Below, piece by piece: positions 1-41,263 of a stretch of DNA of 41,263 bases. The stretch's first letter is position 1; each line of letters begins with the position of its first letter. The stretch is taken from IMG/VR virus record IMGVR_UViG_3300033512_000103, positions 1 to 41,263 of that record; one strand, given 5' to 3'. The notes beneath the pieces were generated by a model. That model did no database searches. It was not told the origin of the DNA and saw only the letters and a list, made by a program, of their open reading frames with translations. The translations under genes and the position numbers were made by a program. Origin of the DNA: a virus.

Positions 1-141
1 GTTTATGGATCGTTCTATTAGCTAATAAATAGTTCGTACTTTTAGCACGACACTTTACAAATCTTAAATTCCATTGGATATCTATAATATCTATTGCAAT
101 TATAACACTAGGTATTATAATTTAATTATCACTATTATTAA
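1..141. repeat. Terminal exact repeat, copy 1 (identical to 41123..41263); circularisation overlap
   Basis: Base-by-base reading shows 1-141 equals 41123-41263. Bases 1-25 duplicate the 3' end and stop codon of CDS 40488..41147. Confidence 0.97.
94..121 (+). promoter_or_regulatory. Sigma70-like promoter TTGCAA-N16-TATAAT (early promoter, copy A)
   Basis: ttgcaa at 94-99 and tataat at 116-121 with a 16-nt spacer. The same architecture and about 80% identical surrounding sequence recur at 35348-35375. Confidence 0.65.
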
Positions 142-155
142 TAACAAAAGTGATA
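127..155 (+). promoter_or_regulatory. Inverted repeat TATCAC-N17-GTGATA downstream of the promoter (operator or 5'-UTR hairpin)
   Basis: tatcac at 127-132 and gtgata at 150-155 are reverse complements. The element is conserved, with an extra C:G pair, at 35381-35409. Confidence 0.5.
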
Positions 156-164
156 TTCAAAACA

Positions 165-380
165 ATGGCAATAAATAAATTAGGAACAATGGGAAGGCTT
201 GGTGTTAGAAAAGGAAATCCGCTTTTCAAAAAGATTTATGGAATTTTATTAGACGATCACGAATTCGTTGATTTATATAATAGAAAGGAATCACTTAATC
301 CAGAAGAAGTTGCATTGACTGCATACGACGCAGTAAAACAATTCGCGGACGCATTTCAAGTTAAGTTACCTGTAGAATAA
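165..380 (+). CDS. Hypothetical early protein (71 aa from the ATG at 165; the track start at 150 is GTG)
   Basis: Open frame. The caaaacaATG start context is conserved with the paralogous 5' region at 35412-35421. Confidence 0.6.
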   Translation: MAINKLGTMGRLGVRKGNPLFKKIYGILLDDHEFVDLYNRKESLNPEEVALTAYDAVKQFADAFQVKLPVE

Positions 381-385
381 AATTT

Positions 386-562
386 ATGAAAAGAGTAATC
401 ATAAGGCAAAAAAAAGAAAATGAAGAAAAGATGATATGCCAATCTTGTGGTCAAGAGATATTCTTCAATGTTGATATTTATGAAAAAACCGGAATGTGTG
501 GAGCTTGTACAACGGGCGAGGCCAGACTTAATTTTGAGGAAGACGAAGATGAAGATTTTTAA
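386..562 (+). CDS. Small Zn-ribbon protein (58 aa, below the track cutoff)
   Basis: ATG at 386 and TAA at 560-562. It has two CxxC pairs (CQSC, CGAC) and an acidic tail, and it fills the gap between neighbouring genes. Confidence 0.6.
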   Translation: MKRVIIRQKKENEEKMICQSCGQEIFFNVDIYEKTGMCGACTTGEARLNFEEDEDEDF

Positions 563-575
563 CCATTAAATAACT

Positions 576-758
576 ATGAACTCAATAGATAAAATAAAAA
601 AGATAACCGTTCCAATATGCAATATTTGTAATAAACCCCATTTTGGAAGAAGTAAGGTTGAGGATAGATGTGTATGTGATTGCTCTGGTAATTTTCATCT
701 TGCAGAGATTATTGGAGAGCCGAAAACAGATGAAGTATTTAACATATTAAAGAAATGA
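576..758 (+). CDS. Small Cys-rich (zinc-binding-like) protein
   Basis: CNIC and CVCDC motifs. Its stop overlaps the next start (ATGA at 755). Confidence 0.6.
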   Translation: MNSIDKIKKITVPICNICNKPHFGRSKVEDRCVCDCSGNFHLAEIIGEPKTDEVFNILKK

Positions 759-1102
759 GCAAAATTGCATTTGATGTTGATGACACACTAATTGTTCCTA
801 GAATTGTTACTGGATTTGATGTTGAGATACCAAATTACCCAGTAATTGAAATATATCGGTGGTTTCAATCACAAGGGAATTATATGATTATCTGGTCTGG
901 TGGTGGTGAAAGTTATGCAAAAATGTGGGGTGAGAAGCTCGGACTAAATGCCGATGAATATCGAGATAAAGGAATGGGGAGCAAAGACCTGACGATTGAT
1001 ATTGCCTTTGATGACTGTGATGTCAATTTGGCAAGAGTGAATATAAAAGTAGGAAGAATTAGTAATGATATAAGTCGTAAGGAATGGAATAAAAATAAGT
1101 AA
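755..1102 (+). CDS. HAD-superfamily-like hydrolase or phosphatase (small)
   Basis: The N-terminal IAFDVDDTL matches HAD motif I (DxDxT). WSGGGE and DDCD are candidates for the later motifs. Confidence 0.6.
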   Translation: MSKIAFDVDDTLIVPRIVTGFDVEIPNYPVIEIYRWFQSQGNYMIIWSGGGESYAKMWGEKLGLNADEYRDKGMGSKDLTIDIAFDDCDVNLARVNIKVGRISNDISRKEWNKNK

Positions 1103-1114
1103 CATATTAAAGAA

Positions 1115-1537
1115 ATGAAAAAGAAAATTAAAATTCTAGGAAATGTTCATAAGATGAAGAAGAATATAGACTCTATTAAAAAGTTTAATTGGGTTTTTTA
1201 TTCTAAAGACGAATTGAAGACTAAAGAAACAAACAATATAAAACAAAAAGTCGACAAGCTGACTGATGTAATTGCAAACATAGCATTTAATAATGGCGCT
1301 GGTCTAAACAGTGTTCAGTTAAATGAAATTGCTGAACAGATAAAAATAGGAATAAAGAAGGTAATTAAAGAGAGAGATCAGACATTGGTATCTAATATTA
1401 GTAATTACTTGGCGAGGGAACACAATCACTTTTCTAGTGAACACAAAGAAAATTTTATGTTCGAGGACGAACGCCCTTATGTTGATAGTTTGGAGTTTGA
1501 AAAATTCTTTATTAACTTAATAAAATCTAAGATTTAA
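1115..1537 (+). CDS. Hypothetical protein
   Basis: 140-aa ORF with no recognisable motif. Confidence 0.6.
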   Translation: MKKKIKILGNVHKMKKNIDSIKKFNWVFYSKDELKTKETNNIKQKVDKLTDVIANIAFNNGAGLNSVQLNEIAEQIKIGIKKVIKERDQTLVSNISNYLAREHNHFSSEHKENFMFEDERPYVDSLEFEKFFINLIKSKI

Positions 1538-1571
1538 GCCGTTATTCACGTTGATTTTTATATAATTTATA

Positions 1572-1580
1572 TGTTATAAT
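1572..1580 (+). promoter_or_regulatory. Extended -10 promoter TGTTATAAT, 7 nt upstream of the ATG at 1588 (leaderless)
   Basis: tgttataat at 1572-1580, then tgtagat, then atg. Confidence 0.6.
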
Positions 1581-1587
1581 TGTAGAT

Positions 1588-2229
1588 ATGTTAAGTATCA
1601 ACGATATAAAACCCTACAAAAATAACGCTAAAGAACACCCTAAAAAACAAATTGATTTACTTGCTAAAGTTATAAAGGAAATCGGCTGGAGACAGAATGT
1701 TGAAGTAAATCAGGAAGGTGTAATAATCGCTGGACACGGGCGCTGGTTAGTATGGGAAACATACAAAAACGATCCAGATATGCCAGAAATATGGATTACT
1801 GACGATATGGGTAATACAATTTCCGGAAAACACGATCCCCGCCCTATGACACCTGATCAAGAGAAAATGTGGAGATTGGCCGATAATCAACTGAACGCTA
1901 TTACCGGATTTAATATGGACCTAGTATTTCCTGAACTGGAATCCTTACCGGAAGGACTAAAGGAACTAACCGGCTTTGATAATTTAATTATAGGAAGCGA
2001 CAGCGAATCTTTGCTCGTAAAGAACGACGATAGATTTAAGAAACTTATTTTAATATTCACTAGAGATCAATTTGATATTATCTCCTCAGCAATCGCAAGT
2101 CAGAAGGAATCGGAAGAATATAAAGCATTAAAGGAATCCGAAAACTCTAATAGGAACGGAAACGCTTTATTCATATTGATAAATAAATACTTAGAATACG
2201 AGAAGCTCTATGGTAAAATTGAGGAATAG
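1588..2229 (+). CDS. ParB-like nuclease domain protein
   Basis: The N-terminus (INDIKPYKNNAKEHPKKQIDLLAKVIKEIGW...VIIAGHGRW) matches the ParB N-terminal / sulfiredoxin-like domain pattern. The gene sits just upstream of the terminase genes. Confidence 0.75.
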   Translation: MLSINDIKPYKNNAKEHPKKQIDLLAKVIKEIGWRQNVEVNQEGVIIAGHGRWLVWETYKNDPDMPEIWITDDMGNTISGKHDPRPMTPDQEKMWRLADNQLNAITGFNMDLVFPELESLPEGLKELTGFDNLIIGSDSESLLVKNDDRFKKLILIFTRDQFDIISSAIASQKESEEYKALKESENSNRNGNALFILINKYLEYEKLYGKIEE

Positions 2230-2234
2230 CTAAA

Positions 2235-2828
2235 ATGGACAAGGACACTAATAAAACAGCCGGAACTGGTAAAGAGACACCTGAAGGAAACGAAAGCAAG
2301 CCTGAGGCCGTTTTGGGCCAACAGGGGCAGATTACGACTGAACCTGAGCCAACTAAAACTGGCGAAATAATGGCTGACGGAACTTTTATTGATAATAAGG
2401 GTATTAGAAGGAACAAAGACGGGACGCTCGCTAAAGGTAGTGTTTTAAACCCTGCGGGCAAGTTAAAGGGAACAGAACACTTCTCGACTATTCTGGATAA
2501 AGCCTTGAGAAGAGTCGCGCAATTAAATAAAAAGGAATCAGAAGAATTGTTTGAGGAAATTATTGGAAATGCCATTCTTCAGGCAAGGGGTGGTAATTAT
2601 AAATTCTACCGCGATATGTTGGATCGGCTTTACGGCAAGCCGAGGGAAACTGTACGGGTCGATACAAACCCTATAACAAAGATCGAGGTTGAGATAATTG
2701 AAAATAAAAGAGATGACGACGACGATTTTTCCTATGTTGAACGAACCAGAGACGGGGCGAACAGTCAGAATGAAAGTGTCGAACGTGTACAAGAGGAACG
2801 CACTGGCTCAGACGCGGTTGGTTCTTGA
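2235..2828 (+). CDS. Putative small terminase subunit
   Basis: The gene lies immediately upstream of, and overlaps, the large terminase. The NPAGKLKG motif resembles DUF5681-type small-terminase-like proteins. There is no stronger signature. Confidence 0.5.
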   Translation: MDKDTNKTAGTGKETPEGNESKPEAVLGQQGQITTEPEPTKTGEIMADGTFIDNKGIRRNKDGTLAKGSVLNPAGKLKGTEHFSTILDKALRRVAQLNKKESEELFEEIIGNAILQARGGNYKFYRDMLDRLYGKPRETVRVDTNPITKIEVEIIENKRDDDDDFSYVERTRDGANSQNESVERVQEERTGSDAVGS

Positions 2829-3939
2829 TGAGGGTGGTACACGATCGAGTAAAACATTCTCCCTAGCGCAACTGTTTTATATGAAGTTAAAACAAGAGGA
2901 CAATATCCTCATTTCTGTCGTGCGTAAAACTCGACCGTCATTGATTGCTTCGGCATTAAAAGATTTTCTACAAGTCCTTAAAGACAATGACGATTATCAG
3001 CCGGAGAATTTCAACTGGACCACCCTGTCTTATAAAGTTGGCAATAATGAGATTGAATTCTTTTCTGTCGATGAACCACAAAAAGTCCGAGGACGAAAGA
3101 GAACTTACTTATGGGCTAACGAAATAAACGAACTGGAGTATGAAGATTTCATACAACTTGCCCTTCGAACAACGAAACAAATATTCGGAGACTATAACCC
3201 TTCTGATGAGTACCACTGGATTTATGAAAGACTGCTTACCAGAAATGACGTTACATTAATCAAATCAACATTCAGAGATAATCCATTTCTAGAAAAGGAA
3301 ACCATTGATGAAATAAAAAGGTTACGATCAATCGACGAGAACTATTGGAGAATATACGGTCTTGGAGAACGAGGTGTTTCCGAAACGATCATATATCGTA
3401 ATTGGGATTTGGTTGACGAACTGCCTACTCAGATTATTCCGGCAACTAGAAGAGAGCCGGAAAGAACTGAATTCGTTGGTGATGTTTATTACAGCTTAGA
3501 CTTTGGTTTTAATAATAAGACCTGCTTACTTCGCATTGTTGAAAATGATAAGGAAGTATTCATTGATGAATTAATTTATGAAAGTGGACTAACGAACAGC
3601 GAACTCATTGCCAAGATGAAGGAGCTTAATATCGGCGGGCTTAGTTATATTTACTGCGATAGTGCTGAACCACAAAGAATAAAAGAGCTTCGAAATGCTG
3701 ACTTTAATGCAGTGCCGGCAAATAAAGATGTTCTCAAGGGAATCGACACATTGAAGAGCCGAAGAATTCATATAACAAAGAGGTCGGTCAATGTTCACAA
3801 GGAAATACGTTCATATCGTTGGAAAGAAAAGGACGGAAAAGTATTGGACGAGCCAGTTAAAGTCAACGATCACGCTATGGACTCTATGAGATACGGCGTA
3901 CACACAAATTCCTGCCAAGAATACATAGGTTTCGTCTAG
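2698..3939 (+). CDS. terL: Large terminase subunit (PBSX/Terminase_3-like). The start is uncertain (ATG at 2698, 2713, 2734 or 2770).
   Basis: Walker A-like GGTRSSKT preceded by LVLDE, and Walker B-like TYLWANEINE. Size and position before the portal fit, and C-terminal nuclease-type acidic residues are present. Confidence 0.9.
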   Translation: MKIKEMTTTIFPMLNEPETGRTVRMKVSNVYKRNALAQTRLVLDEGGTRSSKTFSLAQLFYMKLKQEDNILISVVRKTRPSLIASALKDFLQVLKDNDDYQPENFNWTTLSYKVGNNEIEFFSVDEPQKVRGRKRTYLWANEINELEYEDFIQLALRTTKQIFGDYNPSDEYHWIYERLLTRNDVTLIKSTFRDNPFLEKETIDEIKRLRSIDENYWRIYGLGERGVSETIIYRNWDLVDELPTQIIPATRREPERTEFVGDVYYSLDFGFNNKTCLLRIVENDKEVFIDELIYESGLTNSELIAKMKELNIGGLSYIYCDSAEPQRIKELRNADFNAVPANKDVLKGIDTLKSRRIHITKRSVNVHKEIRSYRWKEKDGKVLDEPVKVNDHAMDSMRYGVHTNSCQEYIGFV

Positions 3940-3956
3940 AGTTATTTGGCTGTATA

Positions 3957-3965
3957 TGATATAAT
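3957..3965 (+). promoter_or_regulatory. Extended -10 promoter TGATATAAT (late consensus TGATATAATT)
   Basis: The 10-mer tgatataatt starts at 3957, 32 nt upstream of the portal ATG. Confidence 0.55.
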
Positions 3966-3997
3966 TTACGTGAGTTATTATTAATTTTGATAAATAA

Positions 3998-5977
3998 ATG
4001 CACCCTTTTAAAACAATCCGTAATTTTATTAAGAAGACTTTGGGCGGAACGATAAGTTCCTTTTCATATAGAAGTAGTCCGGCAATAACCGACTTGCTTT
4101 CAAGTAACAATACATATTTCGACCTGAATGAAGTATCGTTATATGTCAATCGTGGAATACAGAAACGAAGCCAAAAGGTTGGCCAAACTAAATTTAAACT
4201 TATCGACAAACAAGGTAATGAAGTGACTGAAAATCCGGTCCTTAATCTATTGGACAGACCTAATCAAAAACAAACCGGAGTACAGTTCTGGGCGTTGGCT
4301 TCTGAATATCGAGACATTTCTGGATTTGCTGTTATCCGAATGATGAACAAATCTGAGGGAGAGGTATTTAAAGATGTTGAAAATATTGATCACCTAGAAG
4401 TTTTAAATTCAAACAAGGTCCAAATAAACTACAACGGAGATGAAATTATTTCATTCACTCATACTCTCCGAGACGGGCAACAAGAGGTTATTCCTTTTGA
4501 TGAATGTATTTACTGGTTTAGACCAGATCCTCGAGATCCTACTCAGGGAATGTCTCTATTGAAAGCCGGCATTTATTCGATCGACACTGATAATCAATTA
4601 TCAATGTACCAAAACGCTATCGTTAAAAATGGCGGTACAACTGACACAGTATTTTCTTTCGAAAATGGATTGACTTCGGCTCAGATTGAGGACCTAAAGA
4701 AGAAACATATCGAGGAAAGAAGAGACGCGAAAAATGCTGATATGCCTTACTTCTTAGGCGGAAAAGCAAAAATCGAGAGACTTGGTATGACACCTAGCGA
4801 ACTTGCATATCTAGAAACAAAGAAGATTTACGCTAGAGATATGGCAGTTATTACCGGAGTACCTTCAGTTATTTTGGGTATTACTTCCGACGAAACTTTT
4901 GCTAATGCTGAAATGGCTTATCGAGTTTTCATAAGAGAAACAATCAAGCCAATTATCGACGACTTAGTAAATACTCTAAATTGGAAACTTGTTCCTGAAG
5001 ATTTGGAATTGTCATATGAAGATCCAAGTCCAGATGATGTTGACGTTAAAGTTAAATTAGCAACAGCCCTATACAATGTCGACGCCTCAACGATAAATGA
5101 AAGACGTGAAATATTAGGCCTAGATAAATTTGAAGATGAAAGCGCTGATGAATTGTATGTTTCCTTCGCAAAACAGCCTCTTGGATATAAAGAACCAGAT
5201 GTAACAGAGGACCTATCTTTTAAAAAAAAATCTGCAAATAATGCAGAGCATATCCTAAAGGACAAAGTTTTCAGAGATATGTATCGTAAAGTCGCGAAGA
5301 CTCGAGCTGATAAGAGAGAAAAAATCTTTTATTCAATGATTACCAATTATTTTGAAGGACAGAAGACTCGTGTCCTTGAAGCTATACCGGCAGAAAAAGC
5401 AGTTACGAAAGCACTTGTTGATGAAGTTTTAAATGAACAACTAGAAATAAGAATTGCAAGCGGTTCAGCATTACCTTTATTGCGAAGATTTTTAATTGAA
5501 GCAGGAAAAGAAACTGTGGATATGTTGGACTTTGAAGAAGGATTTTCTTTGACCGAAACAATTGAAAAATGGTTGAACAACAGATCAAGAATATTTGCTA
5601 AAGAAATAACCGATACAACTTACGACAAATTAAAATCTGAATTTAAACAATCTGCAGACGCAGGAGAAACACGCGCACAACTAATCCAAAGAATTGAGTC
5701 TGTCTATTCTGGCTTTGACCAAAATAGGGCTAGAACAATAGCTCGTACAGAAACGCACGGAGCAGTGCAAAAAGGAAATCTTGAAGGAAGTGTTCAAGCT
5801 GGTTCAGAAGTAAAGATATGGGTTGCTGTTATGGACGACGATACTAGAGACAGTCACGAATATTTGGACGGCGAAGAAAGACCAATTAATAAAAGATTTT
5901 CTAATGGACTAATGTATGCCGGAGACGCTGAAGGAGAGCCTGCAGAAACGATAAATTGCCGTTGTTCTACGGTTTAG
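3998..5977 (+). CDS. Portal protein (HK97-family-like) fused to a C-terminal MuF-like minor head protein domain
   Basis: NPVLNLLDRPN...FWALASEYRDISGFA is a portal-type N-terminal region. The C-terminus (NRARTIARTETHGAVQKG...DDDTRDSHEYLDGE...INCRCS) matches the Phage_Mu_F / SPP1 gp7 signature. Confidence 0.88.
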   Translation: MHPFKTIRNFIKKTLGGTISSFSYRSSPAITDLLSSNNTYFDLNEVSLYVNRGIQKRSQKVGQTKFKLIDKQGNEVTENPVLNLLDRPNQKQTGVQFWALASEYRDISGFAVIRMMNKSEGEVFKDVENIDHLEVLNSNKVQINYNGDEIISFTHTLRDGQQEVIPFDECIYWFRPDPRDPTQGMSLLKAGIYSIDTDNQLSMYQNAIVKNGGTTDTVFSFENGLTSAQIEDLKKKHIEERRDAKNADMPYFLGGKAKIERLGMTPSELAYLETKKIYARDMAVITGVPSVILGITSDETFANAEMAYRVFIRETIKPIIDDLVNTLNWKLVPEDLELSYEDPSPDDVDVKVKLATALYNVDASTINERREILGLDKFEDESADELYVSFAKQPLGYKEPDVTEDLSFKKKSANNAEHILKDKVFRDMYRKVAKTRADKREKIFYSMITNYFEGQKTRVLEAIPAEKAVTKALVDEVLNEQLEIRIASGSALPLLRRFLIEAGKETVDMLDFEEGFSLTETIEKWLNNRSRIFAKEITDTTYDKLKSEFKQSADAGETRAQLIQRIESVYSGFDQNRARTIARTETHGAVQKGNLEGSVQAGSEVKIWVAVMDDDTRDSHEYLDGEERPINKRFSNGLMYAGDAEGEPAETINCRCSTV

Positions 5978-5992
5978 ATTATTTAATAAATA

Positions 5993-6001
5993 TGATATAA
6001 T
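5993..6001 (+). promoter_or_regulatory. Extended -10 promoter TGATATAAT, 8 nt upstream of the ATG at 6010 (leaderless)
   Basis: tgatataat at 5993-6001, then taaccaaa, then atg. Confidence 0.6.
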
Positions 6002-6009
6002 TAACCAAA

Positions 6010-6846
6010 ATGGATAAATTTTACACAATAACTAATAAGAGTTTTGACGAATACGGTGTAACTAATCACCGCGATCTTTGGTCGAAGGTTCAAAAAGAGT
6101 TCAAGGGCTTCTCAATGCAAGTCAATACTACTTTCGAAAAGAGTGTGGTCCAAAAAGAAGGAAAGGACGAAACTATTTGGACTATGGTTTTTTCTACTCC
6201 AGACAAGGATCGTCACGGAGACATAATGGTCCAGAACTGGTATTTAGAGCCATATAAATTAAACCCTGTTTTACTTGATAGTCATAATTACGACTCAATC
6301 ACTAGAATTATTGGTCGTGTAATAAATATCCGAGTTGAAAATGAACAACTAAAAGGTGAATTGGAATTTGCTGTTACTAATCCTCTAGGACAACTTGCTA
6401 AGGAAATGGTTGAGGGTGGATTTATTAATACCTCGTCTGTTGGATTTATTCCACTAGAATTTGATAATGACGGACGCATTTTGAAATCAGAGTTGCTAGA
6501 AAATTCACTTGTTTCTGTTCCTGCTAACGCCCGAGCTTTATTTGAAAAGAAAGTTGACGAAGTTACTGCAGATATAAAACAAATCAAACAAGAAATGGTA
6601 CAGGATATGCCGGTTGCAGATATTGTTATCGCGCAGAAAACTATTGATGTTAAAAAGGAAACATTGAAATCAATCGTTCTAGCATTGAAATCTATAGAAG
6701 ATTTTGAGGCCCGAGACGAAGAGGTTAGAACTATCCGATCTATCAAGATAGCTCTTGGAAATATTTTAAACAAAGAAGAAACGAATGAGGCGAAGAGGAG
6801 AAAGGTTGTTCGATATATTCACAAGGCTTTGCGTACATTGATTTAA
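6010..6846 (+). CDS. Prohead serine protease (HK97 family) with a C-terminal charged extension
   Basis: PDKDRHGDIM and SSVGFIP motifs are typical of caudoviral prohead proteases. The gene lies between portal and capsid. Confidence 0.85.
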   Translation: MDKFYTITNKSFDEYGVTNHRDLWSKVQKEFKGFSMQVNTTFEKSVVQKEGKDETIWTMVFSTPDKDRHGDIMVQNWYLEPYKLNPVLLDSHNYDSITRIIGRVINIRVENEQLKGELEFAVTNPLGQLAKEMVEGGFINTSSVGFIPLEFDNDGRILKSELLENSLVSVPANARALFEKKVDEVTADIKQIKQEMVQDMPVADIVIAQKTIDVKKETLKSIVLALKSIEDFEARDEEVRTIRSIKIALGNILNKEETNEAKRRKVVRYIHKALRTLI

Positions 6847-6923
6847 TAAATTCTAAGTAAAGATATTCGGCATTTAAAACTCCCTGCCGAGGGACTTGAT
6901 TACAAATTAACTTTATAAGTAAA

Positions 6924-8261
6924 ATGGTTAAATTACTAAAATTGCTAAAATCCTTGAAAGCTCAAGGTTTCGCTTCGTCAGCTCAAAAAGCTGAAGTAAA
7001 AGCTCTTGTAAAAGAAGCTGGAGATGAAGCTGAAGTAGTTAATGAAGAAATCGCTGAAGTTGAGGCTCTTCCTGAAGCTAAGGACGAACCAAAGGCAGAT
7101 GATGAAGCTGGTGCTGAAGCTATTGTTGAAAAACTTTTCTCTAAAAAAGCAGAACAAGTTGAAACAAAAATGACTTCTAAACTAGACGCGTCTGTTAAGT
7201 CTATGAAAGAAGATCTAACAGCTTTTGTTAAAAATGCTGTTTCATTAAAAGGTTCAAAACCTACAATTTCTTTTGATCCTGCTTCTTATCAAAAATGGGC
7301 TAAAGACATTCGTTCTACAAAGGGAACTTTTGTTGCTGAATTGAAAGACTTTGATTTTGCTCGAGTAAAATTAGCTGGAGATATTTCTATTGACGGAAAC
7401 ATCACTGGAGAATTGCCTCAAGCTGAATTAGACTCAATGGTTTCTCGTGACCCACAACGAGCGCCTTTCATTGAGGAATTAGTTTCTCGTGGAACAATCA
7501 GTTCAAACCTAGACGCTTGGATTGAAACAACTGGTGAGGACGGAGATCCATTGCCTGTTGCTGAATTGGCGAAACTTCCTGCTAAGGATTACGACTACGC
7601 TCGTAGAACTGCAGAAGTTAAGAAAATCGGTGTTTATTCAAAATATTCAGTTGAAATGGCTGAAGATTTACCTAACCTTGTTTCAGAAATCAAAAACAAC
7701 TTGATTACTGATCTTAAGAGAGTAGTTGATACTCAAATCTTGAGTGGAGACGGTGAATATGACGATTTAGTTGGTATTTTGGAAAATGCTGTAGCTTATA
7801 ATGCTGGCTCTTTTGCCGGTACTATTGCTGAAGCGAATATGTTTGACGTTATTGAAACAGCCGTATCACAAGTTGTTACTGCTCTTCATAACCCAGACGC
7901 TGTATGTCTACACCCTACAGATGTTTCAAAAATGAGACTATCTAAAGGTTCAGACGGACACTACGTATTGCCACCTTTCATTACTGCAAACGGCACAACT
8001 GTTTCAGGTGTGAGAGTAGTTGCTAATACTGGAATCGCTGTAGGTACTTTCTTGGTTGGTGATTTCAAAAAATCTTCTGTTAAATACCGAAAGGGATTAA
8101 CTCTAGAAATGACAAACACAGATCAAGATGACTTCGTTAAAGATCGATTTACTGTTAAAGCTACCGTTCGATTGGTTCATAGAGTTCGTGAAAACGACTA
8201 TGAAGCGTTCGTTACAGGTTCTTTTGCAACAGCTATCTCAGCTTTAACTGTAGCTAGCTAG
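6924..8261 (+). CDS. Major capsid protein, HK97 fold, with an N-terminal delta/scaffold-like domain
   Basis: Ala/Glu/Lys-rich helical N-terminus of about 110 aa, followed by a Phage_capsid-like body. Size and synteny fit. Confidence 0.9.
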   Translation: MVKLLKLLKSLKAQGFASSAQKAEVKALVKEAGDEAEVVNEEIAEVEALPEAKDEPKADDEAGAEAIVEKLFSKKAEQVETKMTSKLDASVKSMKEDLTAFVKNAVSLKGSKPTISFDPASYQKWAKDIRSTKGTFVAELKDFDFARVKLAGDISIDGNITGELPQAELDSMVSRDPQRAPFIEELVSRGTISSNLDAWIETTGEDGDPLPVAELAKLPAKDYDYARRTAEVKKIGVYSKYSVEMAEDLPNLVSEIKNNLITDLKRVVDTQILSGDGEYDDLVGILENAVAYNAGSFAGTIAEANMFDVIETAVSQVVTALHNPDAVCLHPTDVSKMRLSKGSDGHYVLPPFITANGTTVSGVRVVANTGIAVGTFLVGDFKKSSVKYRKGLTLEMTNTDQDDFVKDRFTVKATVRLVHRVRENDYEAFVTGSFATAISALTVAS

Positions 8262-8287
8262 TATCTGAGGATTTAATCCTTACTCTG

Positions 8288-8305
8288 CTCCCGAGTGATC
8301 GGGGG
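8288..8305 (+). terminator. GC-rich stem-loop after the capsid gene (possible terminator or stabiliser; no U-tract)
   Basis: ctcccga-gtga-tcggggg forms a 7-bp stem (one G:U pair) with a GTGA tetraloop. Confidence 0.4.
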
Positions 8306-8325
8306 TAGCGATAAGGAAAAAATAT

Positions 8326-8472
8326 ATGAAATATAAATACGTTTATAAAGACAAAAATACAAATAGAAAGATTTACTCTGAGGTTAAATTAACAGACCCT
8401 AACCTTATATTGGTTGCTCATCACGGTAATTCAATGATTAAAAATAGTGACGTTAACGTAATAAAAAAATGA
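8326..8472 (+). CDS. Small hypothetical protein (48 aa, below the track cutoff)
   Basis: ATG at 8326. Its stop overlaps the next start (ATGA at 8469-8472). Confidence 0.45.
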   Translation: MKYKYVYKDKNTNRKIYSEVKLTDPNLILVAHHGNSMIKNSDVNVIKK

Positions 8473-8765
8473 ACCTCGAAGAAATACTAGATTTAATATT
8501 ACAAGGACTGACACTTATTGGAATAGTATTTGCGGTTTATTTTTATATTAGAAAGCCACAAGAAAAATCGGAGAGGAATGATGAAGTGTTTAGTGTCCTG
8601 TTCTCAAATTTGGAGAAGACTGTTGCTAACCTAAGAGATAATCATATCCACACTTTGGACAGCAAGTTGGACTCACACATAAGAGAAAATCAGACTAAAG
8701 CCATTGAAGACGCTAGAGCTTTCTCAAGGCTTGAAGCATTATTAGATCAGTTATTAAAAAAATAA
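8469..8765 (+). CDS. Hypothetical membrane protein (one N-terminal TM helix)
   Basis: Hydrophobic stretch ILDLILQGLTLIGIVFAVYFYI, followed by a charged helical region. Confidence 0.6.
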   Translation: MNLEEILDLILQGLTLIGIVFAVYFYIRKPQEKSERNDEVFSVLFSNLEKTVANLRDNHIHTLDSKLDSHIRENQTKAIEDARAFSRLEALLDQLLKK

Positions 8766-8766
8766 A

Positions 8767-9366
8767 ATGGAAAAACAATATTGTACAATCGAAGACATTG
8801 AAAATTATCTTCTAATTGAAATTTCTCCTGAATTTGAGGAACAAGTAGAGAAATGGATATCGGCAGTATCAAAGGAAATGGATATTCTTGCGAATAGAGT
8901 ATTAGTTGCTCCGGTTGTTGGAAGTGGTGATGAGTATGAGTCAAAATATTATGACGGTAATAATGACCGATATTTATCTATAGACGACTGTCAATCAATC
9001 CAAGAAGTTATCATCGGGGAAGAATTTGGCGATAATCCTGTCACGTTAGAGGCTACAGATTACGTTATAAACCCCAAAACACCCCCAATTTCGCAGATAA
9101 TCTTAAAGACCTCATACTTTCCACTTGGAATACAAAATATCACTATTAAAGGCAGTTTTGGACTAATGGCAGAAATAACAGATGATTTAAGTCTTGCCTG
9201 TGCAGTCTTGGTTGCGGGAATAATTAATTCTCAGAATAACGATAATCAAACTAAAAAGTCTGAAAGTATCGGATCTTATTCTGTGACTTACGGAGATGAA
9301 AAAGGTTTTAGTGATTATGAAGGGGCATTAAATACAATCAATAGTTATCGAAAGATAGAATATTAA
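8767..9366 (+). CDS. Head-tail connector / adaptor (gp6-like)
   Basis: The N-terminal CTIEDIENYLLIE...EQVEKWISAVSKEMD resembles gp6-like connector proteins. The position after the capsid fits. Confidence 0.55.
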   Translation: MEKQYCTIEDIENYLLIEISPEFEEQVEKWISAVSKEMDILANRVLVAPVVGSGDEYESKYYDGNNDRYLSIDDCQSIQEVIIGEEFGDNPVTLEATDYVINPKTPPISQIILKTSYFPLGIQNITIKGSFGLMAEITDDLSLACAVLVAGIINSQNNDNQTKKSESIGSYSVTYGDEKGFSDYEGALNTINSYRKIEY

Positions 9367-9370
9367 AAAA

Positions 9371-9700
9371 ATGATATCAGATTTCTTCACAACATTATAC
9401 GTCGTTAAAAGATCGGCTTGGTCCACTGACGAAGAGGGCAATCCTTATTCTGGTGAAGTTGAGGTTGGTTCTTTTATGGGACATATTCAAGACGCGCAGG
9501 CCGAACTTGTCGCGAGTCTTGGTTTAACACTTACTAAAATGTTCACAATCTGGTGTCCTGTTTCATCAAGTGTTTTGGCCGGCGATACTCTAGAGTCTAT
9601 TCAAGGTATTTATTCTGTTAAGGCAATTAGAACATTTAATATTGGAGATAATAAACATCTCGAAATAGTCGTTCAGTTAGATGAAGTAACCGGATCATAA
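9371..9700 (+). CDS. Head closure / head-tail joining protein (by synteny)
   Basis: 109 aa, in the position between the connector and the gp10-like protein. Confidence 0.45.
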   Translation: MISDFFTTLYVVKRSAWSTDEEGNPYSGEVEVGSFMGHIQDAQAELVASLGLTLTKMFTIWCPVSSSVLAGDTLESIQGIYSVKAIRTFNIGDNKHLEIVVQLDEVTGS

Positions 9701-10116
9701 TGATTTTCAAATTTTCAATCACTGGATTAGAAGCATTAAAGTCGGCCATAATAAATAATCCGAGTGTTGTTAAAAGTGAAGTAAATAAGTTTCTTACGCG
9801 CGCGACAGCTTTGTATATGTCGACGATCCAAAATAATCCGTGGAGAATGGGTATGTCAGGTGGTGGTTCTCCGGTTGCTGTTGTGAATGGTGGTAATCTA
9901 CGAGACACGCACAGAATTACCTCGACTCCGTGGAGTAAAACTATCGAACCTACGGCTTCGTATGCTCCTTATGTTCACGGTCTTGAGGGCTTCTCAAGAA
10001 AAGGTAAATACCAGTTACGTCCGTGGTTAGATTACGCCTTTGATTTGAGACAGAAGCAAGTCAGTGGTTTAGAGGCCGATATGATTAATAGCATAGTAAA
10101 TTCGTTAGCAAAATAA
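9700..10116 (+). CDS. HK97 gp10-like neck / tail component
   Basis: GGNLRDTHRI...SYAPYVHGLEG resembles the G.L+.S...YA.YVE.G pattern of the HK97 gp10 family. There is an ATGA start/stop overlap with the previous gene. Confidence 0.6.
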   Translation: MIFKFSITGLEALKSAIINNPSVVKSEVNKFLTRATALYMSTIQNNPWRMGMSGGGSPVAVVNGGNLRDTHRITSTPWSKTIEPTASYAPYVHGLEGFSRKGKYQLRPWLDYAFDLRQKQVSGLEADMINSIVNSLAK

Positions 10117-10117
10117 T

Positions 10118-10537
10118 ATGTATTCATTAATAATTCCAAAAATAAAAGAAATACTAGAGGGAATAAAGGCCGTAAAAGCGGTTTATCCATATCCTTTGGA
10201 CGGATCGCCAAAGAGTTACCCTGCCGTCATTTTCTATCCAGATCAAGTAGAAAATGTTTACAGTGATGACGGAAGTAATGAGCTACGATACAAGTTTAAG
10301 ATCTGGGTTGTCGTAGATTTGAGCGGTACAGATGAAGAAGGATCATTCACCTCAATATTGCCGAACGTCGTTGATAAAATAATCACTGAATTTGGCAAAG
10401 AATGGAGTCATCAAATAAACAATCAACGAGCTTGGCTGGTTATAGACTCCGGTGTTTGGGGTATGTCGGAAGAAAACAAATCTAAGCGGGCTTTTGCCGA
10501 ATTATCGCTTACTTTTAGAGTTTCTGAAGACATCTAA
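10118..10537 (+). CDS. Tail terminator / tail completion protein (by synteny)
   Basis: 139 aa, immediately upstream of the major tail protein. Confidence 0.45.
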   Translation: MYSLIIPKIKEILEGIKAVKAVYPYPLDGSPKSYPAVIFYPDQVENVYSDDGSNELRYKFKIWVVVDLSGTDEEGSFTSILPNVVDKIITEFGKEWSHQINNQRAWLVIDSGVWGMSEENKSKRAFAELSLTFRVSEDI

Positions 10538-10540
10538 GTA

Positions 10541-10549
10541 TGATATAAT
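10541..10549 (+). promoter_or_regulatory. Extended -10 promoter TGATATAAT (late consensus)
   Basis: tgatataatt at 10541-10550, 34 nt upstream of the ATG at 10584. Confidence 0.55.
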
Positions 10550-10583
10550 TATAGGTAGTTTATTAATTAATTTTATTAAAAAT

Positions 10584-11564
10584 ATGAAATTCATAGGAAG
10601 AGATATAAATTTTGCAGTTGCCGTAGAGTCGACTCGTGGTACAGCCGAAACTACAGCTAGCAGAACCGTAAGAAAAGTTGAATGTAACCTAATCCCTAAA
10701 GCGGAAAGAGTTATCGACGACTCAACTTTCGGAAGACTTGAAGACGCTGAACGAGTAAGAACCGTTCGCAAATGGAACGAAGGTGATGTTAGCGGTATTG
10801 TACACGCTGACGTTCTTGGTTACTTTTTACTAAACTTGTATGGTGATGTTATAAGTTCTGCAGACGCGGACGGATTTGAACACGTTTTCAGTCTAGAACA
10901 AAGCCTTGCACACCCTACTTTAACTATGTTTGTTAAAGACGGAGAAGTAAGACAGCAAAAAATTGCCGGTGGTGTTATTTCATCACTAGAAATTTCAGCG
11001 ACAACTGACAATTACGTTAGATATAATGCTTCATTTATCGGAAAATCAGGTGTTGATGACACTTCAGAATTACCAGCACTTGCAACTGAATATGACTTTA
11101 TTGGACGTGATATCGAAGTTAAAATTGCAAGCACTGAAGCTGGATTAGTTGGAGCAACAGCATTGAAACTAAAGGGCCTAAAGGTTACTTGGAACTCAAA
11201 CGCTGAAGCTGATTATGTTTTCGGTTCATTATCACCAGATGAAATAGACAACAGAACATTCTCAATCGAAGGAGAATTTGAAAGAAACTTTGTTGATGAA
11301 ACTTTCAAAGATTTATACGAAGGAGACGGTTTCGTTTATATGCAGATCAAAGTTGAGGGTGAAGAATTGGAATATTTAACAACAAAACCTGCAATCGTGG
11401 TTCTATTGAATAAGGTTCAAGTTACAGATTGGAGTCGTACTTCAGGCGGAAATGATTTGGTTACTGAAACTGTTTCATTTAAGGCTTTCCTAAATGCAGA
11501 TGACGAACAACAATCAGAAGTAACTTTGACTAACTTCACAGAGACTTACGCTATAGGTTCTTAA
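10584..11564 (+). CDS. Major tail (tube) protein, 326 aa
   Basis: Located before the chaperone pair and the tape measure. The ATG at 10584 avoids overlap with the upstream gene and follows the promoter. The track start at 10452 is rejected. Confidence 0.7.
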   Translation: MKFIGRDINFAVAVESTRGTAETTASRTVRKVECNLIPKAERVIDDSTFGRLEDAERVRTVRKWNEGDVSGIVHADVLGYFLLNLYGDVISSADADGFEHVFSLEQSLAHPTLTMFVKDGEVRQQKIAGGVISSLEISATTDNYVRYNASFIGKSGVDDTSELPALATEYDFIGRDIEVKIASTEAGLVGATALKLKGLKVTWNSNAEADYVFGSLSPDEIDNRTFSIEGEFERNFVDETFKDLYEGDGFVYMQIKVEGEELEYLTTKPAIVVLLNKVQVTDWSRTSGGNDLVTETVSFKAFLNADDEQQSEVTLTNFTETYAIGS

Positions 11565-11573
11565 TCTTAAAAT

Positions 11574-11870
11574 ATGGATCGTCCTACACAAAAATTTGAG
11601 TTACCTATCTCAAAGAAGGAAGTTGTCATAAAGGAATGGCTAACTGGACGTGAATTTGAAAAAACACAAGAGCCACTTCTTGAAAACTATAAAAAAGGTA
11701 TCGAGGCAATAAATTTTATTGACCTTAATCATAAGGTTATTGAGGCCTACGTTTTATCTGTCGCTGGTGTCGAAGAAAATGTATTAGATTTAATTCTAGA
11801 CTTACCTCAGGCTGATTATTCGTTTGTGTTCGATAAAATTAATGATCTTAAAAAAAAAGAACAGAAGTAA
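11574..11870 (+). CDS. Tail assembly chaperone (gpG-like)
   Basis: 98 aa, between the major tail protein and the tape measure. It contains an A9 slippery run near its 3' end. Confidence 0.7.
   Translation: MDRPTQKFELPISKKEVVIKEWLTGREFEKTQEPLLENYKKGIEAINFIDLNHKVIEAYVLSVAGVEENVLDLILDLPQADYSFVFDKINDLKKKEQK
11852..11858 (+). promoter_or_regulatory. Slippery heptamer A_AAA_AAA for a programmed -1 frameshift
   Basis: In frame 0 the codons are aaa(11853-55) and aaa(11856-58), preceded by a at 11852. The -1 frame is open from here to 11998. Confidence 0.6.
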
Positions 11871-11998
11871 CTAATATGACGCATATGTGCGTCAAAATGG
11901 GTTGGGATTATTATACCTATATGGCTCAGCCCACTTGGTTTATAGAGAGTTTGTCAAAATACTTTGATATGCTCTATAAAGCAGAAAACAGAAAATAA
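11858..11998 (+). CDS. -1 frame extension giving a gpGT-like chaperone fusion (about 141 aa in total)
   Basis: The -1 frame reads RTEVTNMTHMCVKMGWDYY... and stops at 11996-98, 3 nt before the tape measure ATG. This is the canonical G/GT arrangement. Confidence 0.55.
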   Translation, partial: RTEVTNMTHMCVKMGWDYYTYMAQPTWFIESLSKYFDMLYKAENRK

Positions 11999-12001
11999 CA
12001 A

Positions 12002-14227
12002 ATGGCTGACAAAAATTTAAAAATCGCAATAGAAGCAGTTGATAACGCAAAGAAAACTTTGGACGCTGTTCAAAAAGAATTGTCCGGAGTTTCTGGCGCT
12101 ATGGATAAGGTGAAAAAAGCCTCTGATAGTCAGACAGCTTCGATTTTTAAAGGGTTAGCCTCTTGGGATCTATTAAAAAAGTCCGTACGTACCGCGACGG
12201 ATTTTTTGCGTTCAAGTTTTAGCGAGAGTCTAGAGGGTTCTAGAGTAATGGCTCAAGTAAAAATAAATGTCGAAAATGCCGGCTTCGCCTATGATTCACT
12301 CTCTTCGAAGTTAAAAGAAGTTGGTAATTCGGCAGTTAAAATGGGTTTTGATGATGAAACTGCAACTGAAAGTCTATCTAAATTCCTTCTTATAACGAAG
12401 GATATGACTCAGGCTCAATCATTGTTGAACCTATCAATGGATCTCGCTAGAAATAAAAATATAGATCTATCAACAGCAACTAAACAGATCGCTTTAGTTA
12501 CACAAGGCAATACAAAAGCTCTAAAAGAATACGGAATAGAACTTGGTGATACTGCTACGACTGCAGATGTATTAATTGAAGCTCAGAGTAAATTAAAAGG
12601 ATCGACTGAGGCTTATGCGAATACGACAGCCGGAAAATTAGCTTCAATGAATGAGGAATGGGACAATATGAAGCAAGCTGTTGGAGACGGGCTAACTCCT
12701 GCTATGGCAGATTTTGCTAAGGTTGTTCAAAATAATTTACCAGCAATTATTGAGATGTTCAATAAATTGTCTTATGGAATATCTATTGCCGTTGGCTGGA
12801 TTGCAAAATTGGCCGGCGCTGATATGCAAAACTTTGCTTCACAAACAGAGGCAAACATAAAGAAACAAAACGAATTTGCCGACGCTATGAAGTTGGCAGA
12901 AGAAAACGGCTTTAAAGAAAATAAGGCTATGAAGGTAATGACGAACGAATACTTCAAAGCAGAGCAAGAAGTAACTCGTTTAACTATTGCAAAAAAGAAA
13001 CTGGAAGACGCAACAAAAGCCGGTGCGTTAAAAGGAACGGTTGGCGAATTGGAAACGCTTGGCGTTAAAGGTGTCGCAACTGCTCCACTAATATTTGGAT
13101 CAACTCAGGAAAGTAAAGATACCGCGAGCAAGGCACTTGCGTTAGTTAATGCTGAATTGGAAAAAAACCAAAATATATTGAAGATGACGAAGGTCGCTTA
13201 CGACACAACGACTAAGGCTATTTTTGAGACAAGTAGTGGTTTAACAAACATAGAAAACAAATCACAAGGTTCTGGTGAAGCAACTGATGATTTAAGTGAT
13301 TCGGTAAATAATTTATCAAAACAATTTGACGATTTAGGGGCTGTTGCAGATCAGGCTTTGTTTGATATCAGTGAGAAACACAAAACTTCACTAGATAATT
13401 TCAAAAAACAGCTTTCTGACATTCGTGCAGAAATGGAGAGTACAAAGAAGGAATTTGATAAACAAAAAACGGCAGATCAAAGTACCGTCGCCGGCGCTGT
13501 TATTGCTAATGAGCAAAGAATTGCTGACATTCAGACTGAATTAGCTGGAGAGGTTGAAAAAACAAAGCGTAGAGAACTCGAAGCAGAATTGGCTTCAAGA
13601 CAGCAATCAGAAATTGATAATGCTAGTTTCATTCAATCTATTTCAGATCAGGTCGCGGAAGCAAGGAGAGTTGCCGGATTAAGCGAACTAGAAAGGGCAA
13701 TAGAGGAGTACAATCAAAAGCGCGCACTCGCTGAGTCTGAATACTCAGACACGATCAACAAGTTGAAGAGCGAAATGAAGGAGATAAAGAAGCAACGTGA
13801 CGCTGAGAAGGCCTTATACCAAGAGAAAGTTGCTTTGATAAATAAATTGAACAGTGAAGCGTCTGCTAATTTAGCAAAATCCCTAGAAAACAACACGCTA
13901 AAAACCAAAGCCGAAATAAGTAAACAAATTGAATATTACAAGAATTTGGCTGAGGCGATTAATGCTTCTAAGACAGGAAATTCCGGTGCTATTACTAGAA
14001 TTCAAACAAGTATTAGGAAGGTCCAAGACGCAGTTATTTCGCCAAATGGTGACATCATATCAACTGATCCTAATGATTATATTATCGCTACGAAAAATCC
14101 GAAAAATCTTGGTGGTGGCGGTGGTAATGTTGTTATCAACATAGGAACTATGGTCGGAGAAAAAGAGTTCGCTCGCGCTATGGGCGATCAGATAATCGAG
14201 GAGCTTCAGTTAACTAGAAAAATGTAA
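12002..14227 (+). CDS. Tape measure protein
   Basis: 741 aa, largely coiled-coil. The N-terminal TMP-type region reads MGFDDETATESLSKFLLITKDMTQAQSLLNLSMDLA. The position fits. Confidence 0.88.
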   Translation: MADKNLKIAIEAVDNAKKTLDAVQKELSGVSGAMDKVKKASDSQTASIFKGLASWDLLKKSVRTATDFLRSSFSESLEGSRVMAQVKINVENAGFAYDSLSSKLKEVGNSAVKMGFDDETATESLSKFLLITKDMTQAQSLLNLSMDLARNKNIDLSTATKQIALVTQGNTKALKEYGIELGDTATTADVLIEAQSKLKGSTEAYANTTAGKLASMNEEWDNMKQAVGDGLTPAMADFAKVVQNNLPAIIEMFNKLSYGISIAVGWIAKLAGADMQNFASQTEANIKKQNEFADAMKLAEENGFKENKAMKVMTNEYFKAEQEVTRLTIAKKKLEDATKAGALKGTVGELETLGVKGVATAPLIFGSTQESKDTASKALALVNAELEKNQNILKMTKVAYDTTTKAIFETSSGLTNIENKSQGSGEATDDLSDSVNNLSKQFDDLGAVADQALFDISEKHKTSLDNFKKQLSDIRAEMESTKKEFDKQKTADQSTVAGAVIANEQRIADIQTELAGEVEKTKRRELEAELASRQQSEIDNASFIQSISDQVAEARRVAGLSELERAIEEYNQKRALAESEYSDTINKLKSEMKEIKKQRDAEKALYQEKVALINKLNSEASANLAKSLENNTLKTKAEISKQIEYYKNLAEAINASKTGNSGAITRIQTSIRKVQDAVISPNGDIISTDPNDYIIATKNPKNLGGGGGNVVINIGTMVGEKEFARAMGDQIIEELQLTRKM

Positions 14228-14230
14228 TTT

Positions 14231-17200
14231 ATGTCAGCAATTTATAAATTAAAAGTTAATACTGGTAAAATAACTGGAACGCTTACCGACTTTCCCGCTT
14301 ATCTTGATTTGTCTAATATGCCACTCTCATTTTGGGAGAATGTTAAAGACGGTGGCGGTGATATCCGAGTTTATTCTGATCTCGCGAAAACAACGGAACT
14401 TCCACGAGAAATATTATCTTGTGATGTGTATTCACAGACTGGAGAAATTTATACAAAAGTAACATCAATAGCTGACGAGACTGAGATATATATTTATGTT
14501 GACGGGACATCTTCAGAACCAGCGCGAGATTCAACTTACGGTTCTGATAATGTTTGGACAGACGCTTTTGGAATTTATCATTTTAGGAAAAATGATGATG
14601 ACTCTTCACCCTTTGCTAAAACTGGAACAATAAAAGAAGCAACACAAGAGGACGGCTATATAGATTTTAAAGGTGAAATATCAAAGGCAGAGTGGTTAAG
14701 TGGTGGAACTGCTTTACCATACGGAAAGGCAACTACATATAGAAGAATTGCACAATCATTTACTGTTGATTCTGTTTCTTCGGCTTTAACAGATATTTTA
14801 GCTAGAAGATTATCTAATACTGGTTCTCCTACAAATACAGTTAGAATTGCAATACAAGCTGATTCGTCTGGTAGTCCAAGCGGTACAAATCTAACATCAA
14901 AAGATTTATCTTCATCAGTTGCAACACCCCAAGATTCACTAAAACTAAACTGGACTTCCTCTACAATTACAGGTTTGCTAACCGCAGGTGTTACATATTG
15001 GTTAGTTTATTATGTTACAGCTAGTGAGAGTGATACTAATTACAGAAATCTTGCTTATGACCCAAGCGGAACTTACGGTGTATTGAAAGTATTTGACGGA
15101 ACAAATTGGAATACTGTCGCTGGTTCGTTATTATTTAAAGTTGCAAATAGCGGATATGTTGATGTCGGAAGTTATATTAATTGTGACTATAATGATTTTT
15201 CTATTTCTTTTGAATTAAAAACTGCACAGACAGGATATCAAAGTATTACATCTCGTTCACAAGGTTCTAGTGGTCAATTAGATTTTGGTAAGACCGCAAA
15301 CAGTTTAAGGTATGAGTCAACCACAAATAATGAATATCAAAAGGAGTCAATGACTTCTGGTATTACAATTACAGATAATACTTTTCATAAATATGTTCTA
15401 AATTCCACACCGACATCTTTTGATTTATATGTTGATAGTGTTTTAGCTTACACAACAACACCAAATACTGACGCAGTTGACCAAACATTTAGATACTTCG
15501 GTTCAGCACAGGATAATAACTATGCACAAGCAATACTTGGTCAGATGAAGAATTTTAAATTTAGACCCTCACTATTGTCTGCTCAAATAAGTGCAGAAAA
15601 AGAAAATCAAACTGATGTGGCTACTTTCTGGGAAATATACGAAGTACCAACGGTTTCAACTGAGGCCGTATCTGACCTATTTTGGAACTCCGGAACAGCT
15701 AATGGGTCGATTACTGATACTGGCGGTTTAAACGCAACCAGACGTGGTTTTTGCTATCTACAGGGCAATTCAGGCGACCCAACCATAGCTGACAGTGTTG
15801 TTTATGAGGACGGAGATTTCGGTATCGGTGAATTTAGTCTAGGCATAACTGGTTTAGATACAGAATTACCTTATCGAGTTAGAGCTTATGCAGTAAATGA
15901 AATTGGTATTTCTTATGGTGAAGTTGTTGATTATACAACAGATATTATTCATAACTTTTCAATAAAGATAAATGATGTTTGGAGAATGGGTGATATTCCA
16001 TATGATAGTTTTAGGATCACAGATAATATCAATCAACAAGTAGACCAAGCCTCTTTTGAATGTTCGAAATTCAAACCAAATTTAGGTGAAGAAATAATCG
16101 TTTATCAAGATAATGAGAAAGTATTTGGTGGTGTCGTCGTCAGAATTGAAACAAACAGAAAAGGATTAAAAGTAAAATATCAGGTTACTTGTAAAGACTT
16201 TTCTCAATATCTAAACAGAGAACTTATCACCGAAAGATTTAGTAACCAGACCGCAGATCAAATTATTGCTTACATAATAAGCGAGTATACAACTGGATTT
16301 ACCGGAGTCAATGTCGACGCTGACGTGAACATCACTCAAGTTTCATTCAATAGAGCAACAGTTACTCAGGCCCTTGATACACTCGCCGATCTTCTAAACT
16401 ATTATTGGTACGTTGATTATGATAAAGATATACATTTCTTTGCAAAAAATACTGAGATGTCTCCATTTAATTTGGACGAAACTTCAGGAAATCATAACTG
16501 GAACAGCTTAAAATTAGTTGAGGACTTTTCACAAATCAGAAATCAGATTTATATAGTTGGTGGAGAGTACGAAGCCGACGCAAGGACTGAGACATATATT
16601 GCTGACGGTACACAGAGACAATTTCCATTATCTTACAAATTCAAAACCATTACAGCCGTATCGGTAAACGGCGTACAAATGGACGTTGGAATTGACGGTG
16701 AAGATGAGGACAGTAATTTTGATGTTTTGTGGAGTTATTCGCAGAAGTACATAAGGTTTAAAGACTCAAATTACCCAGACGCAGGCGATACAATTTCTGT
16801 AACTGGTACTCCTCTTTTCCCTGTTATCGTAAAAGTTCCAGACGTAGCTTCTATTGCTGAATATGGACTATATGAATATAAAATTGTCGATTCAAATATA
16901 TCATCTAGAGATGACGCTATTGCCCGTGGTACAGCCGAACTAGAAGCATATTCTGAAGCAATAAATGAAGGGTCTTTCGAAACATATACTTCCGGATTGA
17001 GATCTGGACAGGTTATTCATATAAACGTCGGTGATATTGATGAGGATTTCGTAATTCAATCAGTGTCAATGAGTATGAGATCGCCAAATGACGCGGTTTG
17101 GTCAGTACGTGTTGCAACTTCTAGGACCATAGGAATTATCGCCTTCTTGCAGAAATTCTTAGTTCAGAAAGATGATGTCAAAGAGGGAGAAACATTGTTA

Positions 17201-17320
17201 GAATTAATGCAATACCAAGACGCTTCTGCCGATACTGCGTCAGTTTCCATAACAACAGCTTCACCGCCGTATGAATATGACGACGCCGGATCTAGATATG
17301 GCTTTGCAACTTGGTCTTAG
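14231..17320 (+). CDS. Large tail-tip / baseplate protein: DUF2341-like N-terminus, LamG-like jelly-roll, Fn3-like domain and a C-terminal tail-protein domain
   Basis: FPAYLDLSNMP...GGGDIRVY..ELPREI fits the DUF2341 pattern. A LamG-like module (aa about 165-452) is paralogous to part of ORF 19125. RRGFCY...LPYRVRAYAVNEIGISYGEVV is an Fn3-like motif. The gene follows the tape measure. Confidence 0.65.
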   Translation: MSAIYKLKVNTGKITGTLTDFPAYLDLSNMPLSFWENVKDGGGDIRVYSDLAKTTELPREILSCDVYSQTGEIYTKVTSIADETEIYIYVDGTSSEPARDSTYGSDNVWTDAFGIYHFRKNDDDSSPFAKTGTIKEATQEDGYIDFKGEISKAEWLSGGTALPYGKATTYRRIAQSFTVDSVSSALTDILARRLSNTGSPTNTVRIAIQADSSGSPSGTNLTSKDLSSSVATPQDSLKLNWTSSTITGLLTAGVTYWLVYYVTASESDTNYRNLAYDPSGTYGVLKVFDGTNWNTVAGSLLFKVANSGYVDVGSYINCDYNDFSISFELKTAQTGYQSITSRSQGSSGQLDFGKTANSLRYESTTNNEYQKESMTSGITITDNTFHKYVLNSTPTSFDLYVDSVLAYTTTPNTDAVDQTFRYFGSAQDNNYAQAILGQMKNFKFRPSLLSAQISAEKENQTDVATFWEIYEVPTVSTEAVSDLFWNSGTANGSITDTGGLNATRRGFCYLQGNSGDPTIADSVVYEDGDFGIGEFSLGITGLDTELPYRVRAYAVNEIGISYGEVVDYTTDIIHNFSIKINDVWRMGDIPYDSFRITDNINQQVDQASFECSKFKPNLGEEIIVYQDNEKVFGGVVVRIETNRKGLKVKYQVTCKDFSQYLNRELITERFSNQTADQIIAYIISEYTTGFTGVNVDADVNITQVSFNRATVTQALDTLADLLNYYWYVDYDKDIHFFAKNTEMSPFNLDETSGNHNWNSLKLVEDFSQIRNQIYIVGGEYEADARTETYIADGTQRQFPLSYKFKTITAVSVNGVQMDVGIDGEDEDSNFDVLWSYSQKYIRFKDSNYPDAGDTISVTGTPLFPVIVKVPDVASIAEYGLYEYKIVDSNISSRDDAIARGTAELEAYSEAINEGSFETYTSGLRSGQVIHINVGDIDEDFVIQSVSMSMRSPNDAVWSVRVATSRTIGIIAFLQKFLVQKDDVKEGETLLELMQYQDASADTASVSITTASPPYEYDDAGSRYGFATWS

Positions 17321-17343
17321 GAGTTTATTAAAAGGCTTATAAA

Positions 17344-17352
17344 TGATATAAT
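17344..17352 (+). promoter_or_regulatory. Extended -10 promoter TGATATAAT, 7 nt upstream of the ATG at 17360 (leaderless)
   Basis: tgatataat at 17344-17352, then tagtgaa, then atg. Confidence 0.6.
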
Positions 17353-17359
17353 TAGTGAA

Positions 17360-17851
17360 ATGGAAAACTTAAAGTTAAAAGAAAAATCATCATTGCGAGG
17401 CAGATTCCGCCTTATTTTAAGCGATCCTTTGACTAAGGAAATTCTACATATCGGAGAATGGCAAGAAAATATAATTTCAAATGCTGATACACACGGCCAT
17501 AATCTTTTTATTAGACAACTCGGTGGAGATGATACTTATCCACTAGCAATTACGCGCGCACGATTTGGAACTACAAACGTAGATCCAACAGAAGCAGATT
17601 CAGATATAGATTCACCTTTTGCTTATGACATTGAAATCGCTGACACTGTTATTGTAGATGAAAATACATTAAGACTTTATTTCTTTGCTCCAAGTGTTTA
17701 TATCGACGACGATACTTACTATACTTTCGCGACTTATTGCGGAACGCAAACCTTTTCAATGCACTTACTTGATAGTCCATTCGTCAAGGCTGGAAATGTC
17801 GACACGACGATTGAGTATGAGTATTTTATTAATAATGTAACAGGATCATAA
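17360..17851 (+). CDS. Hypothetical tail-module protein
   Basis: 163-aa ORF inside the tail fibre module with no recognisable motif. Confidence 0.55.
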   Translation: MENLKLKEKSSLRGRFRLILSDPLTKEILHIGEWQENIISNADTHGHNLFIRQLGGDDTYPLAITRARFGTTNVDPTEADSDIDSPFAYDIEIADTVIVDENTLRLYFFAPSVYIDDDTYYTFATYCGTQTFSMHLLDSPFVKAGNVDTTIEYEYFINNVTGS

Positions 17852-17852
17852 T

Positions 17853-18779
17853 ATGGCAATAGAAACAGGACAAACAATATCAGCAAGTGACTTTAAGGAC
17901 TCTTCCGCAGGCGCAGGAGACGCAGGTAAAGCTCCTAAATTAAATGGTGACGGAGAACTAGATGAAAGTTTTGGACTAAAAAAAGTTGATATTTTTACTA
18001 CATCAGGAACTTGGACTAAACCTCTTTGGGCTAAATTTGTAGAGGTTATCTTAATTAGTGCTGGTGGCGGTGGTGGAAGTGGACGAAAAGGAACAAGCTC
18101 TGCTGATTCTGGGGGTGCTGGCGGTGGTGGCGGTGGATATTCTCGAACAGTATTTCCAGCTTCTGCAATACCTGATAGCGTTGCTGTTGGTGTCGGTGTT
18201 GGTGGAACTGGCGGTGTTGCTAAATCTTCTGTCGGCAATGGAAATAATGGTGCTGACGGAACTGATAGTACATTCGGAACTCTTATAAAAGCAACTGGTG
18301 GAAAAGGTGGTCAAGGTGGACAAACAGGTGCAGTTGCAACTGCTGGTGCGGGGGGAATTGGTGCTAATGGTGCTTCTGTAAACGGAACTATTGGCGGTGA
18401 GGGTAGAACAAGCGATGGACAAGGTGGAACAGACCACGTTCTTTTTGCTGGTGCAGGTGGTGGGGGTGGTGGCGGTGTTCAATTCGACCCAACAAGAGGT
18501 GGAACTGGCGGTGCTTTAACTGGTGCTGTTGTATTAGCTGGTGGAACTGGTGCTGATAATACCGCAGGCGGTAATGGTAATTCACTTGGGGATAATATTC
18601 CTATGGGTGGTTCAGGTGGCGGTGGTGGTGGTTCTGATGATACAAATAATGGTAAAGCTGGTGGTAATGGTGGTAAATACGGTGGTGGCGGTGGTGGCGG
18701 TGGATATGGAAATGACGCATATAGTAGCGGTGCTGGTGGAAACGGTGCTGACGGTATTGTTATTGTTATAACTAATTAA
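17853..18779 (+). CDS. Glycine-rich domain protein (tail fibre-associated)
   Basis: FTTSGTWTKPLWAKFVEVILISAGGGGGSG is followed by many GGxGG runs. The N-terminal KAPKLNGDGELDESF is fibre-like. Confidence 0.7.
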   Translation: MAIETGQTISASDFKDSSAGAGDAGKAPKLNGDGELDESFGLKKVDIFTTSGTWTKPLWAKFVEVILISAGGGGGSGRKGTSSADSGGAGGGGGGYSRTVFPASAIPDSVAVGVGVGGTGGVAKSSVGNGNNGADGTDSTFGTLIKATGGKGGQGGQTGAVATAGAGGIGANGASVNGTIGGEGRTSDGQGGTDHVLFAGAGGGGGGGVQFDPTRGGTGGALTGAVVLAGGTGADNTAGGNGNSLGDNIPMGGSGGGGGGSDDTNNGKAGGNGGKYGGGGGGGGYGNDAYSSGAGGNGADGIVIVITN

Positions 18780-18784
18780 AGACT

Positions 18785-19138
18785 ATGACAACTTGTATTC
18801 CCCCTTTCACAAATAAAGATGACGAATACACGAAAAGAGAAGATACAAATTCTCCAAAGACTTCCCCATATACAGATAAAGGAAGACACTCAAAAAAGAC
18901 AAGTCCATATTCAAATAGAGAACAGTACACGAGATTGATAAATCCATATACAGATAAGAGCGGACACGCAAAGAAAACAAGTCCATATACAATTATATCA
19001 GATATGATATTAAAAATGGTTAGCCCTTATAACCCTATATGTATTCAGCCACAAGGACAATTTCTATTGATAGATTCATTTAATTTTCTGTTAATAGATA
19101 GCGCAGGGCATAAACTAAACATCAATGGCGGACTATGA
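18785..19138 (+). CDS. Hypothetical protein with repeated SPY / TSPYTDK motifs
   Basis: KTSPYTDKGRHSKKTSPYS and NPYTDKSGHAKKTSPYT come from roughly 45-nt direct repeats at about 18866 and 18944. Confidence 0.5.
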   Translation: MTTCIPPFTNKDDEYTKREDTNSPKTSPYTDKGRHSKKTSPYSNREQYTRLINPYTDKSGHAKKTSPYTIISDMILKMVSPYNPICIQPQGQFLLIDSFNFLLIDSAGHKLNINGGL

Positions 19139-22037
19139 GACTAATAAAAAAATAAATCAATTAGATGAGGCTGTCGTAACTGATGATAGCTATTTTCCTA
19201 TTGGTGATACAGACGGAAAACTAAAACAGGCAAAAAGAACAGAATTGGGTTTAGCTAGTGAGTCAAGTCTAAATAATCACACAGGTAATAAAGATAACCC
19301 ACACGAGGTTACAAAGGAACAGGTCGGACTAGGTAATGTTGACAATACCTCAGATCAAAATAAACCGATATCAGACGATACACAGGAAGCCTTAGATTTG
19401 AAAGCAGATCTGGAAAACGGAAAAGTACCAACATCACAATTACCTTCTTATGTAGACGAAGTGGTTGAGGTAGCAACTTTTACAGCTTTACCGGAGACTG
19501 GTGATAGTGGAAAAATTTATGTAACGATTGATACAAATAAGACCTACCGTTGGGGTGGTACTGTATACGTAGAGATAACCGGAAGTATTACTTTGGGGGA
19601 AACCGCACAAACAGCTTACAGAGGTGACAGAGGTAAAACTGCATATGACCATAGTCAAGAAACAGGAAATCCACACGACACAGAAATAGAAGATATTACG
19701 GACCTAGAGGAGAGATTGGAAAATGCAGAAACACAAGCTGATTATCGTTCAAAAATATCTGGTAGTGACAGCACGCCGGACTATTTAATTTTTAAATTAA
19801 AAGCTGGTGACGGAATTGAATTAGATGTTGGAGAGGGAATAGATGATATCCCTATTACAGATTATGTCGCTGGTTATGATTTTACAGAAAATTTAAACGA
19901 TAGAATTGGAATTAATAACGGACAATTTCAACACGATATTTATAATGTTGGTTCTAATTCTGCGGTAATTGAGGAAGGTTTGGTAATGCAAGGAAATATC
20001 AGTACCGGTTTAAATCATAGAGCTGGTACAGACGCAATAGAATTTGGACGATCAACTGGAGATTATAGAAAGATAGGTCAATCATTTATTTGCCCTAGCG
20101 ACTACGAACTATTTTCAATTTTATGGTTTAGATTTGCTTCTTCAATCGGTACAATAGGTTCTACACAGGTTAAAATATCAATTTGTAGTGATAATGCTGG
20201 TGCGCCCTCAACTGTTTTAATTTCTAAATCAGGTGTTCCTAGTACATTTACAACTATAAAAGATTATTTTTGGACATTTACACAAACGGCCTTAACCGGT
20301 GGGGCAAAATATTGGCTAACTTGGGAGAGTGTAACGCCAAGTGACGCAAATCATTTTAGACTTTATTATGACGCTTCTGGTACTTATGGGGAACTAAAAC
20401 AGTTTAACGGAACTTCTTGGGTAACTGTAGCCGGTACTTTGTATTTCGAACTAATGTCACAAGACGCGGTTGAGTTGAATAATAATATATCCTTATCGCC
20501 ATTGTCGTTCTCAGTATTCTGGAGAATGAAAACTACAAATGGGCTGGTTCAAAACTTATTCTCTGCTGGCAAAGAGGGTTCGTCAGGTTACATTTCTTTT
20601 AGAGGTAATGGAGATACTTTTGCACAGGGTTCACAGGGATATAATGAAATCATATTTGAGAGTAGAACAAATAATGAAGACAATATTTACCTTAGTACAG
20701 GAATAATAATAAATGACGGCGTTGAACACTCATACGGATTATCTAGTGATAGTACCGGATTTTATTTGTATGTCGACGGAAGGTTAGCAGATTCAGGTGC
20801 GCCACTTTCTGATACCGCACTACAAATATTTAGATATATAGGTATTATGGGTCGATCACCAAATGCTTCCTATGGTTTTCCGTTTGAGGGAACATTGCGA
20901 GACGTTATTTTCTTTAATAAACCATTAACAGCTCCACAGTTTTTGACTCTATCAGAGGGAGAAAGTTTGACTTATCAAACAATGATAATCAACTCAACAG
21001 AGCCACAATGGAATACAGAGAAGAGCGGTTACTTTAAAAAAAATACTGACACCCTTGATAGTATTTCGGCAGGTGCAACGAATAAACATTTAACAGCAAC
21101 ACTAAAATCTAATTATGATTCTGCATATTCTCATATCTCCAACAAGAGTAACCCTCACGAAGTTTCCAAATCACAAATAGGTTTAAGTGACGTTGATAAT
21201 ACATCAGACGCAGACAAGCCAATTTCAGAAGCAACTCAAAGTGCTTTAGATGATAAATTAGAAACAGAAAGCGATCCAGTATTTACGTCTTCTGATTTTG
21301 GAAATAAATCGGTTGTTACCGAAATAGGTTCACCTGCCTCTAATGATAATATTCCTACGGAGAAAGCAGTAAAGGACGCACTAACATCTGTATTGATTTA
21401 TAAAGGAACTTGGAATGCAACTACAAATATACCAATAATCTCTGATATAACTGGTGTATCTGGTTGGTTTTACATTGTAAGTGTAGCTGGAACACAAAAT
21501 CTGGGTTCTGGTTCTATAAGTTTTGATATTGGGGATTGGGTTATTCATAATGGCACTAAATGGGAAAAGACAAGTAATGCAGGCGCAATAAGTACAGACG
21601 CTCCTGCAGACGGCAAGACATACGGAAGAAAAGATAGCAATTGGAGTGAGGTTACTGCTACACAATACGGCTATATTTCTTTTATTGTCGGAAATGGAAT
21701 TGATTTAATTGTTAATAATACACGAGGTTACGCTCCACAAATACCTTACGCTGGAACAATAGTCGGTTGGTCAATAACAGAAGTATCGGAAATTCCAATT
21801 TCTAGCTCTATTGCAGTTGATATTTGGAAAGACACGACAGGAAATTATCCGCCAACGGTTGCCGATTCTATTGCTGGAACAGAAAAACCTTTACTTTCAA
21901 ATCAGACAAACAATAAAAATGACACAATAGCTAGTTGGACGAAAACAATAGCGGTAGGGGATTGTATTGGGTTTAATATTGATTCAAATACAAATGCAAA
22001 AAAGATATTAGTCCTTATCAAGATACTAAAATCCTGA
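19125..22037 (+). CDS. Tail fibre protein with a LamG-like module and a duplicated NPHEV..GLGNVDNTSD..KPIS motif
   Basis: The fibre-type motif occurs at aa about 57-93 and 676-711. The LamG-like module at aa about 310-606 is paralogous to ORF 14231. Confidence 0.75.
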   Translation: MADYETNKKINQLDEAVVTDDSYFPIGDTDGKLKQAKRTELGLASESSLNNHTGNKDNPHEVTKEQVGLGNVDNTSDQNKPISDDTQEALDLKADLENGKVPTSQLPSYVDEVVEVATFTALPETGDSGKIYVTIDTNKTYRWGGTVYVEITGSITLGETAQTAYRGDRGKTAYDHSQETGNPHDTEIEDITDLEERLENAETQADYRSKISGSDSTPDYLIFKLKAGDGIELDVGEGIDDIPITDYVAGYDFTENLNDRIGINNGQFQHDIYNVGSNSAVIEEGLVMQGNISTGLNHRAGTDAIEFGRSTGDYRKIGQSFICPSDYELFSILWFRFASSIGTIGSTQVKISICSDNAGAPSTVLISKSGVPSTFTTIKDYFWTFTQTALTGGAKYWLTWESVTPSDANHFRLYYDASGTYGELKQFNGTSWVTVAGTLYFELMSQDAVELNNNISLSPLSFSVFWRMKTTNGLVQNLFSAGKEGSSGYISFRGNGDTFAQGSQGYNEIIFESRTNNEDNIYLSTGIIINDGVEHSYGLSSDSTGFYLYVDGRLADSGAPLSDTALQIFRYIGIMGRSPNASYGFPFEGTLRDVIFFNKPLTAPQFLTLSEGESLTYQTMIINSTEPQWNTEKSGYFKKNTDTLDSISAGATNKHLTATLKSNYDSAYSHISNKSNPHEVSKSQIGLSDVDNTSDADKPISEATQSALDDKLETESDPVFTSSDFGNKSVVTEIGSPASNDNIPTEKAVKDALTSVLIYKGTWNATTNIPIISDITGVSGWFYIVSVAGTQNLGSGSISFDIGDWVIHNGTKWEKTSNAGAISTDAPADGKTYGRKDSNWSEVTATQYGYISFIVGNGIDLIVNNTRGYAPQIPYAGTIVGWSITEVSEIPISSSIAVDIWKDTTGNYPPTVADSIAGTEKPLLSNQTNNKNDTIASWTKTIAVGDCIGFNIDSNTNAKKILVLIKILKS

Positions 22038-22043
22038 TATAAT
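22035..22043 (+). promoter_or_regulatory. Extended -10 promoter TGATATAAT (its TGA is the stop of the preceding gene)
   Basis: tgatataatt at 22035-22044, 12 nt upstream of the ATG at 22056. Confidence 0.5.
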
Positions 22044-22055
22044 TAATAAAAATAT

Positions 22056-24578
22056 ATGATTCAATACATAGATTTAGTAAATGGTTCGGATACATTACAG
22101 ACACAAAATATAAGTACACCGACAGCAAACGTAACTGCAGTAAACAAAGCCAATCCTTGTAAAATTACCTGTTCCGGTGGACACCCATTTCTTACTGGTG
22201 ATTATGTTCGACTTACTAGTATTGGTGGAATGATGCAAATAAACAATGCACAATTTTCAATTACTTATGTAAGTCCAACAGAATTCACTCTTGATGGTAT
22301 TGATTCAACGGCATACACAACATACACATCAGGCGGTGTTGTAATGCCAGTAATTAAAAAAGCCCCTATTTGTTTAGTTACACTTCCAAATCACGGACTA
22401 GGTAATGGTCAGGAAATAAAAATAACTGGTGTACTTAATATGACACAACTTAACGGTAACGTGTATGTAACCGATAGTGTCACAACAAATACATTTTTAC
22501 TAAAAGATACTGACGGAAATTATATTGATTCATCATTATTTAGTGTTCACGCTGGTGGCGGTGTAATAACTTTATCGAGAAAGATGTCAATAAATGGAAT
22601 TACAAAAGCCAATCCTGCGGTAGTTACTGCTAAAAAGCACGGCTTTGTAAATGGAGATATTGTAATTATTGAGGGTGTAAGTGGTATGACACAGGTAAAT
22701 GATATTGCCTTTTTAGTCGCAAATAAGACAACAGATACATTTGAATTGAGCGGTATAAATAGTAGTGCATATTCTGATTATGTTTCTGGTGGAACAGTTA
22801 CAAAACCATTTCTAACAATGAACTTTTTGGAGACATTAAGAGGTGCTTTGACCTCACCTAGAAATTCATTCTTTACAAATGGAGATACGGTAAGATTTGC
22901 TAGGACTTTTTCTTATGGCGCAAGTATAACTGTTGGTAGCGGTAATATTGGATTCACTAGAAATTCAAAGACAATAACAACAAGTGCCGATTTAAGAGCT
23001 TCACTAGCCGTCGGTGATTATGTTGGTAAAACATCGGCAACTCTTAATGGTTGGGATTTGGTTGGTCAGCCAGACAGACCAGAAATCTTTTATAAAATAT
23101 CCGCAATTACCGCCACAACAATAACCATTGATACAAAATATGGCGGACTTACTGGAACGGTAAATAGTGTTTATCGTTTAAGAATTGGAACAGAAATTAG
23201 AGCCACTGGTGTAGCTTCCGCAAATGCTATATCAACATACGGCTCTAATATTATTTATGAGGGCGGTTGGTCGTTTAATGCGGTTGGCACTTTGGCAAGA
23301 GATAGCTCGACAGCTTTTAAATGTGTATCTGCTGGTGATTTTCAAGGTTGGAACTTCTCTGATTTATCATCAATTTGGAGATATCTTTCATCACTTGATT
23401 CTGGTAGAGGATTTACCTCAACGTCTGGTGTTGATTGTCTATTTGAATACTGCTCCTCGAAGACAACTTTATATTACGGCTTTTTCCTTTCTGGTGGTGT
23501 TACACAAACTCTAAACAGAGCAAGTAATTGTTGGGCGATATCCGCAAACTCTGGTGCTTCTGGTCATATGTATTATCTACAAAGTCCGTCAAATAGACTT
23601 GATAACTGTTACGGTATTGCTGATAGTGCGTCAAACGGTTGTGTCCAATGTTTAAACAAACCAACATTAAATAGTTGTTTATTTGAATGTTCGGCAGTGG
23701 GTGCAAACGGTGGTGTAGGTGCTAAACTTTATAATATAAAATTTAATTTATGTACATCACCGTTGATAAATGTTAGCAACGCAACATTTATGTATAATAT
23801 AGAAATTGACGGTGCTACAACTGGAATAATAACTAGTGCTTTAACCACTTCCGTTTTTATTCGTGGCGGTTCAATTAAAAATTGTACAATTGGAATTTCG
23901 AATTATCGTTGTTTCGGTGGAGAAATAAACGGTGTATCTTTTTCTGGTAATGCTGTTGATATCCAATTTGATGAATACTCTGGTGATATTGATGTTGTTG
24001 ATTGTTCAACTAATGCCCCACTAAACTGGTTCATTTCGAGAACACTTTATACACCACCAATTAAAGTATTGAGATGTTCTATTGACGCCCCTAGTGTTGC
24101 AAAAGCAATTCAGACCGTTGCTGGTGATAATTATATGAAGCCTCAATACTATGTACAAAATAGTTTCGGTATTCCGTCTGGTAAATATTTTGCTTATGGT
24201 GCTTATGTAGAGGACACAACAGACTATCGAACTAGCGGTTACTCAATGAAATTAATGTGGAACTCAACACTTGCTGGATTAACTTATCCAAATAGGATAG
24301 CTTCTACTTATGTAACTGGCGGTGTGGCTAAAACATTTCACTATTATATTAAACGTGATTCAGGCGCTTGGTCTGGTACAATTACCCCAATACTCGCATT
24401 AAATGGTAAGATAATTAAAACTGGTTCTGATATTACTGCACTAAATAACGATTGGAATACTGAATACACTTTATCGGCAAGTGCAGGTGAAGTTACAGAG
24501 GACGGTGATTTAACACTTGGATTTATCTATAACGCAAACAATATTCCTATTTGGATAGATGATGTAACTATTACATAG
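22056..24578 (+). CDS. Tailspike / receptor-binding protein: three tandem beta-barrel repeats of about 75 aa plus a parallel beta-helix (depolymerase-like)
   Basis: The repeats are ANPCKITCSGGHPFLTGDYVRL..., APICLVTLPNHGLGNGQEIKI... and ANPAVVTAKKHGFVNGDIVII.... The C-terminal half has periodic N/C/G-rich turns (NCWAIS, NCYGIA, NSCLFE, NLCTSP, KNCTIG) typical of beta-helix coils. Confidence 0.7.
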   Translation: MIQYIDLVNGSDTLQTQNISTPTANVTAVNKANPCKITCSGGHPFLTGDYVRLTSIGGMMQINNAQFSITYVSPTEFTLDGIDSTAYTTYTSGGVVMPVIKKAPICLVTLPNHGLGNGQEIKITGVLNMTQLNGNVYVTDSVTTNTFLLKDTDGNYIDSSLFSVHAGGGVITLSRKMSINGITKANPAVVTAKKHGFVNGDIVIIEGVSGMTQVNDIAFLVANKTTDTFELSGINSSAYSDYVSGGTVTKPFLTMNFLETLRGALTSPRNSFFTNGDTVRFARTFSYGASITVGSGNIGFTRNSKTITTSADLRASLAVGDYVGKTSATLNGWDLVGQPDRPEIFYKISAITATTITIDTKYGGLTGTVNSVYRLRIGTEIRATGVASANAISTYGSNIIYEGGWSFNAVGTLARDSSTAFKCVSAGDFQGWNFSDLSSIWRYLSSLDSGRGFTSTSGVDCLFEYCSSKTTLYYGFFLSGGVTQTLNRASNCWAISANSGASGHMYYLQSPSNRLDNCYGIADSASNGCVQCLNKPTLNSCLFECSAVGANGGVGAKLYNIKFNLCTSPLINVSNATFMYNIEIDGATTGIITSALTTSVFIRGGSIKNCTIGISNYRCFGGEINGVSFSGNAVDIQFDEYSGDIDVVDCSTNAPLNWFISRTLYTPPIKVLRCSIDAPSVAKAIQTVAGDNYMKPQYYVQNSFGIPSGKYFAYGAYVEDTTDYRTSGYSMKLMWNSTLAGLTYPNRIASTYVTGGVAKTFHYYIKRDSGAWSGTITPILALNGKIIKTGSDITALNNDWNTEYTLSASAGEVTEDGDLTLGFIYNANNIPIWIDDVTIT

Positions 24579-24579
24579 A

Positions 24580-24732
24580 ATGTTATTACCAATTTACAAA
24601 GGAAAACCATTAATTTTAAACAACGACGCAGGTAGTGGAAAGATACCTTTAATGTGCGGAGAGGTTGCGCCTATTTTGGGTAGCTATATTCCAACACAGG
24701 AAAAGTCAGAATGGGTGGCTAATATAAATTAA
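24580..24732 (+). CDS. Small hypothetical protein (50 aa, below the track cutoff)
   Basis: ATG at 24580, directly after the tailspike stop; TAA at 24730-32. Confidence 0.4.
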   Translation: MLLPIYKGKPLILNNDAGSGKIPLMCGEVAPILGSYIPTQEKSEWVANIN

Positions 24733-24736
24733 AATT

Positions 24737-24964
24737 ATGATAACCAGAACAATTGGAACAAAAAAATATACAATAGATAGATTAAATTACCATATACTCG
24801 GTAATGACGAACACCTTGCTATTATTTTTAAGGTAGAAGACGAGGACAGAACTTACTATTACCAAATGGATTTTAATGAAGATGAGTTAAAATTAGTAAT
24901 GGATATTTTAGAAAATAACTTTGCAGATTATATTGTTCAGCGTATAGAAAGCGAACACGTTTAA
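24737..24964 (+). CDS. Hypothetical protein
   Basis: 75-aa ORF with no motif. Confidence 0.55.
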   Translation: MITRTIGTKKYTIDRLNYHILGNDEHLAIIFKVEDEDRTYYYQMDFNEDELKLVMDILENNFADYIVQRIESEHV

Positions 24965-24973
24965 TGTTATAAT
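24965..24973 (+). promoter_or_regulatory. Extended -10 promoter TGTTATAAT, 7 nt upstream of the ATG at 24981 (leaderless)
   Basis: tgttataat at 24965-24973, then attgtat, then atg. Confidence 0.6.
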
Positions 24974-24980
24974 ATTGTAT

Positions 24981-25301
24981 ATGCCAGAATTTACAAAAAT
25001 AGAAAGAGAAGATCCGGTAATAATCCCTGCTACAGAGGAAAAGGTCTATGATAAGTATTGGATATCTGAGATTTTGATAACATCTAAAGCCGGTGGTAGC
25101 ACATTTATTAGTGCGACATTAATTCCTTATAATGGATCTGAAACCATAAATGATCCGGTCAGGAAAATTGTTATAGATGATGTCTTTGGCGCAATCCAAG
25201 ATCCTTCTCGTCCAGAAGCCTTGAGAATGTTACTTGCTCAAACAATGGAGTCCTTCTTTTTGGTCGTTAAGGGTGAAATTAGCTATCAGGATTCAAAATA
25301 A
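24981..25301 (+). CDS. Hypothetical protein (106 aa from the ATG at 24981; the track start at 24975 is TTG)
   Basis: The ATG sits at the leaderless distance from the -10 element. Confidence 0.55.
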   Translation: MPEFTKIEREDPVIIPATEEKVYDKYWISEILITSKAGGSTFISATLIPYNGSETINDPVRKIVIDDVFGAIQDPSRPEALRMLLAQTMESFFLVVKGEISYQDSK

Positions 25302-25337
25302 TTCACGCAATAACACCTCTTTTTTTATTGTCAAAAA

Positions 25338-25346
25338 TGTTATAAT
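25338..25346 (+). promoter_or_regulatory. Extended -10 promoter TGTTATAAT, 6 nt upstream of the ATG at 25353 (leaderless)
   Basis: tgttataat at 25338-25346, then ataggt, then atg. Confidence 0.6.
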
Positions 25347-25352
25347 ATAGGT

Positions 25353-25787
25353 ATGTTAGAAAGTGTGCCTATAGAATTTATTGGTATTTCTGATAATGCG
25401 ATAACCTTTAGAGACGTATCAGTCATCTTTGACGGACTAAAATTTACTACAAAGAAAGGCTATATTACAGACGGCGCTTCTATTCCTAAGTGGTTTTGGT
25501 CTTTGGGGCTACACCCATTTCAGGGCGATACTCTTACTCCAGCTATATTCCACGATATATTTTATCAAACAAGACGATACTCGCGATTTACTTGCGATTG
25601 GAATTTTCTATATTTAATGAAAAAGAACAATGTCAGCTTCCTTAAAAGGTGGTCGTATTTTTTGGCTGTAAGATTATTTGGCTGGATTGCTTACGGATTT
25701 CACAAGGCAGGAATTGAAGAACGAGCAAAACAATTTCTCAAGGTCGAATTAATAAAGCCTTTAGACGGCAGTTTTAAACCTGCGTAA
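25353..25787 (+). CDS. DUF1353-family protein
   Basis: GYITDGASIPKWFW...AIFHDIFY matches the TDGASIP...HD.LY signature of DUF1353. Confidence 0.7.
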   Translation: MLESVPIEFIGISDNAITFRDVSVIFDGLKFTTKKGYITDGASIPKWFWSLGLHPFQGDTLTPAIFHDIFYQTRRYSRFTCDWNFLYLMKKNNVSFLKRWSYFLAVRLFGWIAYGFHKAGIEERAKQFLKVELIKPLDGSFKPA

Positions 25788-25827
25788 AATTATATAAGTA
25801 CATTCTAAAAACAAAAAGGAGAATACT

Positions 25828-26625
25828 ATGAGAACGAATGAGATAATCCTGACAGAACGAGAAAAGAGAATTGTTCGTCAGAGCTTGGTCGCTATTCCAC
25901 CGCGCAAGCCGGTCCATATCAAGGTCGGTCGAAGGTTCAAATTCGGGTATTTTGCTGACGCTCATATGGGCGAAAAGCATTTTCACGAAGAACTTTGGCG
26001 CGAGATGATCAGGGTATTTCGTCGAGAAGGTGTTAAGCACGTCTACAGTGCCGGAGACAATCTCGAAGGAATGTCTGGTCGTGAAGGACACATCTACGAG
26101 TTGGCGCATATCGGAGCGTCGGCTCAACTGGCATATGCCGAGCAAATGTTCGGACTAGCCAAAGACATCAAATTCCATATCATTGACGGAAACCACGACG
26201 CTTGGTTCAAGGACAAGAACAATGCCGGCTTAGTTGCCGGTGCGGAACTTGCCAGACGTTGTAAAAACGTCCAGTTTCTTGGTGAATGGGAAGCCGACGT
26301 AAAACTCGGTGACAACTGCACAATGAAACTGTTTCACGGAAACGACGGAACAAGTTATGCGGATTCCTACAAAATCCAAAAACTTATTGAGTCGTTTGAA
26401 GGCGGAAAGAAACCGAACATTATTCTGTCTGGTCATTACCACAAACAAGTGGCGATTTTCAGACGAAACGTGTTCGGATTCGAATGTGGAACTCTCTGTG
26501 GTCAAACCCGTTTTATGCGTGGCAAGAAATTGCAGGCACATCTTGGGTTCGGGATCATTGAAGTATGGACGAGTGGTGACGGGGTCGAAAGACTGCGCCA
26601 CGAATTCTTCCCATATTTCGATTGA
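25828..26625 (+). CDS. Calcineurin-like metallophosphoesterase
   Basis: The ordered MPE motifs are present: DAHMG (DxH), GDNLEG (GDxxD/E), GNHD (GNHD/E), a later H (FHGND) and GHYH (GH.H). A strong SD (aaggag) lies 6 nt upstream. Confidence 0.85.
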   Translation: MRTNEIILTEREKRIVRQSLVAIPPRKPVHIKVGRRFKFGYFADAHMGEKHFHEELWREMIRVFRREGVKHVYSAGDNLEGMSGREGHIYELAHIGASAQLAYAEQMFGLAKDIKFHIIDGNHDAWFKDKNNAGLVAGAELARRCKNVQFLGEWEADVKLGDNCTMKLFHGNDGTSYADSYKIQKLIESFEGGKKPNIILSGHYHKQVAIFRRNVFGFECGTLCGQTRFMRGKKLQAHLGFGIIEVWTSGDGVERLRHEFFPYFD

Positions 26626-26629
26626 TTAC

Positions 26630-26659
26630 AAGGGGGTATAAAAACCCCCTTTTGTTTTC
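26630..26659 (+). terminator. Rho-independent terminator
   Basis: aaggggg-tataaaa-accccctt stem-loop, followed by tttgtttt. Confidence 0.8.
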
Positions 26660-26679
26660 TAAAAGCGAAAGGAGATATT

Positions 26680-26913
26680 ATGAGATCGGACTTGCCGAAT
26701 ATTGCGAGTCGGAGATTTAAAATCCCCCTCGCAGTTTTATTTAAGACGGCCTACGATTATTGCGAGGTTCGCAAACACCCCAGCAATAAGCGCCAAGAGT
26801 TCGACGAGTTTCTGCATACTAAGGAATGTCCTGATTGTGTGTTTGATTTCTCGCTGGATCTTTTGGCTGGTATAACGACATTCAAATACGAAGAAGAGGA
26901 GATTGGGTTATGA
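26680..26913 (+). CDS. Hypothetical protein (77 aa) in the GC-rich cassette
   Basis: SD aaggag lies 5 nt upstream. A 4-nt ATGA overlap joins it to the next ORF. Confidence 0.6.
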   Translation: MRSDLPNIASRRFKIPLAVLFKTAYDYCEVRKHPSNKRQEFDEFLHTKECPDCVFDFSLDLLAGITTFKYEEEEIGL

Positions 26914-27119
26914 AAAAGAAGATGATAGACGTCGAAATTGATTTGGTTCGTAGTGAAGAATTCAGAGCTTTCGCAAGGAAGCAAACTGTTCTTTCTATGG
27001 ACGATCTCGATTACGTGCTTTATTATCTCAAGTTGAAAGATATTGAGGTGAAGAAGCGCGGTGATAACTTCGTTATGTGGGAGTTCATCAACGATCTTCG
27101 GCGAATGATGAGGGAGTGA
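26910..27119 (+). CDS. Hypothetical protein (69 aa) in the GC-rich cassette
   Basis: SD gaggag lies upstream. The ORF is translationally coupled to the previous one. Confidence 0.6.
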   Translation: MKKKMIDVEIDLVRSEEFRAFARKQTVLSMDDLDYVLYYLKLKDIEVKKRGDNFVMWEFINDLRRMMRE

Positions 27120-27126
27120 GGTGTTT

Positions 27127-27387
27127 ATGAGTGCTAGAAGGAAAATAAGAAAGAGGATAAACGGAAAAACCTTCAGACTATCAACACATCACCGACGCCC
27201 TAAAAGTAAGGGTGGCTCAAGTGACCCAGATAGCGGAAATCTCATACGGATTGCAGTTAATCTCCACGAGGCTTGGCACACGCTTGTCGGAAATGAAGAC
27301 CCGCCAAGAATTGCTGAAATTCTAGATAGATTTAACCGAATTTATCTAGATCCAAACTGGAAGTTAATTGCAGTTAAGAGAACGTGA
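27127..27387 (+). CDS. Small HNH endonuclease (86 aa from the ATG at 27127; the track start at 27121 is GTG)
   Basis: THHRRPKSKGGSSDPDSGNLIRIAVNLHEAWHTL fits the HH..P.S.GG...N...H...H pattern of the HNH core. SD gtgagg lies 5 nt upstream. Confidence 0.75.
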   Translation: MSARRKIRKRINGKTFRLSTHHRRPKSKGGSSDPDSGNLIRIAVNLHEAWHTLVGNEDPPRIAEILDRFNRIYLDPNWKLIAVKRT

Positions 27388-27433
27388 GTGGGTTAAGGTG
27401 TTCACCCCTCTCAAAAAACCTGAGTGAGTCTTG

Positions 27434-27486
27434 CTGTATTCCTCGCTAAAGAATACAGACCACTTCTTTTGAGGTGGTTTTTCTTT
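27434..27486 (+). terminator. Tandem hairpins; the second is a Rho-independent terminator
   Basis: ctgtattc-N9-gaatacag (8 bp) at 27434-27458. accacttc-tttt-gaggtggt (8 bp) at 27459-27478, followed by ttttcttt. Confidence 0.75.
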
Positions 27487-27527
27487 ACAGTGTATAAAAG
27501 GTGTTGTGGTTTTCATAACAAGTAAAG

Positions 27528-27533
27528 TATAAT
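27528..27533 (+). promoter_or_regulatory. -10 element TATAAT, 6 nt upstream of the ATG at 27540 (leaderless)
   Basis: gtataattaatgtatg is identical to the 16-mer upstream of the gene at 38015. Confidence 0.55.
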
Positions 27534-27539
27534 TAATGT

Positions 27540-28580
27540 ATGTCAAATAAAAAAGCTAAAATATTTTCAGGAATTATTGATGACCCACGATCAAAAAAAG
27601 AAAAATCGAAGGATTATCAGGCTGAAGAAGTTGTAACTTTCTCGCCCGTTGAATGGAAAGAAAAAGATAAGAAAAATTATAGGAGATTCAAAATAAGAAA
27701 ACAAAACGGATCAGGAATGTGTGTTGCCTTTGCTACAGCGCTAGCTCTTGGAGTTGAAAATTTATTAGAAGAAAATAAAATGCTTAATATTTCTGCTTTG
27801 GATATTTATGATCGTAGAGCCAATAAACCAGAAGCCGGAATGTGGTTCAACGACGCACTCGAAATTGCTAAAACATTCGGAGCTTGTACTGGAGAATTAT
27901 TGCCTTATGAAAATCTAACCGAGAAGAAAGCTAATCTGCCAGTAAAGAGAACTAACGAAATGCTAAATGTCGCACAAACTTATCGTGGCGGTAAGTATGT
28001 CGCTCTTCCAATTAATATAGAAAGAATCGCGTCGGTAATAAAAGAAGGAAAAATTGTTATTTTAGGTTTTAGTTTTAATTATGATGAATGGACTGATGTT
28101 CCAGTAATTCTATCGAACGAACCAAGTCTCAGACACGGTGTTGGTGCAACTGATTTTACTTTATTCGAAGGAAAGAAATGTTTAGTGATTCAAGATAGCT
28201 GGGGAGAAAGTTACGGTTTAGACGGACTCAGAGTTATTACAGAGAGTTTCCTAAAGGCAAGATGTTTTTATGCTGGTTATATTTTGGCGAGAAAGAATGA
28301 AGGTACTGTTACGGAAAAACCTAGACACACTTTTACAAAAATTCTAACTTACGGAATGAAGAACGACGAAGATGTCAGAGCGCTCCAAGAGATATTAAAT
28401 TACGAAGGTCTGTTTGATTTTGATGAATTTACCGGAAATTATATGCAAATAACTGCAAAAGGAATTGACGCTTTGCAAAAAAAATATTCTATCGCCAGTG
28501 CGCTTGAATTATCTATTGTTCAAGGAAAACGGGTCGGCCAGAAAACTATCAACTGGCTTAATGCTAACTATGGTTCATAG
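27540..28580 (+). CDS. Endolysin: papain-like (C1-type) cysteine peptidase with a C-terminal PG_binding_1 domain
   Basis: QNGSGMCVAFAT has Q six residues before the catalytic C, as in papain. LRHGVGA supplies the His and IQDSWGESYG matches NSWG..WG. The C-terminal DEDVRALQEILNYEGL...TGNYMQITAKGIDALQKKY is peptidoglycan-binding-like. Confidence 0.75.
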   Translation: MSNKKAKIFSGIIDDPRSKKEKSKDYQAEEVVTFSPVEWKEKDKKNYRRFKIRKQNGSGMCVAFATALALGVENLLEENKMLNISALDIYDRRANKPEAGMWFNDALEIAKTFGACTGELLPYENLTEKKANLPVKRTNEMLNVAQTYRGGKYVALPINIERIASVIKEGKIVILGFSFNYDEWTDVPVILSNEPSLRHGVGATDFTLFEGKKCLVIQDSWGESYGLDGLRVITESFLKARCFYAGYILARKNEGTVTEKPRHTFTKILTYGMKNDEDVRALQEILNYEGLFDFDEFTGNYMQITAKGIDALQKKYSIASALELSIVQGKRVGQKTINWLNANYGS

Positions 28581-28711
28581 CTAGCGACACTCGTTATCAC
28601 GTGACACCTCGGGCGCAAAACAATATCCACGTTAAAAATATATATATACAATATCGGATTCACGTTTTAAACCCACATTCAGAACCACGGATAATTTGTG
28701 AATACAACAGA

Positions 28712-28733
28712 CCCCCGCCACAAGGGGTTTTTT
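28712..28733 (+). terminator. Rho-independent terminator closing the late/lysis unit
   Basis: ccccc-gccacaa-gggg stem-loop followed by tttttt. Confidence 0.7.
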
Positions 28734-28740
28734 GTTATAT

Positions 28741-28769
28741 TTGACAACAGGTTTATACAGTTTTATAAC
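28741..28769 (+). promoter_or_regulatory. Sigma70-like promoter TTGACA-N17-TATAAC
   Basis: ttgaca at 28741-46 and tataac at 28764-69. Confidence 0.65.
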
Positions 28770-28779
28770 TATTTTTCTA

Positions 28780-28807
28780 TTGAATTTTTATTACTATGAT
28801 TTATAAT
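28780..28807 (+). promoter_or_regulatory. Second promoter TTGAAT-N16-TATAAT upstream of recT
   Basis: ttgaat at 28780-85 and tataat at 28802-07. Confidence 0.55.
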
Positions 28808-28857
28808 TATAACAGTACAGAAACGGGGTCGAATTTATTAAAAAATTAATCAAAAAA

Positions 28858-29580
28858 ATGAATACAAATTTAGCAAAAATAAAAGAAGAAATTAATTTAC
28901 AAATTGCAGATAAGGACACTTTTAAAACTCTGTTAGATACAACTTTCAAGGGAATTAAAGATCCGGCAGTCGCTAAGAGAGCTATGCTCGAAGGAATGAT
29001 GAGAGGTTTTGAATTTAAAGATTTTTTACAAAAAAATATTTATGCAATTCCTTTTAAAGAAAGTTATGCCTTAGTTACTTCAATAGACCACGCTAGAAAA
29101 ATTGGTATGAGAAGTGGTGTCTGTGGAAAAAGCGAACCGATATTTGAGGAGAAAGATAACAAAATTATTTCTTGCAAAATAACAATAAAAAGAAATGTCG
29201 GTAGTATTGTTGGAGAATATACGGCCAAAGTTTATTTTGATGAATACTTTAAGAAAGGTCAGGGCTATAAAAGTTTATGGGAAACAAAACCAAGAACAAT
29301 GCTAGCCAAAGTTGCAGAAATGCACGCTTTACGATCGGCTTGTCCTGAAGAATTATCACAAGCGTACGTTGAAGAAGAAATGGAGAAAGAAGGTGTCATT
29401 GATGTAGTCCCGCAAGATGTAATTGATAAAGTTTCTAAAGCCAAAACTCTAGATGAACTTAAAACAATTTATAAAGAGAATGAAGGTTTCGGGAAAGGTT
29501 TTTCTAAAATGGTAATGGAGAAGAAGATCGAAATAGGTAAATTAGAAAAAGAAAGTGAAAACGAAAATGGAAATTCATAA
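28858..29580 (+). CDS. recT: RecT/Bet-family single-strand annealing protein
   Basis: LWETKPRTMLAKVAEMHALRSACPEEL matches the conserved W...P..ML.K.AE..ALR.AFP region. The gene is paired with a YqaJ-type exonuclease. Confidence 0.8.
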   Translation: MNTNLAKIKEEINLQIADKDTFKTLLDTTFKGIKDPAVAKRAMLEGMMRGFEFKDFLQKNIYAIPFKESYALVTSIDHARKIGMRSGVCGKSEPIFEEKDNKIISCKITIKRNVGSIVGEYTAKVYFDEYFKKGQGYKSLWETKPRTMLAKVAEMHALRSACPEELSQAYVEEEMEKEGVIDVVPQDVIDKVSKAKTLDELKTIYKENEGFGKGFSKMVMEKKIEIGKLEKESENENGNS

Positions 29581-30199
29581 TGTTGAACAGAGATCGCCAG
29601 AATGGTTTGAGTTAAGGAGAAAATATCCTTTAACCGCCAGCAATGCTCAGGCAATAGGAAATCAAGGTGAAGCCCTTGAAACACTTTGTTGGAAGAAATT
29701 ATCGGAAAGATATTCCTCGGCAGAACCAGAAGAGATCACTGGAAAAGATTTGGTCCGTGGAGTTGAATTAGAACCACAGGCGAGATCAATTTATGAATTG
29801 AAGACAGGTAATACAGTTACGGAAGTCGGATTTGTTACAAACGAGAGTATATCAAAATTGTGCGGGGCTAGCCCTGACGGTTTAATTTGCGATCATCACG
29901 GAGACGACGGCAACTTAGAAATAAAGTGTCACAAAGATATAAAGCATTTCAAAATGGTTGTTCAATACAAGAAAACCGGAAGTTTTGATATTGACAGTTC
30001 TTATTACTGGCAAGTTCAGATGCAGATGTTAGTAACAGGTAGAAAGTGGACAGACTTTGTAGCGTTTAATCCAAATTTTAAGGAGTCAATTCTTATTAAG
30101 AGAATATTTCCTGATCAGATAACTCAGGGTAAAATTCTTATGGGATTGGCAATGGGTGAGGTGATTATTAAAAACATAGAAAGTAATTTAGAAAAATAA
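29555..30199 (+). CDS. YqaJ-like / lambda-Exo-type PD-(D/E)xK exonuclease (the start may be the ATG at 29567)
   Basis: QRSPEWFELRRKYPLTASNAQAI is the YqaJ N-terminal motif. SPDGLI...LEIKC supplies the D...ExK catalytic motif. Confidence 0.8.
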   Translation: MKTKMEIHNVEQRSPEWFELRRKYPLTASNAQAIGNQGEALETLCWKKLSERYSSAEPEEITGKDLVRGVELEPQARSIYELKTGNTVTEVGFVTNESISKLCGASPDGLICDHHGDDGNLEIKCHKDIKHFKMVVQYKKTGSFDIDSSYYWQVQMQMLVTGRKWTDFVAFNPNFKESILIKRIFPDQITQGKILMGLAMGEVIIKNIESNLEK

Positions 30200-30465
30200 T
30201 GGAAAAGGAAACTAGAATGGTGTTTGTTGTAGAAATCGAGAGCGCGAGATTGTTTTTTAATAGTATTGAAGAGGCTTCAGATATATTTGCAAAATTGTCT
30301 GGTTCAAGCGCAGTGTTAATAAGGTCGGTAAATTATTCAGACAAATATTGTTACGTTGACGGAAAACCAGATCTTGCTTTAAAGGCGAGAAATATTGAAC
30401 TCTTTAAAACAAAAAAAGGAGCTGAATTTGAAAAGGAAAATAATGAACCAGAAAAAGAAGATTAA
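30199..30465 (+). CDS. Hypothetical protein
   Basis: 88-aa ORF with a start/stop overlap with the upstream gene. Confidence 0.55.
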   Translation: MEKETRMVFVVEIESARLFFNSIEEASDIFAKLSGSSAVLIRSVNYSDKYCYVDGKPDLALKARNIELFKTKKGAEFEKENNEPEKED

Positions 30466-30470
30466 AATAT

Positions 30471-31247
30471 ATGGAAAAAGAAAATAATAAATTCGTAGTT
30501 AAATTTGATTATAATATTGAGCAACTTCAATTAGTTGCAAAAGAGGTAGAAGAATTAGATTTATCAAATCTTGATTTGGTCAAAGAGACTCATAAGAAGA
30601 TAGTTAAAATTCGTACGACTATAAAGAAGCAGGAAAAAGAAATGGTTGATGAAGCAAATGAATTTAGAAACGCGGTCTTTGATAAGAGAAATGAATATCT
30701 TGAAATTACAGAACCACTTGAAAGTAAATTGAAAGCAGTTCTAGACGCGGAAGAGAAAAAGAAAATCATTGAAGCTAGGAAGATACTACTTCCAATGAGA
30801 AAACAACAGCTCTCAATGCTGGAAATATTATTGCCTTCTGATGAGGAATTATTGGAAATGGACGAAGAACAGTGGGTCGAATTCTATACCGCAAGAGTTG
30901 AAGATAACAAAAGAATCCTTGCCATAAAAGCTAGAGAAGATCAGATTAGAGAAGAAATGAAGGTTAAGGCCGAAAAGGAGAAAGAGGAGTTATTAAAAAA
31001 GGCTGAGGCCGATAAAATAAAAGCTGTTGAAGACGAGAAGGCCAGAGTTGCTCTTGCTGAAAAACGGAAGAAAGAGGAGCAAGAGAAAGCTGAACTTGAA
31101 GCGGAGAGAGCTAAAGAAAAGTTGGAGTCAAATAGAAAATACCAAGCCTTTTTATCAGTAAATAATTATGACGAAAAAACTGATATCATTATAAACAACA
31201 ATGGCGCTGTGAAACTATACAGATTTGTAGCAGAGCATAATCTTTAA
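30471..31247 (+). CDS. Hypothetical coiled-coil, Glu/Lys-rich protein
   Basis: 258 aa with a long EK-rich helical segment. It sits in the recombination module. Confidence 0.55.
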   Translation: MEKENNKFVVKFDYNIEQLQLVAKEVEELDLSNLDLVKETHKKIVKIRTTIKKQEKEMVDEANEFRNAVFDKRNEYLEITEPLESKLKAVLDAEEKKKIIEARKILLPMRKQQLSMLEILLPSDEELLEMDEEQWVEFYTARVEDNKRILAIKAREDQIREEMKVKAEKEKEELLKKAEADKIKAVEDEKARVALAEKRKKEEQEKAELEAERAKEKLESNRKYQAFLSVNNYDEKTDIIINNNGAVKLYRFVAEHNL

Positions 31248-31251
31248 GAAA

Positions 31252-31725
31252 ATGAATCAAGAGGAATCAGAAGTACCTAACAATATAGAGGAAGAAGTAT
31301 TTGAGTACAGACCAAGAGATGAAAATATTTCCTATCGTATTGAAAAACCTGATCCACATATGAAAAAGAATTGTGCTTCCTGTAATAGAATCATAAGGGA
31401 TCAGTGTAATCAAAAATACAAAGAGCGCGGTAATTTCTGTCAGGAATGTAATAATTTAGCTGGAGAAATGGCGGGTATCAGAAAGACAAAATATTACTTT
31501 GCTGAGAAGAGATGTAGTAACCCAAAGTGTTGGAACGGTATGACAAGTTCCGTTGATGAAAACGGAAAGGTGTCACACAAACAATGTAAGGTATGTATAT
31601 TCAACGAGTTTACTGAATCTGATCGTATAAAAATGTTTAATGAATTATTCCTCAAGAGAAACCGGCCTGATTTAGTCGACAGCCCAGCTTGCAAGGATAT
31701 GGACTTTAAAAATTTTAAAATCTAA
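31252..31725 (+). CDS. Cys-rich zinc-finger protein
   Basis: Several CxxC pairs are present (CASC, CQEC, CKVC). Confidence 0.6.
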   Translation: MNQEESEVPNNIEEEVFEYRPRDENISYRIEKPDPHMKKNCASCNRIIRDQCNQKYKERGNFCQECNNLAGEMAGIRKTKYYFAEKRCSNPKCWNGMTSSVDENGKVSHKQCKVCIFNEFTESDRIKMFNELFLKRNRPDLVDSPACKDMDFKNFKI

Positions 31726-31726
31726 T

Positions 31727-31855
31727 ATGTTGATAGAAATAATTTTAGGGATTGTATTGGCATATGTTGTTGTTTTGTGCCTACCGTATATCGTGATTGT
31801 TGTTGTAATAGTGATAGGAGTGTTAATAGAATTAATAAAAGATTTGTTAAAATAA
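31727..31855 (+). CDS. Small hydrophobic membrane protein (42 aa, below the track cutoff)
   Basis: ATG at 31727, TAA at 31853-55. The sequence is almost entirely I/V/L. The antisense track ORF 31722..31937 is rejected. Confidence 0.45.
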   Translation: MLIEIILGIVLAYVVVLCLPYIVIVVVIVIGVLIELIKDLLK

Positions 31856-31859
31856 AAAT

Positions 31860-32228
31860 ATGCAAAAAAGATTTAATATTTGTACAGTAAAGGAGTATGA
31901 AGGAAGAGACGGTCAGGTTAAAAAGTTCTGGCCTCAAGTTGGTAAGTATTCTGAATACACAAAACCAGACGGGACAGTGTCAAGATTTATAGAATTATTT
32001 ATGTTCCCTGACGTTAAGTTCTATATATTCGCTGAAAAGCCCAAAAATGCCCCAAATTCGAACGAATATAACCAAGACGTTACTTATCCTCAAAAGGGTA
32101 TGAAAAGCGGTTATATGCCAGAAACAGGACAAACAAGTGGTAGTAGCAGTGATAGTGGAGTAGGTGGAAATGGTGTAATAGAATATCCTGAAGACGACGA
32201 GATTAATCCAGAGGATATCCCCTTTTAA
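31860..32228 (+). CDS. SSB-like single-stranded DNA-binding protein (non-canonical N-terminus, canonical acidic DIPF tip)
   Basis: The C-terminus DDEINPEDIPF matches the bacterial SSB C-terminal tip (DDDIPF) and is preceded by a Gly/Ser-rich linker. The gene is in the recombination and replication module. Confidence 0.6.
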   Translation: MQKRFNICTVKEYEGRDGQVKKFWPQVGKYSEYTKPDGTVSRFIELFMFPDVKFYIFAEKPKNAPNSNEYNQDVTYPQKGMKSGYMPETGQTSGSSSDSGVGGNGVIEYPEDDEINPEDIPF

Positions 32229-32294
32229 CCAAAACTTTACAAGAAAAATTCATAGGGTTATAATAAAAGTACATTAAAAATTAATTAAATTAAA

Positions 32295-33053
32295 GTGGCA
32301 CAAAAAAGACTATTGGACAAGAAAATTTCGATCTCCGAACAGGTATCAAATTTACCGCTCGAAGCTCAAATAATTTTTACTTGGTCAATTCCACACGCAG
32401 ACGATTTGGGTTTATTACCAACTTCATTGAAAACCTTAAAAGCTATGATTGTCCCAATAATGGACATCAGCTTGGAGAACTTTGATTTCAATATCCAAAA
32501 GATACTAGATCAGGGCTTATGGGACATCTATGACAATAACGGCAATAAATTTTATAGACTATCTAAATTTACCAGACATCAGACATTGAAGAAAGACAGA
32601 CAGCCTCAAACATATCTAACCGGAGTATTAGGAAAGACCTTTAAAGAGAGTTGGAAGAATGTTGAAAAACTTGGTTTTCATTTACCAGATGACAATATTG
32701 GAAACCAAATGGAATCCACTGGAAACCAAACGGAATCCGAAGAGAAGAGAAGAGAAGAGAAGAGAAGTAAAGATAAATACAGCCCAGAAGGTGCATTAAT
32801 CATTAAAGCCTTTGAAGTTGTAGATCCAAAGAATAAAACATTTTACAGTAATAAGACTCAGAGGAGCGCTTGCGACTTCTTAATCAGTGAATACGGATTG
32901 GATAGGGTCTTGAAAGTTATAAGTATTTTGCCTCAATCAAACCGAATAGATTACATTCCTACGGTCTACACACCTTTTGATTTAAAGGAAAAATGGAAAA
33001 AGCTAGAGACTCAGCTACAGAAAAGAGCGAATAACCAGCCACTAAGCATATGA
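32295..33053 (+). CDS. Putative replication organiser / initiator-like protein (GTG start)
   Basis: The call rests on genomic context and on iteron-like direct repeats inside the coding region. The N-terminal LPLEAQIIFTWSIPHADDLGLLP only weakly resembles replisome-organiser N-domains. Confidence 0.35.
   Translation: MAQKRLLDKKISISEQVSNLPLEAQIIFTWSIPHADDLGLLPTSLKTLKAMIVPIMDISLENFDFNIQKILDQGLWDIYDNNGNKFYRLSKFTRHQTLKKDRQPQTYLTGVLGKTFKESWKNVEKLGFHLPDDNIGNQMESTGNQTESEEKRREEKRSKDKYSPEGALIIKAFEVVDPKNKTFYSNKTQRSACDFLISEYGLDRVLKVISILPQSNRIDYIPTVYTPFDLKEKWKKLETQLQKRANNQPLSI
32699..32767 (+). repeat. Two 19-bp direct repeats at 21-bp period, followed by a (GAAGA)n polypurine tract
   Basis: tggaaaccaaatggaatcc at 32699-32717 and tggaaaccaaacggaatcc at 32720-32738. 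gaagagaagagaagagaagagaagagaag at 32739-32767. Confidence 0.85.
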
Positions 33054-33430
33054 AAATATACGAATTTATCGTTAAATATGGCTACGGAGATAACGAAAAG
33101 GTTATCGTTGGCCTTGATGAACTCGAGAAAGCGCTTTATATCCAAAAATATGACGACGTTGCTGTACTCGGCGGGAAGCAGATCAATGGAAATAATATAA
33201 TTGTCATTGAACCTTACCGAATTGGATTACTTAGAACGGTCACTGTTAGCGGAGAAGTGAAGGAATTTTATTCTTATGAATACGAAAACCTTGATGAAGC
33301 CTTTGCAGAAGTTAGGAAGAGTAGGGAGAAGATTGATTATTTATTAAAAACTGGAAAGAAAAATCTTATTGGCACAAATGCACACTTGCCGGAATTTCAA
33401 CCAGTTAATCACCAATTAAAATTAAAATAA
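33050..33430 (+). CDS. Hypothetical protein
   Basis: 126-aa ORF with an ATGA overlap with the upstream gene. Confidence 0.55.
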   Translation: MKIYEFIVKYGYGDNEKVIVGLDELEKALYIQKYDDVAVLGGKQINGNNIIVIEPYRIGLLRTVTVSGEVKEFYSYEYENLDEAFAEVRKSREKIDYLLKTGKKNLIGTNAHLPEFQPVNHQLKLK

Positions 33431-33508
33431 AATGGCAAAAGAAATTAAAAAATTAAACACAGATCACAAGCCTGATGAATTGATTTTAGTTGTTGAAGCT
33501 GTAAAAAA

Positions 33509-34069
33509 ATGAAAATCTTAGGACAAATTAAAGACGGAGAATTTCGATTGAGCAAATACAACTCAATGATTTGGAAGAAGTTTAAGTCTGATCCAAAAAA
33601 TGATGGAAAGATTATTGGTATAATTTCGCGAACACCAGACAGCCGAAAGCAAAGAGGTTATTATCACGGTGGTGTTTTAGCTCTTTGGGCCTTTCTAAAC
33701 CAAATGGACTATCACGATCATAAGATACTAGAGTTTCTACACGATCACGCTAAAAAGGAATTTAACGGAGCGATAATCAGACTTGAAGGTAAGCAGGTTA
33801 AAATAGGACTTAGTACAATCGGTCTTCTAAACGACAGCGACGAGGCTGAAAGTGGTTATTTGGAAAGAGTTATTTCTTATCTTGAAGAGAATTACGCGAT
33901 TGACCGAATGAAAGTTTTAAACCCAGAACATTACAAACAATGGCGAGATGAAATTTATTCGGTCGGTGAAAGTGATAACTATATTGACTATATGCAGGAG
34001 ATTGGCTTATTACAAAAACGAGATGACTATCTACATAAAAACTGGAGAGACAGCACTATGTCAGAATAA
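33509..34069 (+). CDS. Hypothetical protein (weak resemblance to NinB / phage recombination-accessory proteins)
   Basis: The SRKQRGYYHGGVLALWA motif resembles the RS..QN.YYW pattern seen in some phage accessory proteins. This is weak evidence. Confidence 0.4.
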   Translation: MKILGQIKDGEFRLSKYNSMIWKKFKSDPKNDGKIIGIISRTPDSRKQRGYYHGGVLALWAFLNQMDYHDHKILEFLHDHAKKEFNGAIIRLEGKQVKIGLSTIGLLNDSDEAESGYLERVISYLEENYAIDRMKVLNPEHYKQWRDEIYSVGESDNYIDYMQEIGLLQKRDDYLHKNWRDSTMSE

Positions 34070-34181
34070 AGATTGTCCCGATTATCAATGTTGGGAAGAA
34101 TATGAATTTTCAGAAGTAAAAACTGACGAGAACGGTGATTACTATATCTGCCGTTCTTGCGGTGAGAAGATATATGTATGA
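34023..34181 (+). CDS. Small Zn-ribbon protein (52 aa from the ATG at 34023)
   Basis: CQNKDC...CRSC cysteine pairs. The track start at 33948 would overlap the previous gene by 122 nt. Confidence 0.45.
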   Translation: MTIYIKTGETALCQNKDCPDYQCWEEYEFSEVKTDENGDYYICRSCGEKIYV

Positions 34182-34507
34182 AATTAAACAATCCGTTCCC
34201 AGAACCAGTTAGGTTGATGTACTTGTACGAAAAGCAGTGTTGGTTATGTAAAAGTAATATTGCTATACAAATTCATCATATCTGCGGAAGAGTTAGCGGG
34301 AGTGTCTTTAATTCGTTCCTGATTTGTGACGAGTGTCACGGTCATATGAAACATACACAGGAAGAGGAACAAAAGCTGTTTGCAATTACGGTAAAATGGG
34401 TGTATAATTGTAATTACAAACCGGTGGAGAATGATATTTTGTTCATTGAAAAGTATTATCGCCGGCTTGTAACACCAGAACTAGAGGAATGGCTGAAACA
34501 ACTATAA
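34178..34507 (+). CDS. HNH-like zinc-finger nuclease
   Basis: The ordered motif is CWLC...HH...N...CDECH. Confidence 0.6.
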   Translation: MKLNNPFPEPVRLMYLYEKQCWLCKSNIAIQIHHICGRVSGSVFNSFLICDECHGHMKHTQEEEQKLFAITVKWVYNCNYKPVENDILFIEKYYRRLVTPELEEWLKQL

Positions 34508-34854
34508 AACTGAAGATGAAAAAACCTGAACCTACAGAAAATGAGGTTCTAAATGCTGTTGGAGAATATCTAACACGCAGGGGTCACTTCTTTTTTAGGA
34601 CCAATAATGCTCCGACATTTCAGTCAGACGGTAGGGGTGGTGGATTTTTTAGAAGAGCAAGTAAGTTTTCAATAAAAGGTGTTCCGGACTTTATCTTGAT
34701 TGATAAGATCGGTACATTTATAGGTTTAGAAATAAAGCGTCCTTCAGGTAGACCTTCGCCAGAGCAGTTGGCATTTAAAAAGAAATGCGAGGAACTCGGC
34801 GCTGAATATTATTTGATAAAATCAATAGACGACTTAATTACTAATGGTCTTTAA
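34489..34854 (+). CDS. VRR-NUC domain nuclease
   Basis: GVPDFILIDK...GLEIKRPSGRPSPEQLAFKKKCEELGAEYYLIKSIDD matches the VRR-NUC PD-(D/E)xK signature. Confidence 0.8.
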   Translation: MAETTIKLKMKKPEPTENEVLNAVGEYLTRRGHFFFRTNNAPTFQSDGRGGGFFRRASKFSIKGVPDFILIDKIGTFIGLEIKRPSGRPSPEQLAFKKKCEELGAEYYLIKSIDDLITNGL

Positions 34855-34870
34855 AATAGGTTGATTTTGG

Positions 34871-34894
34871 GCGGGTGGTAATCCCCACCCCCGC
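34871..34894 (+). terminator. GC-rich bulged hairpin after the VRR-NUC gene (possible terminator; no U-tract)
   Basis: gcgggtgg-taatcc-ccacccccgc. Confidence 0.4.
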
Positions 34895-34948
34895 AATCCA
34901 TAAATTTGAATTTTCTTCATTTATTTTAGGGTTAGAGGTTCTTAATTT

Positions 34949-35099
34949 CCTCTCGCCCAGAGTCAATCTATATTGTGTATCTTAGGCGAGGGTTAAACCT
35001 CGTAATTTTGAACTAAGGCAAGAGTGGTTGTGTGGTTGAAATTCAATCGAAAGATTGGCTTCTTACTAGCCCACGTAACCCTGACTCTCGCCTAAGGTA
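34949..35099. repeat. Four copies of a roughly 12-nt motif (CTTAGGCGAGAG-like): two direct inner copies flanked by two inverted outer copies
   Basis: cctctcgcccagagtc at 34949-64 (inverted), cttaggcgagggtt at 34981-94, ctaaggcaagagtgg at 35013-27, gactctcgcctaaggt at 35084-99 (inverted). Confidence 0.7.
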
Positions 35100-35109
35100 T
35101 ATAAAAAAT

Positions 35110-35328
35110 ATGGCCGGACGAAAAACATCACGCAGATCAAAAAATATAATAAAACTTCTCGAAAATGGAGAAAGCCCTTATTCCCTTTATGCTCATAAAG
35201 GCTACCCAAAAGAGACAGTTAGGTACTATTGGCGCAAATTAAAATACCCTGAGAAATACAAGGCACACATAAAAACCATTACAAAATATAACTCTAATAG
35301 GCTTAAACTTGACAACACACAAAAATAG
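35110..35328 (+). CDS. Small putative HTH DNA-binding protein (72 aa from the ATG at 35110; the track start at 35032 is GTG)
   Basis: SKNIIKLLENGESPYSLYAHKGYPKETVRYYWRKL resembles homeodomain-like HTH regions. It has a basic N-terminus. Confidence 0.45.
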   Translation: MAGRKTSRRSKNIIKLLENGESPYSLYAHKGYPKETVRYYWRKLKYPEKYKAHIKTITKYNSNRLKLDNTQK

Positions 35329-35347
35329 TTTTCGAATAGTTATCCCC

Positions 35348-35375
35348 TTGCAATTATAACCCTATATCCTATAAT
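35348..35375 (+). promoter_or_regulatory. Sigma70-like promoter TTGCAA-N16-TATAAT (early promoter, copy B)
   Basis: ttgcaa at 35348-53 and tataat at 35370-75. It is paralogous to 94-121. Confidence 0.65.
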
Positions 35376-35380
35376 TTATA

Positions 35381-35409
35381 TATCACCAGATATTACTATA
35401 ACGGTGATA
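35381..35409 (+). promoter_or_regulatory. Inverted repeat TATCACC-N15-GGTGATA (copy B of the operator or hairpin)
   Basis: tatcacc at 35381-87 and ggtgata at 35403-09. Confidence 0.5.
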
Positions 35410-35418
35410 ATCAAAACA

Positions 35419-35580
35419 ATGCCAAAAAATGAGTTTACAAAAGCTGTCCTAGATGTAGTAAGGCAGTTTCTAGTAGATGTTAAAAGGGAGATCGAAAAAG
35501 AAGGATTGGTCGCGACTATTGATGAAGCAATTATCAAAGTAGATAACCAAATTAAAAACAATGAAAAGAATCAGGGTTAA
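35419..35580 (+). CDS. Small hypothetical early protein (53 aa, below the track cutoff)
   Basis: The ATG at 35419 sits in the conserved caaaacaATG context. It replaces the antisense track ORF 35376..35561. Confidence 0.55.
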   Translation: MPKNEFTKAVLDVVRQFLVDVKREIEKEGLVATIDEAIIKVDNQIKNNEKNQG

Positions 35581-35749
35581 TTACTTAGGAGAATTTTACA
35601 CAGAAATATACCCAAACAATACAGATAGAGAAGTGCGAATGTATAAAGCAAAGAAAGCATTTAAAGGATTTATAACCGAAGCAATAGCGTGTATAGGTTT
35701 TGTAGGAATATTAGCAATCTTTATCTTCTTAACCGCAGGAATAAATTAA
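35561..35749 (+). CDS. Small membrane protein (C-terminal TM helix)
   Basis: The C-terminal stretch AIACIGFVGILAIFIFLTAGI is hydrophobic. Confidence 0.5.
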   Translation: MKRIRVNYLGEFYTEIYPNNTDREVRMYKAKKAFKGFITEAIACIGFVGILAIFIFLTAGIN

Positions 35750-35750
35750 T

Positions 35751-35954
35751 ATGGAAAATTGTCATCAATGCGGTAGACCCTATGACGATAGTTTTGCAGA
35801 CTGGACTATATGTCGTGATTGTATGCTTGAACAGCAACAATATAGGGGGGTTGTATATATGGATAGTCTGGGAATTTGCTGGACACAGGAAGAATTGGAT
35901 AGTGCAGGCGGATTGGAAGAAGTTATCAAATTAAATAAAGAAGCGAGAATTTAA
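35751..35954 (+). CDS. Small Zn-ribbon protein
   Basis: CHQC...CRDC cysteine pairs. Confidence 0.55.
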   Translation: MENCHQCGRPYDDSFADWTICRDCMLEQQQYRGVVYMDSLGICWTQEELDSAGGLEEVIKLNKEARI

Positions 35955-35965
35955 AAATTAACATT

Positions 35966-36466
35966 ATGAAAAAACTAACCAAAATAACAATCATAGTAGT
36001 AGCTGTGATATTTATTGCTGGGTGTTTTATAGAGTTAAAAGACACGACAGTAATAAACGATACACAGTATTTTGAAGCAAAAGACACATTGAAATTAAAG
36101 ATAAGAGAATTAAAGGATAATATTCTTGATAGACTAAAATCCTGCGAAAGTAGTGAAGCAAAGGAAAGTGACGCGCTTATTATTTTTGACTCTAATAGAG
36201 TGCCGTCTATTGGAAATTATATGTTCCAAAGGCTAACAGTTATTGGGTACTATAAAAAACTTTATAATAGGGATATTACAATGTTAGAAGCAACGCTTAT
36301 TGCTCTTGATGAGAAAAAAGCACGACAACTAGCAGACGATATTATCTTTGAAAAGAACCCAGAGAATAAAGTTAATGAATTTGCTGGTATTAATAATTGG
36401 GAAAATTGCAAATATAAAATTGGTTTAGAGGAAGACATAAGGTGGATTAATAAAATAAGTAAATAG
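35966..36466 (+). CDS. Lipoprotein (possible transglycosylase-like CES...G.YMFQ motif; weak)
   Basis: The signal peptide has the lipobox IAGC (MKKLTKITIIVVAVIFIAGC). LKSCESSE...IGNYMFQ loosely resembles the transglycosylase-like CES...GlxQF pattern. Confidence 0.6.
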   Translation: MKKLTKITIIVVAVIFIAGCFIELKDTTVINDTQYFEAKDTLKLKIRELKDNILDRLKSCESSEAKESDALIIFDSNRVPSIGNYMFQRLTVIGYYKKLYNRDITMLEATLIALDEKKARQLADDIIFEKNPENKVNEFAGINNWENCKYKIGLEEDIRWINKISK

Positions 36467-36468
36467 TT

Positions 36469-36654
36469 ATGGAAAAAGAATTCTATGTAGTAAAAGTATG
36501 TTCAAAAAAAGTCGGAATTAAAGACATACAGATTGTTGAAGTCGGGAAACTTATTAAGGCCTACGGATTTGTGTCGATTATAAAGGTATTTAAATCAAAT
36601 AACGGTAAGGCTCTTGATAGAGCATTGGCGTTTATTAATAAACAATATAAATAA
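36469..36654 (+). CDS. Hypothetical protein
   Basis: 61-aa ORF. Confidence 0.5.
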   Translation: MEKEFYVVKVCSKKVGIKDIQIVEVGKLIKAYGFVSIIKVFKSNNGKALDRALAFINKQYK

Positions 36655-36659
36655 AATTT

Positions 36660-36836
36660 ATGGAATACGTAATAATTTGGTTTTTAATTTATTTCTTACC
36701 ATACATAATTGCTGGTAGCAGAAATACAAAAAATAGCACACAGGTATTAATCATTAACATATTCTTAGGTTGGACCTTTATCGGTTGGGTTATTGCCCTC
36801 GCAATGTCCTTTTCAGAGAATATTAGAACTAAATAA
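36660..36836 (+). CDS. Superinfection-immunity-family membrane protein (Imm_superinfect-like, 58 aa, below the track cutoff)
   Basis: YFLPYIIAGSRNTKNSTQVLIINIFLGWTFIGWVIALAMS matches the YFLP.iiA..R......I...N...GWT.iGW..AL signature. Confidence 0.7.
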   Translation: MEYVIIWFLIYFLPYIIAGSRNTKNSTQVLIINIFLGWTFIGWVIALAMSFSENIRTK

Positions 36837-36839
36837 ATT

Positions 36840-37145
36840 ATGAAAAATTTAATAGAAAAATGGTTGGGAATAGATAGTTTACAATTGAGAGTTACTTGTT
36901 TAGAAAGGGAGAATCAAACATTAAATAAAAAATTATCAGACAATCTGGATATTGAAGAGGGTAATGCCTATCCAATAAACTCTCTTGTCGAACTTGTATT
37001 TGGAATAATGAATTATTTAGGTATAAAGCGTAAGGTTTCTTTTTTAGAAGTACCAGAAATAATTGAGAATAGAGCTGAAAGAAAATTCGAGGTCGTCAAA
37101 AGAAAAAAAAGTAAATTAGTTAAAAAATTATGGACTCAGAATTAA
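36840..37145 (+). CDS. Hypothetical protein
   Basis: 101-aa ORF with a basic C-terminus. Confidence 0.5.
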   Translation: MKNLIEKWLGIDSLQLRVTCLERENQTLNKKLSDNLDIEEGNAYPINSLVELVFGIMNYLGIKRKVSFLEVPEIIENRAERKFEVVKRKKSKLVKKLWTQN

Positions 37146-37294
37146 AAGATAAATACTGGTTCGATCTTCAAAATCATTACTTTGATCCTGAGAATAATCT
37201 TGCCAAAAACAATGAAGATTTTGGCGGATTTGAAAGCTGGATAAATAGTTTATCAGACGAGCGTATCAAAGAAATTTTAAAGATAAGTAAATAA
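37130..37294 (+). CDS. Small hypothetical protein (54 aa, below the track cutoff)
   Basis: ATG at 37130 and TAA at 37292-94. It abuts the next ATG at 37296. Confidence 0.45.
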   Translation: MDSELKDKYWFDLQNHYFDPENNLAKNNEDFGGFESWINSLSDERIKEILKISK

Positions 37295-37295
37295 A

Positions 37296-37649
37296 ATGGA
37301 ATCAGCCGAAACAAAGAAGATAAAGGATCTAAAGAAAAAGATATTGAATATTCTCAAGGAATTTCCGGAGACAAGAAACTCTGACATTGCTCTGACTATA
37401 AAAGTATGGAAGGAATACTGTCCTACTAAAATAATTTACAGCCAGAAATATGATGATGATTTTATTAGACTAAAGGACCTATTTGTTCTTCCAAGAGAGG
37501 ATAATATTAAAAGAATCAGGGCGAATATTCAGAGTCCAAAAATCAAGGGCGGAATGGAATTATATCCGCCGACGTCTGAAGAGGTCGCAAGGCAGAGGGG
37601 ATTTAATATGGACGACTGGCACAGAGTTATGGCTTGGGGTATTAAATAA
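37296..37649 (+). CDS. Hypothetical protein
   Basis: 117-aa ORF. Confidence 0.55.
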   Translation: MESAETKKIKDLKKKILNILKEFPETRNSDIALTIKVWKEYCPTKIIYSQKYDDDFIRLKDLFVLPREDNIKRIRANIQSPKIKGGMELYPPTSEEVARQRGFNMDDWHRVMAWGIK

Positions 37650-37691
37650 TTATTAGACCAGCAAGTCGTTAAACTGCAATTTTAAAAAATA

Positions 37692-37832
37692 ATGAAAACA
37701 AAAACAGTAAGAGAATTAATATTAGAACTATCGAACAGATCTGCATTTTGGTTAGCTTGGGCGGTTATTTGGAGAGCTTGGGTAATAATGTTTATCGTTG
37801 GTCTTGTCATTGGTGTTTTGGAAGTGCTTTAA
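37692..37832 (+). CDS. Small membrane protein (46 aa, below the track cutoff)
   Basis: Hydrophobic stretch AFWLAWAVIWRAWVIMFIVGLVIGVL. Confidence 0.45.
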   Translation: MKTKTVRELILELSNRSAFWLAWAVIWRAWVIMFIVGLVIGVLEVL

Positions 37833-37847
37833 TATATTTTTGTCAGT

Positions 37848-37958
37848 CCTAGCCTGTGGCTATTAGTAAAAAATTTCATTGTTTTGAACTATCACTAACG
37901 CTATTGGTAACAAAATCAAAGCGTTTGCGCACTAGCTAAAAGTTGGCCACAGGGCAGG
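37848..37958 (+). other. Long-range stem enclosing about 85 nt (possible structured RNA or insulator) in a 182-nt intergenic region
   Basis: cctgtggc at 37853-60 pairs perfectly with gccacagg at 37946-53, and three more pairs follow a 2-nt internal loop. The inner stem is aacgc (37897-901) with gcgtt (37921-25). Confidence 0.35.
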
Positions 37959-37980
37959 GCCGATAAGATATTAATTGGAA

Positions 37981-38008
37981 TTGCTTTTATAAACTATAGG
38001 TGTATAAT
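37981..38008 (+). promoter_or_regulatory. Promoter TTGCTT-N16-TATAAT, with the -10 element 6 nt upstream of the ATG at 38015 (leaderless)
   Basis: ttgctt at 37981-86 and tataat at 38003-08, then taatgt, then atg. Confidence 0.6.
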
Positions 38009-38014
38009 TAATGT

Positions 38015-38449
38015 ATGAAATATTCAGAAATAGATAGATTGTATGGTCTTTTAGCACCATTAAAGCTAAATGTGGTTAATTCATTATCAAGACGAAGATT
38101 ATTAAAACTTTTAAAAGCAGAAACTGAGATTGTCTCTGATGAAATTAGAGAGAAAAGAATTAAGTATTCTTTGAAAAATCCTGACGGATCTGAGAAAATT
38201 GTTGACAATGAATACCAATTTACAAAGGAAGACAGGAAATTATTTGATGAAGAAATTAAAGATCTTCTTGACCAGAAGTCTAGAATAGATTTTTCGGGAA
38301 ATATGGAAGATCTAAAGAATTGTACCGTATATCTTCAGGAGCAGATTGATAAGACTGTCGCAGATAAAAAAGACGGTATGAATAGTAAAGAGTTTGAATA
38401 TGTTGCTATGTTGCAGGAATGGATCGAAAAGTTATCTAATATAAAATAG
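38015..38449 (+). CDS. Hypothetical protein (first gene of the glycosylation-cluster transcription unit)
   Basis: 144-aa ORF with no motif. Confidence 0.55.
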   Translation: MKYSEIDRLYGLLAPLKLNVVNSLSRRRLLKLLKAETEIVSDEIREKRIKYSLKNPDGSEKIVDNEYQFTKEDRKLFDEEIKDLLDQKSRIDFSGNMEDLKNCTVYLQEQIDKTVADKKDGMNSKEFEYVAMLQEWIEKLSNIK

Positions 38450-38451
38450 AA

Positions 38452-39363
38452 ATGAACGTAGATGTCTTTGCACGAGAGAAACATCACCAAGTACACGCCC
38501 AAGCCATAGCCAAAGGTTTGGGTGTTGCTGTAAAGGACAGGTCTGACCAAATAACGGCAGACTATGTATGTGTTTTTTCTTTTGGAGATTTACGCGTTGT
38601 TGCTGAAATAGGAAAAGGTATAATCTTTTGTGAACACGGTGTAGGAATGTTTTACAATGTTGTCCACCCTAGTTACGCCGGAAGTCTTAGAAATCGAGAA
38701 AACGTAGTATTGAGATTATCGCCAAACGAAACACACGCAGAGAAAGAAAGAGAAACTTTAGAATGTCCGGTCGAGGTTATTGGAGTTCCAAAATTAGATA
38801 GATTTGCCAATAGGTATTGGAATTTCAACAGGACCAAACCGACTGTAGCCATATCGTTTCACTTTGACTGTCTTGTTTGTCCTGAAACTAGAAGCTCGTT
38901 TTCATATTTTAAGGACGTGATACCTGAATTAAAAAAACACTTTAATCTCATTGGTCATTCACACCCGAGATATGCCAGTGTCTTAGAGCCATTCTATAGA
39001 AAAAATAAAATAAGATTTGTTAAAGATTTCGAGGAAGTCTTGGAACACGCCGACGTTTATTGTATAGACAACAGTTCAACGATATTTGAATGGTGTATAA
39101 CTCAGAAACCAATAGTTCTGCTCAATCCACCGTTCTATAGAAAAGAAGTCGAACATAAAGGTAATCCAAGATTTTGGAAACATTCCGGTATCGCCCCACT
39201 TTGTGAAAGGCCGGAAGATTTAATAGACTCTATCTGGGAAGCCATAAATAATCACGAAAAATATGTTCCGAAGATCAGAGAAGCAAATAAAGACGTTCTA
39301 ACATTTACAGACGGAAGATGTGCAGAACGAGCAGTTAACGCAATAATAAGTAGAATACAATGA
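38452..39363 (+). CDS. GT-B-like glycosyl- or glycerophosphotransferase (TagB/F-like C-terminal motif)
   Basis: ADVYCIDNSSTIFEWCITQKPIVLLNPPFYRKE resembles the D.SS..fD....kPii...D...Y motif of the Glyphos_transf family. Confidence 0.45.
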   Translation: MNVDVFAREKHHQVHAQAIAKGLGVAVKDRSDQITADYVCVFSFGDLRVVAEIGKGIIFCEHGVGMFYNVVHPSYAGSLRNRENVVLRLSPNETHAEKERETLECPVEVIGVPKLDRFANRYWNFNRTKPTVAISFHFDCLVCPETRSSFSYFKDVIPELKKHFNLIGHSHPRYASVLEPFYRKNKIRFVKDFEEVLEHADVYCIDNSSTIFEWCITQKPIVLLNPPFYRKEVEHKGNPRFWKHSGIAPLCERPEDLIDSIWEAINNHEKYVPKIREANKDVLTFTDGRCAERAVNAIISRIQ

Positions 39364-39920
39364 AAATATCAATCAGCATAATGTGTCACCCAAGTAGAGC
39401 GCACCTACTCCCATATCTCTGGGAGAAACTTGGTAATGTCCCTGTCGCTATGGACGAGAAAAATAATATTTGGGACACCTGTAAAAGAGCTTGGAAATTA
39501 CACGATCCGACAGCCGATTACCATTTCGTAATTCAGGACGACGCAATTATTGGACACGATTTTTATGAGAGACTTCAAAAAGTCGTTAGCAATGGAGAGT
39601 ATGTTTATAACTTATATCTTGGAAGACCAAGACTTGTTCATAAGGTTCTAAAGTGCAAAGAAGAAGGTATCGACCATTTAATTGAACCACACACTTACCA
39701 CGAAATCGCACTCGGCTTCCCTGTTAAATATATCAATGAAATGATAGAATATGGGGACAAGATTAATTCGGTACACGATAGATTTTTAAATGAATTTAAA
39801 AGAGAAAAGGGATTGAAGGTATATTTTCCACTACCTAGTTTGATAGACCATAGAGCCGAACCTAGTCTTCATAACTATAACCGTGGCCATTATAAACCGG
39901 TTGCAACTTGGTTCGAATAA
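39360..39920 (+). CDS. Putative GT-A-type glycosyltransferase
   Basis: The N-terminal MKISISIMCHPSR and a DxD-like FVIQDDAII are present. The gene is coupled (ATGA) to the upstream gene. This is weak evidence. Confidence 0.4.
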   Translation: MKISISIMCHPSRAHLLPYLWEKLGNVPVAMDEKNNIWDTCKRAWKLHDPTADYHFVIQDDAIIGHDFYERLQKVVSNGEYVYNLYLGRPRLVHKVLKCKEEGIDHLIEPHTYHEIALGFPVKYINEMIEYGDKINSVHDRFLNEFKREKGLKVYFPLPSLIDHRAEPSLHNYNRGHYKPVATWFE

Positions 39921-39924
39921 AACT

Positions 39925-40491
39925 ATGAAAGATACATATTTTCAAGGAGTTAGAATGTTACCAACATCAAGAAAAAGACTTGAGGCATTAGATAATCTAT
40001 TAAAAAGTACAGGCAGAAAAGATTTGAATATTCTCGAAGTTGGTTCTCTACACGGAGAGTCAGCCAAAGTTTTAGGTAAATACGGAAAAGTTACTTGTGT
40101 AGATTTGTGGGAATTTGGTACAGAAGAATTTAAAAAGAATACCGCAGGACTAGATATTGAGATGATACAAGGTAGTAGCTTGGATATTTTAGCAGAACTT
40201 CCACCAGAAAGTTTTGATTTGATTTATATTGACGGAAATCACACGTACGATTACGTTGTCGAGGATATACGTAATTCAAAAACTCTTATCAGAAGTGGTG
40301 GTTATATTTGTGGAGATGATTTAGAAAAACAGATTTGGCCTATAGCTTTCTTCTCGAATGATTATGACAAAGCTATAAGACATAAAGATGTAGATTACTT
40401 TGAAGGAATCCATTGGGGCGTAAGTTTGGCCGTTGTCGAAGAGCTTGGTGAAGTTGAATGTATTAATGGCTTTTGGTTTAAAAAGATATGA
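39925..40491 (+). CDS. Class I SAM-dependent methyltransferase (Methyltransf_24-like); the ATG at 39925 is preferred over the track start at 39883
   Basis: LNILEVGSLHGESAKVL is a motif I-like sequence. FDLIYIDGNHTYDYVVEDI and GGYICGDD are typical of this family. Confidence 0.7.
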   Translation: MKDTYFQGVRMLPTSRKRLEALDNLLKSTGRKDLNILEVGSLHGESAKVLGKYGKVTCVDLWEFGTEEFKKNTAGLDIEMIQGSSLDILAELPPESFDLIYIDGNHTYDYVVEDIRNSKTLIRSGGYICGDDLEKQIWPIAFFSNDYDKAIRHKDVDYFEGIHWGVSLAVVEELGEVECINGFWFKKI

Positions 40492-41147
40492 TTTCAATAA
40501 TCTGCGCGACAAAAAATAGACCGGAGAATGTAAAGAGATTAATTCAATCGGCTAAAGATACCGCACAAGATTTTGAATTTGTTTTTATTATAGATGAGGG
40601 AGATACTATTGAAGCTCAGGGTTACACTGTAGTAATAAATAAACAGGGATTTGTTTCACTAGGAACTTTATTCAATATGGGAGTACCATATGCAAAAGGT
40701 GATGTTTTTATGCTTTGCGGTGATGACGTTGTTTTTAGAAGTAAAGATTGGGATAAAATTGTTCAGGATAAGATTAACTCATTTAAAGATAAGATTTGTT
40801 TAGTCTATGGTGATGATTTATTACAGGGCGAAAGAATGGCAACGCACCCTTTTGTTCATAAGAATTGGGTTGAAGCACTTGGGTATTTGAATCCGCCACA
40901 GTTTTATTCAGATTTCGGAGATGTATATCTTATGGACTTGGCCAGAGGCGTAAATAGGTTGGTTTATCTTCCAGAAGTTGTTGCCGAACACTTACACCCA
41001 TTTGGAAATAAAGCGCCAACTGATGACACATACGAGAGGAGAGTTAAATATAAAAAAAGAGCGCGAAGGATTTACAACAACTCATTGGATCAAAAAAAAG
41101 AGGACATAGATAAGATAATCTCGTTTATGGATCGTTCTATTAGCTAA
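40488..41147 (+). CDS. Family 2 (GT-A) glycosyltransferase
   Basis: MISIICATKNRPENVKRLIQS is a GT2 N-terminus. FIIDEGD and LCGDDVVF are DxD-type motifs. The CDS terminates inside the terminal repeat. Confidence 0.7.
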   Translation: MISIICATKNRPENVKRLIQSAKDTAQDFEFVFIIDEGDTIEAQGYTVVINKQGFVSLGTLFNMGVPYAKGDVFMLCGDDVVFRSKDWDKIVQDKINSFKDKICLVYGDDLLQGERMATHPFVHKNWVEALGYLNPPQFYSDFGDVYLMDLARGVNRLVYLPEVVAEHLHPFGNKAPTDDTYERRVKYKKRARRIYNNSLDQKKEDIDKIISFMDRSIS

Positions 41148-41263
41148 TAAATAGTTCGTACTTTTAGCACGACACTTTACAAATCTTAAATTCCATTGGA
41201 TATCTATAATATCTATTGCAATTATAACACTAGGTATTATAATTTAATTATCACTATTATTAA
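41123..41263. repeat. Terminal exact repeat, copy 2 (identical to 1..141)
   Basis: Established by direct reading; see copy 1. Confidence 0.97.

Follow-up and report, generated by a model that had tools for sequence, protein, structure and literature searches.

A compositionally foreign island with a metallophosphoesterase gene and a small HNH-motif gene between the tail and lysis genes of a phage

Introduction

Between the tail genes and the lysin gene of a phage lies a block of about 1.7 kb whose four ORFs differ in base composition and translation signals from the genes around them. Where does such a block come from, how long has it been there, and do its genes act together? The block was found in a virus record of IMG/VR (IMGVR_UViG_3300033512_000103), and the window analysed here is the whole of that record, 41,263 nucleotides long. 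An earlier note, made from the sequence alone, had read the block as a recently acquired mobile cassette and as a candidate for a counter-defence, exclusion or homing module. The composition, parts, relatives and predicted products of the block were used to weigh this reading and its alternatives.

The phage and the layout of the island

The phage genome is a 41-kb circle (41.1-kb) that has no close relatives in the searched sets. Its capsid protein is 45% identical to the capsids of Flavobacterium phages, and its large terminase is 33-34% identical to the terminases of Bacteroides and Parabacteroides phages. Together, these relatives indicate a Bacteroidota (Flavobacterium-type) siphovirus. 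A scan of a genome collection was considered as a source of host clues and set aside; its hits were to metagenome bins assigned to many phyla, DPANN archaea and CPR bacteria among them, which are probably mis-binned phage contigs, and so no host clue was drawn from them. The phage encodes RecT and a YqaJ exonuclease. A Pfam census of the whole window found no integrase or resolvase, and the window encodes no DP2 or Rad50 partner gene, contains no tRNA genes and matches no Rfam family anywhere along its length. A DNA search of GenBank phages with positions 24500-28600 gave no match, and protein searches of IMG/VR and GenBank phages with the lysin and the DUF1353 protein gave no close relatives of this phage.

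The block sits between tail and lysis genes, with a DUF1353 gene to its left and the lysin to its right (Table 1). Its four ORFs are as first drawn except for the start of the fourth, which most likely is the ATG at 27127 (86 aa) rather than the GTG at 27121. The proposed division into two separable units was borne out. At the left edge, G+C climbs from 0.35-0.38 to 0.50 by about position 25900. The leader of unit 1, with an anti-SD pairing of -8.7 kcal/mol, contains the sequence TTCTAAAAACAAAA (25803-25816), which is repeated ahead of unit 2 as a direct repeat. The terminator claimed after the metallophosphoesterase gene is present as a hairpin at 26630-26651 (-15.9 kcal/mol, z = -2.9) and a T-run. 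Of the tandem hairpins said to close unit 2, the one at 27457-27480 with its T-run stood; at 27434-27456 the exact 8-bp inverted repeat is real but absent from the minimum-energy and centroid folds. No convincing promoter was found for unit 1 or unit 2, and the TATAAT motif that recurs in this genome is missing upstream of both; it is found at 27528-27533, 7 nt upstream of the lysin ATG. A search for direct or inverted repeats at the cassette ends in this phage found none.

Table 1. Features of the island and its neighbours in the window
Feature	Positions	Strand	Details
DUF1353 tail-accessory gene	25353-25787		left neighbour of the island
Left junction and unit 1 leader	25788-25827	+	SD AAGGAG at 25816-25821, 6 nt before the ATG
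Metallophosphoesterase, 265 aa	25828-26625	+	G+C 0.472, GC3 0.496; Pfam Metallophos_2
Unit 1 intrinsic terminator	26630-26661	+	AAGGGGGT-loop-ACCCCCTT, then T-run
Unit 2 leader	26657-26679	+	TTCTAAAAGCGAAAGGAG; SD AGGAG at 26670-26674
77-aa ORF	26680-26913	+	GC3 0.50; function predicted by none of the searches
69-aa ORF	26910-27119	+	GC3 0.53; SD GAGGAG at 26896-26901
Minimal HNH-motif protein, 86 aa	27127-27387	+	HH21-22, N38, H47, H51; SD GAGG at 27118-27121
Two adjacent hairpins ending unit 2	27434-27486	+	second (27457-27480) with T-run, terminator-like
Right junction	27487-27539	+	return of A+T-rich native DNA; G+C 0.26 in 27501-27600
Lysin	27540-28580		right neighbour of the island

A foreign composition at silent sites

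The G+C content of positions 25800-27490 is 0.442, the highest of all 1.7-kb stretches of the genome (mean 0.364, sd 0.025). When 1691-nt windows were slid across the contig (n = 3958), four reached this value, each of them overlapping the cassette. The sliding profile has a clear rise at the block. Three of the hand counts that had first suggested it (31, 34 and 18 of 60) were right; the fourth, written as 21, is 22/60. The rise resides at silent sites: pooled GC3 is 0.475 in the cassette versus 0.282 elsewhere, and G+C at fourfold sites is 0.44 versus 0.21. Codon usage is shifted accordingly, and the metallophosphoesterase gene is the extreme, with the most deviant usage among genes of at least 200 codons. 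A second G+C peak, at 18001-18500, belongs to a 32%-glycine protein; its high GC1 and GC2 (both 0.63) and low GC3 (0.16) mark it as amino-acid-driven rather than foreign. A collagen-like gene was considered as the source of this second peak and rejected, as the glycines do not follow a Gly-X-Y pattern.

Could the genes be native, with a composition set by protein make-up or expression level? The distant homologues of the metallophosphoesterase (35-57% identity) mostly match their flanks, with a median G+C excess of +0.02, as this view would have it. However, the shift in the window falls at third and fourfold positions, the block is missing from lysin relatives, and both C- and G-ending codons are raised, including some never used by the highly expressed capsid gene, whose fourfold G+C is 0.06. 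Codon optimisation was rejected as an explanation for the high GC3 because the cassette uses the very G/C-ending codons that the capsid gene avoids. A native origin is already contradicted by the composition and codon data and is barely credible. The description of the cassette as compositionally foreign holds for G+C, GC3 and fourfold G+C, all of which lie above the rest of the genome.

Shine-Dalgarno motifs and the age of the insertion

The translation signals of the block are equally distinct. The earlier note had claimed Shine-Dalgarno (SD) motifs for all four cassette ORFs and few elsewhere, and GGAG or GAGG was indeed found at -20 to -4 in 4/4 cassette genes versus 2/53 other genes (Fisher p = 3.8e-5). 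No other gene of the contig is predicted to pair with the anti-SD as strongly as the four of the cassette do (-8.7 to -12.1 kcal/mol); the others average -1.2 kcal/mol.

Does this signature date the insertion? The nearest metallophosphoesterase shares 77% protein and 68% DNA identity with that of the window (69.6% over the 767 nt aligned by BLAST), and fourfold sites are saturated against every relative, with identities of 0.19-0.34 where 0.25 is expected. The metallophosphoesterase gene is richer in G+C than its flanks in 10/10 close-clade contexts, by +0.03 to +0.12, and the strong SD-like motifs in those SD-poor loci belong to the metallophosphoesterase gene or to small genes that follow it. 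Since the G+C excess and the SD-like motifs recur among diverged copies, the signature is a trait of the cassette lineage and does not date the insertion. The words "recently acquired" therefore have to be dropped: silent sites are saturated against every relative, and the G+C excess and SD-like motifs are also seen in the other copies whose contigs are long enough to judge. The G+C-rich silent sites, the SD leaders and the private terminators are cassette-lineage traits, not the mark of a recent event.

What keeps these traits in place? If the cassette has been in A+T-rich phages for long, neutral drift ought to have removed both the G+C-richness and the SD motifs, so that either an unsampled G+C-rich reservoir or selection must be assumed, which counts against the reading preferred below. 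Bacteroidia ribosomes disregard SD sequences unless they are without protein bS21 (PMC7797042, PMC9976891). It is a long shot, but selection rather than inheritance from a recent donor might maintain the SD leaders and G+C-rich silent sites, and the island, whose genes all have SD motifs in phages whose other genes have none, might be a self-contained expression unit that bS21-free ribosomes read preferentially. If so, expression of a potentially toxic nuclease would be linked to a particular ribosome state during infection, and this would be the first case of a phage using a specialised-ribosome switch, which to date is known from the host gene rpsU alone. The traits persist despite saturated silent sites, in phages of hosts thought to be SD-blind, and the persistence of the SD motifs can be addressed with an existing Flavobacterium johnsoniae reporter system.

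The predicted products

The product of unit 1 scores above the Pfam cutoffs for Metallophos_2 (32.1 bits, cutoff 27) and Metallophos (23.7 bits, cutoff 21.5). Across 34 homologues, D44xH46, G76D77, G121N122H123D124, H170 and (G202)H203xH205 are invariant or nearly so (G202 in at least 90%). In a profile search of the PDB, the DP1 subunit of PolD was the top match (E = 7e-7), followed by Mre11. The AF2 model (pLDDT 86) consists of the catalytic core alone; a Foldseek search with it again returned DP1 first (E = 5e-11, query-normalised TM-score 0.66), and the best 50 of 185 PDB fold matches at E <= 1e-3 all belong to the metallophosphoesterase superfamily. All five metal-binding motifs and the fold place the protein in this calcineurin-like superfamily. 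The PPP family, to which the lambda phosphatase NinI belongs, was considered and rejected, as the motifs differ: GDxxDRG is the PPP phosphatase motif, and it is missing here, where GNHD is found. Judging from its motifs and modelled fold, the protein is probably a DP1/Mre11-like enzyme with Mn-dependent nuclease or phosphodiesterase activity.

Metagenomes contain 448 homologues of this metallophosphoesterase, and cultured phages a single distant match; a metagenome scan yielded only 5 short loci, and a tblastn search of 50,697 phage records found no match in mycobacteriophages. The distant homologues mostly adjoin terminase and DNA-processing genes. These proteins make up a large family of stand-alone metallophosphoesterases of phages, uncharacterised so far and defined here.

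Unit 2 begins with two small ORFs. The 69-aa ORF shares 4 nt (ATGA) with the 77-aa ORF, which suggests that the two are translationally coupled. The 77-aa ORF has a weak relative in locus L001 (24% over 62 aa) that likewise follows the metallophosphoesterase gene, and no relative of the 69-aa ORF was detected in any other locus compared. NCBIfam and PADLOC searches returned nothing usable for the three small ORFs.

The third gene of unit 2 was given an HNH label by the earlier note. No homologue of this 86-aa ORF turned up in a word-based protein search, and its score against Pfam HNH (PF01844) is 12.9 bits, below the cutoff of 21.4 (E = 0.13). The label is supported at the level of the family instead. 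An exhaustive HMMER search assembled 348 representatives at E <= 1e-3 of an uncurated family of 70-100-aa phage proteins. Among 40 of its members, H22, N38 and H47 are invariant, H21 and H51 are conserved in at least 90%, and 24 match PF01844 at E <= 1 (best 5e-5). The family profile was aligned to the HNH motif of colicin E7 in the PDB (E = 1e-3). The AF2 model of the window protein (pLDDT 91) has a beta-beta-alpha core (strands 14-22 and 39-43, helix 44-54) and a C-terminal helical extension. The first nine Foldseek matches are all HNH nucleases, yet with E-values of 0.5-1.5, and Gme HNH (4h9d), a small prophage HNH nickase, is among the best. The protein may be regarded as a predicted minimal HNH endonuclease (mini-HNH). 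Members of its family lie beside accessory genes and lysins, and terminase is the nearest large neighbour in 0/54 loci.

Recurrence and mobility

The metallophosphoesterase gene and a downstream mini-HNH gene of the same family recur in at least four otherwise unrelated phage backgrounds, at other positions. The mini-HNH gene follows on the same strand at 260-570 bp in the window, L001/L002, L006/L007 and L089. Other HNH families replace it after the metallophosphoesterase gene in L097 (HNH_5), L095 (NinG) and L003 (HNH_3), and HNH_3 neighbours the metallophosphoesterase gene in 5 of about 70 distant loci. No HNH gene is nearby in L008, L094, L096 and most of the distant loci. Conversely, mini-HNH genes adjoin unrelated metallophosphoesterases of 169 aa (L177/L179) and 333 aa (L191). 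Direct evidence of gain or loss comes from L006 and L008, which are 99.8% identical over 4 kb; L006 has 490 extra bp that hold a mini-HNH gene and are bordered by an 82-bp direct repeat. A member of the mini-HNH family is thus present in one and absent from the other of two near-identical genomes.

The site of the island is itself variable. Lysin relatives of 45-65% identity were used for an empty-site comparison. In two of them (L201/L202) the site is empty and the tail genes abut the lysin, a third (L200) has no cassette, and in L199 (lysin 65% identical) a mini-HNH fragment, an HNH_3 gene and a HAD-like gene precede the lysin. The expectation that relatives lack the cassette was met in part: lysin relatives are empty or hold other cargo, but no cassette-free close relative of this phage was found, and the window's own junctions are therefore not defined by an empty site. 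The claim of mobility is upheld by the recurrence in unrelated phages, the variable lysin site and the L006/L008 polymorphism. "Foreign and mobile" is a supported description of the block. That its four genes form one system is not, as only the metallophosphoesterase and mini-HNH genes recur.

Competing explanations

The reading that we prefer, at about even odds, is that of a mosaic accessory island circulating horizontally among phages and composed of a metallophosphoesterase nuclease and a selfish, homing-type mini-HNH unit. The metallophosphoesterase would most likely be a Mn-dependent nuclease or phosphodiesterase whose substrate during infection is nucleic acid; by analogy with Bxb1 gp47 and A10ZJ24 gp48, it could process or degrade DNA, possibly that of the host. 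Unit 2 would be a small coupled operon whose sole conserved gene encodes the minimal HNH endonuclease. This gene would enter beside the conserved metallophosphoesterase gene and be gained and lost independently of it. Recombinational repair, for which the phage has RecT and the YqaJ exonuclease, would carry neighbouring DNA along with it, and such co-transfer would account for the joint travel of the two genes. Composition, SD motifs, ORFs, catalytic motifs, folds, distribution, the variability of the site and the presence/absence polymorphism are results of the analysis; we infer from them the activities of both enzymes, how homing would work and what the phage would gain. Among counter-defence, exclusion and homing, the homing-type behaviour of the HNH unit is best supported, by indirect evidence. 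To our knowledge, the characterised homing HNH enzymes are larger than 86 aa, and site-specific homing is doubtful for a protein of this size that has no obvious DNA-recognition domain.

Is the pair instead co-inherited as partners, for instance with the HNH protein nicking and the metallophosphoesterase resecting in host DNA degradation or counter-defence? The recurrence of the pair in at least four backgrounds would fit, and so would the exchange of partners on both sides: unrelated HNH families fill the same position, and the mini-HNH lies beside two unrelated metallophosphoesterases, which favours functional coupling over hitch-hiking. Such non-orthologous swapping is a classic sign of functional linkage. 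A two-nuclease module is nonetheless unlikely, given the many metallophosphoesterase genes without an HNH gene, the L006/L008 pair in which the HNH unit is the sole difference, the terminator that parts the two genes of the window into separate transcription units, and the small, unconserved ORFs between them. Another view is that the metallophosphoesterase breaks down an immune signal in the form of a cyclic mono-, di- or oligonucleotide, which would make the island a counter-defence cassette of the signal-degrading kind. Cyclic-nucleotide and generic phosphodiesterases belong to the same superfamily, the top fold matches include the MJ0936 phosphodiesterase (1s3l; target-normalised TM-score 0.77), and a position at a module junction with horizontal spread suits anti-defence genes. 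This is quite unlikely, as DP1 and Mre11 are the better matches in both sequence and fold and the distant homologues keep company with terminase and DNA-processing genes. Furthermore, as the earlier note had said of named systems, no defence or counter-defence system matched any of the four proteins in PADLOC (E <= 1), whose database catalogues defence genes, not anti-defence genes. The mini-HNH might also be an immobile packaging accessory that stimulates terminase cutting, like HK97 gp74. Gme HNH, the prophage nickase, resembles it in fold, distant metallophosphoesterase homologues often adjoin terminase genes, and 10/55 family loci lie at most 1 kb from a contig end versus about 3 expected (as read off a table). 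Assemblies often break at strain-variable islands, however, which would explain that excess. The terminase adjacency of the HK97 gp74 type is lacking in the window, where the mini-HNH and large terminase genes are about 24 kb apart on the 41-kb circle, and no terminase is the nearest large neighbour in the family loci. The L006/L008 polymorphism marks a mini-HNH gene as dispensable, and natural variants such as L008 already suggest that a terminase can work normally in its absence. A packaging role is very improbable.

Comparison with known systems

Stand-alone phage metallophosphoesterase nucleases have precedent (PMC11795197, PMC12287305). Bxb1 gp47 and A10ZJ24 gp48 resemble the protein of the window as single-domain phage metallophosphoesterases of about 255-265 aa that have all catalytic motifs, with Mre11 and PolD DP1 as closest structural relatives. 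Homology between gp47 and the window protein is barely detectable (hhalign probability 47%, over 51 C-terminal columns only). Bxb1 gp47 is encoded within a replication module and also serves a serine integrase as its directionality factor, whereas the gene of the window lies between tail and lysis genes, has a foreign composition and shares its genome with no integrase. It thus falls outside the gp47 type, which is marked by detectable homology and a large serine integrase in the genome. The family counts more than 440 metagenomic homologues and hardly any from cultured phages. Because these two proteins, its nearest characterised analogues, are needed for replication and escape from host defence, it makes a reasonable candidate for a nuclease that environmental phages widely use in takeover or counter-defence. 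PolD DP1 and Mre11/SbcD, the best sequence and fold matches, have the metal-binding motifs and the beta-sandwich core in common with the protein. Unlike them, it is without an OB-fold, a PolD- or Rad50-binding domain and a capping domain. The NCBIfam models of the PolD small subunit score 11-37 bits against cutoffs of 425-823, over the N-terminal motifs only, and both family-level score and accessory domains place the protein outside the DP1 and Mre11/SbcD families.

The mini-HNH gene is most like the free-standing HNH homing genes, such as T4 mobE (PMC2790892, PMC2988022). These are also small HNH genes between conserved genes, present or absent between near-identical genomes, as the mini-HNH is in L006/L008, with their own expression signals, diverse neighbours in accessory regions, and differing HNH families beside one conserved gene. 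The mini-HNH differs from them in its length of 86 aa, its score under the Pfam HNH threshold, and its lack of a recognisable DNA-binding module and of zinc-binding cysteines. A 70-100-aa HNH family with direct evidence of gain and loss would be a tractable minimal system for the size limit of HNH mobile genes. Phage morons are autonomous transcription units placed among the genes of a late operon. The island as a whole resembles them in its position between tail and lysis genes, deviant composition and own terminators; it differs in that no promoter of its own was identified and in that it combines two units, of which one is probably selfish. Elements of this kind are already known. HNH-bearing mobile accessory islands are familiar in phage genomes, and current views of them are not overturned by this one.

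A foreign cassette in a probable Bacteroidota phage

The contig closes with an exact 141-bp repeat of its start, which marks it as a complete phage genome of 41,122 unique bp, circular or circularly permuted. All plausible genes lie on the + strand. The major capsid protein shares 45% identity with those of freshwater Flavobacterium siphoviruses, and the large terminase is 33-34% identical to terminases of Bacteroides and Parabacteroides phages. Together with A-rich leaders that lack Shine-Dalgarno (SD) motifs genome-wide, these relatives point to a Bacteroidota host. Bacteroidota ribosomes keep the anti-SD sequestered and do not respond to SD sequences (PMC7797042, PMC9976891), so SD-bearing genes are unexpected in this phage.

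The cassette was described in the earlier note as G+C-rich and SD-bearing, and sliding-window G+C, silent-site, codon and SD statistics all bear this out. The G+C counts on which that description relied were reproduced (31, 34, 18 and 22 per 60, the last having been written as 21). G+C is 0.442 across the cassette, and the mean over all windows of that size is 0.364 (sd 0.025); the cassette value is reached by 4 of 3958 windows, every one overlapping the cassette. Pooled G+C at third codon positions (GC3) is 0.475 in the cassette versus 0.282, and at fourfold sites 0.44 versus 0.21. Among window genes of at least 200 codons, codon usage deviates most in the metallophosphoesterase gene. C- and G-ending codons are both raised (C/(C+T) 0.47 versus 0.28; G/(A+G) 0.44 versus 0.24). 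CTG, CTC, CCG, ACG and GTG are among the raised codons and are never or almost never used in the capsid gene (GTG 0.02), which has a fourfold G+C of 0.06. The cassette excess is a general compositional shift at silent positions. Codon optimisation was considered as its cause and ruled out, because the raised codons are those that the capsid gene avoids. The sole other G+C peak (18001-18500) falls in the tail-module gene of a 308-aa protein with 32% glycine; it is due to amino-acid content, since GC1 and GC2 are 0.63 and GC3 only 0.16.

GGAG or GAGG precedes all four cassette genes by 4-20 nt, versus 2 of 53 others (Fisher p = 3.8e-5), and no other gene in the genome reaches the anti-SD pairing strength predicted for these four. 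Each unit is closed by a terminator-like hairpin. The leaders of both units are nearly alike, TTCTAAAA(A/G)C(A/G)AAA(A)GGAG, which suggests a shared or duplicated translation-initiation region.

An extended -10-like motif, (T)GATATAAT(TA), stands 2-13 nt upstream of the ATG in at least eight window genes. Such a motif near the ATG is unusual among Bacteroidota promoters, and it suggests leaderless or nearly leaderless transcripts from these genes. Among these genes are both neighbours of the cassette, DUF1353 and lysin; the motif was not found before either cassette unit. Elsewhere in the genome, an 840-aa tail fibre protein carries three ubiquitin-E1 FCCH domains (Pfam E1_FCCH, E = 2e-32), unexpected in a phage fibre. 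The products of a run of genes at the map end may modify a cell-surface polymer or phage DNA.

Positions of features in the window and in the loci of other phages (L handles)
Feature	Locus	Position	Strand	Remark
Terminal repeat	window	1-141; 41123-41263
Motif (T)GATATAAT(TA)	window	e.g. 1575, 5996, 17347, 22038, 24968, 25341, 27528, 38003
Glycine-rich protein	window	17853-18779		Pfam Gly_rich_2
Tail fibre protein	window	22056-24578
DUF1353 gene	window	25353-25787
Cassette	window	25800-27490
Unit leaders	window	25803-25821; 26657-26674
Metallophosphoesterase, 265 aa	window	25828-26625	+	Pfam Metallophos_2 above threshold
Mini-HNH protein, 86 aa	window	27127-27387	+
Lysin gene	window	27540-28580
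Map-end genes	window	38452-41147		CDP-glycerol glycerophosphotransferase-like protein, methyltransferase, family-2 glycosyltransferase
Strong SD motifs	L001	7363
Strong SD motifs	L003	6001
Strong SD motifs	L095	8413, 8924
Strong SD motifs	L097	3525
Strong SD motifs	L089			all three genes
Insertion with direct repeat	L006; L008	6975-7627; 4932-5012 (stretch compared)
HNH_3 and phosphatase genes	L199	221-1125

Content of the two units

The metal-binding motifs of the metallophosphoesterase are all invariant or nearly so among 34 homologues. In a PDB profile search the best match was DP1, the small subunit of archaeal PolD (E = 7e-7), ahead of Mre11. The AF2 model (pLDDT 86) likewise matched DP1 best (Foldseek E = 5e-11, query-normalised TM-score 0.66), with Vps29, the MJ0936 phosphodiesterase and Mre11/SbcD as the next matches. 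Unlike DP1 and Mre11, the window protein consists of the catalytic core alone, without their defining accessory domains, and its NCBIfam scores are far below the cutoffs. The family is large (448 matches in the protein collection, 188 confirmed IMG/VR stretches) and almost absent from cultured phages, with one relative among 50,697 GenBank phage records, in a Halorubrum virus (27% identity). Distant homologues have G+C like that of their flanks (median excess +0.02), and terminase subunits adjoin about 14 of 70 such loci, that is, at the early/late junction.

Among characterised proteins, the closest analogues are mycobacteriophage Bxb1 gp47 and its cluster-A relative A10ZJ24 gp48; the likeness is one of function, not of membership in the gp47 family. 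Bxb1 gp47 shares its size and top structural relatives with the window enzyme. hhalign links the two sequences only marginally, with a probability of 47% over 51 columns. DNA replication requires Bxb1 gp47, which also shows a weak 3' exonuclease activity (PMC11795197). A10ZJ24 gp48, a host-toxic protein that breaks down DNA, enables phage escape from host defences (PMC12287305).

In unit 2, the ATGA overlap between the 77-aa and 69-aa ORFs suggests that their translation is coupled. Neither ORF has a family match, and the single relative, weak and positional, is that of the 77-aa ORF in L001; the proposal that the four genes form one system therefore does not hold. A word-based search with the 86-aa protein found no homologue; an exhaustive search returned 348 representatives of a family of 70-100 aa with the consensus HHRKPRSxGG..N..H.AWH.LF..P..IA..IN..WLDP.Y.LVA. 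Pfam HNH is matched at E <= 1 by 24 of 40 members, the window member reaching only E = 0.13, and the family profile aligns the colicin E7 HNH motif (E = 1e-3). The AF2 model (pLDDT 91) has a beta-beta-alpha core, and its best nine PDB matches are all HNH nucleases, none significant singly. The label "HNH" thus stands as a fold and motif assignment, not as a curated family.

Neighbours of the mini-HNH gene at 54 IMG/VR loci include DUF932 (10), lysin domains (PG_binding_1 7, M23 4, Amidase_2 2, C1 2, SLT 2), restriction-modification genes, NinG and metallophosphoesterases, and never a terminase. In about 10 of the 54 (among L144-L198), which belong to closely related phages, the gene directly upstream encodes the DUF932 protein (238 aa). 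Three loci of the same set have a BglII-like restriction endonuclease as neighbour.

Age and mobility

The metallophosphoesterase has a close clade, made up of the sampled loci 62-77% identical to the window copy in protein and 58-68% in DNA. At fourfold sites of conserved residues, identity is 0.19-0.34 where composition predicts 0.25, which means that they are saturated. The enzyme gene exceeds its flanks in G+C in 10 of 10 close-clade contexts (+0.03 to +0.12). The backgrounds are all SD-poor, with 0-14% of genes reaching -6 kcal/mol, and strong SDs in them fall on the enzyme gene or the small genes right behind. The signature therefore persists across the clade and appears to be old. The earlier note had called the cassette recently acquired; with silent sites saturated and the signature this persistent, recency is not readable from composition. 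Each phage may have imported its cassette from an unsampled G+C-rich, SD-using reservoir, or selection within the cassette may maintain both features. The persistence of SDs and G+C-rich silent sites in phages of supposedly SD-blind hosts is a point worth following.

Within the close clade, the window, L001/L002, L006/L007 and L089 have a mini-HNH gene of one family 260-570 bp downstream of the enzyme and on its strand; these phages are otherwise unrelated and carry the island at different positions. The L001 island comes after the early genes and converges on an unbroken DUF1353-holin-lysin block; the window island separates DUF1353 from the lysin. Other HNH families occupy the mini-HNH position in L097 (HNH_5, strong SD), L095 (NinG) and L003 (HNH_3), and HNH_3 adjoins distant enzyme homologues in 5 of about 70 loci.

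L006 and L008 share 99.8% identity over 4 kb and differ by 490 bp, which in L006 hold the mini-HNH gene and most of a 94-aa ORF. An 82-bp direct repeat (91% identity) flanks the insertion; beyond it come a 96%-identity patch, a gene replacement and then 99.9% identity again. The insertion seems to have duplicated the 3' end of the upstream unit or brought in its own copy. A terminator-like hairpin lies within the repeat.

Relatives of the lysin indicate that the cassette lies at a variable site: they are empty there or hold other cargo. In L201/L202 (lysin identity 45%) the tail genes stop 8 bp before the lysin, and L200 (51%) has no cassette. The closest, L199 (65%), starts with a mini-HNH C-terminus of G+C 0.44 in a background of 0.32, followed by an HNH_3 gene, a HAD-like phosphatase and the lysin. 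The phosphatase has 104 aa and a weak PNKP-type match; L199 thus presents a second pairing of HNH and phosphoesterase at the pre-lysin site.

Proposed role and known systems

We read the cassette as a two-unit accessory island, with a probability of about 0.5. Unit 1 would encode an active, stand-alone metallophosphoesterase of the DP1/Mre11 kind, probably a nuclease. The core of unit 2 would be a minimal HNH gene with the behaviour of a selfish element, recombinational repair being supplied by the phage RecT and YqaJ genes. That the enzyme and the mini-HNH protein instead form a functional pair is rather unlikely, even though such a pair would better explain why the mini-HNH family adjoins two unrelated metallophosphoesterases (L177/L179 and L191). 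The two-unit island retains much of the original proposal, namely a foreign, modular cassette at a variable site that matches no named system; recent arrival and a single four-gene system are dropped.

Repeated placement beside the conserved enzyme gene, for the mini-HNH and the other HNH families, fits the free-standing homing endonucleases of T4-like phages (PMC2790892, PMC2988022), as does the L006/L008 polymorphism. Against homing speak the very small size of the mini-HNH protein and the lack of any evident DNA-recognition module in it. The cassette is of a known kind, a phage accessory island, here joining a free-standing HNH gene to a putative stand-alone metallophosphoesterase nuclease.
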